Sequence record: MN342150 | Length of the DNA: 64,000 nt | Origin: Escherichia phage vB_EcoM_3HA11 | Strand: one strand, 5' to 3' | In this document: piece by piece, positions 1 through 64,000 of the stretch | Numbering within the stretch: position 1 is the stretch's first letter | Layout of the letters: each line of letters starts with the position of its first letter | Notes under the pieces: model-generated | Databases searched by the model: none | What the model was told of the DNA's origin: nothing | Seen by the model: only the letters and a program-made list of their open reading frames with translations | Program-made: the position numbers and the translations under genes

Positions 1-615
1 GGATATGAACACTTAATGGTGTTTATTGCGATTCAGGGGGCAAAAGAAGGCATCATCAGTTCTGAATATTCTGGAACGATGCGCCTGGCTGATTATGTTG
101 CTCCCGAAGCGTTTATCAAGAAATGTATCGACGCATGGTGCCTTTATGCTATCGGCACGTATCCTACTCCTCCGGCAGGTGAGATACTGTTTACCGTTCC
201 GACCCCAGCCGCTGGCGACACAGACGCGATCTTTGCTGATATGTTGGCCAAAGGTTATCTGGCATATGATAGTGCTCACAATGTCTATGACTTCTCGGCG
301 TTGAATCGTATCTTCGGATACACCATAACATCCGAAGCCAATATTCCCGACTATGGAATTCTGGCATGGGGTATTGACGGTCTCGGCGCAACATATGCGT
401 CTTCTGATGTTGGTCCTGTATTGATTGACACAGGTGTGACAATGGAGCAATACATGTCACAATTCCCTCAGCATAATGTTACCGGAAGCGACATCATTAT
501 TGTCTATCCTGGTTCTAATGCGTTGTCCCGCCTGGTGGACGGCTGGAAGCCTCAGCTGAAGGACATCGTTGCTGGAATCAGATTTCACATCCCTGTCGTC
601 AATCCCACACCTTAA
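1..615 (+). CDS. hypothetical protein, 3' part of a gene that probably begins upstream of the window
   Basis: Frame is open from base 1 (no in-frame stop before the ATG at 16); ends at 615 followed by a hairpin terminator. Confidence 0.4.
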   Translation, partial: GYEHLMVFIAIQGAKEGIISSEYSGTMRLADYVAPEAFIKKCIDAWCLYAIGTYPTPPAGEILFTVPTPAAGDTDAIFADMLAKGYLAYDSAHNVYDFSALNRIFGYTITSEANIPDYGILAWGIDGLGATYASSDVGPVLIDTGVTMEQYMSQFPQHNVTGSDIIIVYPGSNALSRLVDGWKPQLKDIVAGIRFHIPVVNPTP

Positions 616-628
616 ATTATTCAATAAA

Positions 629-650
629 AGGGGCGTTTGCCCCTTTACTT
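629..650 (+). terminator. rho-independent terminator hairpin (GGGGC-GTTT-GCCCC plus T run)
   Basis: GC stem-loop followed by TTT directly after stop of the first ORF. Confidence 0.5.
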
Positions 651-671
651 CTTCAATAACCCACGTATAAT
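644..671 (+). promoter_or_regulatory. T4-early-like promoter (-35 TTTACT, 16 nt spacer, -10 TATAAT)
   Basis: Hexamers with sigma70-like spacing about 50 nt upstream of the ATG at 720; same architecture recurs at 7448, 13899, 33182. Confidence 0.4.
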
Positions 672-719
672 TCTAAACATAAGCAGTACGACACCAACTT
701 GAAAAGCAGGAACTACATT

Positions 720-995
720 ATGAAAATCATCCTCGACGCATATATCCGTTACGGCAGCAAATGTCTCATGGCCAAGGTTTATAACGGCGAAGAATTAGTA
801 CACGCTCAAACTGCTCCTTCTGAACAATTACGTGAAATTATGGCACGTGATTTCCCTGGCGTTGAAATTGTTGAACCCGCCAACCAAGCCGAAGTTGACA
901 AAGAATGGGAACGCGAATGGAGTCCAGCGGCGCTTACCCAGGCTGAAAAGAATTGGTCTAACCGCGAAAACGCCAACCGTCCTTTCCGTCGTTAA
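720..995 (+). CDS. hypothetical small acidic protein
   Basis: ORF track 699..995 begins at TTG; ATG at 720 is preceded by AGGAA at optimal spacing (AGGAACTACATTATG). Confidence 0.5.
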   Translation: MKIILDAYIRYGSKCLMAKVYNGEELVHAQTAPSEQLREIMARDFPGVEIVEPANQAEVDKEWEREWSPAALTQAEKNWSNRENANRPFRR

Positions 996-1073
996 GACCC
1001 TGGGGCATATAACGCCCCTTTCTTTTCGCTAATTAAGGGAAACCGCACCGATTTTATAATCAGGAGAATTACA

Positions 1074-3461
1074 ATGGCCATCCCATCTTTCTTGAACTTT
1101 CTTGAAGAGTCTAAACAATTAGACGAAGCGTTTAACTCATCCCCGTATGAATTGACTTTCGGCAAGAAGAACGCTGGCGACATTTTCTTCACATTTGTTG
1201 ATGAAGACGAAAAAGAATTCCGTATTCAATTCTATACCCCACAAGGTCTAGGCAAGAATGTTCGCCAAGTCTTTATCGGTCAGAAGCGTGGTTCAACCTA
1301 TCCAGACGCAATCGGTCGTTTCAAAAACCCAATGCGTGTCATCGCATCCATGATCGAAGCGACTAAACAATTCATGGCGACACCGCTGGGTAAAACCATT
1401 GATGGGTTTGCGATTAACTTCTCCAAGAAAGCTCTAGAACGCGGAACGACGTTACTCCCAAAAATTATTCGTCAATCTGGTCTGAAGCAGAAACTCAACG
1501 TCATGGATCTGACTTATACCCCAATCCCTGACCGCGCCTTCGTATGGGTTGTGCGTAAAGGCAAGGATCCTGCTCAGGTATTTGATGGTCCGAAAATGAA
1601 AGGTGTCACATGGGATGATCCGGACAAAGTCGGTGACGTTCCTGACCAGGCTGCTCGTGACGCCGCACTACAAGGTGACATGGATGATTTGAGCCAAGCC
1701 GTAAATGCCGATTCTCGCTGGATTCTGACCAAAGCTGATCATACTCAGCCTATGCTTGTCTGGTCTGGTAAAGAACGTGGGCGGACTATTACCGCCAATA
1801 TCGCACCTCACGCGAATGAACCTGGTGTGTATGCTGGTAGTATCATGAACGAGAAACGGATCCGCGCTCAATCCCCAGACGCTATTGTACGCCAACTGGG
1901 ATTACCGCAGATCCCTCTGAATATTCTGAATGATTTCACCAAGCAGTCGTCCATCTTCTGGAAAGAGATGACGGGGGATTCTGGAAAAATAGACATGCAG
2001 ACTCTTCCAAAAACCGGTTCTATGGATGATCTGCGCAACCAGGGTTATATCGCCCGCATCTTGGGCATCGTTGATACATATGCTCCTCAGCAAGTCGGCA
2101 TGTATGCTGGTGAAAAATTGGCTCGGGTTGGTGCTGGCAAATATCGAACTTCTGGCGGGTTGGATATTCAAGTCTATTTTTGGGGGATTGTCAACAGCAA
2201 ACTCTCTGTAGAAGTGGTTTCTGATTTATCTGGCAATGAACAGCTGATGCTGGAAGGCGACGTGAAAAACGCGGCTTTTGAAATCGTCAGTGCGATATCC
2301 CGTGCTGCTGATTCTCAGTTCAACGGTGAAGTGGAATGTCGTGTTGTTCCGATCAACGGTGCCCCATACCCGATTCAAAAGATTTCCCGTTCCCAGGGTT
2401 ATTCTTATGTCGATTGTATTTCGTTTACTTTGAAGATCGCCGATGCATTGTTAAATCGATTTACTCTGGGTAAGGCAGTCAAACTCGATCTGATAAAAGA
2501 GTTCCCTCGAACGACGTTTATTGTTCGTTATGACTGGCGCGGCAAAGATACTCTGATGGTCCAGTCTTCTGATGGGAAGACTATCTTCGGCGAAATCAAC
2601 ACAAATTCCAGTGATAACGCTGTCATCACTGCGAACCTGAAAGCCCCAAGCAATGCGAAGATATTTGGTGAAACCGTTCATGGGTTCTCTGTGGCTTGGG
2701 ACTTCCAGTTCCCTGCGGGTAGCCAGCTGCAAGCCGCACGGTTCGTTACGAACGTGACTTACGACTTCGATCGTAATAAGGCCAACATCACGACCATGCT
2801 GACAGAAAATGGCCGAAATGTAGTCAATAGCCGCGGATATGACATTCAGTTATCTGTCAAGTCTGTGCAAGATGCTTTGAATGAGACTTCACAACGCCTG
2901 AAAGACGCTGCGGCTCAATTGAGCCATCTCAGTTCATCAAACTATAACCCGAACAATCTGTTCCTGAATGATATCACCGTCAGTAAGTTTGGTGCAATTA
3001 TGTTCCAAGACAAAGATCTGGCACAGTCCAGAAACCGCACGGTAGTCATTGATGCTTTGGCTCGGGCGAAAGATCAGGTCGCTGGTGGTAAGAATGCAGG
3101 TGACCTGGCCACCTATGCCGGATCCATTCGTGACAGCGCTCCTAATGGACGAGATCTGGATTGGCAGGTATACACAGCCAGTAATGGTACAGTTCTGAAT
3201 GTTGCTTGGGATATCACTTTCCGTCGCAACACAACCGAAGGCGCATATCGTGAATTCAAAGATCAGATCAACCGTGCCAACCAATACCTGCAAACGGTAT
3301 ACAACGACGCGAAATCTAAAGGCTATAATCCCACCGAGCCAAATCTCATGACTATTGAACGCGCTCGTCAATCCGACGAATGGGCTATGAGTAATGGTGA
3401 TAGTGCATACAGTGAATATGAACAATCGCTGGGTGGTAATCTCCAGATCCGTCTGAAATAA
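1074..3461 (+). CDS. large hypothetical protein (795 aa) with capsid-targeting-sequence-like N-terminus; candidate packaged/injected protein
   Basis: Long ORF with SD AGGAG; N-terminus SFLNFLEES resembles the F-x-x-F-L-x-E pattern of T4 internal-protein targeting peptides. Confidence 0.55.
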   Translation: MAIPSFLNFLEESKQLDEAFNSSPYELTFGKKNAGDIFFTFVDEDEKEFRIQFYTPQGLGKNVRQVFIGQKRGSTYPDAIGRFKNPMRVIASMIEATKQFMATPLGKTIDGFAINFSKKALERGTTLLPKIIRQSGLKQKLNVMDLTYTPIPDRAFVWVVRKGKDPAQVFDGPKMKGVTWDDPDKVGDVPDQAARDAALQGDMDDLSQAVNADSRWILTKADHTQPMLVWSGKERGRTITANIAPHANEPGVYAGSIMNEKRIRAQSPDAIVRQLGLPQIPLNILNDFTKQSSIFWKEMTGDSGKIDMQTLPKTGSMDDLRNQGYIARILGIVDTYAPQQVGMYAGEKLARVGAGKYRTSGGLDIQVYFWGIVNSKLSVEVVSDLSGNEQLMLEGDVKNAAFEIVSAISRAADSQFNGEVECRVVPINGAPYPIQKISRSQGYSYVDCISFTLKIADALLNRFTLGKAVKLDLIKEFPRTTFIVRYDWRGKDTLMVQSSDGKTIFGEINTNSSDNAVITANLKAPSNAKIFGETVHGFSVAWDFQFPAGSQLQAARFVTNVTYDFDRNKANITTMLTENGRNVVNSRGYDIQLSVKSVQDALNETSQRLKDAAAQLSHLSSSNYNPNNLFLNDITVSKFGAIMFQDKDLAQSRNRTVVIDALARAKDQVAGGKNAGDLATYAGSIRDSAPNGRDLDWQVYTASNGTVLNVAWDITFRRNTTEGAYREFKDQINRANQYLQTVYNDAKSKGYNPTEPNLMTIERARQSDEWAMSNGDSAYSEYEQSLGGNLQIRLK

Positions 3462-3508
3462 ACCATAGCCCCTTCGGGGGCTAAATACATCAAAATCCTT
3501 AGGAGATC

Positions 3509-4081
3509 ATGATGAAACCGTTTATCGAATATTTTAAAGAACAAGCCCAGCAGCCGCAAACTCATGGCGGTATACAAGGCAAAAGTGTAACCATCACTAA
3601 ACAAGCCGATGGAACACAATGGTGCTCCGGCGCTACCGTGACCCAGATCACTCCTGACAATCAGGCCGATGTCTATAACCTGGAATTGACTAATGGCAAC
3701 ACCACTAAAGTGAAACTGACGCCGGACCAGGTTCATGCGGTTTCTGTGGGCAAAGATGTTGTTGCCGTTCATGACGGATACGAATTCTTCTTTGGTAAAG
3801 ACGCCAGCAAAGGTCAGGTCACAGAATCCTATGCTCAAGAACTAGCGAATATGGATAAGATGATCGGTAAAGCGCTGGGCGTTGGCAAATCTCGTAAAAG
3901 CGGTCGTACAGAGTTTGAATATTCCGGTATTCCTGGTATTGGAAAACCTGTCGCAATCGACTTCGGCGGCGAAGACGATCCGTATGTGATCGTCACAGTC
4001 GCTGGTAAACAGCATGACATCAGTAAGGGAAAAACCCTAGCTGTGGACATTGCCAAATATATCGGCGTGAAACCTGTCTAA
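3509..4081 (+). CDS. hypothetical protein, weak capsid-targeting-like N-terminus (KPFIEYFKEQA)
   Basis: ORF with SD AGGAG 6 nt upstream; follows a hairpin. Confidence 0.5.
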   Translation: MMKPFIEYFKEQAQQPQTHGGIQGKSVTITKQADGTQWCSGATVTQITPDNQADVYNLELTNGNTTKVKLTPDQVHAVSVGKDVVAVHDGYEFFFGKDASKGQVTESYAQELANMDKMIGKALGVGKSRKSGRTEFEYSGIPGIGKPVAIDFGGEDDPYVIVTVAGKQHDISKGKTLAVDIAKYIGVKPV

Positions 4082-4090
4082 GGAGGTTGT

Positions 4091-4330
4091 ATGAAAGGGT
4101 TCCCGGATTTCCTGAAAGAGGCGAAGGTTGACCATCGCCGCCTTGGACAACAAGGTATGTACGACATCACTGATGTTGGCCGCCCCGAAAAAGGCGAACT
4201 GATCGACTACTATGATCGTAACGGGGACAAACATCAGGGGAAAGTGAAGTCTGTGAACGCACAGAATATCATGACTCTGACAAACACCAGCACTGGTGAA
4301 ACAGTCAAACTGACTCTGATTAAGCCATAA
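4091..4330 (+). CDS. internal head protein-like small protein (N-terminus MKGFPDFLKEAK)
   Basis: SD AAGGAGG; N-terminal 11 residues match the T4 IP capsid-targeting pattern MKTYQEFIAEA. Confidence 0.55.
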   Translation: MKGFPDFLKEAKVDHRRLGQQGMYDITDVGRPEKGELIDYYDRNGDKHQGKVKSVNAQNIMTLTNTSTGETVKLTLIKP

Positions 4331-4360
4331 AAGAAACCCCGCTTCGGCGGGGTTTTTGTT
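4331..4360. terminator. bidirectional rho-independent terminator (ACCCCGC-TTCG-GCGGGGT flanked by A/T runs)
   Basis: Perfect GC stem with UUCG-type loop between convergent genes 4091..4330 (+) and 4359..4964 (-). Confidence 0.6.
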
Positions 4361-4964
4361 ACTTCACGTACATACAGACCTGGACCTTCTTGCCTTTGTC
4401 GTTCTTGACTTCTACTAATTTAGAAGCGCCATTCAGCTTGACGACAGTCCCCTTTTCCTTCCCACCACTTGGCAATTCATATTCAATCTCTTCACCAGGA
4501 GAAGGCATGCCAGCGCTTGGCCCCATAACAGCAGAGATCTTGTAACGTGCCATACCAGGGCGACCACCTTTGAAGGCATACCAGCCACCTTCTTGCATGT
4601 CTTTCCACTGTTTGTTACCGTCAACAACAATGGATGGATTACCGAAACCGGCCTTGATACCCAGCAAGTCAATTGTCTTTCCCGACTTGTTGTATTTTAC
4701 GGCAGTGTCACCATCAAACTTGTCCAGCATCTGAGTACTGGCGAACTGCCCGTCTTTGATACCAGAAGCAGCGATAACGTCCTTGGCGTTTGTCAGGACA
4801 ATCTTGCGCCCGTCTGGGGTTTCGAAAGTCACCTTATCACCAGAAACATCGGCGTGGAGGAACGTACCCGCAACGTCTTCTGTTGATTTACCGATCTTGT
4901 CAGACTTGATATGTGCAGACATCGGCGGCGCGGCTTCGGTCAAAAAGTCTTGAAAAGTTTTCAT
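4359..4964 (-). CDS. internal head protein-like protein (N-terminus MKTFQDFLTEAA)
   Basis: N-terminus nearly identical in pattern to T4 IPI/IPII/IPIII targeting peptide, with an L-x-E site as cleaved by prohead protease. Confidence 0.6.
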   Translation of the reverse strand: MKTFQDFLTEAAPPMSAHIKSDKIGKSTEDVAGTFLHADVSGDKVTFETPDGRKIVLTNAKDVIAASGIKDGQFASTQMLDKFDGDTAVKYNKSGKTIDLLGIKAGFGNPSIVVDGNKQWKDMQEGGWYAFKGGRPGMARYKISAVMGPSAGMPSPGEEIEYELPSGGKEKGTVVKLNGASKLVEVKNDKGKKVQVCMYVK

Positions 4965-5051
4965 TTCGTTCTCCAGTTATATTATTCTATATAGTACCTC
5001 ATAGACCCCATTAACACTAAATACTAGACAGTTCAACAATAGGAAACAATC

Positions 5052-5405
5052 ATGGTAAGCGCGAGTATATTCATCAACCGTGGACTGCTTGCTATAGCCC
5101 ACTCTCATGCCCTCCACTTCGTTACAACTTCCTATGCCAAGCACAAGGCACTCGGGGAGTTCTACGGGGAACTGGAGGACTTGCTGGATACCTTTACAGA
5201 GGCATATATCGGCGCGGGTGGTGTATATGTCCCAGGGTTTGAGAATATTAAACTGTACAACCCAGATCCTATATCGTATGTCAACAGCGTTGTTATCGAC
5301 GTAAACGGAATTTATGGTCAATGTGACAGCCATCTTCAAAATACGCTCGATGAAATCAAAACTTTGTGCTATCAGACCATCTACAAACTGAAGCAATTGT
5401 CTTAA
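5052..5405 (+). CDS. hypothetical protein
   Basis: ORF with SD AGGAAA upstream. Confidence 0.45.
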   Translation: MVSASIFINRGLLAIAHSHALHFVTTSYAKHKALGEFYGELEDLLDTFTEAYIGAGGVYVPGFENIKLYNPDPISYVNSVVIDVNGIYGQCDSHLQNTLDEIKTLCYQTIYKLKQLS

Positions 5406-5467
5406 CTCAATAGAACATCCTTCAGGTTATAATTTGCCCATTCGTCATCAATAGGATACAGATAACA

Positions 5468-6085
5468 ATGGGCAAAATCTTTATACCTTCTCATTCGGAA
5501 GGTTGTCAAATCGCTGCAAAATTTCTACACAAACAAATGAATTGTGGTGCTGTGTTCGTAGAACCAAATTCATTCGATAATCGTGAATCCCCTGACGCCA
5601 TCGGGTTCAGACCTGGGGGTTGTTCTATATTAATGGAAGTGAAAGTTTCTCGTTCTGATTTCCTAACCGATAAAAAGAAACCACACAGAATGGATCCTTC
5701 AACAGGAATGGGGGCATACCGATTTTATGTTTGTCCTGCTGATGTGATCAAAGTTGAAGATCTCCCACCAAAGTGGGGATTATTATATTTCACTCCTCGG
5801 AAATCATTGAAGCCCGTTCACGTTCCGAATATGCAATATTCTTCGTTATCTTCTCCGGAACATTATGCAAAATATTTGTCCACAGCATTAGGCAAAAAGC
5901 GGTCGACAGATATTCCTCCTTACCTGTTAGGATATAAGCAGATGTTGGAAGAATTCGCCCACTTTGAACGAAATCAAGTCGCAGAGCAGAATATTCTATA
6001 TGGTGCATGGAGACAGCTTTGCATAGCTCAAAGTCGCGGTGTAAATTATAATGTGACAGAAGTATTCCAAAGGCCAAATATCTGA
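5468..6085 (+). CDS. PD-(D/E)xK nuclease-fold protein (putative)
   Basis: Motif ESPDAIGF...ILMEVKVSRSDF fits the D...E-x-K catalytic core; stop overlaps start of primase. Confidence 0.45.
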   Translation: MGKIFIPSHSEGCQIAAKFLHKQMNCGAVFVEPNSFDNRESPDAIGFRPGGCSILMEVKVSRSDFLTDKKKPHRMDPSTGMGAYRFYVCPADVIKVEDLPPKWGLLYFTPRKSLKPVHVPNMQYSSLSSPEHYAKYLSTALGKKRSTDIPPYLLGYKQMLEEFAHFERNQVAEQNILYGAWRQLCIAQSRGVNYNVTEVFQRPNI

Positions 6086-7149
6086 TGAAATTCTTAGACG
6101 AACAATACATCAATTTCCTCGCCCCTCGGCTTGACAAGTTCAGCTGGGAACGCGTAGGCGCTGTCGCCAAGTTCCGTTGCCCTCTATGCGGGGACTCTAA
6201 GAAGAGTGCCAACAAACGTCGTGGTCACTTCTTTTATGATCGCGATGAAGATGTGTTTCGTTTTAAGTGTCACAACTGCAACGAGATGAGTGGTTGGTCG
6301 TTTGAGTTTTGGTTGAAGAAGTTTGATGAAAGATTGTACAACGAATATAATCTTGAAAAATTCAGAATCATGGGGGACACCAATTCACGCCCCCTACAAA
6401 AACTCAAGCCATTACAGCGCCTCACCCAAACAGCGCGTATCGGCTCCCAAGTTGCCAAAAGAGATGAAGAGCATCTCGGCAACATGATACGATTAGATTT
6501 ACTTGATCGTGACCATATTGCTCGTCGTTACGTGGAAGGCAGGGGAATGCCGGAGAGCGCGTTATCTCTTTTGTATTACAGCAAGAACTTCCGCAAGGAT
6601 CTTTTGAATTTTGAAACAGACGTTGAAAAACAGAAGAAGATCCCTGAAGATGAACGGTTGGTTATCCCATTCTGGACTCAAGACGGTCGCATGAAGATCG
6701 TTCAGGGGCGCGCATTCGGTGATAACCTTCCTGATAATGTGTTGCGGTACGCCACTGTCAAGCCCAAAAACGAGGATACTAAAATCTATGGGGAAGAGCG
6801 CATCATATGGAATAAGACCAAATTGGTCGTTGAAGGTCCAATTGATAGCCTGTTCCTCCCGAATTGTTTAGCAACTGCGGATGCTGACCTTCTGAGCGCC
6901 AAGGGGGATATCTATATCCCTGACAACCAATATCGAAACAAACAAGTTTGTGATGGTATACAGAAAATGATAGACAGCGGAGTCAAAGTCGTTCTGTTCC
7001 CGCCAGAAATTCCATGGAAGGATATCAACGATATGGTTCGCCCCGACAAGGGAAATATCCCGATACGTGATCTGCTTCAGATCATAGCCAAGAACGTATA
7101 TCAGGGGATGTCGGCGTCCTTACGATTTTCTGACTTGAGGAAGATATGA
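6085..7149 (+). CDS. 61: DNA primase (T4 gp61-like)
   Basis: Zinc-ribbon FRCPLCGDSK plus KIYGEERI, LVVEGPIDSLF and KDINDMVRP blocks matching T4 gp61; 354 aa. Confidence 0.85.
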   Translation: MKFLDEQYINFLAPRLDKFSWERVGAVAKFRCPLCGDSKKSANKRRGHFFYDRDEDVFRFKCHNCNEMSGWSFEFWLKKFDERLYNEYNLEKFRIMGDTNSRPLQKLKPLQRLTQTARIGSQVAKRDEEHLGNMIRLDLLDRDHIARRYVEGRGMPESALSLLYYSKNFRKDLLNFETDVEKQKKIPEDERLVIPFWTQDGRMKIVQGRAFGDNLPDNVLRYATVKPKNEDTKIYGEERIIWNKTKLVVEGPIDSLFLPNCLATADADLLSAKGDIYIPDNQYRNKQVCDGIQKMIDSGVKVVLFPPEIPWKDINDMVRPDKGNIPIRDLLQIIAKNVYQGMSASLRFSDLRKI

Positions 7150-7355
7150 TGGATTTGAAAGAACTGAATAGTATGGACGATGAAGAGATTCTTCGTGGGT
7201 ATATGCAAGCCCGTGAAGGATATGTCCTATCTGGCTTAGAATCTAAGAGTTTCATCCATGGTTGGAGGAACGGAATGGTGGACTTCGGTGGTTGTCCTAT
7301 CACTGAAGAACAAATGAATTTGGCTCGCCAGTATTTGAAAAAGAAGCCGACCTAA
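7146..7355 (+). CDS. hypothetical small protein
   Basis: ATGA-overlapped with primase stop (translational coupling). Confidence 0.45.
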   Translation: MMDLKELNSMDDEEILRGYMQAREGYVLSGLESKSFIHGWRNGMVDFGGCPITEEQMNLARQYLKKKPT

Positions 7356-7367
7356 AACTTTTTAACT

Positions 7368-7398
7368 CAAAAACCTTCTCTCTAGGCCTCATTCTACG
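7368..7398 (+). terminator. rho-independent terminator (AGGCCTC...GAGGCCT plus TTTT)
   Basis: Inverted repeat with T run after the 7146..7355 gene. Confidence 0.5.
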
Positions 7399-7447
7399 AG
7401 GCCTTTTAAAATACTTCAAAAATAATTTAAAAATTTATTGAAAAAGA

Positions 7448-7476
7448 CTTTACTCTTCAATAATCATGCACTATTA
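7448..7476 (+). promoter_or_regulatory. T4-early-like promoter (-35 TTTACT, 17 nt spacer, -10 TATTAT)
   Basis: Same arrangement as the promoter at 644. Confidence 0.35.
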
Positions 7477-7554
7477 TAGTTCACATAGGGCGGTACACAA
7501 CACCCCGCCGAATGAAAAGTGAAACGACCCAACTACATTATGAGGAATTACATC

Positions 7555-8043
7555 ATGGCTACTACCAAAACTCTGATCACCAACGGCACCATCTCTTTTG
7601 AACTGAACACCGAAGTTGCAAAAGTTGAAATGTTCCGCATCGCGCAGGCAGCTGGCTTCACTGGTGGCAAAACTTCCTTCATGAATCTGCTGAACGGCAA
7701 AGTGAAAGCAACCAACGGTTTCACCCTGGTAGAGCAGGTTGTCGTAGACAAAGCCGTGGTTGCCAAGACTGCTGACAAGGTTGGCATGCTGAAAGGCCTG
7801 GGTCATGATATCCACGTCGTTGAAGCCAACACAGAGACCTACGGCACAATCGTAACAGAAAAAGGCCGTGTGCAACTGAACCCTCTTAACAACGGCACCT
7901 TCTCGGTAATGGTCTTCCCTAAAAAGGGCTATGCCAACGACGACATCGTCAAGGCGGCGGGCGGCGAAGCGAAGTCCCAGTATGTCAAGATGGGCAAGCT
8001 GAGCGCCGACGCAGTAGAAACTCTGGTGAACAAACTGGCTTAA
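7555..8043 (+). CDS. hypothetical protein, probably abundant (strong promoter, optimal RBS, strong terminator)
   Basis: ATG at 7555 preceded by GAGGAATTACATC (same initiation cassette as genes at 720 and 13979). Confidence 0.5.
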   Translation: MATTKTLITNGTISFELNTEVAKVEMFRIAQAAGFTGGKTSFMNLLNGKVKATNGFTLVEQVVVDKAVVAKTADKVGMLKGLGHDIHVVEANTETYGTIVTEKGRVQLNPLNNGTFSVMVFPKKGYANDDIVKAAGGEAKSQYVKMGKLSADAVETLVNKLA

Positions 8044-8075
8044 TTGAAAGGGGGAGGTTTCTCCCCTCTTTTTCA
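8044..8075 (+). terminator. rho-independent terminator (GGGGGAGG-TTTC-TCCCCTC plus TTTTT)
   Basis: Strong GC hairpin with T run. Confidence 0.6.
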
Positions 8076-8098
8076 AAGTTTTGGTGGGAGAATGATAC

Positions 8099-8287
8099 AT
8101 GAGTAGAGCAATTATCCAAGCCTCTCCTGGCGCTCTATGGGTTGCCGACCGAATTCCCAACGCGCACTTTCCTCAGTTCCAGGAGGAACTGGAACAAGCA
8201 ATGTTGAAAATATTTGAAAAATATGGGTATGATTCCGAAGTTAGGATTTCCTTCAAAGAAATCATGCCTGTCGTCGTAGTCAGATAA
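8099..8287 (+). CDS. hypothetical small protein
   Basis: ORF only. Confidence 0.35.
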   Translation: MSRAIIQASPGALWVADRIPNAHFPQFQEELEQAMLKIFEKYGYDSEVRISFKEIMPVVVVR

Positions 8288-8356
8288 TCGACACTAAATC
8301 CTCAAGTTCGACTTTCACTTTAAATACCTTCGCATACATTGCGGAGGTATTTTCTT

Positions 8357-9151
8357 ATGGCCATTCTAAAACTTGGCAACCGAGGTTCTGAAGTCAAAGC
8401 GCTTCAACAAAGCCTCAACAAAATCGGTTTCTCCCTTACAGCCGATGGCATATTTGGTAAAGCAACAGAGAATGCTGTCAAATCCGTTCAGGCAGGTGCT
8501 GGATTGGTTATTGATGGTATTGCTGGGCCAAAGACCTTCTATGCTATCCGCAACTCTGGAGACGCTCATCAGGAACATCTGACCGAAGCGGACTTGGTTG
8601 ACGCAGCACGTGAACTTGGTGTTGAGCTGGCCAGTATGAAAGCTGTGAATCAGGTAGAATCCCGTGGCACGGGTTTTACCAAAACCGGCAAGATCAAAAC
8701 TCTGTTTGAGCGCCACATCATGTACAAAAAGGTGACGGCCAAATTCGGACAAGCAAGAGCCAATGCTCTGTACCAACTCTACCCAACATTGGTTAACCCC
8801 AATTCTGGCGGGTATATCGGCGGAGACGCGGAGTTGGAACGCCTTCAGGGTGCAATCGCCCTTGACGAGGACTGCGCTTACGAGAGTGCTTCCTACGGCC
8901 TATTCCAGATCATGGGGTTCAACTGCCAAATCTGTGGATATCCAAATGCCAAAGAGATGTTCACTGATTTCCTGACTGGTGAACGCGCTCATCTTCTGGC
9001 ATTTGTCAAGTTCATCAAGGCTGATGCCAATATGTGGAAAGCCCTGAAGAACAAGAATTGGGCCGAGTTTGCTCGTCGGTACAATGGTCCGGCATATGCG
9101 AAAAACCAGTATGATACTAAACTGGCGGCAGCATACAAGAGTTTCTGTTAA
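8357..9151 (+). CDS. endolysin: peptidoglycan-binding domain plus N-acetylmuramidase-like catalytic domain
   Basis: N-terminal repeat LQQSLNKIGF...DGIFGKATENAV / DGIAGPKTFYAI typical of PG-binding domains; C-terminal ASYGLFQIMGFN muramidase-type block; SD GGAGG before the ATG at 8357. Confidence 0.75.
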   Translation: MAILKLGNRGSEVKALQQSLNKIGFSLTADGIFGKATENAVKSVQAGAGLVIDGIAGPKTFYAIRNSGDAHQEHLTEADLVDAARELGVELASMKAVNQVESRGTGFTKTGKIKTLFERHIMYKKVTAKFGQARANALYQLYPTLVNPNSGGYIGGDAELERLQGAIALDEDCAYESASYGLFQIMGFNCQICGYPNAKEMFTDFLTGERAHLLAFVKFIKADANMWKALKNKNWAEFARRYNGPAYAKNQYDTKLAAAYKSFC

Positions 9152-9180
9152 CAAAAGGCCGGAAACGGCCTTTTTCTTTA
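9152..9180 (+). terminator. rho-independent terminator (GGCCGGAAACGGCC plus TTTTT)
   Basis: Hairpin and T run after endolysin. Confidence 0.6.
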
Positions 9181-9256
9181 TCTAACATACAGGTATGCTG
9201 GGCACGTCGCTTAATTAAAGGTGTCGACAACCCCTGTAGATATAGGAAGGTTCAAC

Positions 9257-10096
9257 ATGCAATCTGCGTCTAAAGTTGTATCCATGAAGCCAGCGAAGAC
9301 AAAATCTGCTCGTAAGAAAGACACCATCCAGAAGGAAGAAGACTGGATGAAGTTTTCCAAAGGCGATTTCAAAATTGCTCCGTTCAATGGCCTCTCAGAA
9401 AATCAGAACCTCGCATATCAATCCGCATTAAACGAACACCTCACTATCGCTATCGGTCCGGCAGGTACAGGCAAATCCTATTGTGGTGCGTCCGCTGCTG
9501 CCAAGCATCTGATTGACAAAACCATCAACAAGATTATCATCACGCGTTCTCCTTTACCGACCGGAACCACAGCGGGGTTCCGGCCTGGTGACACATATGA
9601 AAAGCTGATGCCTTATTTGATGCCGCTCATACAGACATTCAAAAAGGTTCTCAAAACAGATACGGGTTCCGACGGTTTCTTCAACTATCTGTGGGAGAAA
9701 CGGATCATAGAAATTCAAGACCTTGAAACTGTAAAGGGAATGACCTTCGATGATTGTTTTCTGATTATCGAAGAGGCGCAGGAATGCGATATGGAGCAGC
9801 TGAAGAACTTACTGACCCGTGCTTCAGATTCTTCGTACATCTTCGTGAATGGAGATATCAAACAGTCTAACAAGCGACTGCGTGATAGTGCGTTACAGAC
9901 GTATGTGGATTCCTTTAAAGACTTCAACAACAAGCTGGAAACATATTCCTTGCAAATTGACGGTGTAGAAATCGGAGATGAATATCCAGAGTGGGTTCAA
10001 CCATTCAGCATCATCGAATTCGATAAGTCTGATCGTAATGGACGCGGTAACTTCACCCGCCTGATGTTAGAAATTAACGACCTGTACAACATTTAA
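9257..10096 (+). CDS. phoH: PhoH-like ATPase
   Basis: Walker A GPAGTGKS and overall PhoH-family layout; SD GGAAGG before the ATG at 9257. Confidence 0.75.
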   Translation: MQSASKVVSMKPAKTKSARKKDTIQKEEDWMKFSKGDFKIAPFNGLSENQNLAYQSALNEHLTIAIGPAGTGKSYCGASAAAKHLIDKTINKIIITRSPLPTGTTAGFRPGDTYEKLMPYLMPLIQTFKKVLKTDTGSDGFFNYLWEKRIIEIQDLETVKGMTFDDCFLIIEEAQECDMEQLKNLLTRASDSSYIFVNGDIKQSNKRLRDSALQTYVDSFKDFNNKLETYSLQIDGVEIGDEYPEWVQPFSIIEFDKSDRNGRGNFTRLMLEINDLYNI

Positions 10097-10181
10097 ATAC
10101 CACACGAACTTCCCCGTCGCCTTCAATCCATGGAGGCGACGTATAATAACAGCCTGCATTAACACAAACCAAGGAACCGTT

Positions 10182-12464
10182 ATGATTAACATCATTAAAC
10201 GGGACGGATCTTCTGTCCCCTTTGACATTGAAAAACTCCACACTGTTCTTGAACGTGCCTGTGAAGGATTAGAAGGAGTTTCGGTGTCTGAGGTGGAAGC
10301 AGCATCGAAGATTCAGTTCACAGACAATATGAAAACCGAACGCATTCAGGATATTATCATCCAAGCGGCGGCTACATTGATTTCTGTAGAAAAACCCAAC
10401 TACCAATATGTTGCTGCCCGTCTGAAATCGTATGACCTGCGAAAAGTCGTCTATGGGCGATACAAGCCACCTCACTTGCTTGATATATTCGCTAAAAACA
10501 TCAAGCAGGGCGTTTATGATCGTGAATTCCTCGAACTCTATACGAAAGAAGAATTTGAAGAACTGAACACGGTCATCAATCACAAACGCGACAAGAATTT
10601 TACTTGGGCGGCTATGGGCCAGCTCACGCAAAAATATCTTTTGCGCGATCGCTCAGCAGACAGCAAAGTGTATTACGAAACGCCTCAAGTCATGTATATG
10701 GCGATAGCGATGGCTCTGTTCTCTGCATGGGATAAAGAAACCCGCCTGACGATGGTGAAGAAATTTTATGAATACGCCAGTACAGGTAAATTCAGTCTTC
10801 CAACACCCATCATGTCCGGCGTTCGTACCCCAACCCGCCAATTCAGTTCTTGTGTTCTTATCAAAACCGGTGACACTTTGGACTCAATCAATGCTACAGC
10901 CAAAAGTATTGTTGATTATGTATCCAAACGCGCTGGGATCGGATTTGATGTCGGAGCAATTCGCGGCATCGGTAGCCCTATCCGAAAAGGCGAAATGGTG
11001 CACACAGGCCTGGTTCCTTTCATCAAATATCTGACTGGGGCATTAAAGTCTTGCTCTCAAGGCGGTATTCGTGGCGGATCAGCAACTTGCTATATCCCTA
11101 TCTGGCATTATCAATTTGATGATGTTGTGGTCCTGAAGAATAACCGTGGTCTTGAAGAGAACCGTGAACGCCGTATCGACTATGGTATTCAGATCAACCG
11201 CGTCATGTTCGAACGTCTGGTGAACAAACAACCCCTGTATTTGTTCGATCCGAAAGACAACCGCGATATGTACGAAGCGTTTTTCGCAGATGTCGATAAG
11301 TTCCGTACCCTGTACGACAACATGGTCAAAGCTGCTGATGCTGGTTTGGTTCGTGCCAAGAAGATGAATGCGGAAGAAGTATTCCAGATGTTGTTGGATC
11401 AGCGTTCAGATACAGGCCGCATCTACATCGCGTTTGTCGACCACATGAACCAGTACAGTCCATTCAATCTAGACACAATCTATAGTTCTAATCTGTGTCT
11501 GGAGATTGCGCTTCCTACTCGTGAATTCCAACAGTACGACGATGAAGAAGGTCGGATCGCTCTGTGTACTTTGGCCTCTTTTAACCTGACGGCGTTTGAA
11601 GACCCGACAGAAATGGAAGACGTTGCATATGTCTTGGTTTCGGCTTTGGATATGCTGCTGGAATACCAAGATTATCCAGCACGTCAAGCCCGTCTGGCTG
11701 TGGAAGAATATCGTCCTCTGGGTATCGGTGTCGTCAACGTTGCACATTTCTTCGCCAAGAACTTCACGGGGTATGGATCTCCTGTTGGGTTAGAACTCCT
11801 GGACAAGTGGATGGCGCACCTGCATTTCTATCTGGTAAAGGCTTCGAATCGTCTGGCCATGAAGTTTGGGGCATGTAAGAAGGAAACCATTCATCGTTCT
11901 GGTAAGATAACAGCCGACCTTCAACCGTTGCCGCTGGATATCCTCCCCAATGGTAAAAAGCCGGAAGGTATGGCATACGGCCTTGACTGGGACGGTTTGA
12001 AAGACTCTCTGCGTTGCCATGGTATCCGCAATGCTACTCTCTTGGCGATAGCACCAACTGAAAGCTCCTCTCAGGTGCTGAACGCCACGAATGGTATAGA
12101 GCCACCCAAAGGCCTCATCAGTATCAAAGGCAGCAAGGATGGCGTTTACAAGCAGATCGTTCCGGACGTTGAAACCCTTGGTCCTCTATATGACCTGAAA
12201 TGGAATCTGTCTTGTATCGACTATTTGAAAACAGCGGCGGTCGCCCAGCGTTGGGTAGACCAATCCATCAGCGTTAATACACATTATGATCCAGAGAAAT
12301 TCCCAGACGGGAAGATCCCGCGCTCTCTCATGATGCAGGATATTCTGTCTTTCTACATGTGGGGTGGTAAAACTCTGTATTACAACACCAACAAAGACTC
12401 TAAGGAAGATGAAGAGTTGAAACAAATTGAAGATCCGAATCACTGTGACACCTGTGTTGTCTGA
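10182..12464 (+). CDS. nrdA: ribonucleotide reductase class I large subunit
   Basis: 760 aa; N-terminal ATP-cone-like region, conserved RNR core blocks, C-terminal Cys pair (HCDTCVV). Confidence 0.9.
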   Translation: MINIIKRDGSSVPFDIEKLHTVLERACEGLEGVSVSEVEAASKIQFTDNMKTERIQDIIIQAAATLISVEKPNYQYVAARLKSYDLRKVVYGRYKPPHLLDIFAKNIKQGVYDREFLELYTKEEFEELNTVINHKRDKNFTWAAMGQLTQKYLLRDRSADSKVYYETPQVMYMAIAMALFSAWDKETRLTMVKKFYEYASTGKFSLPTPIMSGVRTPTRQFSSCVLIKTGDTLDSINATAKSIVDYVSKRAGIGFDVGAIRGIGSPIRKGEMVHTGLVPFIKYLTGALKSCSQGGIRGGSATCYIPIWHYQFDDVVVLKNNRGLEENRERRIDYGIQINRVMFERLVNKQPLYLFDPKDNRDMYEAFFADVDKFRTLYDNMVKAADAGLVRAKKMNAEEVFQMLLDQRSDTGRIYIAFVDHMNQYSPFNLDTIYSSNLCLEIALPTREFQQYDDEEGRIALCTLASFNLTAFEDPTEMEDVAYVLVSALDMLLEYQDYPARQARLAVEEYRPLGIGVVNVAHFFAKNFTGYGSPVGLELLDKWMAHLHFYLVKASNRLAMKFGACKKETIHRSGKITADLQPLPLDILPNGKKPEGMAYGLDWDGLKDSLRCHGIRNATLLAIAPTESSSQVLNATNGIEPPKGLISIKGSKDGVYKQIVPDVETLGPLYDLKWNLSCIDYLKTAAVAQRWVDQSISVNTHYDPEKFPDGKIPRSLMMQDILSFYMWGGKTLYYNTNKDSKEDEELKQIEDPNHCDTCVV

Positions 12465-12489
12465 TTAGGTCTATACCACACAATCGTTT

Positions 12490-12525
12490 AATATCAGGGG
12501 TGATTCGTCACCCCTTATTCATCAG
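12490..12525 (+). other. stem-loop between nrdA and nrdB (GGGGTGA-TTCG-TCACCCC)
   Basis: Perfect inverted repeat in the 70-nt nrdA-nrdB spacer; possible attenuator or processing site. Confidence 0.35.
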
Positions 12526-12534
12526 GAAAGAAAC

Positions 12535-13638
12535 ATGAACGAACAAAAGCAATTCTCAGTATTCGATCCATCTTCAAATAATACAGGACTGCCATTCTTT
12601 GGCGACCCTGTAAGTATCCAGCGTTATGACAAAGTGGCTTGGCCTTTTGTTCAAAAATGGTATGAAAAAGGCCTCAGCCAATTCTGGCGTCCGGAAGAAG
12701 TGGATGTCACCAAAGACAAAGCGGACTTTGCCACGCTCTCCGCAGCAGAACAACACATCTACTTCAGCAACCTGAAACGCCAAACCATGCTGGACTCTAT
12801 TCAGGGCGCTGCTCCGTTCGAAGCGTTTGGCCCGTGGGCATCAACACCAGAAGCGCAATTTGCTATTCTGGAATGGACGCGCCAAGAAGCCATCCACTCA
12901 CTATCTTACACGCATATCCTTCGTAACACAGTGAATGATCCTGGTATCGTTTTTGACCATGTTCTGGACGTTCAGGAGATCGTAGATTGCGCCGGACAGA
13001 TCAGCGTATACTACGACGACATGGTGCGTTACAGCGGGATGCGTATGGCTGGACGCGCGTTCACCCGTGAAGACATCATGAACGCCAAGCGTGCATTCTG
13101 GCGTGCTCTGTTTGCTGCCAACTCCCTCGAAGGCGTCCGTTTCTATGTTTCATTTGCGTGTTCTTGGGCATTCATGCAATTCCTCAACAAAATGGAAGGC
13201 AATGCCAAGATTATTCGCCAGATCGCTCGTGACGAGCAAGATCACCTCATTCTGACACAGACTTTCCTGAATCGTCTTCCGTTGTTAGACCCTGATTTTG
13301 GTATCATCCGTGAAGAACTGCGTGGCGAAATGACCCAGATGTATGTGGATGTGGTCAACCAAGAGAAAGAGTGGGCGAACTATCTGTTCAAAGACGGATC
13401 CATGCTGGGTCTGAACGCAAATATCTTACACCAAATGGTTGATTGGCTAGCAACACATCGTATGGGCGCGATTGGCCACCCGTACCCTGGGCAAGCCCGT
13501 AAAGACAATCCGGTTCCATGGATAAATGAGTGGCTAGATAATAAAACAATGCAATACGCATTACAGGAAGCGGAAGCCCCTGATTATCTGACTGGTGTCC
13601 TTACTGGATCAGTCTCCGACGGTCTGAAATTTGTTTAA
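12535..13638 (+). CDS. nrdB: ribonucleotide reductase class I small subunit
   Basis: 367 aa; di-iron/tyrosyl-radical family pattern, adjacent to nrdA. Confidence 0.88.
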   Translation: MNEQKQFSVFDPSSNNTGLPFFGDPVSIQRYDKVAWPFVQKWYEKGLSQFWRPEEVDVTKDKADFATLSAAEQHIYFSNLKRQTMLDSIQGAAPFEAFGPWASTPEAQFAILEWTRQEAIHSLSYTHILRNTVNDPGIVFDHVLDVQEIVDCAGQISVYYDDMVRYSGMRMAGRAFTREDIMNAKRAFWRALFAANSLEGVRFYVSFACSWAFMQFLNKMEGNAKIIRQIARDEQDHLILTQTFLNRLPLLDPDFGIIREELRGEMTQMYVDVVNQEKEWANYLFKDGSMLGLNANILHQMVDWLATHRMGAIGHPYPGQARKDNPVPWINEWLDNKTMQYALQEAEAPDYLTGVLTGSVSDGLKFV

Positions 13639-13647
13639 AGGTGAGAA

Positions 13648-13872
13648 ATGATTACGATCTATTCCAAACAAGGTTGTGCGCAGTGTTTACAAGCCGAAAA
13701 CATCTGCCGCATTCGCGGTATTGAACACCAAATTCTGAAGCTAGACAAAGACTACAAGCTGGAAGAATTACAGAAAATCACTGGTAAGCAACGCATGTCT
13801 ATGCCCGTGATTGTTCTGGCTGACCAAACCGTGACCGACGTTACTGGACTCGCCGCAAGTTTGAAACGCTGA
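13648..13872 (+). CDS. nrdC: glutaredoxin/thioredoxin-like redox protein (NrdC/NrdH-like)
   Basis: 74 aa with CAQC active-site motif immediately downstream of nrdB. Confidence 0.7.
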   Translation: MITIYSKQGCAQCLQAENICRIRGIEHQILKLDKDYKLEELQKITGKQRMSMPVIVLADQTVTDVTGLAASLKR

Positions 13873-13902
13873 TCTTTCAAAGCCCCTGATCTAGGGGCTT
13901 TA
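13873..13902 (+). terminator. rho-independent terminator (AGCCCCT...AGGGGCT plus TTT)
   Basis: Hairpin after the glutaredoxin gene. Confidence 0.5.
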
Positions 13903-13927
13903 CTTTTGAAACCTTTCCGCCTATACT
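13899..13927 (+). promoter_or_regulatory. T4-early-like promoter (-35 TTTACT, 17 nt spacer, -10 TATACT)
   Basis: Same architecture as 644 and 7448. Confidence 0.35.
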
Positions 13928-13978
13928 TCCCAGTAATTCATTGGCAAACGCCACAAATTGAATAGCAGGAACTATATC

Positions 13979-14212
13979 ATGACCAACTCTGAAATATATC
14001 ATGCTTCTATGCATTATCACGACCTACGCGCCCGTCCAGGACACGCCAAACAAAAAGCATTCTGGGTGGCAGAACTCAGATTACGCCGTGCTGTCGTTAA
14101 CCACCAAATAATCATGAATCGGAAAAACGACAAATCACCGTTGTTGGCAGATTCTTATCTTGAACTCCGCACAGCCTATGAACAAGCCAAACAGCACGTA
14201 ATAGGAGCATAA
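13979..14212 (+). CDS. hypothetical small basic protein
   Basis: ATG preceded by AGGAACTATATC (shared initiation cassette). Confidence 0.45.
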   Translation: MTNSEIYHASMHYHDLRARPGHAKQKAFWVAELRLRRAVVNHQIIMNRKNDKSPLLADSYLELRTAYEQAKQHVIGA

Positions 14213-14213
14213 T

Positions 14214-14675
14214 ATGTCCAACAAATTACTCACCAACCCCCGCCACAACTTTGGTTATATCCAATTACCAGAAGTGATAGACACGTTGTTTGCTGAAGAC
14301 AAGGAAGAAGTTTGTTGGGCACCAGCGACCCTTATTGAACGCGAAATTTTCAAATCTGAAGTAGACGTGATGTTCCGCATCGGTTCATCCGGAGACCTTC
14401 ATTATTTGGGGAAAGTGACCGAGTTAAAGACCTGCCATGCTCAAAGATTTTTGCGCATTGACACCACTCAATGTGAAGACATTTCATTTAGCATTCTGCG
14501 TGAATATGTTCAGGTCAACCGTCCTGTGTATCAGCACCGTCCTTATTTGACGTCGATGCACATAGACAATTATATTTCCGACATTCATTTACGTGCATCA
14601 ACTATCCATGAAGAAGATTCTGGTATCGCGGTTGATACAGTACTCAATATGATCGTCATTACTTTGGTGCCGTGA
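14214..14675 (+). CDS. hypothetical protein
   Basis: ORF, tightly packed with neighbours. Confidence 0.45.
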   Translation: MSNKLLTNPRHNFGYIQLPEVIDTLFAEDKEEVCWAPATLIEREIFKSEVDVMFRIGSSGDLHYLGKVTELKTCHAQRFLRIDTTQCEDISFSILREYVQVNRPVYQHRPYLTSMHIDNYISDIHLRASTIHEEDSGIAVDTVLNMIVITLVP

Positions 14676-14676
14676 T

Positions 14677-15015
14677 ATGTACAAATTCCCGATATTCGAA
14701 ACAGTGTACTCTGTTCACAAAAAGGAAGGTCCATTATTTGAAAATTTGGATATTCTGTTAAAGGAAAAAGTCCGTATCCCTCTGGTTCTAAAGGGAAAGC
14801 AAATAGGATATAGCCATGACTGCCAAATAATGCGTTCTGAAGGCACCGACGTCTTACGCATCCGTCTAACATTTGTGTTGACGGGGAGACTAGATGGTGT
14901 GGTGGTTAACCTAAAGCCAACCACCATAGTCCACAGAACGGGTGGGAAAATATTATATCGTTTATTAACTCATTTTGAGTTGGTGACAAAATGCTCTGCC
15001 ACGGACGTTCTTTAA
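14677..15015 (+). CDS. hypothetical protein
   Basis: ORF. Confidence 0.4.
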   Translation: MYKFPIFETVYSVHKKEGPLFENLDILLKEKVRIPLVLKGKQIGYSHDCQIMRSEGTDVLRIRLTFVLTGRLDGVVVNLKPTTIVHRTGGKILYRLLTHFELVTKCSATDVL

Positions 15016-15429
15016 TCAATTTGTCCGTTTCAACCATATCGTGTCTGTTATCGGCTCTGGGTTGTTGACCACATAGAACGTGATGGTTACGCCCAGAGAA
15101 TGATAATCGTCAGACAATGACACATCAACTGATTGTATCTCCGCTCTCGGTTCAAATAAAGCAATCGCGTCTTCAACTTTGTTTTTAACATCAACCTGAA
15201 TTGTGGGATTCGTATTTTCCCCCAGCATGGTATACAGCCCAGCCCCGATACTTGGGTATGTCGGCCAATCCCCAACTGTTGTCATCACGATATTTCGTAC
15301 GGATTGCAACACGGCATAGACACCTGTTTTCTTTGTGACATCTTTGGTGACCGGATGCATGCCAAACTTCAGGTCAATGTCCTTGTACTCTTTCATGTTA
15401 ATCCCCTTTGGATATTGCCTCTCCGGCAC
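15016..15429 (-). CDS. 25: baseplate wedge protein (gp25/GPW family)
   Basis: 137 aa, pattern typical of gp25-like lysozyme-fold baseplate proteins; directly downstream of the gp5-like gene. Confidence 0.6.
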   Translation of the reverse strand: MPERQYPKGINMKEYKDIDLKFGMHPVTKDVTKKTGVYAVLQSVRNIVMTTVGDWPTYPSIGAGLYTMLGENTNPTIQVDVKNKVEDAIALFEPRAEIQSVDVSLSDDYHSLGVTITFYVVNNPEPITDTIWLKRTN

Positions 15430-15460
15430 GAGAGGGCATTATCTACCCTCGCCAGTGTAA

Positions 15461-17086
15461 TCATGCGTCTTTACCACCAAAGTTGCCGCCATTATCCTCC
15501 AGTTCCGGTTTTATATCAATTGGACCAGGACCAGAAGTAGATACTGGAGTTGCCCCAGCGCGTGATGCAGCACGACCAGCACCTTCAGCATATTTGATGT
15601 TGCCTTCAATAGTCTGCGCCACCGACAACTTATCACAAACTATTTCACTAGCCAGTATTTTAGGCACTTTTAAAGTATTGGAAACTTCCAACATCTCACA
15701 GATGATACGCATCACGTTTTGCGCTTGAATTTCGGCCAGCTGTGAAAATTTCATCAACGCCGTGCCAGCAACCACATTGGAGTAGTTCGATGAATGTAGA
15801 TGATAGACCTCACCTGTCTTGCGCTGAACTTCAGTCCCACCAATGGTCAGGTTGTGATCACGACCAACATAGTAACGTTTGTCAAACATCGTCAGATCAT
15901 AATGATCTTTGACTGATTTATTGACCACGTCCCCGTCAGGAAGCATCTGCTTATAAGACCCCGAGGAGTGCATCCAATGGAGACGTTCCCCGCCTGGTGT
16001 GTCATCAACCTCCATAATATGCCCCGACCGAGATGCCATGACATTGTTGTAAGGATAACGAGACCCGCCAGCAGAAGGAACCGACACCTCTCCTGTGTTA
16101 TCAATATCTTGAACACGCCCAGAAGGAGGCGGAGTTTCCTGAACTTTTGGTGTACGATCAGGGATTGGCTCAGACCATTTACCATTTTGTTGCGCAGGAG
16201 CCGCCGATGCTGTCGTAGCAGGACCAGGCCAACGATAACCCAACACAGATGAGCGGCTGAAGCGACTCACCTTCACAGAATCTGATTGGTTGCCTCCAAT
16301 ACACCAAACATAATTGGCATCGAATTTCTGCACGAACGCAACGTGTCCGAATGTTGGGTTGTTGCCACGCCGGAATACAACAACAGCGCCGTAACGGGGT
16401 TCTGACAAAGGGGAACCCCATTGCAAATATGAACGAGCCAAAGCCGAGCGCGTTGAAGTGTATCCTGCTTGGATCAACACCCATCCCACAAATGAAGCGC
16501 ACCAGCTGACTTCATCTTCCGAAGCGCCCAAAGATGTTGTCTTGTGATATTCCAAAATCCTTGGGTTATTATTGAATTTGCCAGAATATTCTTTGACACC
16601 TAATTCACCACGAGCCACTGTCATCCATTTCTCGGGATCATAACCGTCCACAGGCGGTTGAGGTTCTGGTTGTGGGTCGTCTTCAATCTTGACAGGAACA
16701 TTTTCAACGGCGTTATATTTCTGTCTTTCTATAGATTGAACAACCTGGCCCAGCGCCAACGGGTTTGTGTCTGAACCATCCGTTGGTGTCGCCGCTGGCC
16801 AAACCCAGGCGATACGAATATTTTGGTATGCTTCATCCAAAGCAAATCCCATAACATCCGACCCGACTGTAATACCCGTTGGAGACCAGCCTAAACCTGC
16901 CGAGGAGGCGTTAGATGCTGGCATGAGCATTTTACCCCAAGGCAATAATTCGGTAGGTAAGAGAGTGGTATCTTCCGTGTGTACACCATAGATGCGCACA
17001 GCGACGCGCCCGTTCTGGTCGGGATCATTCACGTCTTCAACGCGCCCGTAAAACCAACGCATGTTGTCTAACATATTGAAACCCAT
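15461..17086 (-). CDS. 5: baseplate central hub/spike protein (gp5-like) carrying a CHAP/NlpC-P60-type peptidase domain
   Basis: N-terminus FYGRVEDVNDPDQNGRVAVRIYGVH resembles the gp5/VgrG OB-fold; central Cys...His block (CASFVGWVL ... GHVAFV); C-terminal repetitive beta-rich region. Confidence 0.6.
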   Translation of the reverse strand: MGFNMLDNMRWFYGRVEDVNDPDQNGRVAVRIYGVHTEDTTLLPTELLPWGKMLMPASNASSAGLGWSPTGITVGSDVMGFALDEAYQNIRIAWVWPAATPTDGSDTNPLALGQVVQSIERQKYNAVENVPVKIEDDPQPEPQPPVDGYDPEKWMTVARGELGVKEYSGKFNNNPRILEYHKTTSLGASEDEVSWCASFVGWVLIQAGYTSTRSALARSYLQWGSPLSEPRYGAVVVFRRGNNPTFGHVAFVQKFDANYVWCIGGNQSDSVKVSRFSRSSVLGYRWPGPATTASAAPAQQNGKWSEPIPDRTPKVQETPPPSGRVQDIDNTGEVSVPSAGGSRYPYNNVMASRSGHIMEVDDTPGGERLHWMHSSGSYKQMLPDGDVVNKSVKDHYDLTMFDKRYYVGRDHNLTIGGTEVQRKTGEVYHLHSSNYSNVVAGTALMKFSQLAEIQAQNVMRIICEMLEVSNTLKVPKILASEIVCDKLSVAQTIEGNIKYAEGAGRAASRAGATPVSTSGPGPIDIKPELEDNGGNFGGKDA

Positions 17087-17429
17087 TAGTCAATTAGAAT
17101 CATGGGTTATTTATGGCGGGGATTTGAAATCTGTCGAATAGTAATATTATAGGAAGCTCTGCTTCCGTTCAACTTTATTCTTTTCGTTTCTACTCGCTGA
17201 AGCTCGTAACACCGCCTTGACAGGCAGTCCCATTCCAATGCCATGGAGGCATAAAGGCGAGGAAAATACTGTACACCTCAGAACATGCGTAGAAAAGGAT
17301 TATTTTTGCTTCAAAACAAATTCAAACCCCAATTCACACAACACTTACTTCAGCAACAACGGTGTTATAGCAATTTAAGGTTAAATGTTCCTGTCTTAAC
17401 CTATAAAACAGGTAAGCAAAGAAAACCCC

Positions 17430-17457
17430 ACATTACGTGGGGTTGGAAGATTTCTTG
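17430..17457 (-). terminator. rho-independent terminator on minus strand (CCCCACGTAATGTGGGG plus T run)
   Basis: Hairpin downstream of the 17594..18397 gene. Confidence 0.55.
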
Positions 17458-17593
17458 GACAAACGTATCTTTAGTGTCTCTGTTAGCAAATCAAGATGCC
17501 AAGGCATCGACTCGCTTATTTCAAATATGCTATAGCCATGTGCCTTTAATTCGTCACACATCACAAAGTAGGAGAGTAAATCAATTTCAAAAA

Positions 17594-18397
17594 TTAAATG
17601 AAAATTTCAGTGACACTGTTAAATTTGACTTCATGTTCTTTCCCACACGAAGGACATTTAATTTTCGTCGCGTAACGGATACGAGGAATCTTTTTAAAGA
17701 AATCGTCGGATATATCTTGAACAATCTCAGATTCAATATTTTCCCCCACCCATTTAACAAATTCATCTTTGACACGTTGACGTTCTTTAGCAACATCAGG
17801 TGCTATGCCAGGCTCTGCCGGATTCTCTACTTTCCAAACCTGACCATCATCGTCATACAAACAATCAATAAATGTCGCGATCATTTGCTCCACAGATGAT
17901 GCTTCGTTGAGCACTGAGGCGTCCGAGAAGGACGGTTGACGCATCTTGATGTGATAGCCACCAGGGAGGTCAAATGTTTCCCTGAAGCCTTCTGGGGACA
18001 CGCATTTCACTTGGTTGAGGGGGATCGGTAAAACAAGTTCTTGACCACATTCTTTAAGGCCAGAAACTGGTTCTTCACCTTCATTTGTGTCGGATGGAAC
18101 TTTGTTGTTACATTTGTATCGTATCTTCATGACCTCGCCGATAGATATACAGCGCATCTTTAAAAATACTTCTTCAGTAACACCGATTGGCAGTTTACTA
18201 AAGGGAACCCCAGCGTCAACACAACTATCAAACAGTTGCTCCAGCGTCGCTACACGTTCACTCATAGGAGTGTTCGGATCAGCAACCTGAAGTAGCATGG
18301 TCTGTTGCCCAGCTGTGAAAGCGCGGTATTTAATCACCGTCGGCCAGAAATCACTTTTGTGTGTTCTCTCAGTTTTGGGCAATGATGGTAAATTCAT
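17594..18397 (-). CDS. late-expressed hypothetical protein with C-terminal zinc ribbon (CPSCGKEH); possibly baseplate/assembly
   Basis: Start moved to ATG at 18397 (SD GGAGAT); TATAAATA late-promoter motif about 25 nt upstream on the minus strand. Confidence 0.5.
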   Translation of the reverse strand: MNLPSLPKTERTHKSDFWPTVIKYRAFTAGQQTMLLQVADPNTPMSERVATLEQLFDSCVDAGVPFSKLPIGVTEEVFLKMRCISIGEVMKIRYKCNNKVPSDTNEGEEPVSGLKECGQELVLPIPLNQVKCVSPEGFRETFDLPGGYHIKMRQPSFSDASVLNEASSVEQMIATFIDCLYDDDGQVWKVENPAEPGIAPDVAKERQRVKDEFVKWVGENIESEIVQDISDDFFKKIPRIRYATKIKCPSCGKEHEVKFNSVTEIFI

Positions 18398-18424
18398 AAT
18401 GTATCTCCACGGTATATTGTAACC

Positions 18425-18433
18425 ATATTTATA
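18425..18433 (-). promoter_or_regulatory. T4-type late promoter core TATAAATA (minus strand)
   Basis: Exact TATAAATA on minus strand upstream of the ATG at 18397. Confidence 0.45.
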
Positions 18434-18446
18434 ATGAGGACCGAAA

Positions 18447-18971
18447 ATGCACGCGTTCTGTTTCAGTAAAGTTGGAGAACAACTTACCATTAATTATCCG
18501 GATACAAATACGGATTTCTTTGTATTGCTAACGGATTTCGCAAATAAATTGGGGATCAAGAATATCGCCATGACTGTGGACGATATGAAATTTGGTCGTC
18601 TGGGTGTAAAAGATTTATTGAATTACGGATTCAACGTAATCATCGTCGATCAGACATACAGCCCAATTGACGAGGAAGATGTTATTCCAGTTTGGGTTCA
18701 ACGAGACATAAACACTCTGGATAAGCATTATCCCGATTGTGTCATCATTGGCGAATTAATACCATATTTTCATAAACGTCGTCGGCTTGAATCAATTAAA
18801 AGTTATTTTCAAGATAGCGATGACGGATATAAAATGGATGTCCTTACGAGCGGTTGGGTTGTGAAGAATACCACAGGCAATGCCGACCGAATTACTTCCC
18901 GTCTTTATGAATATGTTAAAGAACGGGATTATGAACTGGAGAACAATAATGCCAAACGTAGAACGCGCTGA
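18447..18971 (+). CDS. hypothetical protein
   Basis: ORF with SD GAGGA. Confidence 0.45.
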   Translation: MHAFCFSKVGEQLTINYPDTNTDFFVLLTDFANKLGIKNIAMTVDDMKFGRLGVKDLLNYGFNVIIVDQTYSPIDEEDVIPVWVQRDINTLDKHYPDCVIIGELIPYFHKRRRLESIKSYFQDSDDGYKMDVLTSGWVVKNTTGNADRITSRLYEYVKERDYELENNNAKRRTR

Positions 18972-19434
18972 TATTCAGCAGGTACAAGACGTCATCCTTC
19001 AACGCCTCCGCGCCGTGATCACAAATGAAAAGGGAGAAATTGCGCCAGGGTTTGAAGGCGCATTCGACGGTTTCGTTGCCGATGATCAGGGGAACCCCGT
19101 TGTACAAACGATCGCTGGCATGATTATGCTGAATAGCGAATTTATGGCTGATGGTAAAATCCATTATTCTCCCAATCTCAGTGTTGACGGAGAATCTTTG
19201 GCTTCCGAAGTGGTTGATTTAACGGTTGCCGTTGGTGAGTTGGGTTATGTTTTGATGGTTTGCACCGCGCATTATGTGGACGCCAACGGCCATGTGTCAT
19301 ATGGTGATGAAGCGCGGGGAATCAAACGTCATGTAGATACTGCGGCGGTTCTGCAGCAGATCCGTCAGATGCAAGACAATATGGATTCCAAACCCCGCCT
19401 GATTTTGCCAGATAGTAAAATCGTGACAAGATAA
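18949..19434 (+). CDS. hypothetical protein
   Basis: ATG at 18949 with SD GGAG; overlaps the upstream gene's end. Confidence 0.45.
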   Translation: MPNVERADIQQVQDVILQRLRAVITNEKGEIAPGFEGAFDGFVADDQGNPVVQTIAGMIMLNSEFMADGKIHYSPNLSVDGESLASEVVDLTVAVGELGYVLMVCTAHYVDANGHVSYGDEARGIKRHVDTAAVLQQIRQMQDNMDSKPRLILPDSKIVTR

Positions 19435-19471
19435 TCCGGTCTAAATACCCATAACACAATGAAACTTCGTT

Positions 19472-20083
19472 ATGGGTATTTTTATGAAATTTTGCGGAAT
19501 CGACTATTCTTATGGCTGTCCTGCCATGTGCTTCTGGGATGATAAAGATCCTTTGGATTTTGACCATCTTCATTTCTATGCGCATCATACTGTAGAAAAA
19601 CATTGTCGTCAGGTACGGCATAACATCCTCATTTTACGCCAGCCGAAATATGAATCCCCAGAAGAACGCTTCTACAATATCTCCAAATGGGCCGAAGCTG
19701 TTCTTCTAACCGAGAAGCCTGATTTCATCACCCTTGAGGGGTACGCAATGGGCAACTCGAAGAATTCCAATAACATATGCCAGACTGCTGAAAATACATC
19801 TTTATTGAAGCAAGCAATGCGCCGGAATAATATGGAATTCCAGATCGTCACTCCTTCTTTCGTTAAAAAGCATTTCTGTGGTAAAGGAAACGCCGATAAA
19901 TTGGTAATGATCGATCATTTCGAGAAGCTGTTCAACGTTAAGATGCGTGGTATAATGGACATGTTGGACGTGAAGGATCCAAAGCCTATCGATGATCTTG
20001 TAGACTCATTCGCAAACATGGTGTCTGGACCTTACTTCATAGAAAATTATCCCGATTTCAATAGAGGTGTAAGAAATGATTAA
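19472..20083 (+). CDS. RuvC-like Holliday junction resolvase (putative)
   Basis: N-terminal CGIDYS, central ITLEGY, and GKGNADK...MIDHFEK blocks resemble RuvC-fold acidic catalytic residues. Confidence 0.5.
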   Translation: MGIFMKFCGIDYSYGCPAMCFWDDKDPLDFDHLHFYAHHTVEKHCRQVRHNILILRQPKYESPEERFYNISKWAEAVLLTEKPDFITLEGYAMGNSKNSNNICQTAENTSLLKQAMRRNNMEFQIVTPSFVKKHFCGKGNADKLVMIDHFEKLFNVKMRGIMDMLDVKDPKPIDDLVDSFANMVSGPYFIENYPDFNRGVRND

Positions 20084-20372
20084 TTACTGGCTGTTGGCAG
20101 ACATACTGCTTTTCGCCTTGCTGTTGATAACGGCATTTATTTGGGTTAAGGGATTTCTGACATTCCTACACTCGTTGAGTGCCATGATATCTTTCTATGC
20201 TGTGTCCCCCCATAGTGACGTCAATGTACGAGCGGCAAATCAATCTGACATGTTGGCTGAATACGTCATGATGCGTGATAAAGCATCCAGGATCGTCCTG
20301 TTTTCTACACTGGCGGGGGCGGTTATTATATTCATACAACACGTCTTGGAGGCAACTCATGCCGTTTTATGA
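20076..20372 (+). CDS. small membrane protein (two predicted TM helices)
   Basis: Hydrophobic segments LLADILLFALLLITAFIWV and AGAVIIFI. Confidence 0.45.
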   Translation: MINYWLLADILLFALLLITAFIWVKGFLTFLHSLSAMISFYAVSPHSDVNVRAANQSDMLAEYVMMRDKASRIVLFSTLAGAVIIFIQHVLEATHAVL

Positions 20373-20604
20373 TTATGCCTGTACAGGTTGTGGTAATTCT
20401 TTCAGTACCAGAAGGTCTTGTGCTGAACGCCATACGCCTGAATTAGATCCATGCGCTGAATGTGGCGGTGAAATCAAAATGGTCATTGGAGCACCAAAGA
20501 TCGTATCTGGTGTCCGTGGCCCACAATCCGCACCTGATGGCTTCAAAGACGTATTGCGTCATATTAAGAAGCAGTCTGGTAAGGGGAATACAATCGATGT
20601 CTGA
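20359..20604 (+). CDS. zinc-ribbon protein (FmdB-like CxxC...CxxC)
   Basis: MPFYDYACTGCG...CAECGG motif; SD GGAGG before the ATG at 20359. Confidence 0.5.
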   Translation: MPFYDYACTGCGNSFSTRRSCAERHTPELDPCAECGGEIKMVIGAPKIVSGVRGPQSAPDGFKDVLRHIKKQSGKGNTIDV

Positions 20605-20839
20605 CCAACAAATAGCACAAGTCCTCACACCTGATTCATTCTCAGAATTGGTGTTGATGCGAGCGAGCCAACGCAAGGAATCAATCCTTGAAACAATGGC
20701 CAGTGTTTGTGAAGAGTATGACATCGAAGAAGCAAAGGTCAAAAAATTGATCACGCCCCCTCTTCTGTCAAGGCTAACAGCTGAATGTTCTGATGCTCGG
20801 TTGTTGAAGGGTGAATTGAAATCTAAAAAACTCATTTAA
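20597..20839 (+). CDS. hypothetical small protein
   Basis: ATG at 20597 overlapping the upstream stop. Confidence 0.4.
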   Translation: MSDQQIAQVLTPDSFSELVLMRASQRKESILETMASVCEEYDIEEAKVKKLITPPLLSRLTAECSDARLLKGELKSKKLI

Positions 20840-20848
20840 GGTTGTAAC

Positions 20849-21088
20849 ATGAGCAAAGAGCAAATTTATAAATTGTTGAAGGCGCAAGAGTATCTGCCAG
20901 GTTCTATCCGCTGGCGTCACGGTAGCCTCAATGAACATGCTGATGATATGGATCGCGTTCGTTTCACAACGCCGGAAGGTAAATCCTATGTCATTGAGTA
21001 CCATACATTCTTGGAAGGTCATAAAACCTTCTCGGATGTGTACGACATTATTGAAATAAACCCAGCAAAACAAATGATTGCAGGTTAA
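20849..21088 (+). CDS. hypothetical small protein
   Basis: ORF. Confidence 0.4.
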   Translation: MSKEQIYKLLKAQEYLPGSIRWRHGSLNEHADDMDRVRFTTPEGKSYVIEYHTFLEGHKTFSDVYDIIEINPAKQMIAG

Positions 21089-21184
21089 CTCAATAGCAAA
21101 ACGCAGTATAATTACACCGTCGGAATAATTGACAAATACATTTACAGAATAGCCCGAAGGGGCGGATTATAGAGGAATATTAAA

Positions 21185-22222
21185 ATGGGTAATTTATTTG
21201 ATCGTCTTAAACAATCTCGTGGCCAACAAGCCGAAGCTATGCAACAGCGACTCGCTCAGCAAGGCCAGCGTGTTGGTGGCGGTCGTGACCCACGCATCTG
21301 GAAGTGGACCTGGAATGAAAAGGGTACTTCCGAAAACATCATTCGTTTCCTGCCGATCCCTTTAGTGGACATGAAGGCTCAAGAAGAAGGCACCATCCCT
21401 GAAGATGCTGTGTTAACTCCGTGTGCCATGATCATGAAACACGCATTCCAGGGTGCTGGTGGTTGGTATATCGAAAACTCACCTCAGACTTTCGGTAACG
21501 ATGATCCGGTTCGTGACCACGATCGTCCTCTGTGGGCACAACAGAAAGAAACGAACGATGAAAAACTGAAGACAGTCTTGAAAAAACGTCTGCCGGACAC
21601 CAAATACTACGCCAATATCCTGGTGATCAAAGATGGCAATAATCCGGAAAATAACGGCAAGGTCTTCTTGCTGGAATTCGGTAATGCCGTCAAGAAAATC
21701 CTGGATTCGGCTCAGAATCCTAAGTTCTCAACCGACCCGAAATTCGACCCGTTCGATATGTGGGAAGGTGCGAATCTGATTCTGAACCTGTTTGGTGAAG
21801 AGAAAGAGTTCGGAAACTGGAAAGGCCTGGTTGCCAACTTCACCAACGTGAAGTGGGATAGTCCGGCACCGCTGGGAACCGACGAATACATTGAAGAGAT
21901 CTGGGAAAAAGAGCACAGCTTGTTTGAGTTCTTTAATCCGGCCAACTTCAAATCGTACGAAGATCTGGAAAAACGTTTGCGCAAAGTTCTGTCCATCCCT
22001 GATAATCAGCCTCTGGTTGAAGGTGGTGCTTCTACTATGGCACATGCGCCTACCCAGTCTCAGGAACCCCAGCGCCCGACAGCGCAGGAAAGTCTGAACC
22101 AACAACAATCTCAGCCTTCTAATGCACAGCAATCTGTTCCAGCCAATAATGGTGGTGCGGGTGCCGATGCGAAACAGACGGCTTCCATTGATGAGTTCGA
22201 GCAGTTCCTGAAGCAAGACTAA
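21185..22222 (+). CDS. 32: single-stranded DNA-binding protein (T4 gp32-like)
   Basis: Blocks NIIRFLP, GGWYIENS and DRPLWAQ match T4 gp32; Gln/Ser/acidic C-terminal tail. Confidence 0.85.
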   Translation: MGNLFDRLKQSRGQQAEAMQQRLAQQGQRVGGGRDPRIWKWTWNEKGTSENIIRFLPIPLVDMKAQEEGTIPEDAVLTPCAMIMKHAFQGAGGWYIENSPQTFGNDDPVRDHDRPLWAQQKETNDEKLKTVLKKRLPDTKYYANILVIKDGNNPENNGKVFLLEFGNAVKKILDSAQNPKFSTDPKFDPFDMWEGANLILNLFGEEKEFGNWKGLVANFTNVKWDSPAPLGTDEYIEEIWEKEHSLFEFFNPANFKSYEDLEKRLRKVLSIPDNQPLVEGGASTMAHAPTQSQEPQRPTAQESLNQQQSQPSNAQQSVPANNGGAGADAKQTASIDEFEQFLKQD

Positions 22223-22225
22223 TTT

Positions 22226-22252
22226 CACTAAAGCCCCTTCGGGGGCTTTTTA
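22226..22252. terminator. bidirectional terminator (AGCCCC-TTCG-GGGGCT plus TTTTT)
   Basis: Hairpin between convergent gp32 gene and the minus gene at 22250. Confidence 0.6.
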
Positions 22253-23194
22253 GTTTTTAACGACGTCCTGTAACAATCCGAGTAAACTACTCTTCTCAGA
22301 CGCCGTCAGGTTATCATTGCCTAATATATCCCTCTGGATGCCGATAGAGATCCTTTCGAAGTCTGCCAGGCTGATACCCGCCAAATTATTTACAAGCTGA
22401 TCGAGTTGCTTGTAGGCCAGTAGGGCTTCACCTGTAAAGTTTCCTTCCTTAATCTTTTTATACAGCTGTCCGGCTTTTGACGCTGCGGTTTCCCAATCTC
22501 CGGAAGCAAGAGCATCAGCAATGCCCAAAGGAAGAAAATCGCTGGCGAGGCTGCGCGTTTCATATTCAGTCTCCGATAATACTTTATTGTAAGAGAACGA
22601 TATATTGTACTGGTTAAATTGGTCGGCGGCACTTTTGTCGAGGTCGATGGAACTGAAGTTAATAGGATGAGCCTCAGTCACATAAACGCGATGAACAACC
22701 TGATCTTCCGTATCCATCTGCTCTATACAAATGTCTGTAACGAAGTCTTCATAATAACCCATCTTGGTTGTGTATGGGTCGAATATCAGGTTCTTCCATT
22801 TGTCCATGACCGACTTTTCATAATAATCGTTGGCGAGGAGGAACGACAACTCCAGATCAACGTTCGTCTTGTTATTTGGCATTTTAATGTGGTTGCCGTT
22901 GTTGGTCATGGGAGTAGTGTCAATCCCTGTACCAGGTAAAGATGCGACCATACACATCATTTGTAAGGAACGAGACGTCTGGTTTGTCCCTCCAAAGAAA
23001 GCGTTTACAATACGGGCGCTTTGTTTGAACAGATCCCCAAATGATGAAGATGAAGGATATGCGTTGCCGTCATTGGATAGAGTCGCATTAGAATCGAAAA
23101 TACCAGGCGGCAACGGGATTGTAACACGAAATCTGTTCTTGCGGGAAATCCCCCGCTGAAGCAATTGCGTTAGAAAATTGCGATAGTCTTCCAC
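22250..23194 (-). CDS. late-expressed hypothetical protein (probable virion/structural); start uncertain
   Basis: ORF runs to 23389 but then overlaps the divergent plus gene; a minus-strand TATAAATA lies at about 23229-23236 and GGAG-N8-GTG gives a start at 23194. Alternative starts 23389, 23350 or 22960. Confidence 0.4.
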   Translation of the reverse strand: MEDYRNFLTQLLQRGISRKNRFRVTIPLPPGIFDSNATLSNDGNAYPSSSSFGDLFKQSARIVNAFFGGTNQTSRSLQMMCMVASLPGTGIDTTPMTNNGNHIKMPNNKTNVDLELSFLLANDYYEKSVMDKWKNLIFDPYTTKMGYYEDFVTDICIEQMDTEDQVVHRVYVTEAHPINFSSIDLDKSAADQFNQYNISFSYNKVLSETEYETRSLASDFLPLGIADALASGDWETAASKAGQLYKKIKEGNFTGEALLAYKQLDQLVNNLAGISLADFERISIGIQRDILGNDNLTASEKSSLLGLLQDVVKN

Positions 23195-23228
23195 GATGAG
23201 GACTCCATTTAAATAATATATCTGCTGA

Positions 23229-23236
23229 TATTTATA
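23229..23236 (-). promoter_or_regulatory. T4-type late promoter core TATAAATA (minus strand)
   Basis: Exact TATAAATA on minus strand in the divergent intergenic region. Confidence 0.4.
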
Positions 23237-23248
23237 AGGAGTTGACAA

Positions 23249-23953
23249 ATGGCCAAGAACGCTATGGGTGAAGAAGACCCGTTGTTGCTTCCTGCCGAGA
23301 TGGACGCCCCAGAATTGGTCAAGCGTTACATCCGCAAATATCGTCAACATTTTGGACCAGAAGCGAAACGTAATATCCGTCGGTCTCACGTGTGGTTTAT
23401 GGAACGCGTATCGAAAGATGCCAATTTATCCCCCAACCACATGATGAAGGCGTTTGCTGAAAATAAACGTCCTGTTCAGGGTGTGCGCTATATTGTTGGT
23501 CGCATGTACTATTTCAAATATGATGCGCTGACCAAAGATGAACTCCCGTATTGGGATATGTATCCTCTTGTATTCTTCTTCAATTTTGTGAAGGGTGACG
23601 GGGTAAAATTTGGGGAACGTGGTGTGACCTATCTTTATGGTCTCAACCTTCATTATTTGCCACCAAAGCTCAGATTATTAGTGTTTGAAGATCTTATCAA
23701 GTTGAGGAACGAAAGAGCGTATCGTTCTAAAACTCGTTTGAGACTTACTTGGGATGCCCTGAAACGGTTCGCCAATCACCCTCTATACAACCATTGTGTG
23801 AAACTGTACCGCGCTGATCAATTTCGTTCACAGCTTTATGAGATTGAGCCTCAATACTGGGAAGTTGTTTTGTTTATGCGCACTGCTCGATTCCAGAAAC
23901 AGAGCCAGATGTCTGTTTGGAAAGACGCTCGTCGTAAACACAAAAATGGTTAG
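23249..23953 (+). CDS. hypothetical protein (late region; possibly head completion or DNA-end associated by position only)
   Basis: SD AAGGAG 8 nt before ATG; divergent from a late-promoter gene, an arrangement seen for T4 genes 4 and 53. Confidence 0.5.
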   Translation: MAKNAMGEEDPLLLPAEMDAPELVKRYIRKYRQHFGPEAKRNIRRSHVWFMERVSKDANLSPNHMMKAFAENKRPVQGVRYIVGRMYYFKYDALTKDELPYWDMYPLVFFFNFVKGDGVKFGERGVTYLYGLNLHYLPPKLRLLVFEDLIKLRNERAYRSKTRLRLTWDALKRFANHPLYNHCVKLYRADQFRSQLYEIEPQYWEVVLFMRTARFQKQSQMSVWKDARRKHKNG

Positions 23954-23954
23954 T

Positions 23955-23995
23955 TCTAAAAGCCGTTCTATGGGATAATTCGCGAACGGCTTTCT
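23955..23995 (+). terminator. terminator-like hairpin (AAAGCCGTTC...GAACGGCTTT)
   Basis: 10-bp inverted repeat followed by T-rich sequence. Confidence 0.45.
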
Positions 23996-24015
23996 ATAAA
24001 CATGAGGTTCCATAT

Positions 24016-24747
24016 ATGTCATATCTACACAGAATTTTTGGTATTGAATTCGGTTCCAACAGCGTTCGTTATGACCGCACTCACAAAGACTCCGGCGGCA
24101 AGACTGGTTACGAACTTGGATCTCGTTTGGGGTATACTGAAGAGCGCCGCCTGAGTGAACAAACTCTTTTCACAGCTATGGGTATTGAATTTGAATCCGA
24201 GGCTGCTTTAGATCTGGGGGATGAGGTTCGTTTTGGTAAGCCTGAAGTCTTAGAATTTGTTGAAGACTTCGTGACAGGTTATACCCATGCCGCTAACAAT
24301 CGTCGCGCCGCCAATGATGCTGTTGGTAAATTTCATTTTGCTGTGAAATACCTTGCCGACAAGCGTATTCAAATGGAAGCCGAATTCAGTGAAGAAAACT
24401 TGAAAGCAGTTTTCGGAGAGACTGGCGATTTCCTATTGACAGAAGAATCCGGCACTTCTTCCGCTCGTCATTTCTTTAGTCAACCGTTTATCGTGAAGGG
24501 ATGTAAAATTCTGATTGATGAAGAACATGTTTTTGGTATTCATCCGGATGTTGTATACGATGAAGAGACGTGTCTGATCATTTCCAGATTGTTTAACAGC
24601 CTGGCGTACACTTCATATTCATTGATCGAACGCTGTATGGAAGAAGAGCATCGCCAAGTTGTTGTCAACAAAATTCGCTTACATGTTGAGCAGAATTTTA
24701 ATGGATTCCATTGCGCGTCTGGTGAGATTCCAAACTTCTACATGTAA
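24016..24747 (+). CDS. hypothetical protein
   Basis: ORF with SD GAGG. Confidence 0.5.
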   Translation: MSYLHRIFGIEFGSNSVRYDRTHKDSGGKTGYELGSRLGYTEERRLSEQTLFTAMGIEFESEAALDLGDEVRFGKPEVLEFVEDFVTGYTHAANNRRAANDAVGKFHFAVKYLADKRIQMEAEFSEENLKAVFGETGDFLLTEESGTSSARHFFSQPFIVKGCKILIDEEHVFGIHPDVVYDEETCLIISRLFNSLAYTSYSLIERCMEEEHRQVVVNKIRLHVEQNFNGFHCASGEIPNFYM

Positions 24748-24764
24748 AGATATCAGGGGGCTGT

Positions 24765-25052
24765 ATGAAGAAATATGTTCGTCTGAACACTGTACTTGAA
24801 TCAGTTATAGAATATTTCATAATGCAGCACCTCAGAGCAGAAAATGATCATGTGAGCGATGCTTTGACTTATGACCACAGGATAGTGGTTCATTCCGTCG
24901 AAATAGTGGATGACGAATTGTTGATTGCCAATGTTGAGCATGCTCTCTGGGATGAAGTGTTAGATCAGTATGTTCAACCGAAGTTCACACAGATCGAGTT
25001 ATCTGCCATGTGGCCACCTGAAACAGTTTTCAATATTGATATACAAAGTTAA
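24765..25052 (+). CDS. hypothetical small protein
   Basis: ORF with SD GGGGG. Confidence 0.4.
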   Translation: MKKYVRLNTVLESVIEYFIMQHLRAENDHVSDALTYDHRIVVHSVEIVDDELLIANVEHALWDEVLDQYVQPKFTQIELSAMWPPETVFNIDIQS

Positions 25053-25129
25053 TATTCACGTCAGTCCGCGCTGTTCCAGCGTTCCGTTGTCTAACACAGA
25101 AGTGTTAACCAACTTTTCAATAAAAAGTG

Positions 25130-25158
25130 GTTTACATCTTCTAAAAAGGCAGTATATT
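25130..25158 (+). promoter_or_regulatory. T4-early-like promoter (-35 GTTTAC, 17 nt spacer, -10 TATATT)
   Basis: GTTTAC is the T4 early -35 consensus; located about 70 nt upstream of the gene at 25226. Confidence 0.4.
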
Positions 25159-25225
25159 AATGTTCCAGACGCACAGTTGAACATTAAACTGCCAAAGAAG
25201 GTTACTACACAAAAGGGTTTTTATT

Positions 25226-26185
25226 ATGTCCTATATTCTTCATATCGAGTCCGGCCTGAAATTTGAAATTGATGGTAAAACCGCTGCTGATCTTCAAGCA
25301 GAAATCAAAGGTGCAGACCTTATCATCGGCAACGTCACGTTACGCCGTATGATGGAAGGCGTCCTCCAGTCAGCCAACGGCTTTGAACTCATTGAAGGTC
25401 TGAGCCAGGAAGAGAAAGAAGAGACTCTCGAAGCTCTTGACCGCGCTGAAGCCGAAAAAGTTAAACCGACCGAAGATGCGGGGGTTAAACAGGGCGACGG
25501 TGAATCAAATCCGGTGATTGACGCTGAAGAAACGGTTGGGCAACCTGCCGGTGATCAAAATTCCCAGACCGTCGAAGACGGTTCTCTTGAAGTCAACAAA
25601 GACGGTTCCATTTCCCTGGTAGTTGAAGGCGAAGAAGTTCTTGACGAAGAAGCGCAAGCCCGTGCTGAAGAAGTTCGCCGTCGTATGCTGGGCACAACCG
25701 TTGCTGAAGCAATCGCCGACGTTGAAAATCCGAAGGATGATCAGGCTTTAGCGAACGCGAAGGCGGTTCTGGCCAAGAAATCTTCTGAAATGCGTCCTGC
25801 GTCTTCTACTGAAGAACGCAAGCGTCGTCATAACAAACGTGAAGAAATGGTTGACGCCGCTCGTGCTTCTAACTATGGTCCAATCCTGGCGGCGGTTGAA
25901 GCAGGGGTTACTCCTGAAGTATATTTGAGTTATGTGAACCCTGATATGCGCTGGTTCCAGTTCCCTGTCACTGAATTGGCAGACGAAGCCAATCCGCATG
26001 CCCGCACCAACACCTATGTTGATCTGGCACCTATCGTTTCCGGCGGCTGGGGTTTCAGTCTGTATGTGAATGGTAAGTCATTCACCAAGCGTCAGAAAAT
26101 CAAAGAAACTGACGCTGAATCTCTGGTAAAGGCTATCAACGAATGGTTGCCTCAGGCGTTGGCCGAAGCGAAAGCTGCTGCGTAA
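25226..26185 (+). CDS. hypothetical acidic protein (319 aa)
   Basis: ORF, Glu/Asp-rich central region. Confidence 0.5.
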   Translation: MSYILHIESGLKFEIDGKTAADLQAEIKGADLIIGNVTLRRMMEGVLQSANGFELIEGLSQEEKEETLEALDRAEAEKVKPTEDAGVKQGDGESNPVIDAEETVGQPAGDQNSQTVEDGSLEVNKDGSISLVVEGEEVLDEEAQARAEEVRRRMLGTTVAEAIADVENPKDDQALANAKAVLAKKSSEMRPASSTEERKRRHNKREEMVDAARASNYGPILAAVEAGVTPEVYLSYVNPDMRWFQFPVTELADEANPHARTNTYVDLAPIVSGGWGFSLYVNGKSFTKRQKIKETDAESLVKAINEWLPQALAEAKAAA

Positions 26186-26257
26186 TTTAACTCAGAAGCA
26201 TTCAATAGATGAAGGGGTTGCTATAATAGCAGCTCCTTTTGTTTATTGGAGCATGTC

Positions 26258-26920
26258 ATGTCTTATTCGCTCAAAGGGCTGTTGAAGCGCCCTGTGCATT
26301 TGTTTGTCAAACCACCTGCTGTAGAAGGGGAATATTCGGCACGAGGAGAGTTGTATTACATTAAAGGCTCCAATGGTAGTGGTAAGTCTACTGTGCCCTC
26401 TTATTTGGCGGAGAATGATCCTCAGGCGTATGTCGTAACCCATAACAGTAAGATCATGCTCACGGTTTGTCCATCTTACAATATTGTCTGTGTCGGTAAA
26501 TATGACAAGTCTAAGTCCAAAGGGGTTGATTCTCTGAAGGATACTGAGCAGATGTTGTTCGCGTTGTCTATTTCTGACCAACCAGAATACCTGAAATATG
26601 ATGTGATTTTCGAAGGCATCATTCCGTCTACATTATTGAGTTCTTGGATCCCCCGCCTGACACGCCCACCACGTGAATTGGTCGTCCTCTTTATGGATAC
26701 CCCTCTTGAAACCTGTATTGCCCGTGTTAAATCGCGTAACGGTGGCGCAGACTTCAATGAAAGTCTGGTGGTCGAGAAGTGGGAGCGCGTTCACAACCAT
26801 CGGGGGCGGCATAAAGAGTTGTTCCCTACCGTGTGTGCGGGTATGATGAAGTCTCACGGTCTAACTGTAGACCAAGCTGTAATGGCGTTCCTCCTCCGTG
26901 ACTTTGGGAGCATTGACTAA
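26258..26920 (+). CDS. P-loop kinase (candidate nucleotide or DNA-base kinase)
   Basis: Walker A GSNGSGKST; first gene of a translationally coupled operon; its stop overlaps the start of the hydroxymethylase gene. Confidence 0.55.
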   Translation: MSYSLKGLLKRPVHLFVKPPAVEGEYSARGELYYIKGSNGSGKSTVPSYLAENDPQAYVVTHNSKIMLTVCPSYNIVCVGKYDKSKSKGVDSLKDTEQMLFALSISDQPEYLKYDVIFEGIIPSTLLSSWIPRLTRPPRELVVLFMDTPLETCIARVKSRNGGADFNESLVVEKWERVHNHRGRHKELFPTVCAGMMKSHGLTVDQAVMAFLLRDFGSID

Positions 26921-27966
26921 TGGAAATTAAAGCTATCAATAACAACGACATGCTGAAACAGGCTGTCTTGGCTATCCGTGAATACGGGATTGAATCTGAT
27001 CCTGGCAACGCGGAGATCAACACTGACGGCACCCGCTTTCTTGATGGTGTGACTATCACCGTCAGTGATATCCGTGACCGCTGGTTATCCGTTGAAGGTC
27101 GCAACTCATCGGCCATCGCAGCTATCGGTGAGACTTTCTGGGTGCTGGCTGGGCGCAATGACCTGAAGTTCCTGTCACGTGTCCTGCCCCGCGCTGCCAA
27201 CTTCTCCGACGATGGCCTAACATGGCGAGCCGCTTATGGGCCGCGCCTGTACGCCCATGGTCAGTTACAGAGCGTCATCAACCGTCTCCGCAAAAACATC
27301 AACACCCGTCAGGCGTATCTCACCATCTATGATCCGTCTCTGGACTCTGATGTTGGTCTGGCCAAGCACAACGGCTCAAACGAAGCGAAGACCAAAGACA
27401 TGGTGTGTAACCTGGCTCTGTTATTTGCTGTCGTTGAAGGTCGTCTGAACCTGACGGTCATCAACCGCTCACAAGATGTCCTGTGGGGTATGAGTTCAAT
27501 CAACTTCATTGAGTTCTCTATCCTTCAGGAAGTGATCGCGCAGGTGCTGGATGTAGACGTCGGCCAGTACAAGCTGTTCTCTAACAATCTTCATTACTAC
27601 AACAATGAAGTCAGCCAGAAGCAGCTGGGTAAGATCACGAAGGACACCAAAGTAGAAGCTGGGTTCATCAACTCCATGATTCACTTCACGAACGTGACCA
27701 ACCAGAACCATATCCGCAATCTGTTCACTGGTGTGCTTCATCACTGTGATATCGGTAGCCCGTGGGAAACTGTGGTCGCCCACCTGAAGGAGTACGATGC
27801 TGATCGCGGCCTGATCGTACAGATGGCATACTGCCTGTACTGCAAGCTGAACGACAAGCTCATCAACATGAACCTGATTCAGGATCATGGCCTGAACATT
27901 GCACTCACTCACTCTCCGGTTGACCGCAAGATCGTTGATCCAAAGTTCCTGGAAGGTGCGTTATGA
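26920..27966 (+). CDS. thymidylate synthase-family pyrimidine hydroxymethylase (gp42-like; base specificity uncertain)
   Basis: Blocks GETFWVLAGRND, DMVCNLA (catalytic Cys without the P-C-H of true TS, as in T4 dCMP hydroxymethylase DFMCTNT), NRSQDVLWG and GQYKLFSNNLHYY; 348 aa. Confidence 0.65.
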   Translation: MEIKAINNNDMLKQAVLAIREYGIESDPGNAEINTDGTRFLDGVTITVSDIRDRWLSVEGRNSSAIAAIGETFWVLAGRNDLKFLSRVLPRAANFSDDGLTWRAAYGPRLYAHGQLQSVINRLRKNINTRQAYLTIYDPSLDSDVGLAKHNGSNEAKTKDMVCNLALLFAVVEGRLNLTVINRSQDVLWGMSSINFIEFSILQEVIAQVLDVDVGQYKLFSNNLHYYNNEVSQKQLGKITKDTKVEAGFINSMIHFTNVTNQNHIRNLFTGVLHHCDIGSPWETVVAHLKEYDADRGLIVQMAYCLYCKLNDKLINMNLIQDHGLNIALTHSPVDRKIVDPKFLEGAL

Positions 27967-28532
27967 TGTATCCAAACCTTGAATTCTTTACGGGGCGTAA
28001 GCGCTCCGGCAAGGACTTCTGTTTGGAGTCCCTGATCAGCTACCACCATCTACAGGGAGACAAGGACATTCAACGCCTGTCTTTCTCGGATGAGCTGCGC
28101 CGTGTTGCCAACTACATCTACCCGTGGCTGCCTGAGGAGGTGGAGGATGCTGTGAAGGACGTTTCATTCATACACCCCGATAACCCCAAGGGCTTAACTC
28201 CACGGCAGATCTGGCTTCATCTCGGCAGCGATACGGGCTTGCGTTACGTACAGCCTGATCTGTTCCTGGCGTTCTTCAAGCGCTTCCAGCTTCCTCTGGT
28301 AGAGCAGAACCCTCACGTCCATTATATCGTGAGCGACCTGCGCACCCCCCAGGAATATGAATGGGCGCTGAGTACGAAATGTCCTATCACCCGCATTTCA
28401 AAGGCCGACCGCGCTGGTATCATAGAGGACGATATAGAGGCTTTCATTGATAAGATGGAAGTTGATTATGAATTTGTCAATCCGTTTGAAGGTTGGCAAC
28501 CGTTCGTCAAATTTTATAGGGATCGGAAATGA
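27963..28532 (+). CDS. 1: deoxynucleoside monophosphate kinase (T4 gp1-like)
   Basis: P-loop GRKRSGKDF matches the T4 gp1 GVKRSGKDT pattern; ATGA overlap with the upstream gene. Confidence 0.65.
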   Translation: MMYPNLEFFTGRKRSGKDFCLESLISYHHLQGDKDIQRLSFSDELRRVANYIYPWLPEEVEDAVKDVSFIHPDNPKGLTPRQIWLHLGSDTGLRYVQPDLFLAFFKRFQLPLVEQNPHVHYIVSDLRTPQEYEWALSTKCPITRISKADRAGIIEDDIEAFIDKMEVDYEFVNPFEGWQPFVKFYRDRK

Positions 28533-29077
28533 TCACAACAGAGCATATTAAAAGTCTGCTCGAACTTCAAAAGGCCACCAACGTGGCCTATTTTGGGGAA
28601 GAGTGGAAGAATGTATGGAGTCAGAACGCGATCATCAACTCCATCTATCGCGAGTGGGCGGAGTTCCTTGACGAAACCACCCGCGACTGGAAGGTCTATG
28701 GTAACGACATCGGGTTTCACCATGCGAACGCAGTCTATGAACTGGTGGACGTGGTTCACTTCATGCTGTGTTTCATCCTCGTCGATCGCACCAAAGGAGA
28801 GATTGAAGAAGAAATGGAGAATCTTGGCCGACGGCTCGTCCCAGGGACGAGTTCAGTAGGGCATCGCAATGTTACGTATCGCCTTGGGCAGTTCATGAAC
28901 GATCCTTGCGTCGAGACTCTCATGGTCTTCCTATCGACTGTGTGTTCTTACATGGAGATCGACATTGAGACCTACATGCTGGCACACAAGCGCAAAAACG
29001 ATCGCAATCGGCTGCGTGCTGCTGGCGGCGCGAATTACGATAAGTCCGCAGAAACCCCTCTGACCCTGGAGTTCTAA
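28529..29077 (+). CDS. 56: dCTPase/dUTPase-type all-alpha NTP pyrophosphatase (T4 gp56-like)
   Basis: ELVDVVHFMLCFIL block matches T4 gp56 ELVDIFHFVLNMFV; 182 aa. Confidence 0.65.
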   Translation: MITTEHIKSLLELQKATNVAYFGEEWKNVWSQNAIINSIYREWAEFLDETTRDWKVYGNDIGFHHANAVYELVDVVHFMLCFILVDRTKGEIEEEMENLGRRLVPGTSSVGHRNVTYRLGQFMNDPCVETLMVFLSTVCSYMEIDIETYMLAHKRKNDRNRLRAAGGANYDKSAETPLTLEF

Positions 29078-29607
29078 TGTTTACAGTTGTCGTATCATAT
29101 TATGCGGAACATGCCCCGCAAATGGCAGAGAACTTTGCTGAGTTTATTAAACCTGGCAGACATGTCGTTATCGCGACCAAATTCAACAAAGAACCAGATG
29201 GTGCGGCTACTGTAACGCAACATATTACAACTCCAGAGCCGGAAACCCTTTTCAAACGTATTGAAGATTTTGCTTTTGGCGGGGAAGAAATTCCAGAGTC
29301 ATTACAGCATATCTATTTTGAAGATGCGATATATTATGTTCATGCTATTCCAAAGGATGTTACAACTGAACAAATGATGTATATCCTGAATATCGCATTG
29401 AATGTTTCTTGTGTCAACAGGGCACAGCACAATCGTCTGCGTAATATGTATTTAACAGAACGCGGGGGTTCCGAAATTAACGATGAAAAACTCCCGTCAA
29501 TAATGGCGATTCACGAAGCAATCAATATATTGTCCAAGAAAGTCTTGGGCACCGATTTATTAATTACGATCAACAAGCAAGAGGAAACGAAATGGCCGAT
29601 TCATTGA
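29077..29607 (+). CDS. hypothetical protein (176 aa) within the nucleotide-modification operon
   Basis: ORF coupled to dCTPase (TAATG overlap) and overlapping the uvsX start. Confidence 0.45.
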   Translation: MFTVVVSYYAEHAPQMAENFAEFIKPGRHVVIATKFNKEPDGAATVTQHITTPEPETLFKRIEDFAFGGEEIPESLQHIYFEDAIYYVHAIPKDVTTEQMMYILNIALNVSCVNRAQHNRLRNMYLTERGGSEINDEKLPSIMAIHEAINILSKKVLGTDLLITINKQEETKWPIH

Positions 29608-30677
29608 TGGCTCGCATGCTCAAGACAGCAAAGAAACTGGACCCGAATGCCGAAGTGCTGTCAAAGACCGATGCGCTGAAGCCTGACATTATTTGCAGTA
29701 CGGGTATTCCTATTCTGAATTTGGCCTGGTCCGGTCGTATTGATGGTGGTCTGATATCAGGCATCAAACAGTTGGTGGGGGATTCTCGTACATTCAAAAC
29801 CATGTTTGGGCTGGTAGATGTTAAGGCTTACATGGATAAGTTTCCTGATGCAATTTGTATCTTCGCGGATTCCGAAGGCGGTGCGAATGAAAACTACTGG
29901 ACATCTATGGGTATTGACATGGACCGTGTCTTGTATCTGCCGATTGAAAACGTTGAAAAGACGAAGATCAAGCTGACACAGCTTCTGAATGATGCTCAGA
30001 AAGGTGACAAGATCATCGTATTCATCGACTCAATCAGCCAGTTGCCGTCTACCAAAGAAGTTGATGATGCTATCGCGGGCAAAGACACACAAGATATGAC
30101 TCGCGCTCGCGCTCTCAATAGTTTTTGGCGTGTTATCACTCCGTTGGTCACTGAAAAGAAATTCGTTTTGGTATGGATCAACTCGTACTATGATGAAATC
30201 GGGAACCAATACGCCGAGCCGAACATCAAAGGCGGTAAACAGGGGTTCCTGTCTTCTAACCAATTGTGGTTCATCACGCGTTCTCAAGTAAAAGAAGACA
30301 AAGACCTTTTGGGATGGCAGTTTACAGTCAACATCATGAAAGGTCGCTTTGTCCGTGAAAAATCCAAGTTCCCTGTCACTGTGTTGTATGAAGGCGGTAT
30401 TGACCGTTGGTCCGGTATGTTAGAAATTGCGCGCATGCTGGGGTATGTGGATTTGGTGAGTGGTTCTTGGTATCAACGTACTGCCAAAGGCGGGTTTGAT
30501 CCAGAAAAAGAAAAGAAATATCGTAAGGCAGAGCTGGGGGATGACTTCTGGTATCCGTTGCTGGAAAACCCAGACTTTGTTGACGATGTGAACAACATGT
30601 TCGGTATCTCTCAGAGTTCGGTTATGCCTGCAGATATGCTGGAGCGCCTCGATAATGTCATCAAAACAACCGAGTAA
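29592..30677 (+). CDS. uvsX: recombinase UvsX (RecA family)
   Basis: PDAICIFADSE, IVFIDSISQL, DMTRARALNSFWRVITP and REKSKF blocks match T4 UvsX. Confidence 0.9.
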   Translation: MADSLMARMLKTAKKLDPNAEVLSKTDALKPDIICSTGIPILNLAWSGRIDGGLISGIKQLVGDSRTFKTMFGLVDVKAYMDKFPDAICIFADSEGGANENYWTSMGIDMDRVLYLPIENVEKTKIKLTQLLNDAQKGDKIIVFIDSISQLPSTKEVDDAIAGKDTQDMTRARALNSFWRVITPLVTEKKFVLVWINSYYDEIGNQYAEPNIKGGKQGFLSSNQLWFITRSQVKEDKDLLGWQFTVNIMKGRFVREKSKFPVTVLYEGGIDRWSGMLEIARMLGYVDLVSGSWYQRTAKGGFDPEKEKKYRKAELGDDFWYPLLENPDFVDDVNNMFGISQSSVMPADMLERLDNVIKTTE

Positions 30678-30984
30678 TATTGCAGGGGGAGGAGACTCCC
30701 CCGTTAATTACAAAATCATCGACCCTGGTTCTGATCAGTTAGCTATTATCGAAATAACGGAAGGCAAGTTCCGCGGTGTTCAATTTCGTATAGGAAAAGT
30801 GGGTGTCCATGTAGACAATGGAGAACCTCGGTTATCCTTTACGACGGATATATTGAAGAAACCATGGCGTTTGTTATTTGTTAATTTGAAAGAAAATGAC
30901 TTGTTCACTGTGGTGTCTGGGGATATCTTAGTTGATCTGATACAGCAAAATGCTCAGGATTACAACAAAATTTTGGTGGGGTAG
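30655..30984 (+). CDS. hypothetical protein (109 aa; occupies the position of T4 gene 40)
   Basis: ORF between uvsX and gene 41. Confidence 0.4.
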   Translation: MSSKQPSNIAGGGDSPVNYKIIDPGSDQLAIIEITEGKFRGVQFRIGKVGVHVDNGEPRLSFTTDILKKPWRLLFVNLKENDLFTVVSGDILVDLIQQNAQDYNKILVG

Positions 30985-30990
30985 TTGCCA

Positions 30991-32415
30991 ATGTTACTCG
31001 AATCTGTCGTGCTTTCCCAATTAATCTACAATGAAGAATATCAAAGAAAGATCCAGCCGTATTTGAAAGCCGATTATTTCGATAACGAAGGCGAGAAGAT
31101 TATATTTGGTCTTATAGACCATTACACTTGCGAATATAATGCTCGTCCTTCGGTTGAAGCGCTGTCTATTATGCTGGAAAAGACTTCGCTCAATGAACAC
31201 GTATTTGATCAGGCCATTTCTGCTCTTGAAAATATTAATGACAATACTTTTCATCAGGACTGGTTAGTAAAAGAAACAGAAAGTTGGGCGCGTCAGAAAG
31301 CTGTTCATAACGCAATTAGACAAGCCGTTAACATATACGGCGATGAGAAACGCAAAGATGAGATGAACAACATCCCTACTTTGCTGCAAGAAGCCCTGGC
31401 GATTCAGTTTGATTCATATCTCGGTCACATCTATTGGGAAATGGCTGAGCAACAATACGACCACATGAACTCTAATGAAGCGAAGATCCCTTTCGCCGTA
31501 GAGATATTCAACAAAGCAACTCGTGGTGGTGTTGGCAAGAAGACATTGAACATCGTTACAGGCGCAATCAACGCAGGTAAGACAACAACTCTGATTGATT
31601 TGGCTGCTGGTTATGCCGAGCAGGGGTTGAATGTGTTCGTATTCACCCTCGAAGTGGCCGAGAACGTCTGGCGACACCGCCTTGATGCCCGTATGATGCG
31701 CAGGGACTTCGAGTCCTTAGAGAAGCTCTCACGGCACGAGTATATTGCCACCATACAAAAACTGAGAACCCGTCAAGACGGTTCCATGAAGGGTGATATT
31801 GTTATCAAGGAATATCCTTCGGGCGCGGGGCATACAGGTTTGTATCGTCGTGATATTCTTGATTATGCGACTGTAACAGGAATTACACCCGATGTCATCA
31901 TTATTGACTACTTGGGGGAATCTGCGTCTTCTCGCCTTCCCGCTCACTTGATGCAAAACACCAACGTGTATTATACATCCGTGGCGCGAGAATTCCGTGC
32001 TCTTGGGTTTGAGTTTGATTGCCCTGTTTGGACAGGTATGCAGTTTAACCGTGAAACGCAATCAGCAACTGATGGTAATATCAGTGACTTGGCAGACGCT
32101 ATCGGTATCCCGAAGGTCGCTGACTTTATCATGGCGTTTTATGCCCCAGACGAACTGGCGGCTGTTAAGAAAGCCAGAGCATCAATCTTGAAAAATCGTT
32201 ATGCCAACAAGCAGAAACTCAAATCATTCTTGTTTGGTATGGACCAAGATAAACAGATCTTGTTCGACTTGGACTGGAATGAAGTCAAACGAGACCTGAC
32301 TGATGAAGAAGCCCGTTATGTTGAGAACGTGCATATCAAGCATGACTTGAATAAAACGGGGGACTCAAATGATGTTAAAAAAGCCGAGACCGTCAATAGT
32401 TGGAATTTCGGTTAA
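30991..32415 (+). CDS. 41: replicative DNA helicase (DnaB family, T4 gp41-like)
   Basis: Walker A GAINAGKTT, DnaB-like C-terminal RecA fold; ATG at 30991 (track ORF begins at TTG 30985). Confidence 0.88.
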   Translation: MLLESVVLSQLIYNEEYQRKIQPYLKADYFDNEGEKIIFGLIDHYTCEYNARPSVEALSIMLEKTSLNEHVFDQAISALENINDNTFHQDWLVKETESWARQKAVHNAIRQAVNIYGDEKRKDEMNNIPTLLQEALAIQFDSYLGHIYWEMAEQQYDHMNSNEAKIPFAVEIFNKATRGGVGKKTLNIVTGAINAGKTTTLIDLAAGYAEQGLNVFVFTLEVAENVWRHRLDARMMRRDFESLEKLSRHEYIATIQKLRTRQDGSMKGDIVIKEYPSGAGHTGLYRRDILDYATVTGITPDVIIIDYLGESASSRLPAHLMQNTNVYYTSVAREFRALGFEFDCPVWTGMQFNRETQSATDGNISDLADAIGIPKVADFIMAFYAPDELAAVKKARASILKNRYANKQKLKSFLFGMDQDKQILFDLDWNEVKRDLTDEEARYVENVHIKHDLNKTGDSNDVKKAETVNSWNFG

Positions 32416-32478
32416 CTTCAATAATGGTGGTCATAGGGTATAATCTCTATGATCTGAATATTAACCCAGGAGCACATC

Positions 32479-32811
32479 ATGTCGGATGTTGCATTTATAG
32501 CTGACCTGATTCGGGCGGCACAACAGGTGTGCCAGTCTGGAGAAACCAGTCTCAAACTCACTACAGAGCAGACTCTAGAATTTTATAAGAATCGTCGGCA
32601 TTGGGGTAAGAATGTCAAGATACATTGCGAACCAGGTGAATTGGTTCAGCTTGATCTTCCGTCTTTTCCATTGCCGGTACAGACCAACACTCAGGAATAT
32701 TACAATGTTGAAGGCGTTGATATTATTCCTAAGTTTGGTTTTCACAGTATCGTTTACTTCTTCCTACGCCGTTTGGGAACCAGTATCGGCCCACTCGGTT
32801 CTCGTCATTAA
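32479..32811 (+). CDS. hypothetical protein
   Basis: ORF with SD AGGAG. Confidence 0.4.
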   Translation: MSDVAFIADLIRAAQQVCQSGETSLKLTTEQTLEFYKNRRHWGKNVKIHCEPGELVQLDLPSFPLPVQTNTQEYYNVEGVDIIPKFGFHSIVYFFLRRLGTSIGPLGSRH

Positions 32812-32823
32812 TGAGGATATATT

Positions 32824-33135
32824 ATGTCAGTTGAACAAATTGGTTTTTATCAACTCCCTTCTGATCCGAAACTGCGTCAAAAGATGATGCAGACATTGGA
32901 AAATTGCCGCGCCGCCCAGATCCGTATCAAGTCTGAACAGACATTTGTTACCGAAGCTCTGGCCGAATTGGCAAAAGAAACAGGCATCAAAGCCGTTGAT
33001 CTGCGCAAAGTCGTTACTGACCGCGCTGGCGGAACTTACACCAAGACCATCGAGACCAGCGCCAAATACCAAGATCTCTATGAGTCTCTGTATCCTAATG
33101 CAGCGCCTGATCGCGCAGCCGATCCTCAGCCATAA
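32824..33135 (+). CDS. hypothetical protein
   Basis: ORF with SD GAGGA. Confidence 0.45.
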   Translation: MSVEQIGFYQLPSDPKLRQKMMQTLENCRAAQIRIKSEQTFVTEALAELAKETGIKAVDLRKVVTDRAGGTYTKTIETSAKYQDLYESLYPNAAPDRAADPQP

Positions 33136-33136
33136 A

Positions 33137-33172
33137 TCCCCCAGAAAGCCCAACAAATTGTTGGGCTTTTTA
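33137..33172 (+). terminator. rho-independent terminator (AAGCCCAACAA-ATT-GTTGGGCTT plus TTTT)
   Basis: 11-bp stem with T run. Confidence 0.6.
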
Positions 33173-33181
33173 TTTGAAACC

Positions 33182-33210
33182 TTTACTTCAATAAAACATA
33201 CGGCTATCAT
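33182..33210 (+). promoter_or_regulatory. T4-early-like promoter (-35 TTTACT, 17 nt spacer, -10 TATCAT)
   Basis: Same architecture as 644, 7448 and 13899. Confidence 0.35.
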
Positions 33211-33253
33211 TTAACCTACTTTGAAAAGTTTCACTATATCATGAGAGGCAGAT

Positions 33254-34447
33254 ATGAAAGCCAAGACCTTCAGTATTCCTATCGACAACATTGGTCGTGT
33301 CAAGGAACGTCTGGCCAAACTTGAAAGAACGGCCAAGCGCCTGAATCTCGAGTTCCCTCTTGTCGAATACAGCGAACCATACAAAACCCAGCATCGCGAT
33401 TCTATCACTGGTGAAAAATTCTATCGGTGGTGGCAGGATTGTACACTCACTGGTGAAGGCATCGACCGCCCCGTTTCCTACGGCGGGTGGAGCATTATTG
33501 GACAATTCAATCACCAATATCCAAAAGTCATCTTGAATAAATTAGCAGATGACATCCACCCTAATTTCATTCAAAGATTCGAAGCCGAAAACGTGTCTTG
33601 GTGTGAGCATTGTAATAAATCTGTGCGTCGTCATAACACATATGTTGTTCGTAACGAACAATCCGGCGCTCAAATGTTGGTCGGCAGTAGCTGTATGCAC
33701 CATTACGTTCCTCATCAGAAATCGCTTGATGCCGTGATGTCTTATTATATGTCGATACATGAAATGTTCTCACCTGATGAAGATGACCCTGAAGGCATCT
33801 ATCGAGTGAACGAACCTGATTACGTTGACACTGAAGGTTATTTGCGGAATTGCTTTCAGGTTCTGCTGTCTGGTATGAGTATGAAGAGCGATGATTTTGG
33901 TCGAGTTCTTGGTCATATTTCTAGCGGGACTCGTCCGGAGAAAGGTTCTGACATTGAGATATTCTATAACAAGGCTGTTAAAGCCCGTGAAGATGCTCAA
34001 TCAGAAATGTACCATATGATGCTTTTCATCGCCGCGTTGTCTGAGAACAATGATTTCAACGTTCGCCTGAAACGTATGTGTGAACCTGGATATCACCTCG
34101 TTAAGGACTCCACGACAGTTCGTTGGGGAGCAGCAAAGTATTATGATTATATCCACACCCCCCGCCAAATGCGTTCTGTATCAAATTGGGTGGGGGAAGT
34201 CGGTGAAATGTTAGAAGTGCAAGTCAAATTCGAAGCAAGGATTTTCCTGCATTCATCTGATTATGGTGACACGTATCTGTATACTTTCAAAACCAAAGAA
34301 GGCAATACCATTACATGGAAGACTTCTTATATGGAAACCGAATTCCTGGAAGGTGATATGATCATTCGTGGTCGCGTCAAAGAATTGACCGAATTCAAAG
34401 ATGTTAAACAAACTCAGGTAACAAGGGCAAAACTGAGGAAATTATGA
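33254..34447 (+). CDS. hypothetical protein (397 aa) with Cys/His cluster (CEHC...CMHH)
   Basis: Long ORF, SD GAGAGG; putative zinc site around residues 115-150. Confidence 0.55.
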   Translation: MKAKTFSIPIDNIGRVKERLAKLERTAKRLNLEFPLVEYSEPYKTQHRDSITGEKFYRWWQDCTLTGEGIDRPVSYGGWSIIGQFNHQYPKVILNKLADDIHPNFIQRFEAENVSWCEHCNKSVRRHNTYVVRNEQSGAQMLVGSSCMHHYVPHQKSLDAVMSYYMSIHEMFSPDEDDPEGIYRVNEPDYVDTEGYLRNCFQVLLSGMSMKSDDFGRVLGHISSGTRPEKGSDIEIFYNKAVKAREDAQSEMYHMMLFIAALSENNDFNVRLKRMCEPGYHLVKDSTTVRWGAAKYYDYIHTPRQMRSVSNWVGEVGEMLEVQVKFEARIFLHSSDYGDTYLYTFKTKEGNTITWKTSYMETEFLEGDMIIRGRVKELTEFKDVKQTQVTRAKLRKL

Positions 34448-34560
34448 TTCTTTTACAATTTGTTTTGAAAGCATTTGCATTCGGTCTTATCGCATGCGGA
34501 GTGATCACAGCTATGCTGTTAATCATAGCCCTGATCATCCCCTTTAAGAGGAAACGCTGA
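34444..34560 (+). CDS. micro-ORF encoding a 38-aa hydrophobic peptide (MILLQFVLKAFAFGLIACGVITAMLLIIALIIPFKRKR)
   Basis: ATG overlaps the upstream stop (ATGA) and its stop overlaps the next start (TGATG); not in the supplied track because it is under 60 aa. Confidence 0.3.
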   Translation: MILLQFVLKAFAFGLIACGVITAMLLIIALIIPFKRKR

Positions 34561-34769
34561 TGGAATGTTCATGCGGAGGGCAAGGCACAAGTGCATACTT
34601 GCCATTTAACACCGTCAAGGAAGCCGAAGACGCTGGATATGCCGTGGATAAGGCTCCCTGTGTAATTGCCACCAAGGATTGTCCGTGCTGTAAGAGGCAC
34701 TCTCAGAACGTTTGGTATGCCCCAGAAGCAAAGGGCAAAATTAATTTATTGAATATGATGAGGAAGTAA
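34560..34769 (+). CDS. small Cys-rich protein (CSCGG...CPCCKRH)
   Basis: ORF with 6 Cys in 69 aa. Confidence 0.45.
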   Translation: MECSCGGQGTSAYLPFNTVKEAEDAGYAVDKAPCVIATKDCPCCKRHSQNVWYAPEAKGKINLLNMMRK

Positions 34770-34770
34770 T

Positions 34771-35112
34771 ATGACCACACTCGTAGAAACATTATTCCCA
34801 GGATGCACCCTTGGGCGCGGTGGTAGCGAAGCCAACGGGCTGGCAATTGACGCCGAACCCCAGAACTGCGTTGTTATCGACAAATTCCATGACAATCATT
34901 ATGCTCTGAATGATCGTCGCGATCATTATTTGGTTTCTGTGGGAGAATCTTTGGTTCACCTTCGAATCTGTTCTGCTTTACCAGGATATGGGTATGACGC
35001 ATTTGCTTATATCCATGATGTTTCCAACGGCGCGTTGGGGAAAGAATCCCTGATTGAAAAATTCAAGAGTTGGAAGGAGTCCTTCACCTCTGTCACACCA
35101 CCTAAGAAATAA
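34771..35112 (+). CDS. hypothetical protein
   Basis: ORF. Confidence 0.45.
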   Translation: MTTLVETLFPGCTLGRGGSEANGLAIDAEPQNCVVIDKFHDNHYALNDRRDHYLVSVGESLVHLRICSALPGYGYDAFAYIHDVSNGALGKESLIEKFKSWKESFTSVTPPKK

Positions 35113-35127
35113 TTGAGGAATATATTA

Positions 35128-35736
35128 ATGTCACTGAAAACATTTTTAAACCGCCTGTTCAGCACTGTCGAGGCCAATTTAACTGCAGGTTTGGATAAAC
35201 TCACAGATACCGAGAAGCGTTTGAATCTGGCTGCACGGAAACTATCTGATGAAATCCGGCGTTTAGAAGAAGCCCGTGTAACCAATGTCCACCATGGCGT
35301 TAAGATGAAGAAGACCGCTGATGAAAATCTGGCTGAAGCCATCAAGCGAGAAACCATTTTGAAAGATGCGATCGCTCGTGGAGTAACTCCTACCCGCGCC
35401 GAAGCTTTAATCATACTCCACCGCCGTCGTATTGGTGAAGCCTTGCTGGATAAAGTCAAAGAGATCGAATCTGGCAGCGTGAAATTGAATTCGGCGATTG
35501 TTGAATTGGGTGACAAACTGGACGCTGTTAAGTCTAATCTCGAATTGGTCCGAATTCAGAAAGAATCGAATGATCTTGGGTTAACTTTACCGGAAGACAT
35601 CGATTACGCGGCTGGAATGATTAATGTCGATGTTGATGCTATCCTTCGGGAAGCTGAAATCGCAGATTCCAATTATTCTACCAATAGCCCTTCAGCAACA
35701 GAAGCGGACAATTATCTGGCAAATTTATCAAAATAA
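35128..35736 (+). CDS. PspA/IM30-like coiled-coil protein (putative)
   Basis: N-terminal amphipathic helix MSLKTFLNRLFSTVEANL followed by long heptad-like helices, reminiscent of PspA/Vipp1; ATG at 35128 with SD GAGGAA. Confidence 0.4.
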   Translation: MSLKTFLNRLFSTVEANLTAGLDKLTDTEKRLNLAARKLSDEIRRLEEARVTNVHHGVKMKKTADENLAEAIKRETILKDAIARGVTPTRAEALIILHRRRIGEALLDKVKEIESGSVKLNSAIVELGDKLDAVKSNLELVRIQKESNDLGLTLPEDIDYAAGMINVDVDAILREAEIADSNYSTNSPSATEADNYLANLSK

Positions 35737-35773
35737 TATAGAAGGGGCATGTGCCCCTTCATTTGGGGGATTT

Positions 35774-36346
35774 ATGGTCATTATTGACTCAACAGATATT
35801 TTGATTGCTGTTCTTAGTATGGTTGGGGTCTGTATTCTCGTTATGGGAATCAAAAAATCTTTGGGAAAACAAGTTGTTGAGGCCGTCTCCTCAGATTTAC
35901 AACCAGAAAATACCACGAAAAATGTTAAAGACATAAAACTTATTCTGAGTAGCCGTGTGTCCAAAAGTTTGGTTCCGAGCATAGATGATTTCAACTTACA
36001 CTACAAAGACCCAGACACTACTCCTGAAGAATATTTTCAATATTTCATGAAAGGTTTGGGTTGGCCGTTCATAGAATCGTGTGTATCAAAATCAAATTGT
36101 TTCTATTTGAAAATAGCATGTAAAGGTGAATATCAGGCTGTATGGTTTTGGAATTACGACGACACTTACGATAAACAATTTTTGATATATCTTCACAGGT
36201 TGTTTAAAGAGTATATGAACAACGGCAATGTCCCTGTTCACAAGGTAGAAACTGTAGAATCTATCGTGGATCGTGCTCGAACTCGTAATGGAACGAAACC
36301 AGATTATCTTTCCAAGTATGGATTTGTTTGGAAGGAGGACATATGA
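35774..36346 (+). CDS. membrane-anchored protein (N-terminal TM helix plus about 165-aa soluble domain)
   Basis: TM segment ILIAVLSMVGVCILVMGI right after the ATG at 35774 (SD GGGGGA). Confidence 0.45.
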   Translation: MVIIDSTDILIAVLSMVGVCILVMGIKKSLGKQVVEAVSSDLQPENTTKNVKDIKLILSSRVSKSLVPSIDDFNLHYKDPDTTPEEYFQYFMKGLGWPFIESCVSKSNCFYLKIACKGEYQAVWFWNYDDTYDKQFLIYLHRLFKEYMNNGNVPVHKVETVESIVDRARTRNGTKPDYLSKYGFVWKEDI

Positions 36347-36510
36347 AAGACATTTCATTTTATATTTGGTCTGCAATATTATTTTTCGGGATCTTGATTA
36401 TTCTTTTTCAACCGTTTTGGGCCGAATGGATCAATAATAGAAGAATGCGCAAATATGGAGTGGATGTTCTTCAGATTGTAGATAAGGCTAGAAAAAGACG
36501 CAGCAAATAA
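36343..36510 (+). CDS. small single-TM protein (55 aa)
   Basis: SD GGAGGA; hydrophobic IWSAILFFGILIILF; ATGA overlap with the upstream gene. Confidence 0.4.
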   Translation: MKDISFYIWSAILFFGILIILFQPFWAEWINNRRMRKYGVDVLQIVDKARKRRSK

Positions 36511-36563
36511 ATCTATTGAAGTCTCTGGGGTTATAATAACAAGACGAATAACCCTGGAGACAC

Positions 36564-37991
36564 ATGATGCTTCCTCTCTTAGAAATAATCCAAAATCTTC
36601 GTGATACCAAAGGCACTAATGCTAAGAAAGCCGTGTTGACCGAAGCGTTCAGAACCAATCCGGAACTGGTTGATTTCCTTCAATACGTTTATGATCCAAT
36701 GCGTTCTTATTATCGCACCCAATTCAATCTGAATGCATTCCCTCGTATGCTTTCGCGCGGCGTTGTCGGTAGCTGGGATCAGGTTTATGACGTTCTTGAT
36801 ATGATGTCAGAACGTCGTATTGGCGGGATGAAGGCCGACCAAGAACTGGCAAAAGCCGCAACGAATATTCACTCTGATTATCACACCCTCATCCAGATCA
36901 TTCTCGACCGAGACATTAAAGCGGGGATTGCTGAGAAAGGTATCAACGCAGCATTCAACGCAGCCGGAGGCACAGGTCGCCTGATTAACATCCTCCCATA
37001 TCATCGTTATGGCAACATGACGATTGATTTGTTGAAGACGATGGACTTTAAGCGTGGCGTCTTCAGCCAGCTGAAGTCAGATGGCATGTTCGCCAACATC
37101 ATCTGTCGTTATGGAAGAGACCCAGAGATTCGTTCTCGTTCCGGTTCTCTTATTGCAGGAGGTTCTGTTGATAACCTGTCATTAGTTTTCAAAGACCTGA
37201 TCTACGATGCGGGGATTGGTGAAAGTGTATTCCATGGTGAACTCCTCGTCATTGATCTGAAAACGAATACAGTGTTGCCTCGGGCTATCGGCAATGGTAA
37301 GCTCAACAGTGTCATCCAAACGGGTGAACCCCTGGAAGATCGTTACAAGGTGATCTACCGAGTGTGGGATGTTGTGCCGTATGACAAGTGGTTCGCCGCC
37401 GAGCGCGTGGACACGCCTTACGAGCAGCGCTTCGATATCATACAGCAACTGTTTGATGAAGGCGATGGTCTGGTTCAGGTTCAGGAGACCCGTGTCGTTC
37501 ATTCGTTCGAAGAGGCGGTTGATCATTTCAAGGACGCACTGGCCCGTGGTGAAGAAGGAACGATCTGCAAAGCGGCTGATATGCCATGGGAAGACGGCAC
37601 GTCCTCTGAAGGTCTGAAGCTGAAGATGGAAGTAGAATGTGACCTTGAAATCGTTGGCTTCAATGAGGCCGACAAGAAAGGGAAACACGCCAAGACATTT
37701 GGTTCCCTCCTCTGCAAGACATCCGACGGCCTATTAGTCGTTGGTGTCTCTGGGATCTCAGATGAGCTGAGACTCCGGATGTGGGAAAACCAGGGCGACT
37801 ACATTGGCATGATAGCTGCAGTGCTCTCTAACGGTGTCCAGGATAAAACAGATGACGCCATGAAGTCCTTGTTCCTCCCGCGACTTGTCGAAGTGCGCAC
37901 AGACAAGAAAGTTGCCAACACGCTGGCTGAAGTCTATGCTATCCAGAAAGCGTACATTGAAAACATTCTGGTGTTGTTAGAGGCAGCATAG
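36564..37991 (+). CDS. 30: ATP-dependent DNA ligase (T4 gp30-like)
   Basis: Adenylation motif KSDG (LKSDGMFAN), 475 aa, nucleotidyltransferase plus OB-fold layout. Confidence 0.85.
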   Translation: MMLPLLEIIQNLRDTKGTNAKKAVLTEAFRTNPELVDFLQYVYDPMRSYYRTQFNLNAFPRMLSRGVVGSWDQVYDVLDMMSERRIGGMKADQELAKAATNIHSDYHTLIQIILDRDIKAGIAEKGINAAFNAAGGTGRLINILPYHRYGNMTIDLLKTMDFKRGVFSQLKSDGMFANIICRYGRDPEIRSRSGSLIAGGSVDNLSLVFKDLIYDAGIGESVFHGELLVIDLKTNTVLPRAIGNGKLNSVIQTGEPLEDRYKVIYRVWDVVPYDKWFAAERVDTPYEQRFDIIQQLFDEGDGLVQVQETRVVHSFEEAVDHFKDALARGEEGTICKAADMPWEDGTSSEGLKLKMEVECDLEIVGFNEADKKGKHAKTFGSLLCKTSDGLLVVGVSGISDELRLRMWENQGDYIGMIAAVLSNGVQDKTDDAMKSLFLPRLVEVRTDKKVANTLAEVYAIQKAYIENILVLLEAA

Positions 37992-37992
37992 T

Positions 37993-38020
37993 CACGATTG
38001 AATTAAGGGGGGTATAACCC
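37993..38020 (+). terminator. rho-independent terminator (GGGGGGT-ATAA-CCCCCC plus TTT)
   Basis: Hairpin after ligase. Confidence 0.5.
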
Positions 38021-38076
38021 CCTTTCAATAAATCTATGGCAGTATAATTCCAACAAATCATCACAACGGTATTGTT

Positions 38077-38340
38077 ATGAAACTTGTTGACAAACAACCA
38101 AGAAAGAATAATGACTCATTACATCTCTTAACCATTATGCGGGAGTTGGGAGTTTCTGAATTGCAAATGATGAAGATGATGAATTGTTCTGACGTTGTCT
38201 ATAATTGGACAAACGGTTATCGTCTTATCCCAAAATCATTCCGTCGTTTTATTTTGGCATTGGTGTTTATTCATCGCCAAGGAAAAACAGAAGAGTTTCA
38301 ACGTTTCGTTAAATCAGAGGAGAGATCACGTGGTTGGTAA
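38077..38340 (+). CDS. small helix-turn-helix-like protein (putative regulator)
   Basis: LLTIMRELGVSELQMMKMM resembles an HTH. Confidence 0.4.
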   Translation: MKLVDKQPRKNNDSLHLLTIMRELGVSELQMMKMMNCSDVVYNWTNGYRLIPKSFRRFILALVFIHRQGKTEEFQRFVKSEERSRGW

Positions 38341-38483
38341 AAATCCGCCGTCATATGTCAAAATCGGGATCGCTTTCCGGAACGCCATGCTTTTCATTAA
38401 AGAGAAAGGCTTGATGTCGGAGTTCAATCAGTTCTGTTCTGAACGCCGCAGATTACAGAAACAGAAAAGCAGGGAGAAACGCC

Positions 38484-39146
38484 ATGATAACTGAGTGGGA
38501 GAAAATGCAATATGAACGTGCATTTAACGTTTATTGCATATATATGGCGATCAAGTTGCATTTCACCACCAAAGATTTTGATTATGGTCTGTATGGGCCG
38601 ATGAACAATTACAAGTTTGAAACATTCTATTCTAAACAGGGTGTGGCCAAACAATTTGCCAAACTTGCTCGTCGGTTTGAATCTTCCCAGGGTGAAGTGG
38701 TGGAAAATTATATCATCGCCAACTTTGTTAAATCACCAAAAACATGGGTGACAACATTACTCACCCGTCAGGCTCAAGAAAATTATAATGAATATCGCCG
38801 CCTGTACGATAACTTTTCATATAATTTTCTTGACCATTTTGAACGTTATATGATTCCGGAAATAAAAGAAAGAGGTGTGAACTTTATCCAGTACATCAAA
38901 GGAAATGGGAATGGTCACCCACCGTTGCTGACAGACATTATCATCAAACGTTATCCGATTTGGTTTTTGGTTGGATTGAATAAAGTGGTGGGATTTATTC
39001 ATTTGTATGATACAATACTCAAGGAAGATATTTATTGGAATTCTGAGTCGTTCTTATTGAAAAAGACTAATTCTGTGGTTCCGGATGAAAATACAGAATA
39101 CACGAAAGGAAAACTCCGTGAGCTAATCCTTGCCCACGGAATTTGA
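38484..39146 (+). CDS. 59: helicase loader (T4 gp59-like, putative)
   Basis: N-terminal NVYCIYMAIKLHFTTKDFD resembles T4 gp59 VYKLYLMIKQHMNGKYD; 220 aa. Confidence 0.45.
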   Translation: MITEWEKMQYERAFNVYCIYMAIKLHFTTKDFDYGLYGPMNNYKFETFYSKQGVAKQFAKLARRFESSQGEVVENYIIANFVKSPKTWVTTLLTRQAQENYNEYRRLYDNFSYNFLDHFERYMIPEIKERGVNFIQYIKGNGNGHPPLLTDIIIKRYPIWFLVGLNKVVGFIHLYDTILKEDIYWNSESFLLKKTNSVVPDENTEYTKGKLRELILAHGI

Positions 39147-41087
39147 TTACCAATCCCAAAGAATACGACCTGCGTCAGTACGGTTGGACGGCTCCAGTTG
39201 TGAACTGTTGAAGTTGTTTGTCGTACTGACTTTCTTCGAGTTATCAACATTTTGTTGTACAGGCATTACCACACTGGCTGGCGGGTTGGCGTAGGAAGAT
39301 TTAACTTCCTCAATGTTGTTAGCCGCTCTCCCCTGAACCGGATATGCCCCACCCAGAGTACCTCCCCCGATCCCAGCATATGCATCTTTCAATTGAGAAG
39401 TGCGATCTGTTACGTTCACAGCATCCGAAGAAACCCCAGAAGGCATTGGAGTCAGCGTGCTGATATCTGCATTAGGTTGTGCTGGCGATTGACTGTTCGG
39501 TGGTGCAGAGGCATTCTCAGGAGCCTTATCGTCTTGGCTTATCAGCATAGACTGTCTTGCTTCCGCCATCTTATTCCTGGCTGCTTCACCACCCAACGCA
39601 TCGGGGATAATGCTGACAAACTTATCCACGATATCAAACATCGCATTGGTGATAGCATTCAACATGTTGAAGAAAGGTTTCTTCACATTTTCAGCAAATC
39701 CTTTCTTCATGTCTTCAACGACTTTGTTTGCAGCCGCCATGCCGTCATCTATCAGGCCAGTTATTCCACCCGTTACCCAATCAACCAATTTTATCAATTG
39801 GCCTTGCAAGTTATCTGCAAGTTTACCAGGTATTTCGGTCAGTGATGTACTCTTCCCGATACCCGCAAACAAATCGTTGGTGACCCAATCAACAATCGAG
39901 TTCAACCAACGCACGGGCGCTTCGGTCATTTTCAGCACTTGTTCACGGAACGCCTTTCCAAACCCAGCATTGTTCCATCCGAATATTTCAGCAACCCAAT
40001 CGGCGAGATCCCCGAAACTACCGACCAGCTCTGTTATCCCTGCCTGAACCCGATCAACGATCGATACTTGCGCTTTACCAAGGATTTCTTTAGCATTAAA
40101 GAACCCTTTACCGAATTCAAATACAGATGTTATTAACGCCAGAGGTCCAACTCGAAGCATCTTGGTTGCTGCTTTCAGAGGCGCAAGCAACCCGCCGATC
40201 CCAGCACCAAACCCCATGAATAATTTAATGAAGCCACCAACAAGTTTTAATGGGGACATCAGGAGTTTTAACGCGCCCAGTCCAAGGAGTGCCCCCAGCG
40301 CCGCGCCTAACCCAGAAGATTGACCATCTTGTTTAGGCTCAGACGGAGGGATAGAACCAGCCTCTGGATTGTTCTTGTTTTCCTTACCTTCTTCGCCACG
40401 ACGGAATTTCTCTTCTTCTCTATATTTTTGATCACTTTCATAGATACGTGTCAGAGTATCATTAAGATCTTCGTTCATGTATCCCAATTTGTCATCAATG
40501 CTGTCGAGGCGGGTAACAGTTTCGTTACTGGCATCTTTATTGAAATCTAGCGTGTCCTTATGCGTTTGAAGCATTATGTCAGTCAGGTTTACGATCTTCC
40601 CTCCGACCAACGCCAGCTTATCCTTTAATCCATCAAGGCGTTCAAGACTATCTTCGTTGGCCGCGCCCAATTGATCTGATATCATGTCAAGATATTCAAC
40701 TGACATGTCGTCAACCGGACCATTCGCTGCTTCACCAAATTTTTCGATCTTGGTGGCGATACGCATCAGTTCTTCATTGCCATCCTTTGTTAGACTGACG
40801 GTGTCTTTCATCCAAGTGCTGTAATCCCTTGTGAAAATAGGACTGACGCGGACAAACCCACCAACAATATCATTCACCGATGGGAATTTAATTGGCGGGA
40901 CTTTCTGCTCCTGATTAGACGCCTGGCGTGTCTTCAGAGATTGCAGTTGTTTGTTGACATCGGCGAGCTGTTTATTCGTCTCGGATTGGGCGCGCAATTG
41001 CTTGCGCTCCATCATTTCTTTTTTGATTTTATCCAAAACCTTGACGATGTCTTGCTGCCCTGGTGTCGGTTGATTGTTATCTGCCAT
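39147..41087 (-). CDS. 29: tail tape-measure / baseplate hub protein (T4 gp29-like)
   Basis: 646 aa; N-terminal coiled coil, central Gly/Ala/Leu-rich hydrophobic stretch, last gene of a baseplate operon. Confidence 0.6.
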   Translation of the reverse strand: MADNNQPTPGQQDIVKVLDKIKKEMMERKQLRAQSETNKQLADVNKQLQSLKTRQASNQEQKVPPIKFPSVNDIVGGFVRVSPIFTRDYSTWMKDTVSLTKDGNEELMRIATKIEKFGEAANGPVDDMSVEYLDMISDQLGAANEDSLERLDGLKDKLALVGGKIVNLTDIMLQTHKDTLDFNKDASNETVTRLDSIDDKLGYMNEDLNDTLTRIYESDQKYREEEKFRRGEEGKENKNNPEAGSIPPSEPKQDGQSSGLGAALGALLGLGALKLLMSPLKLVGGFIKLFMGFGAGIGGLLAPLKAATKMLRVGPLALITSVFEFGKGFFNAKEILGKAQVSIVDRVQAGITELVGSFGDLADWVAEIFGWNNAGFGKAFREQVLKMTEAPVRWLNSIVDWVTNDLFAGIGKSTSLTEIPGKLADNLQGQLIKLVDWVTGGITGLIDDGMAAANKVVEDMKKGFAENVKKPFFNMLNAITNAMFDIVDKFVSIIPDALGGEAARNKMAEARQSMLISQDDKAPENASAPPNSQSPAQPNADISTLTPMPSGVSSDAVNVTDRTSQLKDAYAGIGGGTLGGAYPVQGRAANNIEEVKSSYANPPASVVMPVQQNVDNSKKVSTTNNFNSSQLEPSNRTDAGRILWDW

Positions 41088-41097
41088 TTGTCACCTC

Positions 41098-42486
41098 TCA
41101 GACCTTCTGGGCTTGTCCTTTCTCTATTGGCGTCGGAGTTGGTGTAGAAGCCACAGTTTGACCAGTCTGAGGCGGTAAGACCTTCTGGATCATACTATCT
41201 TTGGCAATCTCAGCGACGCATTGATAATCATTTGTCAGGCGTGAAATCTTGTGGCGTATCTTTGTGACGATATAATGGCCTGTTGATAACTTACTTAACT
41301 CGGCAATGTTTTCATTAGATTTCGGGCGGTTCGACAAATCTTCAATATAATAAACCTGCCCAACATTCAGACGGTTATCCCCCACGACCAGCAAACGCAT
41401 AACCGTTGACGCGAGGCTGAATTCTATAACGCGTCGTGCGTAATCTATTTGTTCGGCACCATCCGGTTGCGCTTCAATGTACCTAACGTTCTCACGGTCG
41501 AATTGATCAGAGAACAAAGGGAACGGATCAAGGTGAGCAGTGCTGTCAAACCATTCTGAATAAATGCGTTGGGTCGCTGTCGTGGATTTTGTACTAAAGT
41601 CATACACGCGCTCGTTCACTGCCAAGATATCCCGATAATTCGCCATGTACTGATCACGCGCCAGTTTCTTTTCAGCCTTGATGATCGTCCGCATAAAACG
41701 TTCGGAGTTGAAGTTATTGTCTTGCATCAACGGGGCATCTTGAGGATCACGGAAGAATTTCTTTTCCGCGCTTGCCTCTTGTTTCTCTTCGGCAGTCATG
41801 GACTGATTGCCCTGGTTGAACAATGTCGTCATGCTCTTGAAGTGATAGCCTGTGAAGTCTTCATAGAAAACAAATGGCATAAACAATTCGTCGTATGCGC
41901 GGCTGGCCATATAATCGATGGAACGAAGTACAGGCCAAAGAGGAGTTGCGAATCGTTCTTGCACGCCATACGACGGATCTATGTCTTCAAATTTGGTTCG
42001 AGAATTTAACTGCTCAAAAATCTTGGCCGCCATTTCTGAATAAGAACCGTTCAGACCGATAGACTTACGCAGCATGCTGTCACGGTACGCATCTGTTGTC
42101 ACCAAGTGCAGCCAAAATGCTTTTTTAGATGATGAATTGGATTCATCCGCAACTCTACCCACCCGACTCACGCGCAATGAGAGAGTAGTGTAATCAGAAG
42201 CCGCTGGTGATTTGAATGACACCACTACTTCTTCACCGCCAAGTATCGGCATTGTGTCCAATATATCCCAACCTTCTTTTATCAAGATATTGGCTGTCAG
42301 TGAAGGAGAAGCATTACCTTCCAAACCAAGATCTTGGTAGACGTTGAATTCTTGAAATAAAGAAGACAGGTCATATGGTCTTGGCGTACCACCTTCTGGA
42401 GTATGTGGTAGGATCGCCATATACTTCAAATCAAATGTGGTGGACGGTGTTAAAATACCGTCTTGAGATTCTTTATTTTCGATCAT
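41098..42486 (-). CDS. baseplate hub protein (gp27-like, putative)
   Basis: 462 aa, immediately upstream of the tape-measure gene in the same operon. Confidence 0.45.
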   Translation of the reverse strand: MIENKESQDGILTPSTTFDLKYMAILPHTPEGGTPRPYDLSSLFQEFNVYQDLGLEGNASPSLTANILIKEGWDILDTMPILGGEEVVVSFKSPAASDYTTLSLRVSRVGRVADESNSSSKKAFWLHLVTTDAYRDSMLRKSIGLNGSYSEMAAKIFEQLNSRTKFEDIDPSYGVQERFATPLWPVLRSIDYMASRAYDELFMPFVFYEDFTGYHFKSMTTLFNQGNQSMTAEEKQEASAEKKFFRDPQDAPLMQDNNFNSERFMRTIIKAEKKLARDQYMANYRDILAVNERVYDFSTKSTTATQRIYSEWFDSTAHLDPFPLFSDQFDRENVRYIEAQPDGAEQIDYARRVIEFSLASTVMRLLVVGDNRLNVGQVYYIEDLSNRPKSNENIAELSKLSTGHYIVTKIRHKISRLTNDYQCVAEIAKDSMIQKVLPPQTGQTVASTPTPTPIEKGQAQKV

Positions 42487-43040
42487 TTGGTCAGCTCCTG
42501 TTCCAGCTGATTAACAAAGGAAGAAACATAATCTGGATCGAGCACTTGGATGTTACGTTTGGCTTCGTTTTTGTTTATTGCATCATCGTGATATGTAATG
42601 CCAGTCAGCCCGTAATTCGCGATGATTGTCGCGTCGTCCATAGCGCCAAGGCCATATGCCAAACGGATAGCGCGGGGATCTGTTTCATTCCCAAATTCGT
42701 CAACGTAGTATTTTACGTCCCACATCCCATCGAGTCCATAACGAGCAGTTAGCTCTTCAATGATTCTGCGTTCTGGTTTTGGCCAGTCTTCTGTGATATC
42801 CATGATACCATTGATAAGACATGGTATCCAGAACAACTCGAAGGAACCATAGACCCGTTCCGCAAAAGACCTTGGGGTTTCCCCATCAAAAACAGTATAA
42901 GGCAGGAGAAGCCCTTCTATGTCCCGAATTTTCTTAACAACCATAACCCGTCGTGTCAAGTTTTGCAACAGGACTTGGTCATTTTCTTTGACACCAATTA
43001 GTTGATGCCATACGAGTGGAAATTTCTCAAAATATTTCAT
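42483..43040 (-). CDS. baseplate-associated protein (putative)
   Basis: 185 aa, coupled within the hub operon. Confidence 0.4.
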   Translation of the reverse strand: MKYFEKFPLVWHQLIGVKENDQVLLQNLTRRVMVVKKIRDIEGLLLPYTVFDGETPRSFAERVYGSFELFWIPCLINGIMDITEDWPKPERRIIEELTARYGLDGMWDVKYYVDEFGNETDPRAIRLAYGLGAMDDATIIANYGLTGITYHDDAINKNEAKRNIQVLDPDYVSSFVNQLEQELTK

Positions 43041-43052
43041 GGCATCTTCCCC

Positions 43053-44021
43053 TTAGAAGCTGTCGCCTTCGGTATCAAAGCGGCCTTTGTGCAACGGTTC
43101 CAGTTCGATAAATGTCATATCAATCTGGGTTGACACGATGCTGTCATCTTTGTGGACAGCATATGAAGAATCCGGCGTCTCGTTGACAAACATGTTTGAC
43201 AAAACACAAGTCGATATCCGATGCAACCATTTGTTGCGTTCCCCCTGCACCATGAACGTGATGTCAAATGTGGAAGGGTGTAGATAGAATGCACTGGAAT
43301 TCTTGTTGTATTTGTATTCGGGGTACATATGCATCTTGAACAGACGAATGATTTCCCTCACCATTTTCGCCTCTTTTTGCGATCTTGGAGTGAATTTGAA
43401 TGTGAACGGGATTTCTCGGTTGCGCACCCCTTGGAAAATCATTTCCACATACGGGTTGGTCATCGTACCTGTAAACAATTCTAATGTATCATGAGCATTA
43501 ATTGTCGGCAAGAAAGGAATTGCTTCCGAAGCAGATTGGATGGCCTTTGTCGCCGCAAATCTCCCCATTTCTTTCCCAACATTCAAAGCATCCCCAAGTT
43601 TGAATTGACTCATATCTTGGGCGGCGCGTGATAAGAATTGGGCACCCATACCTGCTAATCCCAACTCGGAGCCGTTCCAGCCAACGCCATAGTTGGTTGT
43701 AATGGATTCGGGCATACACAACACGATTGATTCGTTAGAGCGGACGTGACGCGCCCAAGCATATTTGCTAATAGAACCCGATTTAGAACCATAAACCACA
43801 GGAGTCTTACCCAATGGATTTTGTATCGGATTTTCGACGGTTTGGGTTGTGGTGTCCCCATATGAAGAACCGGATATTCGGTTGATGTTGAATAGAACAT
43901 AATGGCCGAGGGTTTTACCCCCTGTTATGTCTAATGGATAGACCAATTGCTTCTGAGACTTGGCCAAGCCTTTTGTGTTCAGAACTTTGATCTTATCGAT
44001 GGTCGACTTGAAATTCGCCAT
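43053..44021 (-). CDS. baseplate/tail-tube junction protein (gp48/gp54-like, putative)
   Basis: 322 aa, first gene of the hub operon. Confidence 0.45.
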   Translation of the reverse strand: MANFKSTIDKIKVLNTKGLAKSQKQLVYPLDITGGKTLGHYVLFNINRISGSSYGDTTTQTVENPIQNPLGKTPVVYGSKSGSISKYAWARHVRSNESIVLCMPESITTNYGVGWNGSELGLAGMGAQFLSRAAQDMSQFKLGDALNVGKEMGRFAATKAIQSASEAIPFLPTINAHDTLELFTGTMTNPYVEMIFQGVRNREIPFTFKFTPRSQKEAKMVREIIRLFKMHMYPEYKYNKNSSAFYLHPSTFDITFMVQGERNKWLHRISTCVLSNMFVNETPDSSYAVHKDDSIVSTQIDMTFIELEPLHKGRFDTEGDSF

Positions 44022-44074
44022 GGTCTGAAGCCCTTTAATTAGAATAGAGTGATGACACTATTTAGGACTAGAAT

Positions 44075-44695
44075 ATGGCTATGTATTTGCAGGGGAAGTA
44101 TGTTCCCGTAAATCCCAAGAAATATAAAGGCGACGTGAACAAAATAGTATTTCGTTCTTCGCTAGAACTTGTCGCCTTTAAATTTTGTGATATGAATCCT
44201 GCTATCGTCTATTGGTCTTCAGAAGAAACTGTAATCCCTTACATATCTCCGGTTGATGGTCGCGCCCATCGTTATTTCATGGATTTGAAGGTTTGGACTC
44301 GTCGGCAGGATTCCGATGAATTACAAATTACTCTTATTGAAATAAAACCCAAAGACCAGATTAAAGAACCTCGCAAAACTAAAACGATGAAGGAATCAAC
44401 ATTCAATAATTCAATGCGCACTTGGTTGGTAAATCAGGCAAAGTGGACAGCAACTAAAGAACATTGCGCGAAGGTAGGTTGGAAATTCATTATCTGGACA
44501 GAAGAACATTTGGTGCCAGGTGAAGACCCAGAAGTTAAAAAACAATTTGCTCTTCGTTCTAAGAAAAAGCGCGAAGTCGAAATGGAAGATCGACGCCGCG
44601 CTCAAAGGATTAATGCGTTGAAAGAGCAAATGAAGAAGGAAACTGCTAATAAACAACCAACGCAATTGAAAGATGATGGTTTGTTATTACCCTGA
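44075..44695 (+). CDS. PD-(D/E)xK-like protein (possibly head-completion-type nuclease fold) with basic C-terminal tail
   Basis: YFMDLKV ... LIEIKPK resembles the D...E-x-K core. Confidence 0.4.
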   Translation: MAMYLQGKYVPVNPKKYKGDVNKIVFRSSLELVAFKFCDMNPAIVYWSSEETVIPYISPVDGRAHRYFMDLKVWTRRQDSDELQITLIEIKPKDQIKEPRKTKTMKESTFNNSMRTWLVNQAKWTATKEHCAKVGWKFIIWTEEHLVPGEDPEVKKQFALRSKKKREVEMEDRRRAQRINALKEQMKKETANKQPTQLKDDGLLLP

Positions 44696-44905
44696 TTTCC
44701 TTGGATGTCCAGGGGCAAAGCAAGTTTGTTTGTCCCTGCATATCATCCACCCATCAGCACGGGCTTGTCTAGCACAGTCTCCCCAAGATTCACCAGCATA
44801 AGACTTCATCCCACATCTGGGGTGATGCTCTTGCCAAGCCCAATCACAAGATTTGCATTCCACACATTCACAATACAAATCTATCGTGTATCCTGCGGTA
44901 ATCAT
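44687..44905 (-). CDS. small Cys-rich protein
   Basis: 9 Cys in 72 aa (CECVECKSC, CRDKQTC). Confidence 0.35.
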   Translation of the reverse strand: MITAGYTIDLYCECVECKSCDWAWQEHHPRCGMKSYAGESWGDCARQARADGWMICRDKQTCFAPGHPRKSG

Positions 44906-45313
44906 TTAATCCGCCAGGCGTTCGTAAATTTTTTGACGGAACTCATTCCCTTTTGCACAACCTGTGGCCAGCAAACGAGTACCGCCTGTCCCGATGACAC
45001 TGATAGTTGAAAATCTTAAAATACGGCCTGTAATGGACTGATCCACTTTGATGGTCTCAACTTTACCCAGGCGAAGTTCATCAGCATCACGGCGGATAAA
45101 TCCTCGTTTTACGATAACCCGTTTGTTGGTGACTGCGAATTCCGTGGTCATCACATTCAAGATAGTTGGGATCAGGAATAACAAACTGAAACCAAATGTT
45201 GGAATAATCGTTAAAGCGACGAGAACATAAATCCAGAATCCACTCCACCAAGTCGGACGAGTGAATGCAACCACATATTCATTTTCGCTCAGCATACGAT
45301 CGACGTAACGCAT
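44906..45313 (-). CDS. membrane protein with bacterial PH-like domain (YdbT/DUF304-like)
   Basis: Two N-terminal TM helices followed by a PH-like beta region. Confidence 0.45.
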   Translation of the reverse strand: MRYVDRMLSENEYVVAFTRPTWWSGFWIYVLVALTIIPTFGFSLLFLIPTILNVMTTEFAVTNKRVIVKRGFIRRDADELRLGKVETIKVDQSITGRILRFSTISVIGTGGTRLLATGCAKGNEFRQKIYERLAD

Positions 45314-45314
45314 T

Positions 45315-45836
45315 TTAATTCCTTACTTTGTCAGGATTAGATAATATTTGTTCGTATCCGACTTCTCCTTGATAGTCGAAAACATGCTGAAGAATCGCCA
45401 TATCGTCTACCATCCGATAAACTTCAATTCCAGCGTTCATCAATTTTTTGATTCCATCCATAATACGATATGGCTCACGATAATATACTTTATCGATTTT
45501 ACCGCTATCTATTATCTTTTGAGTGCAATTAGGGCAAGGACTATGTGTCACAAACATAACCAACCCTGTGAAATCATCTGCATTTTCGGGGATACGCATT
45601 AGAGCATTTTCCTCCGCATGAACAACACACGGGTTTGTAACAATTTGCCCGTGTTGCTCCATCTCACAAACATTCGGCATGCCAGGAGGCGTTCCGTTCC
45701 ATCCGATAGCCACAGGCTGATCAGTTTCAGGGTTTACGATAACACAACCGACTTGCAGACGCCGAGCATAACTGGTTACACCATATGCTGCAGCTGATCG
45801 CATATGAGCAAACATCATACGTGGTTTGATAGCCAT
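45315..45836 (-). CDS. cd: dCMP deaminase
   Basis: Zinc-binding motifs VHAEENA and SPCPNC. Confidence 0.8.
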   Translation of the reverse strand: MAIKPRMMFAHMRSAAAYGVTSYARRLQVGCVIVNPETDQPVAIGWNGTPPGMPNVCEMEQHGQIVTNPCVVHAEENALMRIPENADDFTGLVMFVTHSPCPNCTQKIIDSGKIDKVYYREPYRIMDGIKKLMNAGIEVYRMVDDMAILQHVFDYQGEVGYEQILSNPDKVRN

Positions 45837-46153
45837 TATTTTATCAGAGCCTTTTCAAGTAAAAAGATCATGTCATCCTGGTCGGCGCGGCCAAAGATCT
45901 GACCGAGGGACACCATGGAATGAACCTCTTTGACAATCAGGTCTTTGCCTGTTACACCGCTGTTGTCCAATTCGAGAATTGTAGACATGCGCTCAACCAT
46001 ATGAGGTGGATGATTGATATAACGTTGAAGATACTTTTCACGCAACGCAATTTTTTCGATAAGATCTGACATTTCTGCATTCTCTTCTGAATACAGACGT
46101 TCTTTAGATTTCAGTTCTTCGAGGCGTTCGTACATTTCTTTTAATGAAATCAT
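45836..46153 (-). CDS. hypothetical protein
   Basis: ATG at 46153 with SD GGGAGAG. Confidence 0.4.
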   Translation of the reverse strand: MISLKEMYERLEELKSKERLYSEENAEMSDLIEKIALREKYLQRYINHPPHMVERMSTILELDNSGVTGKDLIVKEVHSMVSLGQIFGRADQDDMIFLLEKALIK

Positions 46154-46215
46154 GTTTATCTCTCCCAATAAATTAAGGGGAAGTATACCTTCCCCTTCTT
46201 CAATAAAATAAATTA

Positions 46216-46566
46216 TTATTCAGTACAAGCTCGACCAAGTTCAGTCAGGCGGTAGAATGTTACTTCTGATTTCGGCCAATGCTTATACTCTTCAGAGTCA
46301 TCATGAACCATTGTAAACGCAGGTTCGATCAGACCTTTAGATAATAATGATTGCCCTGAACGTGTATCCCACGGATCACCTTTTACAGAACGAAACCCAC
46401 CAGCAATCGGAGGGGTATGGAATGTCCATACTGTCTTGCCCTTTTCATTCGTCCAAGACTTCGGATTGAAATACCAATGACAAAGGCGTCTGGCTTCACC
46501 CTTTTCAAAATTTAACATTCCTAAAAGGACGCAGAGTTGATGTCCTGTGATTCTTGGCTTTTTCAT
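46216..46566 (-). CDS. hypothetical protein
   Basis: ORF. Confidence 0.4.
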   Translation of the reverse strand: MKKPRITGHQLCVLLGMLNFEKGEARRLCHWYFNPKSWTNEKGKTVWTFHTPPIAGGFRSVKGDPWDTRSGQSLLSKGLIEPAFTMVHDDSEEYKHWPKSEVTFYRLTELGRACTE

Positions 46567-46895
46567 AAGATCCCCAAGTCAGTAAGGTAACGATAAGACA
46601 GGACTACAGATAGAAATCCAATTAACGCCCAAGACGACAGAATAGGCTTGCAATTTAGCGTAGTCTTTCCATTGGGTATGTTGGGACTTCCAGTAATAAC
46701 AACCGAATCCGTTTCAGCTCTCAGTGTCATGACAGAACCCATGAGAATGATTGGGCGCACATAATATCCTTCATTATTGCGCTTTACGATACATGGTGAA
46801 GAAAATCGCAGGAACGGATCACCGCTTTTATAACCGAATAACTCGACCTTTTCTATTTCTTCGGGTACTTTCTGACCAGGAAAGAATATTTTCAT
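46563..46895 (-). CDS. hypothetical protein
   Basis: ORF, ATGA overlaps with neighbours. Confidence 0.4.
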
Positions 46896-47470
46896 AATGC
46901 AATTCCTAAATTTGTGTATAACAACTCAGCCAGGGTGACAGGACGCTTGAATTGTTCCCAACTGCAGTTCAGGTATTCGCGCTCTTCGCGAATATTTTCG
47001 TGAAGATGGCCATGGATATTATACGCCCAACGGTCTAATTGATAAGGAACATGTGTTGTCAACACACGGCCAACAGGCGTGTCACGTTCGTACATAGCGC
47101 CGAAGGAGCTAATCCAGCCGTCCATATACAAAGACAACAGCATCTTAAAGCTGTCGTGGTTGCCCTGTGCCACCCTGATGATAAAGTTCGGACGCCAGTC
47201 ATCGGGGACGGGGCGTCGCTTAAACTCATCAATGTTTCGCTTGGCACCCTCCCGCATCAGGCGAATGAACCCTTCAGCCCCGATGAAGCATATATCACCA
47301 GCCAGTTCAAGGACGTCCCGAGACTTCAGCCCCTGGAAGATCGTGTCGATAACCGCAGCGTCATGCGCTTCCTGTGTATCAAATCCACGCGGTTTAAAGA
47401 CCTTCTTATGCCCAAGGTGAGTGTCACCAAGGTACTTTACGATTCCCGCCATTATGGTTTCCTCAGCCAT
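46892..47470 (-). CDS. calcineurin-like metallophosphoesterase
   Basis: Motifs GDTHLG, GNHD and GHLH. Confidence 0.6.
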
Positions 47471-47793
47471 TCTAAAATTGGTACGTTCACAAACCCTTTG
47501 TGCCAGCGGTGTGGGTTGTGGCCTCTGTTATGATCTAGTAAGCACGTATCGGGAGGAACACTGAAGTGAATGCCTTCGATGTCATAATAATTCCCATCAA
47601 TCAGGGTGTATACATGACCTTCAATCTGGCTATAATGGATCTCTGCTTGGGGATACACATGCTTCAGAACCAGAGCAACCTGATAGCACTTTCCGTTCTT
47701 CCCGATATACTCGACATCGACCTGTTGTGGGAACACGTCTTTGATAAGATTTATCAATCTCGTGATATCATTTACAACAACCGAACGTTTCAT
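47452..47793 (-). CDS. hypothetical protein
   Basis: ORF. Confidence 0.4.
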
Positions 47794-47795
47794 CT

Positions 47796-48458
47796 CTATG
47801 ATAACTCATGGCGGTGTCGAACACACGCAGGGCAATTACAATTCTTTTTCAAAATTGGCATTTCACACCATGTCATTAAGTCATGTATTGGGGACATGTG
47901 ATGATAGAACCAAGATTTCTTGAGACTAATCAATGGATATAAAATTTCAATAGGTCTTTCCCCGTCTCTGGTCATCATGTTGTACCCTTCAATGACTTTA
48001 TTAAAAGCGGGTATCCAGTGTATTGCGTCATCGCCGTTAACATATGCCAATATATACGTGGACGGCAAGCCCCTGCCTTTAAATTGCGTGTTTAATAACC
48101 ATATCGGGGCTTGTGCTAAACAAGCGCGAAAACCACCGTCAGGGACGTTGATGCCACTGATAGGTTCTTGATGATGTGTCCAACGATACATAAGAAGTGG
48201 GGCATTTTTATTAATCCAGTTGTGAATTTTATTCCTCGCCCAATTTTCGCGTTTAGATTTGCATTTATTATTTTCGAGGTGGCAATACACAGTATGAACT
48301 GAATATCCTTTCGATAACAACCAAATCAACATGTATGTGCTATCCACCCCACCAGACCAGAACAACGTCACTTCTTGATTATTCTCCGGCAATGGAGCAT
48401 CCCCTTGAAGAACACGGTATACAAAATCACAATCAGATATTGAGACAACAATTTCCAT
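47796..48458 (-). CDS. queC: QueC-like PP-loop ATPase (7-cyano-7-deazaguanine synthase family, putative)
   Basis: PP-loop SGGVDST near the N-terminus and a C-terminal Cys cluster C-x8-C-N-C-P-A-C as in QueC zinc sites; 220 aa. Confidence 0.55.
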   Translation of the reverse strand: MEIVVSISDCDFVYRVLQGDAPLPENNQEVTLFWSGGVDSTYMLIWLLSKGYSVHTVYCHLENNKCKSKRENWARNKIHNWINKNAPLLMYRWTHHQEPISGINVPDGGFRACLAQAPIWLLNTQFKGRGLPSTYILAYVNGDDAIHWIPAFNKVIEGYNMMTRDGERPIEILYPLISLKKSWFYHHMSPIHDLMTWCEMPILKKNCNCPACVRHRHELS

Positions 48459-48534
48459 TAAAATATTCCTCTTAAAGAATCATTTGTTGTGCGCCATAAA
48501 GATATGATGGTGCAATGATAATACATTATACAAA

Positions 48535-48560
48535 TAGAAAAGCCCCTTTCGGGGCTTATT
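48535..48560 (-). terminator. rho-independent terminator on minus strand (AGCCCCGAAAGGGGCT plus T run)
   Basis: Hairpin just downstream of the 48556..48846 gene. Confidence 0.5.
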
Positions 48561-48846
48561 TGTCTTCAGATTCATACAAACGCCAATTGCCGATGCTAAA
48601 CCATTCCCCTACATTATTTGAATATCTGGTTGTTCGGACTCCTCCGACTTCATACGCCCATTTGAAGAATTTCCATTTGGACGATAAAGAAGGACATTCG
48701 CTTCCGGATTTCAGAGAACACGCTGTGAGCCAACGCGTAATACTGAGAGCCTGAAAAATCGGATGGATAAATGAAGAATACAATATCCAAAGCGTTATGA
48801 CAACAAAAATAATGGTCGTGATCACCCCGACAATTTGAAAGAACAT
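48556..48846 (-). CDS. small membrane protein (N-terminal TM helix)
   Basis: SD GGAGG before ATG; hydrophobic IVGVITTIIFVVITLWILY. Confidence 0.4.
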   Translation of the reverse strand: MFFQIVGVITTIIFVVITLWILYSSFIHPIFQALSITRWLTACSLKSGSECPSLSSKWKFFKWAYEVGGVRTTRYSNNVGEWFSIGNWRLYESEDK

Positions 48847-48922
48847 TTAAGAACCTCCAAAATATTGAACACTGACTATGAAGAAAACCATGATTGTAAA
48901 CAACCATGAAACAAGGAAAGAT

Positions 48923-49555
48923 TCATCCTTCCACCTTCAGTCCCATCAGGTCTTCCATGGTTTTCTGAATGCGTAACCAATCAAGCGCCGCATCATAACG
49001 AGGATCATGATAGACCATACCTTCCAGTTCCCACGCCTTGATACCAGCATATCGATCTTGCTGCCCAACACCCTTCAGCCAGCTTACGATGTCAAATGTG
49101 TGGTGATAGTCCCAAGGTTCGTTGGAATCTTGCTTACACGTCACCTCAATGATGTGCTGAGCCTTGCGTAGGTCAAACAGATTCCTATCACACCAGTCAA
49201 CCGAGCGTGGGTCGATCCCAAGGCGATGGCACCCCTTGCGAATTTCATCGGCCAATTCGAAAATAGAAATATCCTTGTCGGTCGGATATAGACTGATAGC
49301 TCGGGCGGCGTCGCACGGGTTGCGTTTACCTGTACCCAGCCACCATTCCACAGTACCCTGGTCTTTCACACGGCCAAGTTCAATCTGTTCTTTGACATTC
49401 AGTTTGATAAATGTCGTGCGCTCTTCAACAAGCTGCTGAAGAGTATAACGCTTTGTCAGGTCGGCGATAGTCTGTGCCCAAGACAACATGACAGCATCAT
49501 CCCAACGACCGAGAGTTTCGCTATCAGCGACGGCCAAGAAATTAGATTTATACAT
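48923..49555 (-). CDS. dexA: DnaQ-like 3'-5' exonuclease (T4 DexA-like)
   Basis: Exo I motif VADSETLG (compare T4 DexA IDFETMG) and a C-terminal H..D motif. Confidence 0.55.
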   Translation of the reverse strand: MYKSNFLAVADSETLGRWDDAVMLSWAQTIADLTKRYTLQQLVEERTTFIKLNVKEQIELGRVKDQGTVEWWLGTGKRNPCDAARAISLYPTDKDISIFELADEIRKGCHRLGIDPRSVDWCDRNLFDLRKAQHIIEVTCKQDSNEPWDYHHTFDIVSWLKGVGQQDRYAGIKAWELEGMVYHDPRYDAALDWLRIQKTMEDLMGLKVEG

Positions 49556-49892
49556 CAGTTTCCCCTGCTTTCTCTAAAAGGAGTTTCAAAGGATATGTCC
49601 CACAAGCGGTGGCATACTCGACTTTGAAATATGAATTATCGTTCATGGCGAAATTTCGATGTGGGAAATATTCCCCGTCATCCAACCCGCCTAATCCCCC
49701 GCCGACGCGATATTGTTTCAACTCAACTTCGCCGCCATAACGGAGTTGGGCATATAGGCCGATAGGAGCGCGAACGTAATTCTCCAGCCATACCCAATTT
49801 CCATCGTGTAAACGTGTAGGGATAAATGCAAAACGCACCTTGGGATGAAGAACGGCTTTGGCGAGCATCTCTTCTGTTATTTCACGTTTCAT
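49548..49892 (-). CDS. hypothetical protein
   Basis: ORF. Confidence 0.4.
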   Translation of the reverse strand: MKREITEEMLAKAVLHPKVRFAFIPTRLHDGNWVWLENYVRAPIGLYAQLRYGGEVELKQYRVGGGLGGLDDGEYFPHRNFAMNDNSYFKVEYATACGTYPLKLLLEKAGETDV

Positions 49893-50509
49893 CCAATACC
49901 TTCCTCTTCGATAATATCTTCTTCACTAGCGACGACAGAGATTCCGTAGTCTACCATCTGGGAAAGTTCTTGTAAATCTTGTTCAAACCCGTCACCCTGT
50001 CGGATATAAAAGACGGGTACGACACGACGCCTGGTATCTTCGAAGATAGTCTCCGCGATTTTATTAATCTGGCTCACTACATGAAACAGTTTCAAACCAC
50101 CGATACCACAGCCGATGGCGGGTAAACCGACATAGACTGTTTCGTCGGTTTTTGCCTCAATGATATCGTGAACTTGTTCAAACATAATCTGAACTGAACT
50201 GATAATGGAAGGCATGCGTGCGTTAGGACCAGGATAGAACTGAGTGTACAAATTGAATCCCCAGACACCCGTGTCATGATCAAACGCATAGGACATGTTC
50301 CCCAAACGTTGTTCCGGACCACGTTCATCTAATTGGTCGGCTCGGTAAATTTCTGGGAAATCCAATCGAACATGGTTGGCGATACCTGCGCCCATCACAG
50401 ACCAACAATTTGCGCCATGAGCAAAGGCATTGATGAGATTGAAACTCGTGGCAGCTTTCAGTAAATCGCCGTTTGTGATAACATATGTGGTCATGCGTAA
50501 CGTCTCCAT
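49889..50509 (-). CDS. macro-domain protein (putative ADP-ribose binding/hydrolase)
   Basis: NAFAHGAN...MGAGIA and LPAIGCGIGG resemble the macro-domain NAAN...GGGV and PAI(S/G)TG signatures. Confidence 0.5.
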   Translation of the reverse strand: METLRMTTYVITNGDLLKAATSFNLINAFAHGANCWSVMGAGIANHVRLDFPEIYRADQLDERGPEQRLGNMSYAFDHDTGVWGFNLYTQFYPGPNARMPSIISSVQIMFEQVHDIIEAKTDETVYVGLPAIGCGIGGLKLFHVVSQINKIAETIFEDTRRRVVPVFYIRQGDGFEQDLQELSQMVDYGISVVASEEDIIEEEGIG

Positions 50510-50727
50510 TGTATAATTTCGTTGTTGACACAGCTAACCTGGATGATACACATATTCTGGCGATGGTCAGTGAGTGTCATAATAAAACTGTCTGGTTGTG
50601 ACATGACACGATTAACAGATATCCCGCGCGACATCAAACGAACACAGATTTCTTGATACAAACGTTGCATGTATCCTGAAACAGAAGCCGATTCATACAC
50701 ACGTTCAAATTCATATAAGTCGTTCAT
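50491..50727 (-). CDS. hypothetical small protein
   Basis: ORF. Confidence 0.35.
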   Translation of the reverse strand: MNDLYEFERVYESASVSGYMQRLYQEICVRLMSRGISVNRVMSQPDSFIMTLTDHRQNMCIIQVSCVNNEIIQWRRYA

Positions 50728-50948
50728 TTGTTCAGACCATTAATAGCATTTTCAGAGATGTATTCGACAAATTGATTGTCAGCCGCCATTTTTAAAAGTT
50801 CAAATAATTCCGTTCCGACGGTACTCCCGAACATTCCTTCCAATACGCCTTGGACATCTTCATCTATTTCTTCGATGATGAGTCCATAAGATTTCAGGCG
50901 GCGCGAAATAGCACGGAACTGGGCGATATCACCAATTTCATTTGCCAT
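50724..50948 (-). CDS. hypothetical small acidic protein
   Basis: ORF. Confidence 0.4.
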   Translation of the reverse strand: MANEIGDIAQFRAISRRLKSYGLIIEEIDEDVQGVLEGMFGSTVGTELFELLKMAADNQFVEYISENAINGLNK

Positions 50949-50996
50949 GTTATTGTCTCATTATGGGATTAGGCGGCAATTATACCGCCAATTTAT

Positions 50997-51410
50997 TCAA
51001 TAGAGGTCTTCGGAAAAGAGTTCACGGAAAGGAGTGTTCTTCAAACGAACTTGATTAGTTTGTCCGGCTTCACGGGCGACCACAGCGGCCTCTTCACGGG
51101 ACATCCATTGCCCATAGTTATCAATAAAACCTTGTTCACGAGTGTGAGTGGTTTCGATAATACCTGCTTCTTTCAATCGTTTGAGTTGCGCGTTCATCAA
51201 TTTGTCGTGATGTCGAGCGCTTACAACGATCACATCACCATATTTGTTGGCAGCAGCCACAACACGCCGATCAAACTTGGTTGGGTCAGGTATATCACGA
51301 GCATACAAGGCGATGTGAGTGTCGTCCACGTCCCCTTTCACTTCAGAGTATAACTGACACCCATTAGGAGATCCAGTAGGTAAAGAACGAAAATATCCAA
51401 GTAATTTCAT
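50997..51410 (-). CDS. hypothetical protein
   Basis: ORF. Confidence 0.4.
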   Translation of the reverse strand: MKLLGYFRSLPTGSPNGCQLYSEVKGDVDDTHIALYARDIPDPTKFDRRVVAAANKYGDVIVVSARHHDKLMNAQLKRLKEAGIIETTHTREQGFIDNYGQWMSREEAAVVAREAGQTNQVRLKNTPFRELFSEDLY

Positions 51411-51413
51411 AAT

Positions 51414-51725
51414 CTAATCTATCCATATTTCAGGTTCAGGAATATCGACCATCTCCACGGTTTGATTCTTTAATTCGTGGAAACAATCTCCAAGGAATTG
51501 TAATTTACCATCTGTCAAAAATAAATGGCAACGGCTATTTGGATCAGAATGATTCACCAACAGACTAGGAGTGAAAGTCGGTGATTCGAGATCGTGATTC
51601 CATTGCCATATTGGGCCAGGCATTTGCCCTGAAATGCGATAAGGATGAAGCATATTACAACCAGGACAATGAAAATATATGGAACCACCCATTGACAATA
51701 ATTTTGAAGTCAGCAACTTTGACAT
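51414..51725 (-). CDS. hypothetical Cys/His-containing protein
   Basis: ATG at 51725 with SD GGAGG; CPGC...H motif. Confidence 0.4.
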   Translation of the reverse strand: MSKLLTSKLLSMGGSIYFHCPGCNMLHPYRISGQMPGPIWQWNHDLESPTFTPSLLVNHSDPNSRCHLFLTDGKLQFLGDCFHELKNQTVEMVDIPEPEIWID

Positions 51726-51726
51726 A

Positions 51727-52005
51727 TTACGCCTCCACTTCTTCATCAGGAAAATAAGGGCGTAAATCCCCAATTAATTTAGGGAAGAGGGCAAACCCGA
51801 ACAGATTAAAAGAACGCATGGTCCCAACCATACCAACATCATCCAATTCGGTAACGTCAGAAAGGGCACACAACGGTATCCACACGTCTTCTTGTCCTTC
51901 GTAATTTACGAAGGCAACTTCCTCTTTGATGAATCGAGGACACAGAATATCAAACAGCCAATAGACGTATGCCAGCAATGAGAGACTGCGGAAATATACA
52001 AACAT
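51727..52005 (-). CDS. hypothetical protein
   Basis: ATG at 52005 with SD GAGGGG, downstream of a hairpin that follows gp52. Confidence 0.35.
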   Translation of the reverse strand: MFVYFRSLSLLAYVYWLFDILCPRFIKEEVAFVNYEGQEDVWIPLCALSDVTELDDVGMVGTMRSFNLFGFALFPKLIGDLRPYFPDEEVEA

Positions 52006-52047
52006 GGTGAACCCCTCACAGGTTTGGAGGGAATTCACCCTCCAGAT

Positions 52048-53379
52048 TTATAGGCTTAATACCTTTTCAAGATCATCTAAATCATCATTGTAGAGATCAA
52101 TGTCTTGTTTGTTATTTAATTCTTCTCTTTGTTCTTCCAGATTCTTTATCTGATTCAACAATCGTTCACGTGCGTCTAACGTGATTGATGATAAAGACAT
52201 CTTGAATAATTCATCAAGATCACCATCAAAATCCGGATAATCCGTTTGAAACAACGCTTTCAGTTCTGTAATGCTGCGACGCATATCCGTAACCACAGCC
52301 CAACTGATGAATAATGCACGGTTGTTCAGGCGATGAATTTTATCAGTCATCTCCTTTAACAGGTATTGACGACGGTCTTCATAACGGATCAAACGATAGT
52401 TGAAGAAGGAAAGCAGCATCTCCTTCCACCCAGAATAACGTCGGATGACACCATCTTCATCCCATGCCGTCCAGACGGGTTTGTTCGCAGAGTACAGTTT
52501 GAACATCTGCTCGATTTGTGCATCATCCAGCTTAGACAATTCACCACGTTTGAACACGACAGTAATGTCCCAGCCGTCTTCGGTCGTGTCATTGGCGTAT
52601 TCAGTGAGCAAACCCGCCTTATACAACGGCAACAGAACTTTGGTCTCATACGATTTAGCGAACCAACCAATTGGGACCTCGGTGATGTGAAGGGTTGTAG
52701 CATTGATGCGTTTGAAGATGCCGCGACTGTATGCTCTTCCTTCCTCAGTATAGCCTGTCTCTCCTTTATATCCATTCCAGTACGGTTTTAAGTCCGTAGG
52801 GTCTTCGCCACGGAGAAGTGCTCTCAGAGCGCCGAGGACTGATTTAACGCAATGGCATGGGGTGTCCGTTGAGTACCCAGATCCGATACCATTAATTCCG
52901 TTCACCAAGAACATGGGAATAACAGGCAAAAAGAACTTTGGTTCCAATTGTTCTTCACCCAAGTAGTTGTAATCCAAAATCCCCTCATCTTCCTTACGGA
53001 ATATTTTACGGATAACATCGGATACAGAAACAGAGATGTAACGAGCAGACGATGCATCACGTCCCATGATAGAACCAAATTGACCATCACGGTCAAAGTA
53101 TGGAATATTGTTCGTACCAGGAAACGCCTGAGCCATGTTCACAATCGTATTGCCCATGTTCTCACCACCGGACTTGTAGTTGGTACGAGCGGCGGCGAAC
53201 ATACCCAGACGATCAACAATCTCTTCCTTGCCATATTCTAATGCAGTGAAAAGAATTTTGCGCTGACTTGGTTTCAAACTGTCAATCAACTGAGGTATTT
53301 GACGGATGCTGTTGAACACAGAAAATGCCTTGTGATCATTATTGACATAATCCGTGACATTGATACTTTGAGCGACCAT
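52048..53379 (-). CDS. 52: DNA topoisomerase II medium subunit (GyrA-like, T4 gp52)
   Basis: Blocks IDSLKPSQR, IPYFDRDGQFGS and HITEVP match T4 gp52; ATG at 53379 (SD GAGGGAG) one base after the gp39 stop. Confidence 0.88.
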   Translation of the reverse strand: MVAQSINVTDYVNNDHKAFSVFNSIRQIPQLIDSLKPSQRKILFTALEYGKEEIVDRLGMFAAARTNYKSGGENMGNTIVNMAQAFPGTNNIPYFDRDGQFGSIMGRDASSARYISVSVSDVIRKIFRKEDEGILDYNYLGEEQLEPKFFLPVIPMFLVNGINGIGSGYSTDTPCHCVKSVLGALRALLRGEDPTDLKPYWNGYKGETGYTEEGRAYSRGIFKRINATTLHITEVPIGWFAKSYETKVLLPLYKAGLLTEYANDTTEDGWDITVVFKRGELSKLDDAQIEQMFKLYSANKPVWTAWDEDGVIRRYSGWKEMLLSFFNYRLIRYEDRRQYLLKEMTDKIHRLNNRALFISWAVVTDMRRSITELKALFQTDYPDFDGDLDELFKMSLSSITLDARERLLNQIKNLEEQREELNNKQDIDLYNDDLDDLEKVLSL

Positions 53380-53380
53380 C

Positions 53381-55291
53381 TTATTCTCCCTCTGTTTCAA
53401 ACAAACAAACATCACTAAACCAGGTTTTGCGGTAATCGGAGGCCTCATCACCGAAGCCGTTCTTCAGTGATTCTTTGTAGTTGTCATCCAACGTGACCGT
53501 CGTAGTATACGCATCCAGATTGTTTAGAATACGTTTGAAGTCTTCAGTGCTGTTACCACCAAGACCTTTCAGATATTTCTTCTTCGTAATCTTCTTGGCG
53601 TCAGGGGTTTTTAAAAATTCTTCATATTCCGTATTGCTCATAAACTCATACATCGTTTTACCACACCAAATACGCATGTATGGTGTGCGCAGGAGTTTCA
53701 GCCTACCCTGACGGACGTACTCCGGCCAATATGTGCAATACAGGGTAATCAACAAACCACGGATGTGAATGCCATCATCGTCCGCATCGGTGGCTACAAC
53801 AGTCTGTGGATAGCGGGTGATATCAATCGGCTGACCTGGGACTGCGCCTCCATGAATCGTGCAAAGATTCTTGAACTCCTCATTATTCATTACCTTTGAT
53901 CGCGGATTGTTTAAACAATTGATGAATTTACCACGCAAAGGGAATAATCCGATCTTTTTAGTATCACGGGCGTTCAGGATAGGATTGGACGCGCTGTCAC
54001 CTTCAGTCAATAACAGAGAGCACCCACTGCGATCACCACGGGCGGTCGCCGGATAATACTTCTCTATCTCACGATAATCCCGTTTGCTAATATCCTTCTT
54101 GGCCTTTTCAAATTCAGCATCATCTTGGTCGTTACGCAAGGCGGCCAATTCTTTGCTCAGGCCAGCTGTGACAAACTCCAGAGCCTTCCGGATTAGTTTA
54201 TCGCTGGGTTTATAGGTCGTACCAAACTGACTAACAGGAGTCGTCATGCGCTCCTTGGTTTGGCTATCAAAGCGTGGATTGTTGATATCCGCCGAGATGA
54301 AAAGCATCATATGGTTTTTAATCATAGAAGGCTTCAGATCAGTCTTAAACTTTTTCACCAATTGTGGGCGAATCGCATTCACGATCTGGTCAGCAACGTA
54401 ATCCACATGAGGACCACCGATATGGGTGGCAATGCTGTTCACATATGATGCATGAATAAACGCCCCCTGCGAAGGAGCAACAGCGACAGACCACTCCTCT
54501 GTTTCATCAACAGAAGAACCTTGGCAAAAGTAATCCACAAAATGGCCAAAGCGGTCGATACGGATTTGTTTCCCGTTCAGAATGACTTTCAGGCGCGGGT
54601 TACAAGCAGCCACTTCAAATGCTCGGCGATAGATCATCAACAAGTTATTTTGATCAAGACCTTTGACACCCAGACGCGCATAATCAGGTATCCATGCGAT
54701 AGACGTCCCAGGGGCATTCAAATTACTGATCACCGGATTAGAACGTTTGCTCAAATTGTCTTCAAATGTTTGAGTGTAAGACTTCTTCCCGTCATTTGTC
54801 GTGACACGGAACCATTTTGAAAATACGTTGACCAGTGAAGCCCCTTCACCGTTCTGACCACCTGATTTTTTGTTATTGTATTCTTCATCGTCGTCGTTGA
54901 AGTTGCTACCCGCATAGAGGGAGCCAAATAACATTTCAGGGAGCCATTCTTTGGTCTCCCCGTGTTTAACAACCGGAATACCCCCATTGTCAGCCACGAT
55001 GATCTGACCATTCATAGGAGAAACGGTAATGGTGATTTCTGTGAGGCTTTTACCTTCTGGCGTTTTGCTATGATCTACAGAGTTGGTGATAATTTCATCA
55101 AACTGTTTAATCAATGCAGGAGAATATTCAAAATTATCCTTGAATATAACTTGATCTTTTATTGGATCATATATCCAAGTTGTTCCAACGGATGAACGGA
55201 TACTGCCCAGATGACGCTCTGGGCGAAGAAGGATATGCTCTATGTGAGTGAGCTTTTTGTATTTTCGTTCAATATCAATCATATTAGACAT
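53381..55291 (-). CDS. 39: DNA topoisomerase II large subunit (GyrB-like ATPase plus Toprim, T4 gp39 with gp60 portion fused)
   Basis: GHKL block LIKQFDEIITNSVD, RFDSQTKERMTTP and Toprim LLLTEGDSA match T4 gp39; 636 aa. Confidence 0.9.
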   Translation of the reverse strand: MSNMIDIERKYKKLTHIEHILLRPERHLGSIRSSVGTTWIYDPIKDQVIFKDNFEYSPALIKQFDEIITNSVDHSKTPEGKSLTEITITVSPMNGQIIVADNGGIPVVKHGETKEWLPEMLFGSLYAGSNFNDDDEEYNNKKSGGQNGEGASLVNVFSKWFRVTTNDGKKSYTQTFEDNLSKRSNPVISNLNAPGTSIAWIPDYARLGVKGLDQNNLLMIYRRAFEVAACNPRLKVILNGKQIRIDRFGHFVDYFCQGSSVDETEEWSVAVAPSQGAFIHASYVNSIATHIGGPHVDYVADQIVNAIRPQLVKKFKTDLKPSMIKNHMMLFISADINNPRFDSQTKERMTTPVSQFGTTYKPSDKLIRKALEFVTAGLSKELAALRNDQDDAEFEKAKKDISKRDYREIEKYYPATARGDRSGCSLLLTEGDSASNPILNARDTKKIGLFPLRGKFINCLNNPRSKVMNNEEFKNLCTIHGGAVPGQPIDITRYPQTVVATDADDDGIHIRGLLITLYCTYWPEYVRQGRLKLLRTPYMRIWCGKTMYEFMSNTEYEEFLKTPDAKKITKKKYLKGLGGNSTEDFKRILNNLDAYTTTVTLDDNYKESLKNGFGDEASDYRKTWFSDVCLFETEGE

Positions 55292-55338
55292 CGGCCTATC
55301 CCGTCAATGGTAAACACAAGATTATGTATGGGGTCGGC

Positions 55339-55917
55339 TTATAGACCAAATTTACCGCGCCATTTCTGTACTTTGTGTTCAATGGCATGCTCAACTTTGA
55401 CTATGGTGCTTTTTAGATTATGGTTGTGATCACAAGCCAGTTTGGCAGTGTGTCGGATGACACCATTTACCAAATCGGCCAGATTATCATCTGTTCTTTG
55501 TGGTTGGTTGAGTAATCTGGTAATGCGACCTTTGTAGTGGTTGATCATCGCTAGTTGCTCGTCCAAACTATCAACCCCACCACAGAACCAATAATCTTCT
55601 AAGGTGTGTTGTGTGAGGTCACTTGTACAGTTGGCCCGAGACAGAGAGAACACGATCGAATCAAATATCTCGTCTTTGTTCATAGAGCCGTATTGTTGAA
55701 TATGCTGATATTCACAAACATACAACAAGTCCAGTGCTGAAATAATAACGTCTGCCACTTCACCATTCAGAGGTTCTGAAGCAGAAATCTCATATAACAC
55801 GTCAGACAATTCGCAAGTTTCTTCAACAAGTTTACAGAACACAAATACAGATGGGCGATTCGGTTCTTTCTGGCTGAGTTCATAAGATGTTTCTAAGATG
55901 CGACGAATAAATTTCAT
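55339..55917 (-). CDS. MazG-like all-alpha nucleotide pyrophosphohydrolase (putative)
   Basis: Acidic helix motifs LVEETCELSDV ... EVADVIISALDL. Confidence 0.5.
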   Translation of the reverse strand: MKFIRRILETSYELSQKEPNRPSVFVFCKLVEETCELSDVLYEISASEPLNGEVADVIISALDLLYVCEYQHIQQYGSMNKDEIFDSIVFSLSRANCTSDLTQHTLEDYWFCGGVDSLDEQLAMINHYKGRITRLLNQPQRTDDNLADLVNGVIRHTAKLACDHNHNLKSTIVKVEHAIEHKVQKWRGKFGL

Positions 55918-56399
55918 TTCAAATATCCTTCTAAGCGAAAGCGGTTGATATGTTGTATGATAAAGTCCATAGAGTTTTGAAAACTATATTTCCCCTGATG
56001 CTCATATGCATGAATAAGGGGAAGTCGGCTGTGAGCCAATTGGAATCGCAGTCTTGGTGGCATAGACAACAACTTGGCTGATGTCGCCGCGATAATACGA
56101 GAACGCAATATGGGGGAATCCGAATCAACGAGAGGGATTTGCGTTTTACCCAAATCCAATCCATACTTCTTGGCTTCATAACCACTCAGATGCCGAAGAG
56201 CATCATCGCGATATTTTATCCAGTACCAATAACCCTCGATAGAATCGAAGTGTCCGTCCAGGGTTTCAATCGGATGATGGGTAAAATGCGATAGGAATTT
56301 TCCCAGATCAGTCCGGCTTTGGCTGTATATGTTGTAATGATTGACACCCTCAGTTATAGGCGTCATCGCTTTCTTTGAAACATTCAGTAATATAAGCAT
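55914..56399 (-). CDS. NADAR (YbiA/DUF1768)-like protein, putative ADP-ribose-processing enzyme
   Basis: LGKFLSHF...PI...DGHFDSIEGYWYW resembles the NADAR G-x-F-S-N-F ... E-H-Y-F core; start uncertain (TTG 56414 or ATG 56399). Confidence 0.45.
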   Translation of the reverse strand: MLILLNVSKKAMTPITEGVNHYNIYSQSRTDLGKFLSHFTHHPIETLDGHFDSIEGYWYWIKYRDDALRHLSGYEAKKYGLDLGKTQIPLVDSDSPILRSRIIAATSAKLLSMPPRLRFQLAHSRLPLIHAYEHQGKYSFQNSMDFIIQHINRFRLEGYLK

Positions 56400-56439
56400 G
56401 ATATAGAGTCTCAAATCAAAATTGCTGTGTGTAATCAGG

Positions 56440-56631
56440 TCAAATCTTTTTATATGCTTTCAGGGTACAGATAATAGAGACGCCGCCAAACAGAACGAGC
56501 AATATGAATCGTTCCATCCTGAAATCAGGAAGGGAAAGCAGTCCCACAAGGCTGTCTAAAGCAATCATGAACGTTACTCCAGTCAGCATGCCTAACTTAA
56601 AGGAGTTGGAACCTCTTTTGCAACGTAGCAT
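56440..56631 (-). CDS. small membrane protein
   Basis: Two hydrophobic segments in 63 aa. Confidence 0.3.
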   Translation of the reverse strand: MLRCKRGSNSFKLGMLTGVTFMIALDSLVGLLSLPDFRMERFILLVLFGGVSIICTLKAYKKI

Positions 56632-56678
56632 AAATCACCTCCGATTCAAATGGGGAGTTTCCTCCCCATACAAATTAT

Positions 56679-57182
56679 CTAGCCCAGAAACACTACTAAA
56701 GTCAAATTTGTAAAGCAGCTGCGATTATCTTTTAACATTTGATGGGCAGCGGAAAGGCGCTTAGCATCATGCAGAGTATCTGAAAACACGATGATATTGG
56801 CCTTGTCGATTTTGGTTCCCATAAAATTGGCCATGGTCGACGTTTTCTCTTTTCGATCAAATTTTTCATACTGCTCCCCTGTGGTTACATTTTTCGATTG
56901 AGTGAAAAACGTATCACGTTCACGAGCAGTGTGAAATACACCGAATACGTCGATTTCATTTTCAATTTGGAATTTTTCAGAAAGGAGTTTCTTTAACGCC
57001 GCAGTGTGACCAGTCTGGCGAAGCATTCGATAGTAGAGCATGCTCCCACTGTCTGCGGGATCAAGGTCGTGACGAATCCGACGATCTTTTTGAATTTCAT
57101 ACACATCTAGAACCAATTGTTGTAGCATTTCAATATGCGCATTAAGGGATACTTCTACTTTTCGTTTAACTAAAGATTTCAT
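56679..57182 (-). CDS. hypothetical protein
   Basis: ORF. Confidence 0.4.
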   Translation of the reverse strand: MKSLVKRKVEVSLNAHIEMLQQLVLDVYEIQKDRRIRHDLDPADSGSMLYYRMLRQTGHTAALKKLLSEKFQIENEIDVFGVFHTARERDTFFTQSKNVTTGEQYEKFDRKEKTSTMANFMGTKIDKANIIVFSDTLHDAKRLSAAHQMLKDNRSCFTNLTLVVFLG

Positions 57183-57242
57183 TGTTGTAGCCTCGAATTT
57201 ACGTTCCGCTCATGGGGAACATAAAAATTATACCCTTAGACA

Positions 57243-57270
57243 CAACAATGAAAAAGAGGCCGAAGCCTCT
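57243..57270 (-). terminator. rho-independent terminator on minus strand (GAGGC-TTCG-GCCTC plus T run)
   Basis: Hairpin after the gene at 57271. Confidence 0.5.
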
Positions 57271-57492
57271 TTAATCGTCATATTTGCCTGTCCTGAAATT
57301 CCATTTCCTGGCCTTGGATAGGTCAAGATCTTTGAATATATTACCGAAGATCTTTTTAAACCCTGACTCTTCTTCAAGATCTTTCGGTCTCTTGACAGGT
57401 TCTTGAACCATACCGCCTTCGGGTTTCCCCACATCAGCGGTAGTGGTGGCCGGAGCAGAAGAGTCTTCGAGGTAATCCTGGAAGCTCTTCAT
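57271..57492 (-). CDS. small internal-protein-like protein (N-terminus MKSFQDYLEDS)
   Basis: Capsid-targeting-like N-terminus; directly downstream of the Hoc-like gene. Confidence 0.5.
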   Translation of the reverse strand: MKSFQDYLEDSSAPATTTADVGKPEGGMVQEPVKRPKDLEEESGFKKIFGNIFKDLDLSKARKWNFRTGKYDD

Positions 57493-57495
57493 AAA

Positions 57496-58305
57496 TTACA
57501 CCACAGCCAGTTCACAACGGGCGGAAGTTACAGAATGGCCGTCCGCGTCTTCTACAACACACCAGTACTCACCCTCAGAAGCAGCGGTGACAGCGTGGTT
57601 GACCAGAGACGCAGTCGCTGCTGTTGGGTTAACACCAGCATCAATCACCACACCTTCGCCGCCAGGGGTGTCAGAGTAATACCACACATAAGAGTACGGC
57701 GCGGTGCCGCCAGCAGCAACGATAGTGAATGTCGCATCAGCGCCGTCGGCCACGTCCTGAGAAGCAGCCAGATCGGTTGTCAACGACAACAGTCCTGCGA
57801 TGGTAATGACGGTAGAATCGGTGTGATTTCCTTCTACAGTAACACCATAAACTGTAACAGAACCAGACTGAAGCAGTTTGAATTTACCACCGCCGATATG
57901 GATCGCCTTCGCCAGGTCGCCAGAATACCAGTTCACTCCTTGATATGTTGCGTTCACAGGAGCAACAGTGGCCAGCAATTCAACGATTTGGCCTATTTCC
58001 CCGCTGGCAGTAGCCGGAGTAATGGTCAGACCCGTGGTCAGAACAGCAGTCGGATCATGGATTTCATAAGAAACCTGGAAACCTACTGGCTTGGTCGGAT
58101 CAACTTTGGTGACACCGTCCGCTTGCAGATTGCTTTTGGTCAGCAATGCATCAAGACCTTTACATTCGGTCAGGATCTCATCAGGATCTTGATTTAGGCT
58201 GGTTTTTTGCCAACCCTTTGCAACACCCGTCACGACATGATTGCGTTCGGTTTCCGGTTTGTTGCGGACAACTTCCGGCGCGACTAATACTGTGATTGTT
58301 GGCAT
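57496..58305 (-). CDS. Ig-like domain capsid decoration protein (Hoc-like)
   Basis: Ala/Thr/Val/Gly-rich beta repeats with C-terminal I-set-like signature GEYWCVVEDADGHSVTSARCELAV; ATG at 58305 with SD GGAGGA. Confidence 0.5.
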   Translation of the reverse strand: MPTITVLVAPEVVRNKPETERNHVVTGVAKGWQKTSLNQDPDEILTECKGLDALLTKSNLQADGVTKVDPTKPVGFQVSYEIHDPTAVLTTGLTITPATASGEIGQIVELLATVAPVNATYQGVNWYSGDLAKAIHIGGGKFKLLQSGSVTVYGVTVEGNHTDSTVITIAGLLSLTTDLAASQDVADGADATFTIVAAGGTAPYSYVWYYSDTPGGEGVVIDAGVNPTAATASLVNHAVTAASEGEYWCVVEDADGHSVTSARCELAVV

Positions 58306-58676
58306 GGTTTCCTCCACTCATCCAAATCGTTGTTCAGAGCCATCATCAGCTCGTTATCTGGTTCGTATGAACCGGAACATAAATCATCTCTCCAAACTCC
58401 TAACGTCAACAGTGCTGCCTTTAGACGAGGATGTTGGTTCTTATCCGTTTTCAACACCAGCATTCGACACACAGCTTCAGTTTCGAAAGTATTGAAAAGA
58501 ATAATCAATTGATTGATAAGCACACGAGGACTTTTCCCTGGCACAAATCTCTTCAATGATTGATTAATTAGCGAAATTCGCTGAATGTCTACCATCAAAT
58601 CATCCCGTGAGACACCAGCAGTGATATAGTGTCTCAGGGCATATTCCATCAAATTGCTTTCGTCAACGATAGCCAT
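58284..58676 (-). CDS. hypothetical protein
   Basis: ORF. Confidence 0.4.
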   Translation of the reverse strand: MAIVDESNLMEYALRHYITAGVSRDDLMVDIQRISLINQSLKRFVPGKSPRVLINQLIILFNTFETEAVCRMLVLKTDKNQHPRLKAALLTLGVWRDDLCSGSYEPDNELMMALNNDLDEWRKPCQQSQY

Positions 58677-58708
58677 ATTGAATTATAATCAGCAGTTATA
58701 CACTGGGA

Positions 58709-59122
58709 TTATTTAATCTGGAGTTTTTCAGTCAATTGAGCAATAATTTCATTCCGGTCGGTAGAAACAATTCCCAAAGGTTCGGCCAATGTTTTAAGAT
58801 CATTGATGTCAAGCAAGAGAAGGACTTCAACCGTAATATCGGTGGATACCACAGTGCCTGGTTTCATAGGCTTACCGAACTTGTCTAACCCATATCGACG
58901 TAAAGTACCCGCCAGCCCCGTAAGTTCCTCCAGAAGCTCCTTCGTGCCGTCTTTGTATTCACAGACCCAACCGTAGTCACCAGCATAAACTACGCCACCG
59001 TCGCCCCCCTGAGGGATGTTATCCACCACACGCTGGAGATAACTTGGAAGTTTGTTTTCTTCCTGGGCGGTGATTTCCTGGGAAGTTTGGGTATTTTCAA
59101 TTTTCTTTGGTGTCTTCGCCAT
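58709..59122 (-). CDS. hypothetical protein
   Basis: ATG at 59122 with SD GGAGAA. Confidence 0.4.
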   Translation of the reverse strand: MAKTPKKIENTQTSQEITAQEENKLPSYLQRVVDNIPQGGDGGVVYAGDYGWVCEYKDGTKELLEELTGLAGTLRRYGLDKFGKPMKPGTVVSTDITVEVLLLLDINDLKTLAEPLGIVSTDRNEIIAQLTEKLQIK

Positions 59123-59396
59123 GATCAGTTCTCCTATAGACTGTAATGTATTTACCACAGCAATTGCAGCAATAAACGTGCATGGAATATCCGTCGTCAT
59201 TGAAATCACACCCACCACAACGACAGAACAATTTCACAAACTGGTCACCACTGACTTCTCTTGGAGGAAAATTCTTAAACGAGTATTCTCTGAGTTCACC
59301 CTCAAATTGGAATGAATCAACAAGGAACTTTGTTTTTCGGCGCAGTGATCCAAATGCCTGTTGCTCATACACGAAGTAAACATCTCTGGTTTCCAT
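59097..59396 (-). CDS. small Cys-rich protein (CRCGGC ... CCNCCGK)
   Basis: 8 Cys in 99 aa. Confidence 0.4.
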   Translation of the reverse strand: METRDVYFVYEQQAFGSLRRKTKFLVDSFQFEGELREYSFKNFPPREVSGDQFVKLFCRCGGCDFNDDGYSMHVYCCNCCGKYITVYRRTDHGEDTKEN

Positions 59397-59407
59397 ATTA
59401 ACCTCAA

Positions 59408-59438
59408 AGAAAAGGAGGCCGAAGCCTCCTCTTTTATG
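59408..59438. terminator. terminator hairpin (GGAGGC-CGAA-GCCTCC flanked by A and T runs)
   Basis: Perfect stem between rIIB and the downstream small genes. Confidence 0.55.
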
Positions 59439-59449
59439 TCAGTTCGCGG

Positions 59450-61033
59450 TTACTTGTACAGACCGTCAACGTCAATAGATTTATGTTGGCGGTTGTATTC
59501 CGTGGTATAGTCATCCATCACGAGATATTCACAGCAACGGATTTTACTAGAACCGTAATCATCAGTGATAGACACGATGTCTTTCGGGTTCAGTTTACAA
59601 CGCACAACCCGCTGGCCCAGGCTACCGAAACATTGTTTCAGATACGCCAGAGAACAAACGTGAAGACCATAGGAGCACAGGTCTTTGTTGTTATCGTTCA
59701 CGAATGAGCGAGCCATCCGGACGATAGTGCCAGGTGCGTTGCTGACTTTACCTGTGCGCTTATCCATATAATTTCCGCGAACGGATTTGTATAGAATAAT
59801 GTCGCCGTCTTCATGAATCTCAATGTCTGAGTATGCCATGAATTCATAGATCCGACCAGACTGAACCAGCGCGGCGCTCGGGTTTTGGAACATCTTGTCA
59901 AGGAAACGGCCCAAGCGTTCCAAGTTCGGATAATCGCCTTTTAATGCCAAAGCCAAAATGCGTTTGGCAACGGAAGTTCCGGTGATATCATAGCCACCCC
60001 AGCGAACACGGTTGTCTGAAAGATCAACCATGCCTGTAGTGAATTGTTTGATGGCTTCACGCGGTTTCATCAGAGTGTAAGCTGTTTTGACGTCACGATT
60101 TTTAATCGCTTCAACAATACGGTCATACGCCTGGTGGCTCGTTGTGATCGTTTCCGGTTTACCATCGACCACAATCACGATACTTTCCGGCAAAATCATG
60201 ATCTGGTGTTCGTTCAGGAACACAGACAGTTCTTTTTCATTAAATGAATTCTGAGTTTGCTTGTCGCCTGTTTCTTCAACAACTGCAACCGTCTTGACCA
60301 CGAATAATACGGATGACAATGCCAGACGAAGTGTACGGCCTAAAATTGCATCAAAGTAACCCACGCGCCGACGGGCATCAAGGGAACCGCGCATCGGATA
60401 TGTTTCACCGTCATGCTGTACGCTGATTTCCACACCATCATTGACTTTAACCACGCCATCAACCAATGCAGTAGCCAGTTCTGCTAACGGCGAAATATTT
60501 TCTTCATTGAAGCGGCTTGACCGAGTTTCTAACGGTTTCAGTTCTTCGCTTCTGAAAAGTTTGGCCTGAATAGCAGCAGAGCTATCATAACGCATACAGA
60601 TAAACACTGTTTGGTTTTCCAGGAAACGGCCAACATACCATTCTTCGCCTTCAGAATCGACAGACACCGAACCTTCCAGAACTTCATAGGTGTCGGGGAT
60701 TTTGCCTTCTTCAGTCAATTCTTTAATTGGCGAAATCACGACCACGTTATTAGATTCTTTGATGATACGAACCATCAGGGCGCGGGCAATTGTTTTGGCA
60801 CTGACACCATAAATTGATGCCAGAGAAGAATTGCTTTCACCTTTGCTGCTCTTGGTTTGTATTTCTTGAATCTGTTCTGTGGTCAGAGACTTAATCGAAG
60901 CCGGATCCACTCCCAGTTCTTTATCCGACACGCGTTGTATCATTGAGCGCGGTACGCCCAATTCACTGGCTATTGAACTTTGACTTCTGTTCTCATTCAA
61001 CAGCTTGAGAATACGTTTTTCTATAGCATTCAT
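59450..61033 (-). CDS. rIIB: rIIB-like protein (membrane-associated rII protein B)
   Basis: N-terminal HTH-like region plus C-terminal block CSYGLHVCS...RVVRCKLNPKDIVSI matching T4 rIIB; 527 aa, directly downstream of rIIA. Confidence 0.8.
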   Translation of the reverse strand: MNAIEKRILKLLNENRSQSSIASELGVPRSMIQRVSDKELGVDPASIKSLTTEQIQEIQTKSSKGESNSSLASIYGVSAKTIARALMVRIIKESNNVVVISPIKELTEEGKIPDTYEVLEGSVSVDSEGEEWYVGRFLENQTVFICMRYDSSAAIQAKLFRSEELKPLETRSSRFNEENISPLAELATALVDGVVKVNDGVEISVQHDGETYPMRGSLDARRRVGYFDAILGRTLRLALSSVLFVVKTVAVVEETGDKQTQNSFNEKELSVFLNEHQIMILPESIVIVVDGKPETITTSHQAYDRIVEAIKNRDVKTAYTLMKPREAIKQFTTGMVDLSDNRVRWGGYDITGTSVAKRILALALKGDYPNLERLGRFLDKMFQNPSAALVQSGRIYEFMAYSDIEIHEDGDIILYKSVRGNYMDKRTGKVSNAPGTIVRMARSFVNDNNKDLCSYGLHVCSLAYLKQCFGSLGQRVVRCKLNPKDIVSITDDYGSSKIRCCEYLVMDDYTTEYNRQHKSIDVDGLYK

Positions 61034-61065
61034 CTTGTAGTTCTCACTGTGGGGTAATGGGGCTA

Positions 61066-63807
61066 TTATGCCCCGAGAATACGTTTTGAAATAGCCTTCA
61101 CAAATCTAGTGGCATCTTCAATCGCATTATGCGCCGTTGGCTGATATTTTGACATCATGAATTTCACCAAACGATGACATTCAACTCGGTATCGGTTTTT
61201 GGCCTTTTGCTTTTGAGATATAGTGCTAGTGACCTTTATCTCATCAAATCCTTCAGTAGTTAATTTTTCATTCAATAAATCAACAACTTGAGTTAACTGG
61301 TTACAGGCGCGGAAAAATCTCGTAGTTGAGAAAGGCATTTCTATACGATAATGTAATTCCTCAACAGCCTTGCGGAAATAACCGTACCCCGATCCAGACG
61401 GGTTTCGTTTGGCCAGCATACGAACAACCTTCCATTCTTCTTCAGTGATTTGTTGTTTCGCATAACCGATGATTGCTTTTGCCCTGTGTTGATGATGAGC
61501 ATAGCCATCCGTAACTTCTCCATGGGAATCAATCAACAGCTTGGCACCATAATCAATGCGATGAGACATGATGTTTATGCCCTTGCGAAGTTTCAGGAGT
61601 TTCTTAGATTCAAGCGCCTGAAATTCATCTTTATAATGCTCAAGCAACATATCAAACACTGCGTCAATGGGGATGAATACTTCTGGGAATTTCTTCATCA
61701 TCGGAACAGATTTACGACGCGCAAGAACGATTGTTGGATGCGCTCCCAGCAAATCAAACATGTTTTCGTTTCCATTCTCGCCGAACTTCGTTCTTTCCAT
61801 CGCTTCACGCAAATGTCCAGCCGTGGATTGTCGTAAGGTATTACCATGAATTTTATGGATACCTTCTCGGCCAGATACTTCGATGTATACGATCTTTTTG
61901 CCTGAATCAATAATATCTGAAACGGTTTTTCCATCCAATTCATAAACGCTGTCGAAGTTAAATGAATTGTAATGGAAACTAAACATCCCAGGATCTTTTT
62001 CAACGGTCGGGCGAACATATTCCATTTCATGCATGAAATAAACTTCATCCGGATTGAATAAATCGCCAAAAACCTCGATCAGTTTATCGGCAAAGACCAG
62101 GTAGTCCGGTGTTGTTTCTTGTACACCGATCCATGATTCAAAATAAGACTTCAATTCCTCATGGTTGGTGAATGATTCTTTATGTGCCGCCAGCTGATTC
62201 CGATTACTGAAATAATTTTCATTCGGTTTGACGACGATAACGACATTGAAGTTATTGCGTGCTGTTTGTATCTTCAGGTTTCGAGCACGATTCGAGTTAT
62301 CAATAATAACAGCAATTTTTGATTTAGATTTCAACCAATTTCCGACAGAGTTCACATAAATGCTGTCGTGTACTACACCGTCGTCGTGTACTTCAATTTC
62401 GTAAGGACTACCAATAGACCGGAAAGGTGCATCCACAGAGTAATCGCGCACGACGTCCGGCGCTCCGATATAACGGAACGTGCCTTTGTAGAAACGGTTA
62501 TCTGCAGGAAATTCTCGCTCCACTAATTTACGGAAACCACTACCGAACATATCGGTCAATTGAGCCTTCTTCATATAAAGCATAAGAGGACCCATAGATT
62601 CGGCCTGGCGAAGTTCATACATCTTCGCCTGCATAATATTGTCAGCCACATATTTGAACACTCGGTTCAGGCTTTCACGGGTGAACTCGTCATATGACAA
62701 GTCTTCACGTGATGGAGGAACATTCAATTCTCCAAGTTCAAAGAATGTATAGGAACTCGGGAATTTCTCCAGCACCGAACGTATTTCAGAATCCAATTGC
62801 TCAAGATCTATCGGATAAGAAACCCCGCCCATAACGGCATAGTGGGTATTATCAGAATCAGACTTCGGCTGAATATACGTGTTGCCCACACGGTTTTCAA
62901 AATTGATGTCCTGCCAGCGGAAAGAATAACTGGCATTTTCAACCTTCGGGCGCATTGATGGGCGCATAACTCGACCCAGACGGACCAGTTCTTGTTCAAA
63001 TGCGGTAAATCGCTGATTCTTTACAGGCACTTTAACAGTCAGACCATTGAACTCATCAGTGTCTTCTGGTTTCGGATCACGGGTATCCAAATCCTTGGTG
63101 ATCAGGTCCACAGTAGGAATCCTGTCCGCATTCAGATACATAAGGAAGCGATACAGTTTACCTTCATAACGACTTTCTACAGTAAATGAGTCCGACACTG
63201 CAAATGGGGATTTAGAACCCAGACCAAACGCGCCGATCTGCCCGTCGTCGTCCTCTTTGGTGCTATGGAAGAGTGTGGTGTACAAACCAGGTCCACGGAT
63301 GATCTCGCCATCCTCAGCGCGGAATACCAACACCCCATTGTAATAACCAGGCGTCCCAATAACAGCAGTGCTGTCAGGGATCTCATCTTCCTTTACAACA
63401 ATGTTGCCTTCGACAAGCACTTCATCTTCCCGCGCTGCGATAGGTTCCCCGATAATCATTTCTAACGGAAGGCCAATCCCATAATCCTTGATTTCCAACC
63501 ATGGTTCCATAACATCAGGTAAATGGACCACAACGGGCGTCCCTTTGGGAGCAAGATGCTTGCTGTATCTTTGGGGCATAGGGGTAAGAGGGGCATAATG
63601 GGACGGCAACCAACGCTGTTGGCGATCGCGCATATTATGCGAGTCTATACCGTTACATAACGTCTCACGCAAAGATGCGGCCTCTTTATATTTGTAGAGA
63701 CTTGAGAACAATGTTTCAAATAATTTATCCGTCATCTTGACATTAAATGTCTGTCCGACGATAGTGGAAGAAGAGCGCACGAAATGCTCAGACTTGCGCA
63801 TTTTCAT
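61066..63807 (-). CDS. rIIA: rIIA-like protein (GHKL ATPase-fold rII protein A)
   Basis: N-terminal LFSSLYKYKEAASLRETLCNGIDSH matches T4 rIIA [25 protein letters not shown]; 913 aa. Confidence 0.82.
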   Translation of the reverse strand: MKMRKSEHFVRSSSTIVGQTFNVKMTDKLFETLFSSLYKYKEAASLRETLCNGIDSHNMRDRQQRWLPSHYAPLTPMPQRYSKHLAPKGTPVVVHLPDVMEPWLEIKDYGIGLPLEMIIGEPIAAREDEVLVEGNIVVKEDEIPDSTAVIGTPGYYNGVLVFRAEDGEIIRGPGLYTTLFHSTKEDDDGQIGAFGLGSKSPFAVSDSFTVESRYEGKLYRFLMYLNADRIPTVDLITKDLDTRDPKPEDTDEFNGLTVKVPVKNQRFTAFEQELVRLGRVMRPSMRPKVENASYSFRWQDINFENRVGNTYIQPKSDSDNTHYAVMGGVSYPIDLEQLDSEIRSVLEKFPSSYTFFELGELNVPPSREDLSYDEFTRESLNRVFKYVADNIMQAKMYELRQAESMGPLMLYMKKAQLTDMFGSGFRKLVEREFPADNRFYKGTFRYIGAPDVVRDYSVDAPFRSIGSPYEIEVHDDGVVHDSIYVNSVGNWLKSKSKIAVIIDNSNRARNLKIQTARNNFNVVIVVKPNENYFSNRNQLAAHKESFTNHEELKSYFESWIGVQETTPDYLVFADKLIEVFGDLFNPDEVYFMHEMEYVRPTVEKDPGMFSFHYNSFNFDSVYELDGKTVSDIIDSGKKIVYIEVSGREGIHKIHGNTLRQSTAGHLREAMERTKFGENGNENMFDLLGAHPTIVLARRKSVPMMKKFPEVFIPIDAVFDMLLEHYKDEFQALESKKLLKLRKGINIMSHRIDYGAKLLIDSHGEVTDGYAHHQHRAKAIIGYAKQQITEEEWKVVRMLAKRNPSGSGYGYFRKAVEELHYRIEMPFSTTRFFRACNQLTQVVDLLNEKLTTEGFDEIKVTSTISQKQKAKNRYRVECHRLVKFMMSKYQPTAHNAIEDATRFVKAISKRILGA

Positions 63808-63875
63808 AGTATAGAATTCCTATTCAGTTTCAAAGGGAAACACATTATTGGGTAATGGGTATGATACTGGTGGGA

Positions 63876-63904
63876 GACTCAATAGAAAAAGCCTCCAAAA
63901 GGAG
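63876..63904 (-). terminator. rho-independent terminator on minus strand (GCCTCC-TTTT-GGAGGC plus T run)
   Basis: Hairpin between a truncated upstream gene and rIIA. Confidence 0.5.
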
Positions 63905-63916
63905 GCTTAATCAGGT

Positions 63917-64000
63917 TTAACTCTGGTCTACATTTACAACGGCAGCGTTAAAGTTGAATGTCGGATGGGTAGCGCCTGGCTCTAACGTTTCTTCCAGATA
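63917..64000 (-). CDS. 3' end of a minus-strand gene that starts beyond the window
   Basis: Open frame from the window edge ending at a TAA near 63917 (translation ...VVNVDQS). Confidence 0.25.
   Translation of the reverse strand, partial: YLEETLEPGATHPTFNFNAAVVNVDQS

Follow-up and report, generated by a model that had tools for sequence, protein, structure and literature searches.

A phage-borne branch of the QueC superfamily

The open reading frame at positions 47796..48458 of the window, i.e. of the 64,000-nucleotide stretch of Escherichia phage vB_EcoM_3HA11 DNA analyzed here, encodes a PP-loop protein of 220 aa, which full-length profile matches to QueC and Cap9 (E 1e-7 to 1e-11) place in the broadly defined QueC superfamily. 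Judging from the absence of the substrate motifs, a TIGR00364 score below the cut-off and the lack of partner genes, it is not a QueC orthologue, and very probably it has a different job from QueC. We propose that it represents a separate branch of the QueC-superfamily PP-loop ATP pyrophosphatases that is found almost only in phages (PHROG 1550), and residue conservation argues that it is probably an adenylate-forming ligase or amidotransferase with a substrate other than a deazaguanine.

The gene lies on the minus strand, as do all features for which coordinates are given below. It starts with ATG according to the ORF listing and is preceded, 8 nt 5' of the start codon, by the ribosome-binding site AAGAGGA (48467..48473). 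A GC-rich hairpin followed by a T-run (48540..48557) resembles a terminator and ends the upstream unit just 5' of the gene. Between both, a TATAAT box (48525..48530) may serve as -10 element; this box has no good -35 and was also not listed by a promoter consensus scan. The protein carries the pyrophosphate-binding motif SGGVDST (aa 35-41; 48336..48356), and in the AF2 model a strand at aa 29-33 precedes SGGVDS (aa 35-40). At the C-terminus, the four cysteines C198, C207, C209 and C212 form the cluster CE-x7-C-x-C-xx-C (47823..47867; CEMPILKKNCNCPAC), which by alignment with the zinc site of QueC and Cap9 is a putative zinc site. The reading frame with both elements, as described in the first-pass annotation, is therefore real. 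The phage shares 98.7% identity with Salmonella phages SeSz-1 and UTK0005 and belongs to the genus Kuttervirus (Ackermannviridae, ViI-like). It had been addressed as T4-like; some T4-like core genes are indeed present in Kuttervirus, but in the strict sense the label does not apply.

The protein matches the profile of PHROG 1550 ("QueC-like queuosine biosynthesis") with E 6.3e-80 over aa 1-219, and the gene is conserved in at least 195 phage records with 54-99% amino acid identity. In an alignment of 61 sequences with 25% mean column identity (alignment A2), all members of which match phrog_1550, G37, D39 and S40 of the PP-loop show no variation and S35 and G36 are at least 90% conserved; of the four cysteines, three are invariant. 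Conservation in phage records, the PHROG 1550 match and the invariant residues together show that the gene is more than a chance reading frame. A word-indexed homologue search returned close relatives only (at least 53% identity) and an exhaustive profile search was needed to capture the wider family, yielding 1149 representative clusters at E<=1e-3. Cellular members amounted to one full-length match in 185,579 species genomes, and a structure search of BFVD returned the same phage family. PHROG 1550 is accordingly a large family, which is almost entirely phage-borne. The lone cellular copy has IS3 transposases and a WD40 protein as neighbors, a context that is uninformative.

A probable compact gene unit headed by the PP-loop gene in Kuttervirus

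In the window, the PP-loop gene appears to head a compact unit of five genes, in which it is tightly coupled to genes for a YunG-like protein and a phosphoesterase. The gene for the Phage_YunG-like protein (113 aa, PF24591/phrog_4814; 47452..47793) starts 2 nt past the PP-loop stop codon and overlaps by 19 nt with the phosphoesterase gene (192 aa, phrog_547; 46892..47470), whose product is annotated as metallophosphatase in related genomes. A gene for a DUF7618 protein (110 aa; 46563..46895) follows, with its start and stop overlapping the neighbors, and a 116-aa protein (phrog_4677; 46216..46566) is the last before a further terminator-like hairpin (46175..46197), which would close the putative operon. 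A dCMP deaminase gene is located 2 kb from the PP-loop gene on the same strand, and ~20 kb from it the opposite strand carries an annotated thymidylate-synthase homologue.

When a partner was sought across lineages, none common to all of them was found: the neighbors are generic replication and nucleotide genes, whose strong conservation is confined to individual lineages. In one large uncultured lineage, the gene is flanked by a SNF2 helicase and PolB, with a Nudix gene a few genes further, and in other lineages by RecA, FEN and DnaB-like genes. Genes encountered repeatedly in different lineages encode a dCMP or dCTP deaminase, a HAD-like phosphatase or a phosphoesterase; in phiMAM1, a phosphoesterase 39% identical to that of the window is encoded near the PP-loop gene. 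No homologues of the YunG-like, DUF7618 and 96-aa neighbors were detected in distant loci, and for the YunG-like protein this includes phiMAM1 L088.

The ATP-handling core of QueC is kept, while the deazaguanine pocket is replaced

A PDB sequence search with the single protein gave nothing significant; the family profile alone reached QueC and Cap9. These two were the best matches among solved structures, and both were matched from end to end, Cys cluster included, which upholds the initial description of the protein as QueC-like. The match to QueC reached E values of 1.6e-7 to 7.6e-11, the latter against 3bl5 over residues 1-206, and an HHalign alignment with E. coli QueC covers 186 columns. 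The Rossmann-like alpha/beta fold that is common to QueC, ThiI, TtuA, TilS and GMP synthase was likewise found. The family models for QueC scored as follows: Pfam QueC (PF06508) gave 24.9 bits versus a gathering threshold of 22, but only for aa 33-64, and the NCBIfam equivalog TIGR00364 gave 18.5 bits versus a cut-off of 150.3, confined to the PP-loop.

Comparison of residues revealed that the elements for ATP handling and the scaffold are kept, namely the SGGxDS loop, the Asp following strand 4, the Lys equivalent to K165 of QueC and the four-Cys site. D143 is invariant and aligned with D127 of QueC. The PLxxxxK segment P159-L160...K165 of QueC aligns with P175-L176...K181, and K181 is invariant in alignment A2. 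The four cysteines align with those of QueC, albeit the AF2 model is weakest at the cluster (pLDDT ~60, and below 50 at aa 198-201).

In contrast, the residues that grip the 7-deazaguanine ring in QueC and Cap9 are replaced. E. coli QueC cannot do without Y35, R99 and Y189 (PMC13329287), and Y131 of the YPDC motif, which is absent from the phage family, is also listed as essential. In place of YxQxHxxE of QueC, the phage family has its own motif NN-xx-K-xx-RE (aa 63-71; 48246..48272), in which E71 is invariant and N63 and N64 are near-invariant; here Y35 of QueC aligns with L61, Q37 with N63 and E42 probably with E71. VPxRN of QueC is substituted by the family-specific motif LxQxPxW (aa 114-120; 48099..48119) lacking the essential Arg, R99 being aligned with Q116 or A117. 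The segment NGDDA (aa 141-145; 48024..48038) contains the invariant D143, and a short loop stands where QueC has SGYPDC; D133 of QueC aligns with a hydrophobic residue, and an aromatic residue, W148, is placed within one position of Y131. Finally, E199 takes the place of Tyr189. In the loops, the two alignment methods employed disagree by one or a few residues. Alignment-free motif counts gave the same picture: YxQxHxxE, PxRN and YPD[CN] were present in 0, 3 and 0 of 168 family members versus 120, 120 and 117 of 120 QueC proteins, respectively, the latter being an enterobacterial control set of low diversity (at least 81% identity to E. coli QueC). Conversely, "CE" at the first Cys occurred in 153 of 168 family members, but in none of the 120 QueC sequences. 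The equivalents of the Cap9 residues R86, which stacks on the deazaguanine, and Y115 and D117, which bind the base, are also lost. Motif loss alone is not decisive against a deazaguanine, as QatC lacks the canonical motifs and has nonetheless been proposed to use one.

Adenylation of a different substrate is the preferred reading

In the reaction we consider probable, the generic chemistry of the clade would be retained: a carboxylate (or carbonyl) oxygen of the substrate would be adenylated with ATP, releasing PPi, and an amine would then displace AMP. This chemistry we infer from conserved ATP-site and scaffold residues, to which its basis is limited. The substrate would differ from 7-carboxy-7-deazaguanine and would most likely be a nucleotide-like small molecule, since the gene is found recurrently among replication and nucleotide-metabolism genes. 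The general idea of the first-pass annotation that a PP-loop enzyme has been recruited for another reaction survives in this form; its deazaguanine, host-pathway and hydroxymethyl-pyrimidine proposals are not supported.

Alternatively, though this is unlikely, the protein could be the viral counterpart of Cap9 or QatC, using ATP to ligate a carboxylate compound to an amine group of a protein, e.g. the N-terminus, and thereby modifying a phage protein or countering QueC-family defences such as type IV CBASS and QatABCD. By analogy, and likewise with low probability, the conjugated carboxylate metabolite might be something other than a deazaguanine and the target the N-terminus of a protein or another macromolecule, which could regulate phage replication proteins or subvert host QueC-family immunity. 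A lead in this direction is a 120-aa protein encoded immediately upstream of the PP-loop gene in the large uncultured lineage, to which it is confined, with the conserved N-terminus M-(G/A)-x-Y-x-W-x-x-N-P-F. However, the window lacks this protein family, and none of the proteins encoded in the Kuttervirus unit is a candidate target starting with Gly. Many proteins have a small residue at position two; moreover, the 27 examples represent one homologous family and count as a single observation. The deazaguanine contacts of Cap9 are not kept either, and no QatC chain was found by search with the family profile at E<=1.

Similarly doubtful is a base-modifying activity on RNA or DNA resembling that of TilS, ThiI, MnmA or TtuA, where a base carbonyl is adenylated and subsequently substituted by N or S; the target could be a tRNA or the phage genome. 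In sequence profiles such families match only at the PP-loop: TilS (1ni5) was hit with E 0.015 and MnmA (2der) with E 0.9, as compared to the full-length match to QueC (E 7.6e-11), so neither is the better match. No THUMP domain, TilS C-terminal domain or informative fusion was found, and ten longer family members (300-435 aa) carry no extra Pfam domain, except for one weak HTH. The pI of family members ranges from 4.4 to 9.7 (median 6.6), revealing neither a consistent basic surface nor a consistent sign of nucleic-acid binding. No tRNA genes were found in the window, and apart from the canonical nucleosides only 5-NeOmdU gives a major peak in ViI-like DNA (PMC5889632).

A link to 7-deazaguanine is not supported

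The first-pass annotation had considered a link to 7-deazaguanine, with the remaining pathway genes residing elsewhere in the genome or with the phage completing a pathway of its host. It had reported QueD, QueE, FolE and DpdA to be missing from the window. Indeed, tblastn searches with the phage 9g proteins gave no match below E 0.08 for DpdA, FolE, QueD and QueE, neither in the window nor in the whole SeSz-1 genome. The annotation of SeSz-1, the closest full genome, also lists no queD, queE, folE or dpdA, and none of the four was detected beside 79 related loci at E<=0.01, which speaks against partners elsewhere in the genome. All phages known to carry 7-deazaguanine encode a DpdA (PMC10516641). 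LC-MS of ViI-like DNA reported the four canonical nucleosides and 5-NeOmdU as major peaks (PMC5889632); only major peaks were given, so traces of deazaguanine may have escaped notice. Completion of a host pathway is likewise not supported: E. coli carries its own queC and a 94%-identical QueC was recovered for Salmonella enterica, so that a phage copy would be redundant. In addition, the QueC singletons of the kutterviruses SFP10 and ECML-4 are unconnected to QueC in similarity networks and have already been flagged as probably functionally unrelated to QueC (Hutinet et al. 2019). Beyond this remark, we found no literature on a characterized phage PP-loop/QueC-like enzyme, and no report on substrate, structure or phenotype of the phage QueC singletons in the literature searched. 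Missing partner genes, the replaced pocket residues and the published LC-MS and literature all argue against the link, and the PP-loop gene very probably has no part in 7-deazaguanine modification and is no sign of such bases in the DNA of the phage.

A genuine preQ0 synthase, converting host-made CDG to preQ0 for queuosine in tRNA or for a DpdA-independent DNA modification, is on these grounds improbable. Such a function would fit the Pfam QueC score above the gathering threshold, the full-length profile similarity including the Cys cluster, the retained equivalents of K165 and probably E42, and the RefSeq label "QueC-like queuosine biosynthesis". However, the essential residues Y35, R99 and Y189 are replaced and YPDC is absent, the equivalog score is far from its cut-off, the genome has no detectable QueD, QueE, FolE and DpdA homologues, the hosts possess QueC, ViI-like DNA shows no extra major purine nucleoside and the Kuttervirus singletons fall outside the QueC networks.

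The PP-loop gene is probably not required for thymidine hypermodification

A role in the hydroxymethyl-pyrimidine pathway had also been suggested. Synthesis of 5-NeOmdU has been reconstituted from the purified kinase, the serine transferase (gp247) and the PLP decarboxylase (gp226) alone (PMC8989533), i.e. in the absence of a PP-loop enzyme. In Vi01, the PP-loop gene is located ~22 kb from the gp243-gp247 cluster. Of the 349 records with the gp243-type kinase, 19 are from Dickeya, 65 from Vibrio and 45 from Klebsiella phages, as compared to 0, 6 and 7 records for the PP-loop gene, which in turn occurs in Pseudomonas jumbo phages as well as in Ralstonia and Burkholderia jumbo phages, the latter two genera being missing from the kinase matches. 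The distributions of the pathway kinase and the PP-loop gene are decoupled, and the PP-loop gene is, in the preferred reading, not needed for hypermodification of thymidine to 5-NeOmdU. Even though the phage route to 5-NeOmdU has a carboxylated intermediate (PMC8989533), and a dCMP deaminase and a thymidylate-synthase homologue are encoded at the distances given above, a contribution to 5-hydroxymethyl-uracil hypermodification, e.g. by amidating or activating the carboxylate of O-serinyl-thymidine, is highly improbable in view of the sufficiency of the three enzymes, the distance to the gene cluster and the different sets of phages.

Significance and comparison with known systems

The RefSeq label "QueC-like queuosine biosynthesis" invites the wrong idea that kutterviruses make 7-deazaguanines and is better taken as an assignment to the superfamily only. 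The family combines the adenylating core of QueC with a different substrate pocket, and its genes often reside inside replication or nucleotide-metabolism modules. As relatives of QueC have recently turned out to conjugate nucleobases to proteins in immunity against phages, the viral branch is a reasonable target in the search for a new reaction or a counter-defence. For the window alone the result is modest, the gene having been flagged in the literature before (Hutinet et al. 2019).

QueC itself (PF06508 cluster 1; TIGR00364; PDB 3bl5, 2pg3) resembles the phage protein in its size of ~220 aa, in SGGxDS and the Rossmann-like fold, in the position of the four-Cys cluster at the C-terminus and in the conserved Lys (K165, corresponding to K181). 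It differs in the spacing of the cysteines, which is C-x8-C-xx-C-xx-C in QueC versus C-x8-C-x-C-xx-C, i.e. one residue shorter, in Kuttervirus, and the phage family lacks linkage to queD or queE.

Cap9 of type IV CBASS (PDB 9nto_B) is a QueC-family protein N-terminal deazaguanylase. Only the "CE...C..C" start of the cluster and probably the Glu are shared with the phage family, whereas the deazaguanine-contacting elements F/YxQ(x)5E, RN and YxDC (H(x)4YxDC) of Cap9 are missing from the latter. Moreover, Cap9 is part of a host defence operon, while the present gene is phage-encoded, and near the PP-loop gene no CD-NTase is annotated and no Cap10 neighbor is present. QatC of QatABCD is likewise a QueC-family protein that has lost the canonical substrate motifs and has kept SGGxDS and the Cys cluster. 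However, QatC is extended at both termini to ~400 aa, as opposed to 220 aa here, and has a motif set of its own, and it is encoded together with qatA, qatB and qatD, whereas the present gene has phage neighbors.

Further counterparts are the phage QueC singletons listed by Hutinet et al. 2019, which comprise proteins of Salmonella phage SFP10, Escherichia phage ECML-4, Mycobacterium phage Muddy and Bacillus phage SP-15. They show no material difference from the present protein. The Muddy protein is a structural neighbor of it (BFVD S5XYN6), and those of SFP10 and ECML-4 are Kuttervirus QueC singletons like the present one.

Genomic setting of the PP-loop gene

The PP-loop ORF (window 47796-48458, minus strand; ATG start, 220 aa) coincides exactly with the coordinates assigned by the first-pass annotation, and a ribosome-binding site, AAGAGGA, can be read 8 nt upstream of the ATG on the same strand. 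Both features on which the QueC-like designation had been based are present, i.e. the SGGVDST PP-loop (aa 35-41; 48336-48356, minus strand) and the C-terminal four-Cys cluster C198-E-x7-C207-x-C209-xx-C212 (47823-47867, minus strand), whose spacing is one residue shorter than the C-x8-C-xx-C-xx-C of QueC. Relatives with 54-99% amino acid identity occur in at least 195 phage records, and the protein matches the profile of phage family PHROG 1550 over its full length (E 6.3e-80). A2, a 61-member alignment of this family with a mean column identity of only 25%, shows no variation at G37, D39, S40, E71, Y139, D143 and K181 or at three of the four cysteine positions. Wide conservation, full-length profile match and invariant residues thus establish that the gene is real.

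Salmonella phages SeSz-1 and UTK0005 share 98.7% identity with the window over the 4 kb around the gene. Since SeSz-1 is classified as Kuttervirus (Ackermannviridae, Cvivirinae), the window represents a ViI-like phage. Its previous description as T4-like holds for the core genes gp48, gp53, rIIA/B, DexA and topoisomerase II, but as a Kuttervirus the phage is not T4-like in the strict sense.

Just upstream of the PP-loop gene lies a perfect GC-rich hairpin (AAGCCCC-TTTC-GGGGCTT, followed by a T-run; 48540-48557), which has T-runs on both strands and is thus terminator-like in either direction; a 96-aa predicted gene is located on its opposite side. A TATAAT box can be read at 48525-48530 (minus strand), and a second GC-rich hairpin with T-run is found at 46175-46197. 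The two hairpins enclose five minus-strand genes that overlap or lie 2 nt apart, encoding the PP-loop protein, a Phage_YunG-like protein (PF24591; 47452-47793), a phosphoesterase (phrog_547; 46892-47470), a DUF7618 protein (46563-46895) and a 116-aa protein (46216-46566). Spacing and hairpins suggest that the five genes form one operon.

Further genes are found on both sides of this unit. A dCMP deaminase (PF00383, E 1.4e-17; 45315-45836) is encoded in the same orientation as the PP-loop gene and 2 kb downstream of it, alongside an uncharacterised membrane-flanked bacterial PH-domain protein (bPH_2, PF03703; 44906-45313) and a protein whose N-terminal domain is of the TnsA-like endonuclease type (PF08722, E 6e-17; 44075-44695); in relatives, the gene for the latter is labelled head closure or head completion (gp4-like). 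On the other side, a 206-aa protein (49889-50509) matches phrog_335 ('phosphatase') over its full length (E 4.7e-74) and is without Pfam match; its gene and several other uncharacterised ones of the early region lie between the DexA and topoisomerase genes. An uncharacterised DUF6527 protein with CxxC pairs (PF20137) is encoded at 51414-51746.

Profile searches place the family in the QueC branch of PP-loop enzymes

As a single sequence, the phage protein matches Pfam QueC at aa 33-64 only (24.9 bits; gathering score 22), with ThiI and MnmA matches nearly as good. It scores 18.5 bits against the NCBI QueC equivalog (cut-off 150.3), and a PDB search with the single sequence gave no significant match. 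A profile of close relatives was then run against 1.84 billion representative proteins and retrieved 1149 proteins at E<=1e-3 (478 at E<=1e-10), mostly of 180-300 aa and aligned full length. A2 was built from 61 of these; every one of them matches PHROG 1550, and weak matches to Pfam QueC were obtained for 58 (best 4e-12). HHalign aligned A2 with E. coli QueC over 186 columns including the Cys cluster (probability 93.9, E 1.6e-7), and hmmsearch against PDB sequences detected Bacillus subtilis QueC (7.6e-11), Cap9 (2.2e-8) and Pectobacterium QueC (5e-8), again full length. In contrast, TilS, MnmA, ThiI, TtuA, LarE and argininosuccinate synthase matched at the P-loop only (E 8e-3 to 0.9), which places the phage protein in the QueC branch. 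A better match to TilS or MnmA, named beforehand as the finding that would speak against QueC, was not observed.

Substrate-site residues of QueC are replaced in the phage family

Canonical QueC features are SGGxDS, YxQxHxxE, VPxRN, YPDC, K165 and C(x)8CxxCxxC, and residues Y35, R99, Y131 and Y189 are essential by mutagenesis (Libby et al. 2026, PMC13329287). In Cap9, which provides the only ligand-bound structure of the QueC family, the deazaguanine is contacted by R86, Y115 and D117, located within its RN and YxDC motifs. The active-site comparison proposed in the first-pass annotation turned out unfavourable for QueC function. By hmmsearch alignment, Y35 and Q37 of E. coli QueC correspond to phage L61 and N63, and E42 probably to E71; R99 aligns with Q116 (HHalign: A117) and D127 with D143 (HHalign: D144). 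Both methods place the aromatic W148 within one position of Y131 and a hydrophobic residue at D133. K165 and C188 correspond to K181 and C198, and Y189 to E199 (HHalign).

As loop registers vary slightly between alignment methods, motifs were also counted alignment-free in 168 family members and 120 enterobacterial QueC sequences. YxQxHxxE was absent from the phage family (0/168 vs 120/120), as was YPD[CN] (0/168 vs 117/120), and PxRN was rare (3/168 vs 120/120). SGGxDS (152/168 vs 120/120) and the four-Cys motif (156/168 vs 119/120) were shared, whereas 'CE' at the first Cys occurred in 153 of the 168 phage proteins and in 0/120 QueC sequences. In place of the QueC motifs, the family carries its own, NN-xx-K-xx-RE, LxQxPxW and (N/D)DDA. 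Judged by these residues, the phage protein is no QueC orthologue. The canonical motifs are missing from QatC too, for which deazaguanine use has nevertheless been proposed; motif loss therefore makes a deazaguanine substrate less likely rather than impossible.

7-deazaguanine and thymidine hypermodification pathways

DpdA, FolE, QueD, QueE and Gat-QueC of phage 9g (NC_024146) were used as tblastn queries. No match below E 0.08 was obtained in the window, confirming the reported lack of QueD, QueE, FolE and DpdA, or in the whole SeSz-1 genome, whose annotation lists no DpdA, FolE, QueD or QueE gene; hence the suggestion that partners lie elsewhere in the genome finds no support in this relative. 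Likewise, 79 related viral loci with 6-kb flanks gave no match at E<=0.01. All phages known to carry 7-deazaguanine encode DpdA (PMC10516641), and LC-MS of DNA from ViI, CBA120, CBA6 and 1.255.O detected as major peaks the four canonical nucleosides and one 301-Da nucleoside, the thymidine hypermodification 5-NeOmdU (PMC5889632), with no extra major purine nucleoside. Hutinet et al. (2019, PMC6884629) left QueC singletons out of their analysis; those of SFP10, ECML-4, Muddy and SP-15 were unconnected to QueC in similarity networks and probably represent another N-type ATP pyrophosphatase subfamily. Salmonella phage SFP10 and Escherichia phage ECML-4 are Kutterviruses; Muddy and SP-15 are Mycobacterium and Bacillus phages, respectively. 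Lost substrate motifs, missing partners and DpdA, the nucleoside data and the network analysis together argue against a 7-deazaguanine link. The idea that the phage completes a host pathway is disfavoured, because the host has no need of a phage QueC: E. coli has queC itself and Salmonella enterica a QueC 94% identical to that of E. coli.

A role in thymidine hypermodification, proposed as a hydroxymethyl-pyrimidine link, is argued against by three observations. 5-NeOmdU was reconstituted with purified 5-hmdU DNA kinase, serine transferase gp247 and PLP decarboxylase gp226 (PMC8989533), i.e. without a PP-loop enzyme. In Vi01, gp243 and gp247 (149.6-152.3 kb) lie ~22 kb on the circular map from the PP-loop gene (15.4-16.0 kb). 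Finally, phyletic patterns are decoupled: the gp243-type 5-hmdU DNA kinase is far commoner among Ackermannviridae-like phages than the PP-loop gene. Of the 349 phage records with the kinase, 19 are from Dickeya, 65 from Vibrio and 45 from Klebsiella phages, against 0, 6 and 7 records, respectively, in which the PP-loop gene was detected. The PP-loop gene occurs in jumbo phages of Ralstonia, Burkholderia, Pseudomonas and Erwinia, and the kinase match list contains no Ralstonia or Burkholderia phage.

Distribution and neighbourhoods of the family

PHROG 1550 is in essence a viral family. When one genome from each of 185,579 bacterial and archaeal species was scanned by pattern, a single full-length cellular copy came up (L089:6896-7582), in the 4.2-Mb metagenome-assembled chromosome OW818669.1, with two pairs of IS3-family transposases and a WD40-repeat protein of 1087 aa on its flanks. 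Neighbourhoods were compared in 65 distant IMG/VR loci, among them a large lineage and several of smaller size. Genes of the largest lineage are arranged as 137-aa protein, SNF2 helicase, 120-aa protein, PP-loop protein, family-B DNA polymerase, 211-aa protein and Nudix; in others, RecA/UvsX-like, FEN-like or DnaB-like genes precede the PP-loop gene. With lineages set at 50% identity, neighbours recurring in at least three were dCMP deaminase, a small HAD-like phosphatase, an Arn.3-like 137-aa protein and RecA. The PP-loop gene is accompanied by dCTP deaminase and NAD-dependent ligase in PS119XW, by phosphoesterase and dCMP deaminase in phiMAM1, and by a dCMP or dCTP deaminase at locus L071. 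No partner gene was common to all lineages among the loci compared, no homologue of the YunG-like neighbour was detected in distant loci, no informative domain fusion was found and the family pI is unremarkable.

In the window, a 137-aa protein (50997-51410) belongs to phrog_839; in Kutterviruses, Serratia phage phiMAM1 and Pseudomonas jumbo phage PS119XW, a member of this family is encoded no more than a few kb from the PP-loop gene, and that of phiMAM1 has been described as Arn.3-like. The HAD-like phosphatase (L011:7848-8219, L013:7893-8264, L017:7683-8054, L019:7674-8045, L020:5629-6000, L086:1590-2075) starts with MIIAVDFDGT and is called 'phosphoheptose isomerase' in the record of Ralstonia phage RSL2. 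Some Ackermannviridae loci have its gene 1-2 kb downstream of the PP-loop gene; in an uncultured phage it is directly upstream, and in RSL2 it is 4 kb away. No ORF of the window falls in this protein cluster. In some related genomes this region aligns in two pieces, spanning ~270-370 extra bases.

Proposed reaction and relation to known enzymes

Of the features of the QueC clade, the phage family strongly conserves the ATP-binding loop, the acidic residue that follows strand 4, the Lys and the Cys cluster, and the QueC base-recognition residues are swapped for a different, equally conserved set. From this conservation pattern the enzyme is probably catalytically active, and it is best read as a QueC-type enzyme that has been recruited for a different reaction. 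As in QueC and Cap9, a carboxylate or carbonyl oxygen would be adenylated and the acyl or imidoyl group would then be passed to an amine, the substrate being something other than 7-carboxy-7-deazaguanine (CDG). With modest confidence, we favour a nucleotide-like small molecule, because the gene resides in replication and nucleotide-metabolism neighbourhoods.

One main alternative is a protein N-terminus, by analogy to Cap9 and QatC. The 120-aa protein encoded directly upstream in the large uncultured lineage (L022, L034, L040, L045-L050, L052, L055, L059-L061, L064-L066, L068, L073, L075-L080, L084; e.g. L065:5630-5992), which has no Pfam match, possesses the conserved N-terminus M-(G/A)-x-Y-x-W-x-x-N-P-F-x-D. 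Removal of Met would expose Gly or Ala, recalling the N-terminal glycine targets of Cap9/QatC; however, this is one homologous family not present in Kutterviruses and hence a single observation. The other main alternative is a nucleic-acid base as substrate.

The family already carries annotations, as PHROG 1550 and as 'QueC-like' in RefSeq, and attention was drawn to its peculiarity in 2019. It is thus a recognised oddity, a divergent form of an enzyme type that is already known.

Follow-up and report, generated by a model that had tools for sequence, protein, structure and literature searches.

The window analysed here is a 64,000-nucleotide stretch of Escherichia phage vB_EcoM_3HA11 (MN342150). 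It contains a leftward gene array that starts with rIIA and rIIB and runs through several small genes, an Ig-domain structural protein, a histone-like protein and a 63-aa membrane protein to an ORF assigned below to the NADAR superfamily (Table 1). This ORF is followed by a MazG-like gene, the genes for the large and medium subunits of topoisomerase II, small genes, a macro-domain gene, dexA, a QueC-like gene, a phosphoesterase gene and a dCMP deaminase gene. The rIIA-rIIB-topoisomerase-dexA order is similar to that of the T4 early region, which is why an earlier, sequence-only reading of this DNA described the genome as T4-like. Over the 5.5 kb of the window that were compared, however, the sequence shares 99% identity with Escherichia phages Sa157lw and 241 and with Salmonella phage Vi01. 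The window is therefore assigned to a Kuttervirus (Ackermannviridae) and not to a T4-like phage of the Straboviridae. A scan for promoters and terminators around the NADAR ORF yields five candidates where 5.4 are expected in shuffled sequence, a number not above chance. From gene order only, we infer that the NADAR ORF is expressed early. A strong hairpin (57272-57253) and a TTTTCA-16-TATAAT site (57254-57227) both lie upstream of the histone-like gene.

Table 1. Features of the window discussed in the text, with the basis for each assignment
Feature	Position	Strand	Details
NADAR-superfamily ORF	55914..56399	(-)	161 aa; Vi01_010 homologue; PHROG 652
Glu55 codon (SIEGYWYW)	56235..56237	(-)	Equivalent to T4 AdfN E36, PnNADAR E43 and E. 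coli C7 NADAR E88; hhalign against gp30.3 and YbiA
Lys62 codon	56214..56216	(-)	Equivalent to T4 AdfN K43 and to phosphate-binding PnNADAR K50 / C7 K95; hhalign
His130 codon (LPLIHAY)	56010..56012	(-)	Equivalent to T4 AdfN H123; hhalign to the gp30.3/AdfN family
MazG-like all-alpha NTP pyrophosphatase candidate	55339..55917	(-)	192 aa; PHROG 1247 'MazG-like pyrophosphatase' (E-value: 7.5e-38)
Macro-domain protein, DarG/TARG1-like class	49889..50509	(-)	206 aa; 5.4 kb from the NADAR ORF
Nucleotide-pool/hypermodification cassette	26920-29607		Thymidylate-synthase-like, dNMP kinase, dUTPase_2, phage ACT domain

The NADAR ORF is intact and reads from an ATG at 56399 down to 55914. Two other starts are possible, a TTG at 56414 (166 aa) and an ATG at 56366 (150 aa), and distant homologues start close to the latter. 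The conserved domain is unaffected by which of the three is used. In Salmonella phage Vi01, its orthologue is annotated as CDS Vi01_010. Most records label the orthologous protein 'hypothetical protein', and one GenBank record (FrontPhageNews gp54) labels it 'putative N-glycosidase'.

A Pfam scan of the ORF product returns nothing at E<=1, NCBIfam and PADLOC give no NADAR-related match, and the only library match of the protein is PHROG 652, a group with no assigned function. The search with NADAR (DUF1768) profiles that the sequence-only reading had put forward as a check comes back empty, an outcome that this reading had itself named as a refutation: among 26 family members, both PF08719 (NADAR/DUF1768) and PF08010 (Phage_30_3) have zero matches at E<=10, and the ORF product reaches neither the PF08719 gathering score nor that of PF08010 (36 bits). 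In the 62 multidomain relatives described below, PF08719 matches only one, via a separate canonical domain, and PF08010 produces weak sub-threshold matches in two (e.g. 20.4 bits). When compared with PDB sequences by phmmer the protein has no match, and the sole match of the family profile is a spurious one to collagen (E-value: 0.38). Because the library HMMs find nothing, the NADAR assignment rests on more sensitive methods.

The AlphaFold2 model of the protein, for which a 26-sequence alignment was the input, has a mean pLDDT of 95.3 and a pTM of 0.88. NADARs take the first three ranks when this model is compared with the PDB by Foldseek. In BFVD, members of the same family come out on top, followed by many viral proteins named 'NADAR domain-containing'. 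The modelled structure has the NADAR fold (alpha+beta, with a helical core and two small flanking beta-hairpins). The family alignment of the ORF matches an alignment of the T4 gp30.3/AdfN family, the members of which carry PF08010, with an hhalign probability of 96.8% (E-value: 2.4e-10, 134 columns). This value required the gp30.3 family alignment, as the probability is only 51% against the single T4 gp30.3 sequence; a BLASTP comparison of the ORF product with T4 gp30.3 is likewise marginal (E-value: 0.003, 28% identity over a stretch of 57 residues only). A family alignment of 150 representatives matches the single YbiA sequence at 94.9% (E-value: 4e-8), and several members of the family match YbiA directly by phmmer. 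Identity to solved NADARs is only 17-19%; among characterised proteins, AdfN comes closest in profile comparison. The superfamily call is supported by fold, profile-profile homology and domain-fusion context. The protein is almost certainly a member of the NADAR superfamily, as the sequence-only reading had gathered from a core motif.

Conserved catalytic residues, the absence of which from an alignment that reading had named as a second point that would count against it, are found in the alignments: the catalytic Glu is present as E55, together with K62 and a phage-type H130. In solved NADARs, the residues at these three positions bind ADP-ribose by its distal ribose and pyrophosphate. H130 lies beside strand 131-134 of the AlphaFold2 model, with which the C-terminal hairpin begins. 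Among the best 150 of the 1,923 family representatives, position 55 is Glu in all 150 aligned sequences and position 130 is His in 148 of 149 (99%; invariant in the family alignment of the ORF), with K77 conserved at 97% and K109 at 100%. The E36A and K43A mutants of T4 AdfN lose function (PMC11825919). At the position equivalent to H130, YbiA-type proteins have Glu, DarG1 has Asp and 'phage NADARs' have His (PMC11543638, PMC11125620, PMC12945103). Within the NADAR superfamily, the ORF product falls into the His type, as a distant sister of gp30.3/AdfN.

Position 62 is Lys in only 12 of the best 150 of the 1,923 representatives (8%) and is mostly Gly, Ser or Leu. In 118 of 173 sequences a basic residue is found only at position 81, which aligns to the GR of canonical NADARs; in the Ackermannviridae proteins the situation is reversed, with K62 present and no basic residue at position 81. 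This pattern, drawn from sequences that are not independent of one another, may reflect an alternative placement of the phosphate-binding side chain. As the phosphate-binding Lys is not conserved in the clade, substrate binding by its members may differ.

An exhaustive profile search of the ORF family recovers 1,923 cluster representatives at E<=1e-3, 469 of them at E<=1e-30. The PHROG 652 clade, with approximately 1,900 clusters defined at 50% identity, is large, phage-borne, essentially unannotated and missed by current Pfam models. Extensions of at least 60 residues are present in 62 of 149 representatives. A Pfam scan of these 62 multidomain relatives identifies fused DUF4326 (13), YAcAr SLOG (9), Macro (8), DprA-like SLOG (8), DUF488-N3a (4), Rv2179c-like exoribonuclease (2) and canonical NADAR (1) domains, the last in a protein of 1,415 aa. 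YpsA and metallophosphoesterase domains are also among the fusion partners, and the gene of one relative adjoins a YAcAr SLOG gene. The set of DUF4326, SLOG and Macro fusions corresponds to the architectures described for viral NADARs (PMC9503650).

Among known systems, T4 gp30.3/AdfN (PF08010) resembles the ORF product in being stand-alone, approximately 150-160 aa in length, basic (pI 9.0, vs. 9.4 for the ORF product), limited to the core NADAR fold and encoded among phage early genes. The two share an N-terminal LSNF...EG motif that contains the catalytic Glu, a Lys located seven residues after this Glu and a C-terminal hairpin His (not Glu or Asp), and both lack the D..WG motif of canonical NADARs. 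Unlike gp30.3/AdfN, the ORF family has the signatures HINIYS, EGYWYWL and LP.HYY, does not keep the Lys in the wider clade, frequently carries SLOG, Macro or DUF4326 fusions and has a host range that extends past T4-like phages. Canonical NADARs and YbiA (PF08719; PDB 2b3w, 8bau) have a strand Glu (PnNADAR E125) where the Kuttervirus protein has His, and their D..WG motif, which contacts the pyrophosphate, is without counterpart in it. The DarG1 NADARs of E. coli C7 and Geobacter lovleyi (PDB 8bat) differ in having an adjoining DarT1 gene and an N-terminal extension; the neighbours of the Kuttervirus ORF encode a small membrane protein, a histone-like protein, a MazG-like protein and topoisomerase, with DarT1 not among them. 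The ORF product also has His where C7 has the catalytic Asp D171, and has no DarG-type PADLOC match. AdfN-Bas32 and AdfN-Bas60 (T5-like and Vequintavirinae) are, like the Kuttervirus protein, phage NADARs from outside the T-even group; they were independently acquired and counter DarTG1 (PMC11825919). Because these two were found by conserved-domain (DELTA-BLAST) searches, they are close to canonical NADARs, whereas the Kuttervirus protein escapes such profiles.

The macro-domain gene, which the sequence-only reading placed about 6 kb from the ORF, is present at a slightly shorter distance (Table 1), and at the sequence level the macro fold of its product is confirmed. By phmmer against the PDB, the protein matches the DarG macrodomains 5m3i (E-value: 1e-4), 7omu and 5m31. 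The macro family profile matches DarG at 3.9e-13 and 2.3e-12 and then TARG1 at approximately 8e-11. DarG is also the best PADLOC model (E-value: 2.8e-10) and the best NCBIfam model (E-value: 2.5e-9; 36.9 bits vs. a cut-off of 250), and homologues at approximately 45% identity carry PF01661. Likeness to AdfM and DarG2 is seen in a GCGIGG loop similar to the DarG GxGNGG loop and in an invariant Asn34 that aligns with the DarG active-site residue Asn22 (Taq DarG numbering). Unlike DarG, the protein has no DarT-binding domain, and its invariant Gln90 (motif NLYTQ) aligns with the catalytic Lys80 of DarG, the equivalent of K78 in PhiKZ AdfM (PMC13309987). With Gln in place of the catalytic Lys, the protein cannot be taken to hydrolyse thymine-ADPr in the manner of DarG. 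The suggestion that this phage carries two distinct ADP-ribose erasers thus holds insofar as both the NADAR and the macro gene are real, but it is weakened for the macro protein by Gln90.

The MazG-like NTPase reported next to the ORF is a partial success for the sequence-only reading: the gene is there and matches PHROG 1247, but this is the sole support for the assignment, as the protein has no Pfam, NCBIfam or PDB sequence match. An EExxE...ExxD motif can be spotted by eye in the translation. The ATG start of the gene overlaps the stop of the NADAR ORF by 4 bp (ATGA), which suggests that the two are translationally coupled, and in feature lists the two remain neighbours from one Ackermannviridae genus to the next. 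No MazG-like or macro homologue is found within 5 kb of four distant members of the NADAR family; the MazG link is therefore taken to be Ackermannviridae-specific. A role for the MazG-like protein as a dUTP/dTTP pool enzyme of the hypermodification pathway was considered and rejected, since the cassette has a separate dUTPase_2 to which it is unrelated by BLASTP. That the MazG-like and macro genes are further parts of an anti-ADP-ribose or nucleotide toolkit is a conjecture.

A model for the function of the NADAR ORF can be proposed. A small, basic, stand-alone NADAR-superfamily enzyme would be made from the early rIIA-to-dexA leftward array. By analogy with every NADAR tested, this enzyme would cleave the N-glycosidic bond between ADP-ribose and guanine N2 in DNA. 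ADP-ribose placed on replicating phage DNA by DarT1-type host toxins would be removed in this way, and the protein would serve as an orphan antitoxin-like counter-defence analogous to AdfN. An ADP-ribose-type N-glycohydrolase activity is likely. The odds that guanine-ADPr on DNA is the natural substrate, judged from characterised relatives, are about even, and the statement as a whole, from NADAR enzyme down to hydrolysis of guanine-ADPr in DNA, is equally balanced. Protection against DarTG1 in vivo, again by analogy, can be suggested only tentatively.

Hydrolysis of G-ADPr is common to all four of the NADAR families tested (PMC11125620, PMC12945103). Guanine-ADPr is a substrate of AdfN from T4, Bas32 and Bas60 alike, and each of these three counters DarTG1 (PMC11825919). 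T4 AdfN does not rescue cells from DarT1 outside T-even infection (PMC11125620, PMC11825919), so activity in vitro is no guarantee of counter-defence. AdfM, a phage macrodomain from a chimallivirus, counters DarTG2 (PMC13309987). NADAR domains are found in 27% of myoviruses, where their co-occurrence with Macro domains is non-random (PMC9503650).

The main rival to guanine-ADPr hydrolysis, itself rather unlikely, is that the ORF encodes a NADAR-fold hydrolase that acts on ADP-ribose derivatives in soluble form; examples would be cyclic-ADPR-type and His-ADPR immune signals, ADPr-1''-phosphate and NAD-derived toxins. Such an enzyme would act jointly with the phage macro protein and phosphatase-type enzymes and would quench host NAD+-based signalling, with no role in DNA repair. 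Iyer et al. reportedly took the family-wide fusions to SLOG, Macro and DUF4326 as a sign that the targets are soluble ADPr derivatives and not DNA adducts, and DUF4326 is a predicted ribose-phosphate phosphatase. However, we know of no NADAR for which cleavage of an immune signalling molecule has been demonstrated. The fusion of relatives to SLOG (YAcAr, YpsA and DprA-like), Macro, DUF4326 and metallophosphoesterase domains (cf. PMC9503650) fits a soluble substrate, as do the SLOG gene that adjoins one relative and the variability of the phosphate-binding Lys in the clade. Against this, guanine-ADPr in DNA is the target of every phage NADAR tested (PMC11825919, PMC11125620, PMC12945103), the closest characterised relative is AdfN and the Kuttervirus protein is stand-alone and basic. 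It is also conceivable, with a low probability, that the PHROG 652 clade is a fifth NADAR family that acts on an ADPr adduct or immune signal other than guanine-N2-ADPr. In Kutterviruses, this would be part of a three-enzyme pathway in which the NADAR, the Lys-to-Gln macro protein and the MazG-like protein dismantle a host NAD+-derived molecule.

Less likely than a soluble signal, and improbable in itself, is a YbiA-like nucleotide or base N-glycosidase (acting on riboflavin intermediates) that would work with the coupled MazG-like enzyme in nucleotide-pool control, tied to the Kuttervirus thymidine hypermodification pathway and unrelated to ADP-ribose. The 4-bp overlap and conserved adjacency of the two genes, the reported N-glycosidase role of E. 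coli YbiA (cited in PMC11125620) and a genome with a thymidylate-synthase-like, dNMP-kinase and dUTPase_2 cassette plus dCMP deaminase are all in keeping with such a function. However, approximately 27 kb separate the ORF from this cassette, which includes an all-alpha dUTPase of its own, and four distant family members have no MazG-like homologue within 5 kb. Furthermore, the fusion partners found across the family are ADPr modules and not nucleotide-synthesis enzymes, and the His-type active site fits gp30.3/AdfN rather than YbiA.

A non-catalytic NADAR-fold protein, serving as a binder or sponge for ADPr molecules or as a direct toxin inhibitor like AdfA, is very improbable: the missing canonical D..WG motif, the poorly conserved phosphate-binding Lys and the existence of phage sponges and direct inhibitors of NAD-based defences (AdfA, AdfB; cited in PMC13309987) would be compatible with it, but the near-absolute conservation of E55, H130, K77 and K109 in approximately 150 diverse representatives indicates a conserved active site, and T4 AdfN, an active enzyme with a His-type site of this kind, shows no binding to DarT1 (PMC11825919).

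The idea of counter-defence by an ADP-ribose eraser, which the sequence-only reading had raised for this locus, is largely right but not new. The combination that it did not know to be described has published precedents in AdfN (PMC11825919), AdfM (PMC13309987) and the co-occurrence of Macro and NADAR domains (PMC9503650). Papers discussing NADAR in Kutterviruses were not found in a search that did not extend to the survey supplements of PMC9503650 and PMC11825919; a single paper mentions the two, once each and seemingly in passing. The present analysis adds that the Kuttervirus Vi01_010 clade consists of His-type NADARs, is large and is not caught by PF08719 or PF08010, and that a DarG/TARG1-like macro protein in which Gln replaces Lys is encoded in the same genome. 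The Kuttervirus NADAR extends the published concept of phage NADARs directed against DarT toxins; the concept itself is not new.

Enterobacteria commonly carry DarTG and other NAD+-based defences, and Kutterviruses such as Vi01 and CBA120 are candidates for biocontrol or therapy against Salmonella and E. coli O157. If the ORF product is indeed an AdfN-like eraser, this would help to predict which defence systems Kutterviruses escape, and counts of phage NADARs based on Pfam or CDD would miss a clade of roughly 1,900 sequence clusters. Because it combines the His type with a variable phosphate-binding Lys, the PHROG 652 clade is a natural test of which active-site residues a NADAR needs.

The Vi01_010 homologue encoded next to the MazG-like gene is a 161-aa NADAR-like protein. 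In the alignment of its family (n=173), a basic residue tends to alternate between positions 62 and 81 of this protein. Lys/Arg is found at position 81 alone in 118/173 sequences and at position 62 alone in 18/173, mostly Ackermannviridae proteins; 12/173 have a basic residue at both positions and 25/173 at neither. Judged from these sequences, the alternation may represent relocation of a pyrophosphate-binding side chain, a pattern confounded by phylogeny. One protein combines a domain of this family (PHROG 652) with a canonical NADAR: P0224, a metagenomic representative of 1,415 aa, has a YbiA-like canonical NADAR domain at 12-142 and a PHROG-652-type domain at 546-695. The presence of both types in a single chain suggests that their specificities are not redundant.

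Features of the NADAR-like, macro-domain and nucleotide-metabolism regions
Feature	Position	Strand	Basis or match
Codon, query position 62	56214-56216	-	Family alignment
Codon, query position 81	56157-56159	-	Family alignment
Topoisomerase II subunit ORFs	52048-53451 and 53381-55291	both -	
Predicted membrane protein, 63 aa, conserved	56440-56631	-	PHROG 4835
Histone-like gene	56679-57182	-	Hairpin/promoter-like site just upstream
Macro-domain protein	49889-50509	-	DarG/TARG1 class
Four-gene cassette	26920-29607	+	
Thymidylate-synthase-like protein, 348 aa	in cassette	+	PF00303
dNMP-kinase-like protein	in cassette	+	
All-alpha dUTPase_2	in cassette	+	PF08761
Phage ACT-like domain protein	in cassette	+	PF24021
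dCMP deaminase	45315-45836	-	
DUF7618	46563-46895	-	
Phosphoesterase-like protein	46892-47470	-	PHROG 547
Phage YunG-like protein	47452-47793	-	
QueC-like PP-loop ATPase	47796-48458	-	

The membrane protein gene directly precedes the NADAR-like gene, with 40 nt between them. At 57227-57272 (-), a promoter-like TTTTCA-16-TATAAT site overlaps a strong hairpin that is rich in GC and has a T-tract (AAAGAGGCTTCGGCCTCTTT TTCATTG). Overall counts of sites in the hairpin/promoter-like scan were no higher than the shuffled expectation. This segment may be a transcription-unit boundary at which a group of genes starts: histone-like, membrane protein, NADAR-like, MazG-like and topoisomerase. With its longest (GTG) start, the downstream topoisomerase II ORF shares 71 bp with the ORF of the other subunit. 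Such an overlap is annotated in Vi01 and FrontPhageNews, whereas in phage 241 the annotated start is later and avoids it; where the medium subunit starts is uncertain.

The four-gene cassette presumably functions in thymidine hypermodification and pool control, as in Vi01-like phages. Its dUTPase_2 is a second NTP pyrophosphatase, unrelated to the MazG-like neighbour of NADAR. Several candidate nucleotide- or base-modifying genes are grouped near the macro gene, within 45315-48458 (-), as part of a leftward array that also contains it.

The macro-domain protein retains the active-site Asn (N34) in alignment, but where the macrodomains DarG2 and AdfM have a catalytic Lys (Lys80 and Lys78, respectively), it has Gln (Q90, motif NLYTQ). 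Because Q90 is invariant in 15 homologues with identity as low as 30%, members of this clade may differ from DarG2 and AdfM in mechanism or substrate.
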